Source of the DNA: Rhodothermales bacterium
Lineage (GTDB): Bacteria; Bacteroidota; Rhodothermia; Rhodothermales; DATKEJ01
DNA length: 39,949 nt
Reading direction: 5' to 3'
Assembly: GCA_035512315.1 (NCBI GenBank)
Contig: DATKEJ010000240.1
Span: 1-39,949, forward strand
Shown: positions 1-39,949 of the stretch, in pieces
Numbering within the stretch: position 1 is the stretch's first letter
Layout: each line of letters opens with the position of its first letter
Translations under genes and position numbers: made by a program
Notes under the pieces: generated by a model
What the model saw: the letters and a program-made list of their open reading frames with translations, nothing else
What the model was told of the DNA's origin: nothing
Databases searched by the model: none

Positions 1-9776: not shown

Positions 9777-10125
9777 AGGGGCAAGGCCAGAGCCCACCGG
9801 TCTCGACTCGTTTGGCGCAACGGTCGGGGCGTCGGCCTTCCCTTCCGAGGAACCTGTAGGGACATGCCGCCAGGCATGTCCGTCGAAGTGCACAGGCAGA
9901 CCCAGTTCCATTATACAAGGCCAAACGGCCTGCCCGTCCGCCAAGCGCGAGCAGCCGCCCTCCCCGCACGGGAGCAAGAATGGGCTCGAGCGAAGCTCCG
10001 ATATCGCCCGATTATGTCTGACTCGGAGCCGTGGTTCGTCCCGCTGCGATTTTGGCGAGACCAAAGGACGTTTCGGTCGTTTATTATTACTAGCCGATCA
10101 TAGATCCAACACACGAAGGAGCATC

Positions 10126-11694
10126 ATGGCAGAGCACGCACAGCTGACAGGTCCGGACTTGACGAAGGGCATCCCGGTTGATGAACTCGCAGAGGGCGAG
10201 ATGAAACTTGGCCATGCGGAAGGCGAGGCCGTGCTCCTCTCGCGGCTCGAGGATGGTTTTTTTGCCATTGGGGCGACCTGCACGCATTACAGCGGTCCGT
10301 TGGCCGAGGGGCTCATCGTCGATGATACCGTGCGATGTCCCTGGCACCACGCCTGCTTCAGCCTGCGAACCGGGGAGGCCTTACGTGCGCCGGCGCTCAA
10401 TCCGACTTCGTGCTGGAGCGTCGAGGTCCGCGACGGACGTGTGTACGTGGTCGACAAGGTAGGAAGGGAGAAACTTGATCTCGAGCGACGTCGATATCAT
10501 CCATCGGACGGGGAGGAGCTCAACGACATCGTGGTTGTCGGCGCAGGCGCGGCGGGCGATGCGGCCGCCGAGATGCTGAGGCGCGAAGGTTTCGAGGGAA
10601 CCATCAGCCTGGTTGGTAAGGATCAGGCGGCTCCGTATGATCGGCCGAATCTTTCGAAGGACTACTTGGCGGGCTCTGCTCCCGAGGAATGGCTGCCGCT
10701 CCGACAGTCCGGCTTCTACGCGAACAACGACATCGATTTAGTCCTCGGAGTTCAGGCCACTTCCATTTACCCTGACGATGGCCGAGTGCTTTTGTCGAAC
10801 GGTGATTCACTGCGATTCGACAGGCTGCTTCTTGCGACCGGGGCAACGCCGGTGCGTCTTCCTGTGGAAGGAGCGAAGCTTCCCCACGTTTACTACTTGC
10901 GAACTCTAGCAGACTGCCGGGCGATCATACATGGATCTCAAGGTGCGAAGCGTGTGGTCGTAATAGGAGCTAGCTTCATTGGCATGGAAGCGGCCGCTTC
11001 CCTCGCGGAGCGTGGCTTGCACGTGGCCATCGTCGCACCTGAGTCACAGCCGATGGAGCGAATTCTCGGTCCCGAGATCGGCAAGCTCGTCCGAGGCTTG
11101 CATGAGGAAAAAGGTGTCGAGTTTTATTTGAACCGAACGGTCACGACGATCGGGTCGGACACCGTCACCGTCTCGGACGGAACCGAACTGTCCGCAGACC
11201 TCGTCGTCGTCGGAATCGGGGTTCGACCCGAAACCAAGTTGGCGAAGGATGCCGGTCTCACCGTAGATGACGGCGTAATTGTCGACGAGTACCTCGAAAC
11301 CAGCCATCCAGGCATATTTGCGGCCGGCGACATCGCGCGTTGGCCCGATCGCCGCTCGGGGCGCCGAGTCCGGGTCGAGCACTGGGTGCATGCGCAACGG
11401 CAAGGGCAGGTGGCTGCTCGAAACTTGCTCGGTCGTCGCGAGGCGTTCACGATGGCCCCCTTCTTCTGGACGCATCAGTTCGACCTTTCGATTTCGTATG
11501 TGGGTCACGCGGTGGATTGGGGCCGGATCGAGGTTGACGGTAGCATCGAAGACCGGGAGTTTTCTGCGTCTTTCATGTCAGGAGAGAAAACGCTTGCTGT
11601 TGCCAGCGTCGCCCGCGGCCTTGAGAATCTAAGGGCCGAGGTGGCCATGGAGCGGGATGATAAGGAGGCCTTGCCCGGGCCAATCGCTTCCTGA
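10126..11694 (+). CDS. Rieske [2Fe-2S] domain fused to FAD/NAD(P)-dependent ferredoxin-reductase-type oxidoreductase
   Basis: ATG at 10126 is preceded by AAGGAG. Rieske ligands are present: CTHYSGPL ... CPWHHACF. Two Rossmann motifs follow (VVVGAGAAGDAAA and VVVIGASFIGMEAA) plus a C-terminal reductase domain. The track ORF starts at 9763, but that 121-aa extension is Arg/Cys/Ser-rich and not protein-like. Confidence 0.85.
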   Translation: MAEHAQLTGPDLTKGIPVDELAEGEMKLGHAEGEAVLLSRLEDGFFAIGATCTHYSGPLAEGLIVDDTVRCPWHHACFSLRTGEALRAPALNPTSCWSVEVRDGRVYVVDKVGREKLDLERRRYHPSDGEELNDIVVVGAGAAGDAAAEMLRREGFEGTISLVGKDQAAPYDRPNLSKDYLAGSAPEEWLPLRQSGFYANNDIDLVLGVQATSIYPDDGRVLLSNGDSLRFDRLLLATGATPVRLPVEGAKLPHVYYLRTLADCRAIIHGSQGAKRVVVIGASFIGMEAAASLAERGLHVAIVAPESQPMERILGPEIGKLVRGLHEEKGVEFYLNRTVTTIGSDTVTVSDGTELSADLVVVGIGVRPETKLAKDAGLTVDDGVIVDEYLETSHPGIFAAGDIARWPDRRSGRRVRVEHWVHAQRQGQVAARNLLGRREAFTMAPFFWTHQFDLSISYVGHAVDWGRIEVDGSIEDREFSASFMSGEKTLAVASVARGLENLRAEVAMERDDKEALPGPIAS

Positions 11695-11779
11695 CCCTAT
11701 CGCGTGCGTTCGACCGTGAACATGCAGCCATTGCATTTCGGTTGGGTTACAGTTACGGAGATTGACCGCCCAGGATGCT

Positions 11780-12400
11780 TCAACCGAGTTCGAAAATGCA
11801 CCGCGGCTTAACGGAGCGATCGCACTGCTCCCGTACCGGTCTACCGGCGACTTCCGTCAACAGAGCCTCTATCAGCTTGCAGATCTCTGGGTGTTCTGTC
11901 GCCACGAGACCCACCGGGCAGCTGAAACCCACGATGTGCCGCTCGCTGACCTCGCTCACCCGAGCCAGACCGCCAAGGTCTCTCACCACGTCCAGAATGC
12001 GATCGACTTGTTCTTTCAGCTGGTCTGGTTTGTCGTTGTCGCTCGGCCGCGATCCGATGCTCGAGCCTGCCTCTCGAAGAATCTCCTCGATCTGGGACTG
12101 TGAAAGGCGATCTGCAACGGCATCCAGCAGCCGACTGATGAGAACATGGTACGACTTAGGAAATAGCTGCTCGGCCTCGGCTCTCAGCTCATAGACCGCC
12201 TCAGGCTTTCGAACGCCGGGCCGCTTTCCCGACTTGCTAACCAGACCGTCACGCTCGAGTGACGTCAGATGTGAGCGTACGGCATTGTCTGTCAGATCCA
12301 ACGATTCGGCGAGTTCGTTCACTGTCGCTTCTCCGCGTCGAAGCAGCTGAACCACCTGTCCACGAGTGCTCTCGAGAAATCGTTCACCCCATCGTTTCAT
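11780..12400 (-). CDS. winged-helix (ArsR/SufR-like) transcriptional regulator with C-terminal 4-Cys putative metal/Fe-S sensing domain
   Basis: The N-terminal HTH is TRGQVVQLLRRGEATVNELAESLDLTDNAVRSHLTSLERDGLV. The C-terminus has a C-x12-C-x18-C-x7-C arrangement (FSCPVGLVATEHPEICKLIE...REQCDRSVKPRCIF), reminiscent of SufR-type regulators. Confidence 0.8.
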   Translation of the reverse strand: MKRWGERFLESTRGQVVQLLRRGEATVNELAESLDLTDNAVRSHLTSLERDGLVSKSGKRPGVRKPEAVYELRAEAEQLFPKSYHVLISRLLDAVADRLSQSQIEEILREAGSSIGSRPSDNDKPDQLKEQVDRILDVVRDLGGLARVSEVSERHIVGFSCPVGLVATEHPEICKLIEALLTEVAGRPVREQCDRSVKPRCIFELG

Positions 12401-12460
12401 CGCGGATACTCCGTTACAACTGGAAGATTCAAGGCATAAATACGTCTCCCGATGAGATTA

Positions 12461-12499
12461 GTTTAATAACCAAAAATAGTAGTTGACTTTTTATGTTTG
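12461..12499 (+). promoter_or_regulatory. candidate Bacteroidota-type promoter in the AT-rich divergent intergenic region
   Basis: TATGTTTG at 12492-12499 is a perfect match to the Bacteroidota -7 element TAnnTTTG. The AT-rich TTAGTTTAAT about 22-30 nt upstream could serve as the -33 element. There is no experimental support. Confidence 0.3.
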
Positions 12500-12581
12500 T
12501 TTATCCGAACTTGTCACGGCGGGGGCATGAGGCCAAGAGGAAGTCCTTCTATGGCCAAGTGAACGTCATACGAGTTTCATC

Positions 12582-14240
12582 ATGAACCGATCGTACCCCT
12601 TTGCCCGCGCCGTCTTGCCGCTTGCAATCATCCTCGTGTCTGCCGCGATGGTCATCGTCGGGCGAAGTGGTCTCGACGGGAGCCTGTTTGACGATGCCAT
12701 AAGCCAGAATTCGAGGACGATGATGGAGGAGGGCCGCGAGACCTTCCGTCACGATACGTTTGGCGACGAGGCGTTTTGGAGCGGGTCGCTGCGTCTCCAC
12801 GAATCGATCTCTGGGGAGGAACACGGAGGCGTCGGGCCGGGACTGTCGCCCGAGACCGCCCTTTCACTTGGATTAAAGGTCGACACGGAGGCACTCCCTC
12901 AGGAGGTTCTCGATGCCATTGCGGCCGCCCAGGTAGACCTCCAGGATCCAGCTGTCACCCTGACGCTACTCAAAGCCGATGCGGTGGTAGGCGTTAAGGG
13001 GACATTCGAAGGGGATCGACTCAGCGCCCTCGGTGTCACGTGTGCGTTTTGTCACTCGACCGTCGACGACTCGTTTGCCCCGGGGCTCGGCAAGCGCCTC
13101 GACGGGTGGGCCAACCGCGACCTGGACGTTGGTGCTATCATTGCCTTCGCGCCGGACGTGGGCGCGATCGCCGACCTGCTCGGAACGGACCATGCGACAG
13201 TGCGCACGGTGCTTCATAGCTGGGGTCCGGGAAAATTCGACGCCGCGCTCCTGATGGATGGAAAGGCGTTTCGTCCCGACGGCAAGCCGGCTGCCACGCT
13301 GCTTCCGCCGGCGTTTGGTCTGGCGGGCGTGAACTTGCACACCTGGACGGGATGGGGCTCGGTTACGCATTGGAACGCCTTTGTCGCCAATCTGGAAATG
13401 ATCGGGCAGGGCACTTTCTACGATCCGCGCTTGGACGACGCGGAGAAGTTTCCCATTGCGGCGCGTGAGGGATTTGGGCACCGGCGTAGTGATCCCGACC
13501 TCGTTACGCCGAAGTTGGCCGCTCTGCAATTCTACCAGCTCGCAATCCCGGCTCCGAGTCCTCCAGACGGATCGTTCGATGTGGGATTAGCGGCCGCCGG
13601 TGAGCAACTCTTCAAAGGGAAGGCACAGTGCGCTTCATGTCACGTTCCTCCGCTCTTCACCGAGCCTGGCTACAACATGCACACTCCGGAAGAGATCGGC
13701 ATTGACGCGTTCCAGGCCGAACGCTCCCCCGACGGTCGATACCGCACGGCGCCCTTGAAGGGACTATGGACACACACGAGGGGCGGTTTCTATCACGATG
13801 GCCGGTTTGCGACGCTGGGCGAAGTGGTTGATCATTATGACGCCCATTTTGGGCTATCGTTGAGCGATCAGGAGCGGGAGGAGCTTGTGAACTATCTGCT
13901 GTCGCTTGGAGATGCCGAAGCCTCGGTCGGGACGACAGTGGAGCCGCCGTCCGTGCCGGACGGCTCGTCGTCGCTCGAGCAAAACTACCCGAACCCATTC
14001 TCCGACGGCACGACGGTCACGTACAAACTCGACCGGCCTTCGGAGGTCACCATCGAAGTGTTCTCGATCACCGGACACCTCGTCCGCAAGGTCAACAGGG
14101 GCGAACAGAGCGCCGGCCCCCACGTTTTCACATGGGACGGGCTAACCAGCGCGGGACGGCCCGCTGTTAGTGGAGTCTATCTCTACGGTCTCCGTGCAGG
14201 CGACCAAACGATAACCCGAAAGATGCTGCTCGTGCGATAG
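12582..14240 (+). CDS. di-heme c-type cytochrome (peroxidase-like) with T9SS C-terminal sorting domain
   Basis: 552-aa ORF with an N-terminal hydrophobic signal or anchor. There are two CXXCH motifs: CAFCH from Cys154 (nt 13041) and CASCH from Cys350 (nt 13629). The last ~85 aa (LEQNYPNPFSDGTTVTYKL...GVYLYGLRAGDQTITRKMLLVR) match the Por secretion (type A) C-terminal sorting domain pattern. Confidence 0.8.
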   Translation: MNRSYPFARAVLPLAIILVSAAMVIVGRSGLDGSLFDDAISQNSRTMMEEGRETFRHDTFGDEAFWSGSLRLHESISGEEHGGVGPGLSPETALSLGLKVDTEALPQEVLDAIAAAQVDLQDPAVTLTLLKADAVVGVKGTFEGDRLSALGVTCAFCHSTVDDSFAPGLGKRLDGWANRDLDVGAIIAFAPDVGAIADLLGTDHATVRTVLHSWGPGKFDAALLMDGKAFRPDGKPAATLLPPAFGLAGVNLHTWTGWGSVTHWNAFVANLEMIGQGTFYDPRLDDAEKFPIAAREGFGHRRSDPDLVTPKLAALQFYQLAIPAPSPPDGSFDVGLAAAGEQLFKGKAQCASCHVPPLFTEPGYNMHTPEEIGIDAFQAERSPDGRYRTAPLKGLWTHTRGGFYHDGRFATLGEVVDHYDAHFGLSLSDQEREELVNYLLSLGDAEASVGTTVEPPSVPDGSSSLEQNYPNPFSDGTTVTYKLDRPSEVTIEVFSITGHLVRKVNRGEQSAGPHVFTWDGLTSAGRPAVSGVYLYGLRAGDQTITRKMLLVR

Positions 14241-14347
14241 TTGGATCATCAGTTCATCACCAGCAGAATGGCTGTGTGTCCTGCCACGCGACGTTTCGGG
14301 CGGAGGTTCGTGCCGCCCTGTATTGAGTCGCGTGCCCGGAGCCGCCT

Positions 14348-14814
14348 TTGAAGAGGAGCCCCGAGCTGGAACCGCTCTCCCACGATCACTTCGAAGGCCT
14401 AATAACGGCCTCTCGCCTCCAGATCGGCGTACGAAAAGGTGCGTCGCCGAAAGTGATGACGGCGTACGTGGACCATTTCTGGCACGCGGCGCTGGAGCGT
14501 CATTTTCGTCAGGAGGAAACACTGCTCCTTCCTCTGTTCAAGACTCCCGCATGTCGAGTCTCGGCGAACGCATGATTGAAGAACATCGGGCGATCAAGGA
14601 ACTAGTCGAGCAGCTTAACGACACCGGAGAGCCGATTGGACTACTCGATGAACTTTCACGACTGCTGAAGGCCCATATTCGCTTCGAAGAGCGTGAGTTA
14701 TTCCCGGCTTTGGAAGCTGAAGCGTCTCGAGACTCGATGCGGGAAGTGGGCAAAGCGCTCAAAGAAGCTCATGCTGACGTTGATCTGGATTGGACACCTG
14801 CCTTCTGGGAGTAG
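14348..14814 (+). pseudogene. hemerythrin-like (HHE cation-binding) domain gene split by a frameshift
   Basis: The first frame runs 14348-14575 from a TTG start: MKRSPELEPLSHDHFEGL...HFWHAALERHFRQEETLLLPLF, then stops. The second frame runs 14551-14814: MSSLGERMIEEHRAIKELVEQL...LLKAHIRFEERELFPALE. Together they form one ~150-aa four-helix hemerythrin-like protein. The frames differ by one base around 14538-14556. Confidence 0.6.
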
Positions 14815-14823
14815 GTCTCCAAC

Positions 14824-14935
14824 GTGCATGGTGCAATGTGCAATGTGCAGCGTGCTGATTACCATGTACCATGTACCATGTACCAAGTACCAAGTACCAT
14901 GCACCATGCACTAGGTACGATGAACGATGAACTAA
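14824..14935. repeat. 16-unit heptanucleotide tandem array with drifting unit sequence
   Basis: The 7-nt register from 14824 reads GTGCATG GTGCAAT GTGCAAT GTGCAGC GTGCTGA TTACCAT GTACCAT GTACCAT GTACCAA GTACCAA GTACCAT GCACCAT GCACTAG GTACGAT GAACGAT GAACTAA. The array fills the whole gap between two convergent genes and overlaps the stop codon of the acyl-CoA synthetase gene. Confidence 0.9.
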
Positions 14936-16809
14936 ACCACCCCCTCGTACATCTCCTCGATCACGTCGGCGTATCGCTCCTCGATGACGCGGCGGCGGAG
15001 TTTGAGCGTCGGCGTCATGGTGCCGGCATCGACCGTGAAGGGATCAGGCACGAGGCGGAAGGACCTGATTTTTTCATGGGCCGCGCTGCCCTTAGAGTGC
15101 GCCTTGAACTCGGCCTCGAATAGCGCAAGGATGTCTTTCGTCATGTACAGGTCGGCGACGTTATGGAATGGTATCTCCTGTTCGCGGGCATAAGCCGTGA
15201 TGATCTCTTCGTCGGGCACTATCAGCGCCGAGAGAAATTCGCGACCTTCTCCGACCACGATGATCTGATCGATCCATTTAACGGACTTGAAGGAATCCTC
15301 GATGGGGCCGGGGTAGATGTTTTTCCCACCTTTCGACACGATCATGTGCTTGATCCGATCGGTGATGCGCAGCCTCCCCTCCTCGAACCTTCCCACATCT
15401 CCGGTGTGGAACCAGCCGTCTTTGTCGATGCATTCTGCGGTCGCCTCGGCGTTGTTCCAGTAGCCGAGCATGATGTTGGGTCCTTTCGCAATGATCTCCC
15501 CCTCTTCGCAAGTCAGCGTCGACGGGTAGTCCTCTCCACGCAATTGCGCGATGATACGTTTGTCGGAAACGTTCTGTATTCCGATCGTCACGCCGGGAAT
15601 CACGTGACCCACCGTTCCAAACCTCGGATCGTCGTGCGGATTGATGGTGAGGACGGGGGCCGTCTCCGTGAGACCGTATCCTTCGATGATGGTCACGCCC
15701 GCGGCCTGGAAGAAGCGGCCAATATCGGCGGGCAGCGCCGCGCCGCCCGAAACCGCGAATCGGAGATTGCCTCCTAGTCGCTCATGCAGGCGCTCAAATA
15801 CCAGCTTCTGCGCGAGTCGGCGCTTTAGCTGCAGGTACGGGCCTGGTTTGCGTGCCGCAACCGCGCGGTGGCCGACGTCGACCGCCCATTTGAAAATGCG
15901 TTTTTTGGTGGGTGAGCCCTCCTCCACCGACTTAACGACGAGATTGTAAATGCGCTCGAACAGCCTCGGTACCGCGATGAGCACCGTGGGGCGGAGCTCG
16001 GGCAGATTCCGGTTTACCGTATTGACGCTCTCGGCGTAGGAGATCTCAGCACCTGCCGCCAGGACGGCGGTGTATCCCGCGAGCCGCTCAAAAACGTGAC
16101 ACACGGGGAGAAATGAAAGGTGGTGGTCATCCGGCCCGAACGGGACCATCTCCAGAGCGGCCTTCGCGTTGGAGCAGAAGTTCTCGTGGCTCAACATGGC
16201 GCCCTTCGGCGTCCCAGTCGTACCCGAAGTGTAGATGAGCGCGGCAATATCGGACGCTTGAACCGAGGCCGTGCTCTCGTCGATGGCAGACTCGACTTGG
16301 GGGTAGTACGAGAGTCCTTCGCGCTCCGCCTCGTCCCAGGCGACGACCCAATCCGGATGCTCCTTGCGCATATCGCTCATCGTGATGACGCATTCCAGAT
16401 CTGGGCAGCTCCCAAAGACTTCCTCTGCCTTTTTCAACTGAATTCCGGTCGAGACGACGAAGATCTTCGAACCTGAGTCGTGCAGGATGTAACCAACTTG
16501 GGAGGCGGGCAGCGACGTGTAAAGCGAGACGTTTATCGCGCCGAGTCTCTGCGTAGCCATTTCGAGGATGGTCCATTCCGGGCGGTTCTCCGAGAGAATT
16601 GCCACGCGATCCCCTTTCCTGACGCCCTTTCTATAGAGGTAGGCGGCCATTCCGCGCACGCGCCGGCCGAGTTCCTCCCACCGTATCGGCGTCCACTCGT
16701 GGGTCGTCAGATCTTTGTAGCGCAAAACCGTCCGGCTTCGTCCGTGGTAGTACTGCTCCAGACGGTCGTACAGCTCGGGAAGTGTCTGAAATTCAACGAT
16801 CGCGGACAT
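14932..16809 (-). CDS. fadD: long-chain acyl-CoA synthetase (AMP-forming)
   Basis: 625-aa ORF with the AMP-binding signature IYTSGTTGTPKGAMLSH and the later motifs EGYGLTETAP, GWFHTGDVG, DRIKHMIVSKGGKNIYP. Confidence 0.9.
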   Translation of the reverse strand: MSAIVEFQTLPELYDRLEQYYHGRSRTVLRYKDLTTHEWTPIRWEELGRRVRGMAAYLYRKGVRKGDRVAILSENRPEWTILEMATQRLGAINVSLYTSLPASQVGYILHDSGSKIFVVSTGIQLKKAEEVFGSCPDLECVITMSDMRKEHPDWVVAWDEAEREGLSYYPQVESAIDESTASVQASDIAALIYTSGTTGTPKGAMLSHENFCSNAKAALEMVPFGPDDHHLSFLPVCHVFERLAGYTAVLAAGAEISYAESVNTVNRNLPELRPTVLIAVPRLFERIYNLVVKSVEEGSPTKKRIFKWAVDVGHRAVAARKPGPYLQLKRRLAQKLVFERLHERLGGNLRFAVSGGAALPADIGRFFQAAGVTIIEGYGLTETAPVLTINPHDDPRFGTVGHVIPGVTIGIQNVSDKRIIAQLRGEDYPSTLTCEEGEIIAKGPNIMLGYWNNAEATAECIDKDGWFHTGDVGRFEEGRLRITDRIKHMIVSKGGKNIYPGPIEDSFKSVKWIDQIIVVGEGREFLSALIVPDEEIITAYAREQEIPFHNVADLYMTKDILALFEAEFKAHSKGSAAHEKIRSFRLVPDPFTVDAGTMTPTLKLRRRVIEERYADVIEEMYEGVV

Positions 16810-16988
16810 GAACGAAATAAAGGGACGGTGCTACACAGTGTAATAATGACTCCGGTGCCCAAACTAACTGCGATTTGGCCTTCATTCCAGTCCTTCATGA
16901 ATAGCGCGTTTCAATTCCGGCTTTAATATCTTACGAGTTCAGTATTTAGACACACCCTGGTCACCGGGTCACAAACAAGGGAGGCAAC

Positions 16989-18404
16989 ATGTTTGGAGCC
17001 TGGATCTCGGATGTTCAGCGCGCATTGTTGAAACTGTTTCCAGCAGACAGGGCCTACAGCGCTGAAGATCTGAAATCTCCACAGATGCCGACGGCCGTCG
17101 GCCACTTTTTGCGTCACGCGCTCAGGCGACGCGCTGAGCGCATTGAGTTTTCCGTTGAAACTGAGTGGTTCGATCCCGATGCCCCCGACGTTCGGTCGGC
17201 GTTGGAGTCGTATCGACAGGCGCTTACATCCACTGCACAATACCCCCAGGCAGCCTGGAAGGCATCACTGGAGCGAGGGGTCCAGTTCGTGATCTCGCAT
17301 CTGGTGAATCCTGCATCCGGGCTCGTTGCCTTTGTTTTCGGAAACTCGACTGATCCGGTTCCTATAACGCTGGTGGCCGAGCGTCTGGAGTTTTTCGGCG
17401 CGCAACCCGAGCTTGGGAAAGCCATTCTCGGAATCCTTGGGAAAATGTCGGTGAAGGAAATTGGGCCCGACGACCTTCGAGCAGCTGTGCTGAAGGCGGA
17501 CCGGACGCTGGTCAAGGGATTCGAGCCGAACGACTGGGTGGTCCAGCTCGAGCCGCTGTACGAGATAGCCGGCGTGCTCCGCGAGAACGAGAAATCGGAC
17601 GCGGCGCTGCCGACTGACCTCCTGAAGGTGTTCTTCGAGGAGAAGAACTGCGAGGATATAGTCAGCCGACTCGAGGCAGTTGAGTCGGTAAAGGGTGTTC
17701 ACACATTGACCGCCGACGTTCTTCGGCGGGCGGCAGGAGAGAAGCCTGAGCCCCCGGCGGCCGAGCCGATCGAGGAGAGAGAGGAGCCGCTCCCAGGTAC
17801 GCGCGTCGTAAGGAATGACTTTCATCGAGACCAAGAGACCTCAGTCGTTCCCCGATGGATGCGGTTCGCGACGGGCGGCAAGCCTGGCGAGACGATCGCG
17901 ACCCCGACTGCACGCGGCTCGAGCCCCCCACCGCTGCGAGTGGACGATCCCTCGGCGCAGGATGAGGAAGGACCCGACGTTCCGGGCAAGATCGGCCAGC
18001 GCGCGCCGGTTCCCGATGATCTGGAGATTGTTACGAGTGGCGACGGTGTCGAGCCCACGGAGGCTACGGGGAACAGTTCGGCCGAGGGGTTGGGCAGCGT
18101 TCCGCGGTGGACCCAGTTTCGGGAAGTGTCGACTCAGAGTCCCGCAAGCCCGCCGGACGTGAACCCGATCGAGGAGCGCGTACTCGGACGTCTCAACGCG
18201 GTCCAGCGAGCGTGGTACATCAACCACCTGTTTGCAGGCGATCGGTCACGATGGGCGGTTGTGATGGAGCGACTTGCCGGCGCCGGAGACTGGGAAGAAG
18301 CCTCGGAGATCATTGCAACGGAAGTATTTGAGCGGCACGGCGTCGATATTTACAGCCGGCCGACCGTAGACTTCACGAATGCCGTCGAGGGCAGGTTCAG
18401 GTAA
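16989..18404 (+). CDS. conserved hypothetical protein (structured N- and C-terminal domains joined by a disordered Pro/Glu-rich linker)
   Basis: 471-aa ORF with good coding character and AAGGGAGG about 5 nt upstream of the ATG. I recognise no catalytic motifs. The C-terminal segment (LFAGD...W.EA..II...F....V.IYS...V.FT..V..RF) resembles a tail seen in many uncharacterised Bacteroidota proteins, from memory and unverified. Confidence 0.75.
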
Positions 18405-18421
18405 GCGACTCGCAAACGAGC

Positions 18422-19972
18422 ATGTCCAGAGAAGACCCCGCCTCCCGACTCGATCATCTTCGATCCGAAGCGTTGAAAGGCGGCGGTGAAGAGCGTATCG
18501 CGCGCCAGCACGAGAAAGGAAAGCTCACCGCTCGAGAGCGGTTGGACATCCTGCTCGACGCGGGCTCGTTCGAGGAGCTCGGGGTGTTCGTAAGGCATCG
18601 TTCGCGAGACTTCGGGCTCGACCGCGAGCGACCGTACGGCGACGGAGTCGTGACGGGATACGGGCGAGTGAATGGCCGGCTGGTCTACGTGTTCAGCCAA
18701 GACTTCACCGTGTTCGGCGGTTCCCTTTCGGAAACGCACGCGGAGAAGATCGTTCGGGTCATGAAGCTCGCAATGGAGAACGGGGCTCCAGTGATCGGGT
18801 TGAACGATTCGGGTGGCGCGCGCATTCAGGAAGGCGTGGCCTCGCTCGGCGGGTACGCAGACATTTTCCTGCTCAATACGCTCGCATCCGGAGTCGTACC
18901 GCAGATTTCGGCCGTGATGGGTCCTTGCGCCGGTGGAGCCGTGTATAGTCCCGCCATTACGGACTTCGTGTTCATGGTCGAAGACACCTCGTACATGTTC
19001 GTGACGGGTCCGAACGTGGTCAAAACGGTCACGCACGAGGAGGTCACGCACGAGGAACTCGGTGGAGCGCATACGCACGCTTCGAAAAGCGGGGTGGCGC
19101 ATTTCACGTGTGAGAGCGAGCTCGGGTGCCTTACGCGAATCCGGCAGTTGCTTTCGTACCTCCCTCAGAACTGCGAAGAAGCCCCTCCAAGGCTACCTGT
19201 CGATGATCCGGTCGATCGCGAGGATCTAGCACTCGACGATTTGATTCCGACGAGTCCGAACAAGCCGTACGACATGCACGACGTGATTCGAGGAGTTGTC
19301 GATCGCGACAGCTTCTTCGAGGTTCATGCCGAGTACGCGGCCAACATGGTGGTGGGTTTTGCCCGATTGGCCGGAGCCACGGTGGGTATCGTGGCCAACC
19401 AGCCTGCCGTGCTCGCGGGGGTTCTTGACATTGACGCCGCGGTTAAGGGCGCTCGCTTCGTCCGGTTTTGCGACGCGTTCAATATCCCACTCGTGGTTTT
19501 CGAGGACGTACCGGGATTTTTGCCGGGCACCGAGCAGGAATGGAGAGGAATTATCCGTCACGGCGCCAAGCTGCTTTATGCTTTTTGCGAAGCGACGGTC
19601 CCGCGTATCACGGTCATCACGCGCAAGGCTTACGGAGGCGCATATGACGTCATGAACTCGAAGCACATTCGCGGAGACCTCAATCTCGCCTGGCCGACGG
19701 CGGAGATCGCCGTGATGGGTCCGAAAGGCGCCGTCGAGATCATTTACCGCAAGCAGATTCGGGCAGCCGACGATCCCAAGGCCATGGAGGAACAGTTTGT
19801 CGAGGAATACAGGGATCACTTTGCCAATCCGTATGTTGCAGCAGAACGCGGCTTCATCGACAACGTGATTCATCCTCGCGAGACGCGACGAACATTGATC
19901 CGGGCGCTCGACATGCTTCGGAACAAAGTGGCCGACAATCCGAGGAAGAAGCACGGGAATATTCCACTGTGA
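18422..19972 (+). CDS. pccB: acyl-CoA (propionyl-/methylmalonyl-CoA) carboxyltransferase beta subunit
   Basis: 516-aa ORF: [22 protein letters not shown]...[30 protein letters not shown]...[16 protein letters not shown]...[12 protein letters not shown]...[11 protein letters not shown]. This is the canonical carboxyltransferase 12S/PccB pattern. Confidence 0.92.
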
Positions 19973-20019
19973 TTTTCAGTGGGGTGCTAAACCGGCTGCT
20001 TTGTTGCCTTTAGCACTCG

Positions 20020-20057
20020 CGACGTGATGCCGGCATGCCTTGCATTACATCACGTCG
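20020..20057 (+). terminator. hairpin downstream of the carboxyltransferase gene (10-bp stem, 18-nt loop); function uncertain
   Basis: CGACGTGATG (20020-20029) pairs with CATCACGTCG (20048-20057). It is preceded by a second hairpin, GTGCTAAA (19984-19991) / TTTAGCAC (20009-20016). There is no clean T-tract. Confidence 0.3.
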
Positions 20058-20118
20058 TTACGTATAGTATCTATTCATCGAAGCAGAGTGAGCCAGTACT
20101 CTGAAAGGAGGCTATTTC

Positions 20119-22041
20119 GTGATCAACCGACTTTTGACCTTAATACCACTGATCTGCGTGCTCGCGACGGCGAGTGCAGGCGGTCAGTCGGAACTCGTCG
20201 AAACCACAGAACCCTGGGAGGATCTCGTCGACTCGGATGAGAATCTGCTAGTCATGTCGCGGATATACGAGCACCAGGGCGGCTCGCTCGAGGCCGCGGC
20301 CTATCGCGACTATTCCAGGTACGAGGCCCATCTCGACACGGCGATGCAGCTCATGATCGATCTGCTCGACGAGCCCGTCGCCGAAAGACCCCGCTTTCGC
20401 GAACTGTATCGAAGCGTAGTCACCGAATTCGAAGGCTATTACGGTGACGTCGACACCTTCACGACCGAGTTCGGCGGCATTTTCGCCGTACGCGACAGCC
20501 TTTTCGCATCCCTGGAGAAGAACGATCTCGTGGAGGACCTTCTGGTCACCCAGCTGCCCGAGATTTCGACCACGATTCCGATAGTCCACAACAGCCTCGT
20601 AGAGCGGAGCATCATTTATTTGCTGCGAAAGCCCGAGAAGACGGTGGATCTGTGGCGCTCACGGGCTGAAACGTACTTCCCGATGATCGAGGCGATCATG
20701 GAGCAGGAAGGTGCACCCGAGGAGCTCAAGTATCTTGCCCTGATTGAGAGCGGTCTCGAGCCTCGCGCCCGCAGCTGGGCCCGCGCGGCAGGGATGTGGC
20801 AGTTCATTTCAGCCACCGGTCGGTCGTACGGTCTCGACGTCAATGGATGGGTCGACGAGCGCCTGGATCCTGAGAAAGCGACCCGCGCGGCAGCAAGACA
20901 TTTGAAGGACCTGTACGAGCTCTTCGACCACGACTGGCACCTGGCGCTTGCGGGATACAACTGCAGTCCGGGTCGTGTCAAAAGGGCCATTCGTCGCGTC
21001 GAGCGTGCGACGGGAACGAAAGCGACGTTCTGGGACATTTACCGATACCTCCCTCGCGAGACAAGGGCCTACGTGCCGATGTTCATGGCCGCAGCCATCG
21101 TGATGTCGCATGAGGACGCTTTCAACTTGAAGGACGTCGAGCCTGGCCAGCGCTATGAGTTCGATCGGGTTGCAGTGCATCACGTGCTGCCACTGGCTGA
21201 CGTCGCGCTTATGAGCGGTGTCGACGTGGAGGCCATCAAGTTCCTGAATCCGGAAATTCGGACCGAATACGTGCCGCCGTCAGTCAAGCCGTACATGCTC
21301 AGGCTGCCGTTCAGGGCGGGGAATCGCTTCATCGAAAGGTACGACGCGTGGTTGGCCTCGGATGGGTCGAAAGGACTTGACCTGATGCACACGGTCGCTT
21401 CCGGAGAGACGCTTGCGCGAATCGCCCGCCACCACGGTGTCTCGGTCGCAGAGATTCGTTCGGCGAATGGGTTCAGCGGCAATGCGATCGAAGTCGGCCA
21501 GAAGCTCCAGATCCCAGTCTCATCGTACACGAGCAAGAGCTCGTTGGAAATGTTCGCGAATGGAACCGGGAGCGTGAGATACCGGCAGCCGTCCATCGAT
21601 CCCGTGGCCGTCATGTCGCTTGACGGTTCGGAGGTTGGACCGGGTAACAACATCAGGACGGTTGCCGTGCGAAGCCAGGCGCGCGCGCGCGAGATTAACG
21701 GAACGTCTTCCACGTCCGCTTCTTCCTCGTCGACGAGCGGTAATCGAATCAGATATCGCGTCAAGTCAGGAGACACACTCTCCGGCATTGCTTCCAAGTA
21801 CAGGACGTCCGTCGCTAAGCTGAGGGGCTGGAATAATCTGCGGACAAACCGCATCCGATCGGGTCAGATGCTCACGATTTACTCGGGCAGCGCCCCGACC
21901 GTCTCGCACAAGGTTCGACGCGGTGAGACGCTCTCGTCCCTCGCGCGCCGGTATGGCACCAGTATAAGTCGCATCAAGAGCTGGAACGGCTTGCGTTCAG
22001 ACCGGATCCAGGTTGGACAGGTGCTTACCGTGAGCCGGTAA
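20119..22041 (+). CDS. mltD: membrane-bound lytic murein transglycosylase D-like protein (SLT domain + 3 LysM domains)
   Basis: GTG start preceded by AAAGGAGG. Signal peptide MINRLLTLIPLICVLATASA. SLT catalytic region LKYLALIESGLEPRARSWARAAGMWQF. Three C-terminal LysM repeats: HTVASGETLARIA..., YRVKSGDTLSGIA..., HKVRRGETLSSLA.... Confidence 0.88.
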   Translation: MINRLLTLIPLICVLATASAGGQSELVETTEPWEDLVDSDENLLVMSRIYEHQGGSLEAAAYRDYSRYEAHLDTAMQLMIDLLDEPVAERPRFRELYRSVVTEFEGYYGDVDTFTTEFGGIFAVRDSLFASLEKNDLVEDLLVTQLPEISTTIPIVHNSLVERSIIYLLRKPEKTVDLWRSRAETYFPMIEAIMEQEGAPEELKYLALIESGLEPRARSWARAAGMWQFISATGRSYGLDVNGWVDERLDPEKATRAAARHLKDLYELFDHDWHLALAGYNCSPGRVKRAIRRVERATGTKATFWDIYRYLPRETRAYVPMFMAAAIVMSHEDAFNLKDVEPGQRYEFDRVAVHHVLPLADVALMSGVDVEAIKFLNPEIRTEYVPPSVKPYMLRLPFRAGNRFIERYDAWLASDGSKGLDLMHTVASGETLARIARHHGVSVAEIRSANGFSGNAIEVGQKLQIPVSSYTSKSSLEMFANGTGSVRYRQPSIDPVAVMSLDGSEVGPGNNIRTVAVRSQARAREINGTSSTSASSSSTSGNRIRYRVKSGDTLSGIASKYRTSVAKLRGWNNLRTNRIRSGQMLTIYSGSAPTVSHKVRRGETLSSLARRYGTSISRIKSWNGLRSDRIQVGQVLTVSR

Positions 22042-22053
22042 AGGGGTCTCGAA

Positions 22054-22088
22054 AAACGCTAAACGCCAAACGAGAAACGCTAAACGCC
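22054..22088. repeat. heptanucleotide tandem array (AAACGCT AAACGCC AAACGAG AAACGCT AAACGCC)
   Basis: Five units in perfect 7-nt register, starting 13 nt after the mltD stop. The first 20 nt are identical to 29398-29417. Confidence 0.9.
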
Positions 22089-22250
22089 CTCACTTGGCCT
22101 TAGCCGTGATCCTGCCGCTAACGGCGGGCGAGCACGTCCGCGCAAATGGTACGGGAGTAACCTCCCCCGGCTTCCGCTCCGCACTACTCTTCCCGCTTAC
22201 ATTTGAGACCCCCTCCCGAGGGGACCAGGCCCAGCAAACTGACGGGCCTT

Positions 22251-22299
22251 GGAACCTCGAACCCCGAACCCCGAACCCCGAACCCGTAACCCGCCGTAA
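22251..22299. repeat. heptanucleotide tandem array (GGAACCT, CGAACCC x4, GTAACCC, GCCGTAA)
   Basis: Four perfect CGAACCC units (22258-22285) are flanked by degenerate units. GGAACCTCGAAC (22251-22262) is identical to 29438-29449. Confidence 0.88.
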
Positions 22300-22436
22300 C
22301 GAATTCGCCTTGAACGAGGCGTCTAAAACCGTACGGTTGTGCCGGTTATTTCGTATTTTCCGGACCGCTCTAAGCACGTGGCGTTTGAGAGCACATCCGA
22401 TGGGCGCGGGAAGCTAGACTCACTTCGTTTGACTGC

Positions 22437-25028
22437 ATGGCAGAAGACCAGCAGAATTCTATTATCCTGATCGACATCGAGGACGAAATGCGGTCCTCGT
22501 ACATCGATTATTCGATGTCGGTCATCGTCAGTAGGGCGCTTCCTGACGTTCGCGACGGACTCAAGCCGGTTCAGCGCCGGATCCTGTACGGGATGAGCGA
22601 GCTGGACCTCGGCCCGACGCGTCCCTACAAGAAGAGCGCGAGGATCGTTGGTGAGGTCCTCGGCAAGTACCATCCCCACGGTGATTCAGCCGTGTACGAC
22701 GGGATGGTTCGCATGGCTCAGGATTTTTCGGTCCGCTATCCCCTGGTCGGAGGGCAGGGCAATTTCGGGTCGGTCGACGGAGACTCTGCGGCGGCCATGC
22801 GATACACCGAAGCGCGCCTGACGCGCATTTCGCAGGAGCTGCTCCAGGACCTCGAGAAGAACACGGTTGATTTCGTTCCGAATTTCGATGAGTCGCTAAA
22901 CGAGCCGAGCGTTCTTCCGTCGGCCGCTCCGAACCTCCTGATGAACGGAGCCAGCGGGATCGCCGTCGGGATGGCGACGAATATTCCTCCGCACAACCTC
23001 GGCGAGCTCGTCGACGGGATCGTGGCGTACATCGACGATCCGACGATCGAGACCGAGGCGATCATGGGATATATCCCGGCGCCTGATTTCCCGACAGGCG
23101 GCATCATTTACGGCTACGCCGGGGTGAAGGATGCTTATGAGACGGGACGCGGGCGCATCGTGCTCCGGGCCCGGATCCACGAGGAGGAGCTCGCCGGCGG
23201 GCGACAGGCGCTCGTCGTGACCGAGATTCCGTACCAGGTCAACAAGGCCACGACCATCGAAAAGATCGCTTCGCTGGTTCGAGACAAGCGCATCGAAGGA
23301 ATCTCGGATTTGCGTGACGAAAGCGATCGACGGGGCATGCGCATCGTGATCGAGTTGAAGCGCGACGCCGTTCCGCTCGTCATCCAAAACCAGCTGTACA
23401 AGTACACGCAGTTTCAGCAGACGTTTGGCGTGAACATGGTGGCGCTCGTCGATGGTCGACCGCGGACCCTGAAGCTCATTGAAGCGATCGGGCATTATGT
23501 AGACCATCGGCACGAGGTCATCGTCCGTCGCACCGAGTTCGAGCTCAAGAAGGCGGAAGAGCGCGCGCACATACTCGAAGGCCTCCGAATTGCACTCGAT
23601 CATCTTGACGCGATCATCTCGATCATCCGCTATTCGGCGAATCCGGATGAGGCGCGCGAGAACCTGATGGTCGGCGTTCTCCCCGAGGCGCTCACCACAG
23701 AAATGCGAGAGCGGTTTGGCCTCCCGACCACTGCCGAATCCCTCTTCTCTCTTTCCGAAGTGCAAGCTCGTGCCATTCTCGATCTCCGACTCCAACGGCT
23801 GACGGCCCTGGAAAGGCAGAAGATCGAGGAGGAGCACACGGAGGTCCTGATCCAGATTGAGACCCTGAAGGGCATCCTCGCCGACCGCGGCGTGCGGATG
23901 CAGATCATCAAGGACGAGCTGCTCGAGATCAAGAAACGATACGACGACGAGCGTCGGACCGAAATCGATTACACGGGAGGCGACATCCTCGCCGTGGAGG
24001 ATCTCATCGAGGATGAACAGGTCGTCGTGACCATCACGCACCAGGGTCTCGTCAAGCGTACGTCGGTTGTGAGCTATCGCCAGCAGGGTCGCGGCGGGCG
24101 CGGATTGAAAGCGACAGGCACGCGCGAGGAGGACTTCGTCGAACAGCTCTTCGTCTCATCCAACCACGACTATCTGCTTTTCTTTACCGATCACGGCCAG
24201 TGCTACTGGCTACGTGTCTTCGCAATTCCGGAAGGAGAGAGAACGGGCAAAGGCCGCTCGCTGCGGAATCTGATCCAGATCGATCAGGAAGACTGCGTTC
24301 GGGCCGTACTGGCGGTGAAGAAGGGCGACTTCATCGATCCGGATTTCGGCGAATCTCATTTTGTCCTGATGGCGACAAAGCAGGGGATGGTCAAGAAGAC
24401 TCCGCTGGCCGCATTCTCCCGTCCCCGCGCGGACGGCATCATTGCCATCTCGGTGAACGAGGGGGACGAGCTGCTCGAAGCCCACTTGACCGACGGCAAT
24501 GCGAACGTCGTCATGGCGTCGTCAGGCGGTCGAGCAATTCGCTTCCGGGAGCAGGATGCCCGCCCAATGGGTCGCAATACGATGGGCGTTCGGGGCATGC
24601 GCATCAGACCCCACGAGTCGATCGTGGGGCTGGTCGCCATAAACGGCGAAGATGCCGACGTGCTCGCCGTTTCATCCAACGGCTATGGAAAGCGATCGCT
24701 GATCAGCGAGTACCCGATCCACCGGCGTGGGGGCAAAGGAGTGCTCACCCTTAGAGCGACCGACCGCACCGGGCCGCTTGTCGCCGTGAGAGCCGTGCAG
24801 CAAGGCGCTGATCTGATGATCATAACGGTGGCCGGAATCATGATCCGCATGAACGTTAGCACCATCTCGACCCTGCGACGAAACACGCAGGGTGTACGGC
24901 TGATCAACCTCGGTGAAGATGACGAAATCGCCGACGTCGCAAGTCTGATGATTGACGAAGACGAGGTGTCCGACGAAGAGGATATGGCGACAGATCTCCC
25001 GGTGGACGGCCAGGACGTCGAGGAATAG
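22437..25028 (+). CDS. gyrA: DNA gyrase subunit A
   Basis: 863-aa ORF: [35 protein letters not shown]...[10 protein letters not shown] (active-site Tyr) ...[13 protein letters not shown] (QRDR). C-terminal beta-pinwheel repeats are followed by an acidic tail. Confidence 0.97.
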
Positions 25029-25114
25029 CCTAGTCCGACCAAAGCGCCTGCGGTACGGCGCATCCCAGAATCCGGTACCCTGAGCTTTTATCGTCGACCG
25101 CCTGTTACGCGTTT

Positions 25115-25153
25115 AGAGGGAGTGCGTCGCACTTGGTGCGGCGCACTCCCTCT
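25115..25153. terminator. very stable 18-bp hairpin between gyrA and the ABC-F gene (no U-tract)
   Basis: AGAGGGAGTGCGTCGCAC / TTG loop / GTGCGGCGCACTCCCTCT gives 17 Watson-Crick pairs plus one G-T wobble. It lies 87 nt after the gyrA stop. No T-run follows on either strand, so assigning it as a terminator is tentative. Confidence 0.35.
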
Positions 25154-25228
25154 GTCGCCGTCACCCCCGGGCCGTAGAAACCCGGCTCCGGAACAAACGC
25201 CGAAGTCGCCGATTTCGGTACGGCTTTT

Positions 25229-27289
25229 ATGGTGCAGCTAGAAAACATATCGCTCTCGTTCGGCGGCCAGCGTGTCTTCGACACGATGAGCTGGTTCATT
25301 CGGGACGGGGCCCGCGTCGGGCTCATCGGGCCGAACGGCGCCGGGAAAACCACCCTTCTGCGGATGCTGGCGGGACAGATGCGGCCGGACTCCGGCTCCG
25401 TTTCATTCGGGTCGGAGATGACGATCGGCTATCTGGAACAGGAGATTCTGGAGGTCGACGATGAGGACGAGTCGGTTCGCGATCATGTGCTCAGGACGTT
25501 TGATCGCGTCCAACAGCTCGAGTTGGCCTCCGAGCGCATCCTCGAGCGGCTGAAGCAGCAGGATCTGGATGAGGAAGACACCGATCGGCTGATCCGCAAG
25601 CTCGACGAGATCCATGTCGCGCTTCATGCGCACGACGCGCACCTGCTCGAATCTCGAGCGGAGACGGTGCTGCACGGGCTGGGATTCACCGACGACGACC
25701 TGGGGCGCACGGTCGCCTCCTTTTCCGGAGGGTGGCGGATGCGCATGGCGCTCGCGCAACTGCTTCTGAAGCGACCTGACCTGCTGCTCCTGGACGAGCC
25801 AACTAACCATCTCGACATCGAAAGCATCGACTGGCTAGAGCAGTTTCTGGCAAGTTTCCCTGGCGCGGTGGTGCTGGTTTCGCACGACCGCTACTTCCTG
25901 AATCGAATCGTCTCGTCGATCGCCGAAATCGCACACGGCCGGATAAATAACTATACAGGCAATTACGAGCGGTACGAGCTGGAGAAGGAGGAACGGCTCG
26001 CGATTCAGTGGGCCTCGTACGAGAACCAGCAGCGAGAGATAAAGCAGGCCGAGCAGTTCATAAGACGATTTCGGGCGAAGGCAACCAAGGCGCGACAGGT
26101 TCAGAGCCGGATCAAGGCGCTCGAGCGCATAGACCTCATACCGGAACCAGAGCCGCCGGCGCCGTCGATCCGTTTCAGTTTTCCTTCCGGATCGCAGCCG
26201 TCACGCGTGGTGTTGTCGCTCTCGGATTTTTCGAAGTCGTACGATCTGATCGACGGAGGCGAGGTCGTCGTCTTCGACCGCGCCCGCGCCATGACGATCG
26301 AACGGGGCGAGAAGATCGCCCTGGTTGGGAAGAACGGCGCCGGGAAGAGCACACTGGCCCGCATCCTCGGCGGAACTGAGCCCTTCGACGGCGAGCGGAA
26401 GCTCGGCCAGCGCGTCGATATCGGGTTTTTCGCTCAGAATCAGAGCGAAGCCCTCGATCCCGGCGACACTGTTCTTCAGGCGATGCAAAGGGCGGCTTAT
26501 GGTTGGGACGAAGCGAGGATTCGGGGCCTGCTCGGCGCATTTCTCTTTTCGGCCGACGACGTGCTGAAGCGAACGAGTGTTCTTTCCGGCGGCGAGAAGA
26601 GCAGATTGGCGCTCGCTCTCACGCTGGCTACGCCTGCCAATTTCCTTGTCCTTGACGAGCCGACCAATCACCTCGACATCCGCTCTCGCGCGGCGTTAAT
26701 CGAGGCATTGCGCGAATTCCCCGGCACATTCGTCGTGATCAGCCACGACCGGCACTTCGTGGATCGTGTCGCCAACCGGATCTGGTACGTTGCCGACGGT
26801 CAGGTGCGGGTCTACCACGGTAACTACTCCGGCATCGTCCAGCTTCAAGCGACCGCCGCGGGTCCGGAGGCGAAAACGCGACCTGAGGTCGAGCCCGCGG
26901 CGAGCAACGGCCGTGGGGGTGGCCCCAAGACCAAGGAGCAGAAGCGCATTGAGGCAGAGCGCAGAAAAGCGAAGGCCTCGCAAAAGGACCGGATCAAGAC
27001 CCTGATCGTCAAAGGCGAACCGGGTCGGCTTGAAGAGCTGGACGGGGAGGTCCTTCAATTCGCGATGGAGCTGCTCGAGGAGAAAATTGCCGCCGAAGAG
27101 GAGGAGAGATCCACTCTGGAAGGCCGGCTCGCCGACCCCACGTTCTATTACGACAGCGACAAATCCGCGACTGCCGTGCATAGATTCGAAGACCTGCAAC
27201 GAAGTCTGGCGACGCTCTACGAACGCTGGGAGCTCGTCGCGCGACTGCTCGAGGACGAGCGAAGTAATATCGAAGGTCGAACGCCCTGA
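25229..27289 (+). CDS. ABC-F family ATPase (two ABC domains, Uup-like C-terminal coiled-coil extension)
   Basis: Two Walker A sites (GPNGAGKTT and GKNGAGKST), two signature motifs (FSGGWRMR and LSGGEKSR) and no TM domain. The Lys/Arg/Glu-rich C-terminal region is KTKEQKRIEAERRKAKASQKDR.... Confidence 0.9.
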   Translation: MVQLENISLSFGGQRVFDTMSWFIRDGARVGLIGPNGAGKTTLLRMLAGQMRPDSGSVSFGSEMTIGYLEQEILEVDDEDESVRDHVLRTFDRVQQLELASERILERLKQQDLDEEDTDRLIRKLDEIHVALHAHDAHLLESRAETVLHGLGFTDDDLGRTVASFSGGWRMRMALAQLLLKRPDLLLLDEPTNHLDIESIDWLEQFLASFPGAVVLVSHDRYFLNRIVSSIAEIAHGRINNYTGNYERYELEKEERLAIQWASYENQQREIKQAEQFIRRFRAKATKARQVQSRIKALERIDLIPEPEPPAPSIRFSFPSGSQPSRVVLSLSDFSKSYDLIDGGEVVVFDRARAMTIERGEKIALVGKNGAGKSTLARILGGTEPFDGERKLGQRVDIGFFAQNQSEALDPGDTVLQAMQRAAYGWDEARIRGLLGAFLFSADDVLKRTSVLSGGEKSRLALALTLATPANFLVLDEPTNHLDIRSRAALIEALREFPGTFVVISHDRHFVDRVANRIWYVADGQVRVYHGNYSGIVQLQATAAGPEAKTRPEVEPAASNGRGGGPKTKEQKRIEAERRKAKASQKDRIKTLIVKGEPGRLEELDGEVLQFAMELLEEKIAAEEEERSTLEGRLADPTFYYDSDKSATAVHRFEDLQRSLATLYERWELVARLLEDERSNIEGRTP

Positions 27290-27293
27290 GCCG

Positions 27294-28694
27294 ATGTTCA
27301 ACGAACGAAGCAAACTCTTTCAGCGAGCGCTGTTCGTGGCGGATCTCGGGTTGATCGCCGCCGGCTGGATCATCGCCTACTACATCCGATTCGAGCTGCT
27401 CGTCCCTATCGTCGGCCTGCCGCTCTGGAGACCGCTTTCCCGGTACATCTCCTACCTTCCTCCCCTTATCGTCATCTGGGGCGTCGTTTTTCTGGCATCC
27501 GGGCTGTACTCCTCCGACCGCGCGCAGCGTCTCCCGCTTCTTGTCTACGGCGTACTGCGCGCCGTCTCTCTCGGAATGGCTGCGAGCGTTGCCGGCCTCT
27601 TCTTCTACCGCGCCTTCTCGTTCTCGCGGCTGCACATGCTCCTTTTCGGGATCGTCACGACCGGGCTGATGGTCGTGCTCCGAATCGTGCTGTACAGTCT
27701 GATCAGGCAGGCGAGGAAGCACGGCCGCAATTTCCGCCGCGTGTTGATCGTCGGCGCGGGCAAGGTCGGCAGGCGTCTCGCCGACGCGTTCCGCCAGTAC
27801 CCACTCATGGGCTACGACGTGGTCGGATTCCTCGACGACCAGAAGACCGGCCCCGATATACTCGGACGGACGTCCGACCTGTCAGAGGTAATGGACAGGC
27901 TGGACGCGGAAGACCGACCCATCGACTCCGTTTACATCGCGCTCCCGGTTCAAGCGCTTTCGAAAGTGCAGGAAATGACCGAGGTTCTGTCCACTCGCCT
28001 CGCAAGCGTCTGTCTTGTGCCCGACATCCTGCAGTTCAATCTTCTAAACAGCCGCATCAGCGAGGTCGACGGGCTGCCCGTCATCCACCTGGCCGACGAA
28101 CCGCCCATCGCCTTTGGTCGCGTCGTCAAGCGGGGCATCGATATTGTTTTCTCCGCCTCGGTTCTGCTGCTGCTTTCACCGCTGTACCTGCTGATCATGC
28201 TGGGCGTTCGCCTGACGTCGCCTGGGCCAATCCTGTACCGGCAAGTACGAATGGGATTGAATGGCCATCAGTTCGAGATCCTCAAGTTCCGATCGATGCC
28301 GGTCGATGTGGAGGAGAAATCCGGGCCGGTGTGGGCGAAGCAGGGAGAAGTGCGAGCGACCCCGTTCGGGTCTTTCCTACGGAAGACTTCGCTGGACGAA
28401 CTGCCGCAGTTCATTAACGTGCTCAAGGGGGACATGTCTGTTGTGGGGCCCCGGCCGGAGAGACCGCATTTTATAGAGGACTTCAAGAATCGCGTGCCGC
28501 GCTACATGCTCCGTCACAAGATGAAGGCAGGCATCACCGGCTGGGCACAGGTGCACGGACTGCGGGGGAATACTTCGATCGAGAAGCGCATCGAGTACGA
28601 TCTGTACTACATCCAGAACTGGTCGCTCGGTCTCGATCTGCGGATAATGGCGTTGACTCTCTGGAGAGGATTCGTCTCCAAGAACGCCTATTGA
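27294..28694 (+). CDS. polyprenyl-phosphate glycosyl-1-phosphate transferase (WcaJ/exopolysaccharide initiating sugar transferase family)
   Basis: The ATG at 27294 lies 4 nt after the ABC-F stop. The N-terminus has multiple TM helices, followed by a Rossmann-like segment VLIVGAGKVGRRLA. The C-terminal bacterial sugar transferase domain reads KRGIDIVFSASVLLLLSP...RMGLNGHQFEILKFRSM...LDELPQFINVLKGDMSVVGPRPE. The track ORF start at 27030 overlaps the ABC-F gene and is rejected. Confidence 0.87.
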   Translation: MFNERSKLFQRALFVADLGLIAAGWIIAYYIRFELLVPIVGLPLWRPLSRYISYLPPLIVIWGVVFLASGLYSSDRAQRLPLLVYGVLRAVSLGMAASVAGLFFYRAFSFSRLHMLLFGIVTTGLMVVLRIVLYSLIRQARKHGRNFRRVLIVGAGKVGRRLADAFRQYPLMGYDVVGFLDDQKTGPDILGRTSDLSEVMDRLDAEDRPIDSVYIALPVQALSKVQEMTEVLSTRLASVCLVPDILQFNLLNSRISEVDGLPVIHLADEPPIAFGRVVKRGIDIVFSASVLLLLSPLYLLIMLGVRLTSPGPILYRQVRMGLNGHQFEILKFRSMPVDVEEKSGPVWAKQGEVRATPFGSFLRKTSLDELPQFINVLKGDMSVVGPRPERPHFIEDFKNRVPRYMLRHKMKAGITGWAQVHGLRGNTSIEKRIEYDLYYIQNWSLGLDLRIMALTLWRGFVSKNAY

Positions 28695-28701
28695 TCACGG
28701 A

Positions 28702-39949: not shown

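Follow-up and report, generated by a model that had tools for sequence, protein, structure and literature searches.

The heptanucleotide arrays in the spacer between mltD and gyrA and in the leader of purQ are probably ordinary members of a lineage-wide class of intergenic arrays of the STRR/LSSR type, which would be made by slippage with exchange between arrays. STRR or long-SSR repeats of this kind have been recorded in cyanobacteria, Xanthomonas, Beggiatoaceae, and some Bacteroidetes (PMC4679880, PMC4692102). The window, i.e., the whole stretch of DNA analyzed here, comprises 39,949 nucleotides from a Rhodothermales bacterium. The 162-bp core between the two arrays of the mltD–gyrA spacer is ordinary fast-evolving intergenic DNA and neither cargo nor a small RNA.

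The spacer (22042–22436, 395 nt) is flanked by the gene of an MltD-like lytic transglycosylase with an SLT domain and three LysM domains (20119–22041, plus strand; Pfam SLT 7e-25, LysM 5e-51) and by gyrA (22437–25028, plus strand), which was identified by tblastn to GyrA of Rhodothermales and others and shows 88% identity to the relative L001. A tandem-repeat scan detected the stop-proximal array (AAACGCY)×5 in the 3′ region of mltD (22054–22088, plus strand), the first base of which lies 12 nt past the mltD stop (22041). Its units are AAACGCT, AAACGCC, AAACGAG, AAACGCT, and AAACGCC, and the array can also be read as 1.67 copies of a 21-mer. The non-repeat core (22089–22250) is followed by the promoter-proximal array, (CGAACCC)×~6 (22251–22299, plus strand), in which TGG and AACCTCG precede three copies of AACCCCG, then AACCCGT and AACCCGC, decaying toward 22299. 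TRF and a lag-7 scan called five units at 22054–22088, six at 22252–22293, and nine at 29398–29460. The two arrays of the gyrA locus are mutually out of phase (offset 3 mod 7). Directly downstream of the second array lies a conserved gyrA promoter/5′ leader block (22303–22436, plus strand), which was delimited by alignments of the window, L100, L001, L104, and L106 and in which conservation sets in exactly at the array end. The conserved stretches within this block are, in order, GAATTCGCCTTGAAC, ATTTCGTATTTT, GTTTGAGAGCACATC, GAAGCTAGA, and TTGACTGCATGG. A sigma-70 scan of the spacer returned only two weak promoter-like matches (22429–22465), which overlap the gyrA start.

The second block is located next to purQ (28702–29397, minus strand; Pfam GATase_5 2e-47, the name PurQ being taken from homolog sources), whose start codon (29395–29397) adjoins the array. 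Recomputation reproduced the array coordinates and identities that an earlier note, made from the letters alone, had given for both loci. The same note had described two array types at purQ that are separated by 5 nt and extend to 29474. There is no such gap, as one 7-nt frame runs through the whole array, and 29460–29474 is non-repeat sequence that forms the start of a conserved promoter block. Read in this frame, the block is a nine-unit in-phase array, (AAACGMY)×5 (AACCTSG)×2 (AACGTCK)×2, at 29398–29460 (plus strand), with the units AAACGCT, AAACGCC, AAACGAT, AAACGAT, AAACGCC, AACCTGG, AACCTCG, AACGTCG, and AACGTCT. It is thus a single array with drifting units and not two joined elements. 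Motif and conservation point to a putative purQ promoter of the Bacteroidetes −33/−7 type, TTTG-N19-TATCTTT, at 29462–29491 (minus strand), which we take to be a promoter on the basis of the Bacteroides consensus. This site is the sole match to TTTG-N17–21-TAnnTTT in 80 kb (both strands counted), and the motif is kept in the alignment of the window, L105, L001, L108, and L109. On the minus strand, the array would therefore constitute essentially the whole purQ 5′ leader between the putative promoter and the ATG.

As had been noted from the letters, the two loci agree in their array types, in the order of these, and in strand. Exact copies of the 20-mer AAACGCTAAACGCCAAACGA start at 22054 and at 29398, with an expectation of 0 from 100 shuffles, and the complete five-unit arrays starting at these positions are identical in 33 of 35 nt. 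The 12-mer GGAACCTCGAAC occurs exactly at 22251 and 29438; the common word is in fact 13 nt long, TGGAACCTCGAAC (13/13), and 21 of 27 nt in the following units are identical. This likeness is well beyond chance for random sequence, although its calibration is harder amid the many related heptamer arrays. The 20-mer does not mark a single element, as long NAACNNN arrays in 18 unrelated contigs from metagenomes (about 11 distinct loci) contain it as well. Its pairing with the 12-mer was absent from the 109 other loci examined, and a search of all these loci for the 12-mer and for an A-type-then-G-type pattern gave one chance match only. The absence of the pairing at these loci and the lack of conservation of the core are outcomes that the earlier note had named as counting against its interpretation, which its own test thus refutes in part. 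A second recurring cassette connects the window to the relative L105: 14830–14849 is identical in 20 of 20 nt to part of the L105 purQ leader, the order GTGCAAT-type then CACCATG-type is found at both places, and about 40 nt are >90% identical.

Period 7 dominates the tandem repeats of the window, with seven segments compared to 0–1 for each other period (4–12) and a shuffle mean of 0.05. The genome-level census, which comprised about 113 kb from ten clade loci, yielded 18 period-7 segments versus 0–3 for any other period. A sequence-specific process, as proposed in the earlier note, is thereby supported insofar as it is specific for a 7-nt period. The arrays are restricted to intergenic DNA: they sit in 5 of about 19 spacers, abutting stop or start codons and varying in unit, and no heptamer arrays were found in the approximately 36 kb of coding DNA in the window. 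At least six unrelated unit families occur within this one 40-kb window. Besides the arrays described above, a convergent spacer is filled by (CAWNGTG)×5 and (GTACCAW/GCACCAT)×7, drifting to GTACGAT and GAACGAT (14820–14932, plus strand); its halves are partly reverse-complementary, including a 12-nt perfect inverted repeat (14824–14835/14900–14911), and its fold z-score is −2.49. A further array, (GTCCGGC)×3.3 (9735–9757, plus strand), lies in a divergent spacer adjoining tRNA-Pro, and (GTCCKAG)×3 (37079–37099, plus strand) starts 6 nt past the ftsH stop. The unit of the latter array also follows the mltD stop in L104. G-N-A-C is present in 13 of 17 array units in a post hoc test on arrays that are not all independent. 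The period-7 excess was absent from the 65% relatives L102 and L103 and from the other Rhodothermales L002, L004, and L009. It was also found in the distant Bacteroidota genome L012, in which a bipartite array is located directly upstream of gyrA and ends 5 nt before the gyrA ATG.

The relatives are uncultured Rhodothermia with 78–93% protein identity, the loci of which were fetched via MltD-like homologs at 92–78% identity. Three positions, i.e., the mltD stop, the gyrA-proximal site, and the purQ leader, were compared in L001, L099–L101, and L104–L109. Arrays are found at the same three positions in the relatives, with other units and copy numbers. The stop-proximal AAACGCY array is present only in the window and in the 92% relative L099; elsewhere, GTCCGNG arrays or none were detected. 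In L099, this array is identical over 33 nt, and the contig ends inside it, 45 nt past the mltD stop, which made a comparison of the core at the distance of the 92% relative impossible. The same position carries GTCCGYG×3.5 in L101, GTCCGAG×4.5 in L104, two units (TCCGTGG×2) in L106/L107, one unit in L001, and none in L100. At the promoter-proximal site, L001, L106/L107, L101, and L100 show a G-type array or its degenerate remnant: GGACYAC×4.6 in L001, GGGCTAC/GGACCAC in L106/L107, a degenerate remnant in L100, and GGAACGTCGAAC followed by the contig end in L101. The purQ leader contains (AATCGCT)×5 (GGACCYC)×10 in L001, (TTGGACC)×4 in L109, and GCAGGGT/GCAACNT in L108. In L105, a 93% relative, GTGCAAT/CACCATG arrays have taken the place of the entire purQ leader array between nearly identical flanks, with the right-hand junction after ...AC in both sequences, and the fold z-score of the leader is +0.65 in the window versus −5.3 in L105. 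Since the array was replaced and the folding is wildly different, purQ tolerates any array at this site. On a finer scale, L001 and L106 are set apart by a clean one-unit indel (7 nt), which is in phase with the repeat, and by six substitutions in the 28-nt array versus three in the approximately 140-nt promoter block.

The assignment of the 162-bp core to ordinary intergenic DNA is based on the absence of any Rfam, fold, ORF, or conservation signal at 22089–22250. An Rfam gathering scan of the window returned tRNA-Pro only, and an E-value scan of 21950–22500 gave noise only (E ~5). The folding z-scores of the core were −0.24 (plus strand) and −0.58 (minus strand), the whole spacer behaved likewise on both strands, and a scan for sigma-70 promoters and intrinsic terminators detected no terminator-like sites in 21900–22600 and no promoter-like sites inside the core. 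That the core lacks a credible ORF was confirmed, as the spacer holds low-complexity ORFs only. Local alignments of the core with the spacers of L100, L104, L001, L106, and L101 were no better than those of shuffles, and no second copy was present in the window or in the 109 loci. In every relative in which both array positions are assembled, they are separated by 45–190 bp of unrelated non-repeat DNA (in L101, up to the contig end). The suggestions that the core might be a small RNA or part of the gyrA leader are therefore not borne out: the former is opposed by the missing Rfam match, the fold z-scores near 0, and the lack of promoter- or terminator-like sites and of alignable conservation, and the latter by the conserved promoter/leader block, which begins downstream of the arrays at 22303.

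A small RNA gene in the core, or an origin of the core as cargo that entered a formerly contiguous bipartite array, is extremely unlikely. Such a view could draw on the contiguity of the same array types at purQ and on a lone TAnnTTTG match resembling a −7 element (22198–22205, plus strand). However, TAnnTTTG occurs nine times in 80 kb, which is about the chance level, the match has no −33 partner, the only promoter-like matches of the spacer lie outside the core, and a non-repeat spacer is already located at the same place in all relatives. For a composite element with a 162-bp cargo, terminal inverted repeats, a target duplication, and, in the window and the 109 loci, a second copy of the core were all looked for and not found. 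The only inverted repeat in the spacer (22043–22053/22202–22212; 11 nt, 91%) is at chance level, and no empty site as for a MITE with cargo was seen, the two arrays being distributed differently and the non-repeat spacer being present throughout. A mobile or actively copied cassette, in which a dedicated sequence-anchored mechanism moves bipartite blocks between intergenic sites, is less remote, yet we still consider it unlikely. It might involve template switching or recombination on a G-N-A-C/AAC core, or a non-autonomous element with heptamer-array arms, and the gyrA-spacer and purQ-leader blocks would be two insertions of one element type. The near-identity of two loci that are 7 kb apart, order and strand included, is in accordance with this, as are the second bipartite type shared by the window at 14.8 kb and the L105 purQ leader, the complete substitution of the purQ array in a close relative whose flanks are intact, and the enrichment of G-N-A-C in the units. 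Against it stand the lack of terminal inverted repeats, of target-site duplications, and of a duplicated flank at either locus, the single in-phase array at purQ, the different phylogenetic depth of the two gyrA-spacer positions, and the failure to find the pairing at the 109 other loci. Furthermore, no transposase or recombinase was noticed beside the arrays among the annotated flanking genes. Target duplications of 7 bp by a transposon were rejected as the generator of the repeats, as we know of no 7-bp-duplicating element nearby.

As functional cis-elements, the arrays would offer tandem 7-bp or 7-nt binding sites that tune the transcription or translation of gyrA, purQ, and other genes, with a ribbon-helix-helix protein polymerizing on heptads (as omega of pSM19035 does) or S1/cold-shock-type proteins on leaders as candidates; the latter have been proposed for the TAACTGA repeats (PMC4679880). 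For Nostoc and Beggiatoaceae, there are reports or proposals of regulatory effects of heptamer repeats (bioRxiv 10.1101/2022.06.06.494920; PMC4679880). The retention of arrays at corresponding sites in the relatives, the array that makes up the entire purQ leader and abuts the ATG, the L012 arrays ending just before the gyrA start, and the recurrent G-N-A-C core would all fit such a role. It is nevertheless improbable: the unit families in this one window are numerous and unrelated, arrays are equally found after stop codons and between convergent genes, and close relatives differ completely at purQ in the sequence and number of the units, in composition, and in RNA structure, a turnover that is hard to reconcile with sequence-specific recognition. 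More specifically, the CGAACCC array could be a G-quadruplex or i-motif element 5′ of the gyrA promoter, the extrusion of which under negative supercoiling feeds back on gyrA. The gyrA gene is classically regulated by supercoiling. A regex scan for the canonical motif (at least four G3+ tracts with loops of 1–7 nt) found GGGTTACGGGTTCGGGGTTCGGGG at 22269–22292 (minus strand), on the strand opposite the CGAACCC repeats; neither strand of the window has a further match, and neither the AAACGCY nor the purQ arrays contain such a motif. It lies about 10–35 bp upstream of the conserved promoter block, and G4 formation has been a subject of work on the G-rich heptamer repeats of Xanthomonas and Nostoc (PMC4692102). 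However, the G-tracts are not conserved, with GGACYAC/GGGCTAC in L001 and L106 and remnants or none in L100 and L104. The motif thus probably arises incidentally from the present unit sequence, and a role in feedback is very unlikely. None of the present observations requires a special role of the arrays in gyrA regulation.

Three other candidates were rejected. Phase-variable contingency SSRs do not match the location of the arrays, which follow stop codons, precede the conserved gyrA block, or sit 3′ of the purQ −7 box; no array was found between −33 and −7 elements or within a CDS. Rho-utilization sites, for which C-rich, G-poor arrays after stops were considered, were dismissed by inspection, the post-stop GTCCGAG arrays being G-rich. 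A plant-type telomere repeat had been prompted by CCCTAAA units in the unrelated contig L082 and is irrelevant to the window.

We thus favor slippage with inter-array exchange. Arrays would arise and change by strand slippage in steps of 7 nt (sometimes 14 or 21 nt), and their units would drift and then be re-homogenized locally. Now and then, ectopic conversion or template switching may swap or copy sequence among arrays of similar units at different loci, and it is this proposed exchange that would render the gyrA-spacer and purQ-leader arrays nearly identical. The arrays would be near-neutral and persist only in unconstrained sequence, i.e., right after stops, upstream of promoters, and in 5′ leaders, the last of which could accommodate them where, as in a Bacteroidota-type organism, no Shine–Dalgarno sequence is required. 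The 162-bp core would then be the non-repeat part of the spacer between the stop-proximal and the promoter-proximal array position. Slippage alone leaves the 7-nt preference, the frequency of G-N-A-C among the units, and the recurrence of the same unit variants in the same order at different loci unexplained. The persistence of arrays over 20% protein divergence, together with the bipartite array at gyrA of L012, could also mean that they are maintained by selection.

Heptamers are the most over-represented class of long SSRs in many bacteria, for which polymerase slippage has been proposed, and related species carry heptamer arrays between corresponding genes, with much variation in length and sequence (PMC4679880, PMC4692102). 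As far as the LSSRs (Mrazek, Guo & Shah 2007) are described in PMC4679880 and PMC4692102 and the STRRs of Calothrix and Nostoc (Mazel et al. 1990) in PMC4692102, the arrays resemble them in their head-to-tail 7-nt units with 3–10 or more copies, their over-representation compared to other periods, their dispersed intergenic location, the several unit families per genome, the patchy phylogeny, and the proposed slippage. They differ in the host, an uncultured Rhodothermia lineage with about 59% GC, and in the units (AAACGCY, GRACNNC, GTGCAAT, YACCATG, GTCCGNG); a G-N-A-C bias and multi-unit words common to several loci were not found described for LSSRs or STRRs in those accounts. The GGGAATC repeats of Xanthomonas and the GGGGAYT repeats of Nostoc PCC 7120 are likewise retained between the same gene pairs with variation in length and sequence (Rehm et al., 2015, PMC4692102). 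Some of them are inverted pairs between convergent genes and some form G4, similar to the complement of CGAACCC, but one G-rich family dominates those genomes (PMC4692102), whereas many families, most of them not G4-prone, are present here. The TAACTGA repeats of marine Beggiatoaceae, cyanobacteria, and five Bacteroidetes also lie few nucleotides before starts (MacGregor, 2015, PMC4679880). They occur in organisms or regions without canonical ribosome-binding sites, contigs end in them, and Bacteroidetes spacers were noted to hold "larger assemblages of heptamer repeats" (PMC4679880). In contrast to these repeats, for which a single unit conserved across loci and taxa led to a binding-protein model (PMC4679880), the unit at any one gene is unconserved here even between close relatives. 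A 2025 STR survey does not mention heptamers (PMC12699852), and no account of heptamer repeats in Rhodothermus or Salinibacter turned up in a literature search. Like MITEs and REP elements, the arrays are short, intergenic, and multi-copy, and the GTGCAAT/CACCATG blocks form predicted long hairpins (z −5.3 and −2.5); unlike them, they have a tandem 7-nt interior and no fixed termini, target-site duplications, or conserved internal sequence. The omega repressor of pSM19035, a ribbon-helix-helix protein, binds contiguous 7-bp heptads in direct or inverted orientation upstream of promoters. It may serve as a precedent for a protein that reads DNA with a 7-bp period. Omega recognizes one defined heptad, WATCACW, with the cognate gene nearby, and the unit diversity observed here argues against a single recognition sequence of this type.

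Intergenic heptamer arrays have been known since 1990. The loci described here provide a clean comparative series, in which three positions near gyrA and purQ stay fixed, conserved promoters serve as anchors, and the relatives lie at graded distances; it displays one-unit indels, unit drift, wholesale replacement, and multi-unit words common to several loci. In practical terms, short-read assemblies are broken by these arrays, inside which several public contigs end, and spurious low-complexity ORFs arise from them as well. There is a small chance that cassettes are copied between sites via a G-N-A-C/AAC-anchored mechanism or maintained by a DNA or RNA factor that reads a 7-nt period. If so, close relatives would differ by the wholesale rewriting of leaders and gene ends, and this would be the start of an explanation for 7-nt repeats and for the recurrence of families such as AAACGCY and GGAACNN in unrelated bacteria. 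For the organism itself, purQ, a gene of an essential pathway, tolerates an all-repeat 5′ leader that changes completely in sequence and structure between close relatives, which is informative on translation initiation without a Shine–Dalgarno sequence.

The spacer between the MltD-like gene (SLT and three LysM domains) and gyrA (22042–22436, 395 nt) contains two heptamer arrays. The stop-proximal array AAACGCT AAACGCC AAACGAG AAACGCT AAACGCC (22054–22088) begins 12 nt past the MltD-like stop codon and is followed, after a non-repeat stretch of 162 nt, by the promoter-proximal array TGG AACCTCG (AACCCCG)x3 AACCCGT AACCCGC (22251–22299). At purQ, which is encoded on the minus strand, the array AAACGCT AAACGCC AAACGAT AAACGAT AAACGCC AACCTGG AACCTCG AACGTCG AACGTCT (29398–29460) adjoins the start codon with its first base. 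The 20/20 and 12/12 identities between the two loci reported in the earlier note were exact on checking. The five A-type (AAACGCY-like) units are identical at 33 of 35 positions, and the start of the G-type (CGAACCC/AACCCCG-like) units at 13/13 and then 21/27. The supposed 5-nt gap at purQ is one more unit, AACCTGG, so that the purQ block is a single in-phase array; the stretch 29460–29474, formerly counted as part of it, is non-repeat. Within the window, the gyrA and purQ arrays are more similar to each other than either is to its ortholog in L001, the closest genome locus by GyrA (88%).

Tandem repeats were surveyed with TRF and a lag-p self-match scan at periods 4 to 12. Seven period-7 segments were detected in the window versus zero or one at each other period, and dinucleotide-type shuffles yielded a mean of 0.05 period-7 segments. 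Period 7 dominates the window's tandem repeats; the gyrA and purQ blocks are not a special pair. Further arrays are (GTCCGGC)x3.3 adjoining tRNA-Pro (9735–9757), (GTCCKAG)x3 located 6 nt past the ftsH stop (37079–37099), and (CAWNGTG)x5 together with (GTACCAW/GCACCAT)x7 drifting to GTACGAT GAACGAT, which nearly fill a 117-nt convergent spacer (14815–14931). The genes converging on this spacer encode a hemerythrin-domain protein and an AMP-binding enzyme. Its halves are partly reverse-complementary (12-nt perfect inverted repeat, 14824–14835/14900–14911), the fold z-score is −2.49, and it could function as a bidirectional hairpin. In L001, a (TAGTCAY)x5 array (266–302) lies immediately 3' of tRNA-Pro; the window has no array at that place, its (GTCCGGC)x3.3 array being on the opposite side of this tRNA. 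All arrays of the window are intergenic (5 of ~19 spacers, ~300 of 3,500 non-coding bases), and its coding DNA contains no heptamer arrays.

By GyrA sequence, the window is assigned to the Rhodothermales/Rhodothermia. A clade census covering ten loci (~113 kb) gave 18 period-7 segments versus 0–3 at any other period. No period-7 segments were detected in the relatives with 65% MltD identity (L102, L103) or in other Rhodothermales (L002, L004, L009), and they are present again in L012, a distant Bacteroidota genome (GyrA 58%). Its gyrB–gyrA intercistronic spacer (9856–9971) holds (AGGGCAT)x4 followed by (GAACYCM)x12, a bipartite array in an unrelated lineage ending 5 nt short of the gyrA ATG.

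Three positions, at the mltD stop, proximal to gyrA and in the purQ leader, repeatedly hold arrays in relatives, and their content turns over. At the mltD stop, AAACGCY is shared by the window and L099 (92% MltD identity), identical over 33 nt up to the L099 contig end; L101 (84%) has GTCCGYG x3.5, L104 (78%) GTCCGAG x4.5, L106/107 two units (TCCGTGG x2), L001 a single unit, and L100 no array. Upstream of the conserved gyrA block, CGAACCC x6 of the window corresponds to GGACYAC x4.6 in L001, GGGCTAC/GGACCAC in L106/107, GGAACGTCGAAC followed by the contig end in L101, a degenerate remnant in L100, whose left junction GGGCCTGGAATTTCGAAC resembles GGGCCTTGGAACCTCGAAC of the window, and no array in L104. 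The purQ leader holds (AATCGCT)x5 (GGACCYC)x10 in L001, AATCGCT x2 up to the contig end in L106/107, (TTGGACC)x4 in L109 and GCAGGGT/GCAACNT in L108. In L105, the closest relative at purQ (93% PurQ identity, flanks near-identical to those of the window), the array is completely replaced by (GTGCAAT/GTGCATG)x6, ~60 nt, followed by (CACCATG)x3. This L105 block and the window's 14.8-kb spacer, a different locus, have the exact 20-mer GGTGCAATGTGCAATGTGCA in common and are >90% identical over ~40 nt. The mltD–gyrA spacers of L001 and L106 are 94% identical; they are set apart by a clean indel of 7 nt that keeps the repeat register and by six substitutions in the 28-nt array versus three in the ~140-nt promoter block. 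Public short-read contigs of relatives stop inside or beside arrays (L099, 4243–4288; L101, 2333–2417; L106/L107, 1–86); the arrays are thus assembly breakpoints, masking the comparisons most wanted.

In a post hoc count of array units that are not all independent (window, L001, L012, L101, L104, L105, L108 and L109), G-N-A-C (GAAC, GGAC, GTAC or GCAC in any rotation or strand) occurred in 13 of 17 versus ~22% expected. In L105, too, the replaced array has its junction after ...AC.

Promoters were called by consensus and conservation. In purQ sense, GCAGAACGATTTGAG-N-GATTGGTTCG-N-TATCTTT is kept in the window, L105, L001, L108 and L109, and the putative purQ promoter TTTG-N19-TATCTTT (29462–29491, minus strand) is of the Bacteroidetes −33/−7 type by consensus and by conservation in these five genomes. 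It matches the Bacteroides/Flavobacterium −33/−7 consensus, and the purQ site was the sole match to TTTG-N17-21-TAnnTTT in 80 kb, both strands included. The purQ arrays start 2–6 nt past the TATCTTT element and run up to the ATG; because they span this interval, they would constitute the purQ 5' leader, which implies a predicted leader of heptamer repeats only, without a Shine–Dalgarno sequence. Leader structure is not conserved (fold z +0.65 in the window, −0.12 in L001, +0.93 in L109, and −5.34 in L105, which folds with an 18-bp stem). At gyrA, the G-type array sits upstream of the conserved block, where conservation sets in sharply at GAATTCGCCTTGAAC (22303) and continues to the ATG. This 135-nt block (22303–22436) is highly conserved in relatives with 78–82% MltD identity, and sequence further upstream is unalignable. 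It is larger than a minimal promoter requires and may include a regulatory leader.

An exact scan of a metagenome collection for the 20-mer common to 22054 and 29398 retrieved 18 contigs (~11 distinct loci, 43 to 67% GC), none from the source organism. There, the 20-mer is embedded in heptamer arrays with NAACNNN units, which are very long in some cases (L082, L083), and several contigs also hold GGAACNN-type, GGGAATY-type or AATGACG arrays; period-7 segments numbered 30 versus 0–11 at other periods. Because unrelated contigs carry it inside heptamer arrays, the 20-mer does not mark one element; it is a frequent representative of a unit family that is widespread. The 12-mer common to 22251 and 29438 and the A-then-G pattern were absent from 109 other loci, save one chance coding match, and the ordered pairing suggested by the earlier note did not recur in them. 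In an unrelated organism (metagenome Ga0315294, related samples; L086/L088, L092/L097, L094/L096, L089/L093), the 20-mer lies in a mosaic of heptamer arrays and short hairpin modules. The mosaic precedes a ~250-nt sequence common to at least four loci with differing upstream flanks; this could reflect either a region present in multiple copies or a dispersed element.

The 162-nt core between the gyrA spacer arrays (22089–22250) had been proposed as a possible small RNA or cargo. It had no Rfam match, no promoter- or terminator-like sites in a promoter/terminator scan, fold z-scores of −0.24 and −0.58 and low-complexity ORFs only, and local alignments with relatives' spacers did not score above shuffles; a function as sRNA or cargo is extremely unlikely. 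Non-repeat segments also separate the two array positions in relatives whose contigs reach that far (~45 bp in L101, ~105 in L001 and L106, ~165 in L100, ~190 in L104), so the array–spacer–array–promoter architecture predates the window's AAACGCY array. On these comparisons (the L099 contig, the one that might still reveal short-range conservation, stops before the core), the preferred reading of the core is normal spacer DNA that evolves fast, and not an insertion.

Units drift in phase within arrays (AAACGCY to AACCTSG to AACGTCK; GTACCAT to GCACCAT to GTACGAT to GAACGAT), and 21-nt higher-order duplications occur. Arrays would lengthen and shorten by strand slippage, ectopic conversion or template switching would exchange sequence between related arrays at separate loci, and arrays would survive only where sequence can vary freely. 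We consider the joint action of these processes probable; the near-identity of the gyrA and purQ arrays, beyond that to the L001 orthologs, would be due to inter-array exchange. That array cassettes are mobile or actively copied seems unlikely, and it is quite improbable that the arrays serve as tandem sites bound by a protein that reads the 7-nt period. The strand opposite the CGAACCC array, which lies immediately upstream of the promoter block of gyrA, forms a canonical G-quadruplex motif (22269–22292, minus strand), the sole one in the 40-kb window on either strand; however, the motif is not conserved, which makes a G4/i-motif supercoiling sensor upstream of gyrA very doubtful. Slippage and exchange leave unexplained the 7-nt preference, the G-N-A-C bias and the fact that unrelated bacteria repeatedly show the same unit families.

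By those class tests that could be applied, the arrays belong to the intergenic heptanucleotide array class. They behave like STRR of Calothrix/Nostoc, LSSR heptamers, the GGGAATC repeats of Xanthomonas, which vary in length and sequence and occupy the spacers of the same gene pairs (PMC4692102), and the TAACTGA repeats of Beggiatoaceae, cyanobacteria and Bacteroidetes, which are located just upstream of start codons and break assemblies (PMC4679880). Strand slippage is proposed as the generator of heptanucleotide LSSRs by Mrazek et al. (2007), according to PMC4679880 and PMC4692102. The arrays did not pass the tests for the termini and target duplications of a MITE, nor was there a positive result in those for a structured RNA. 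No description of such arrays in Rhodothermia was found in the literature. What is useful here is the graded comparative series, the promoter-anchored all-repeat leader and the evidence of sharing between loci.
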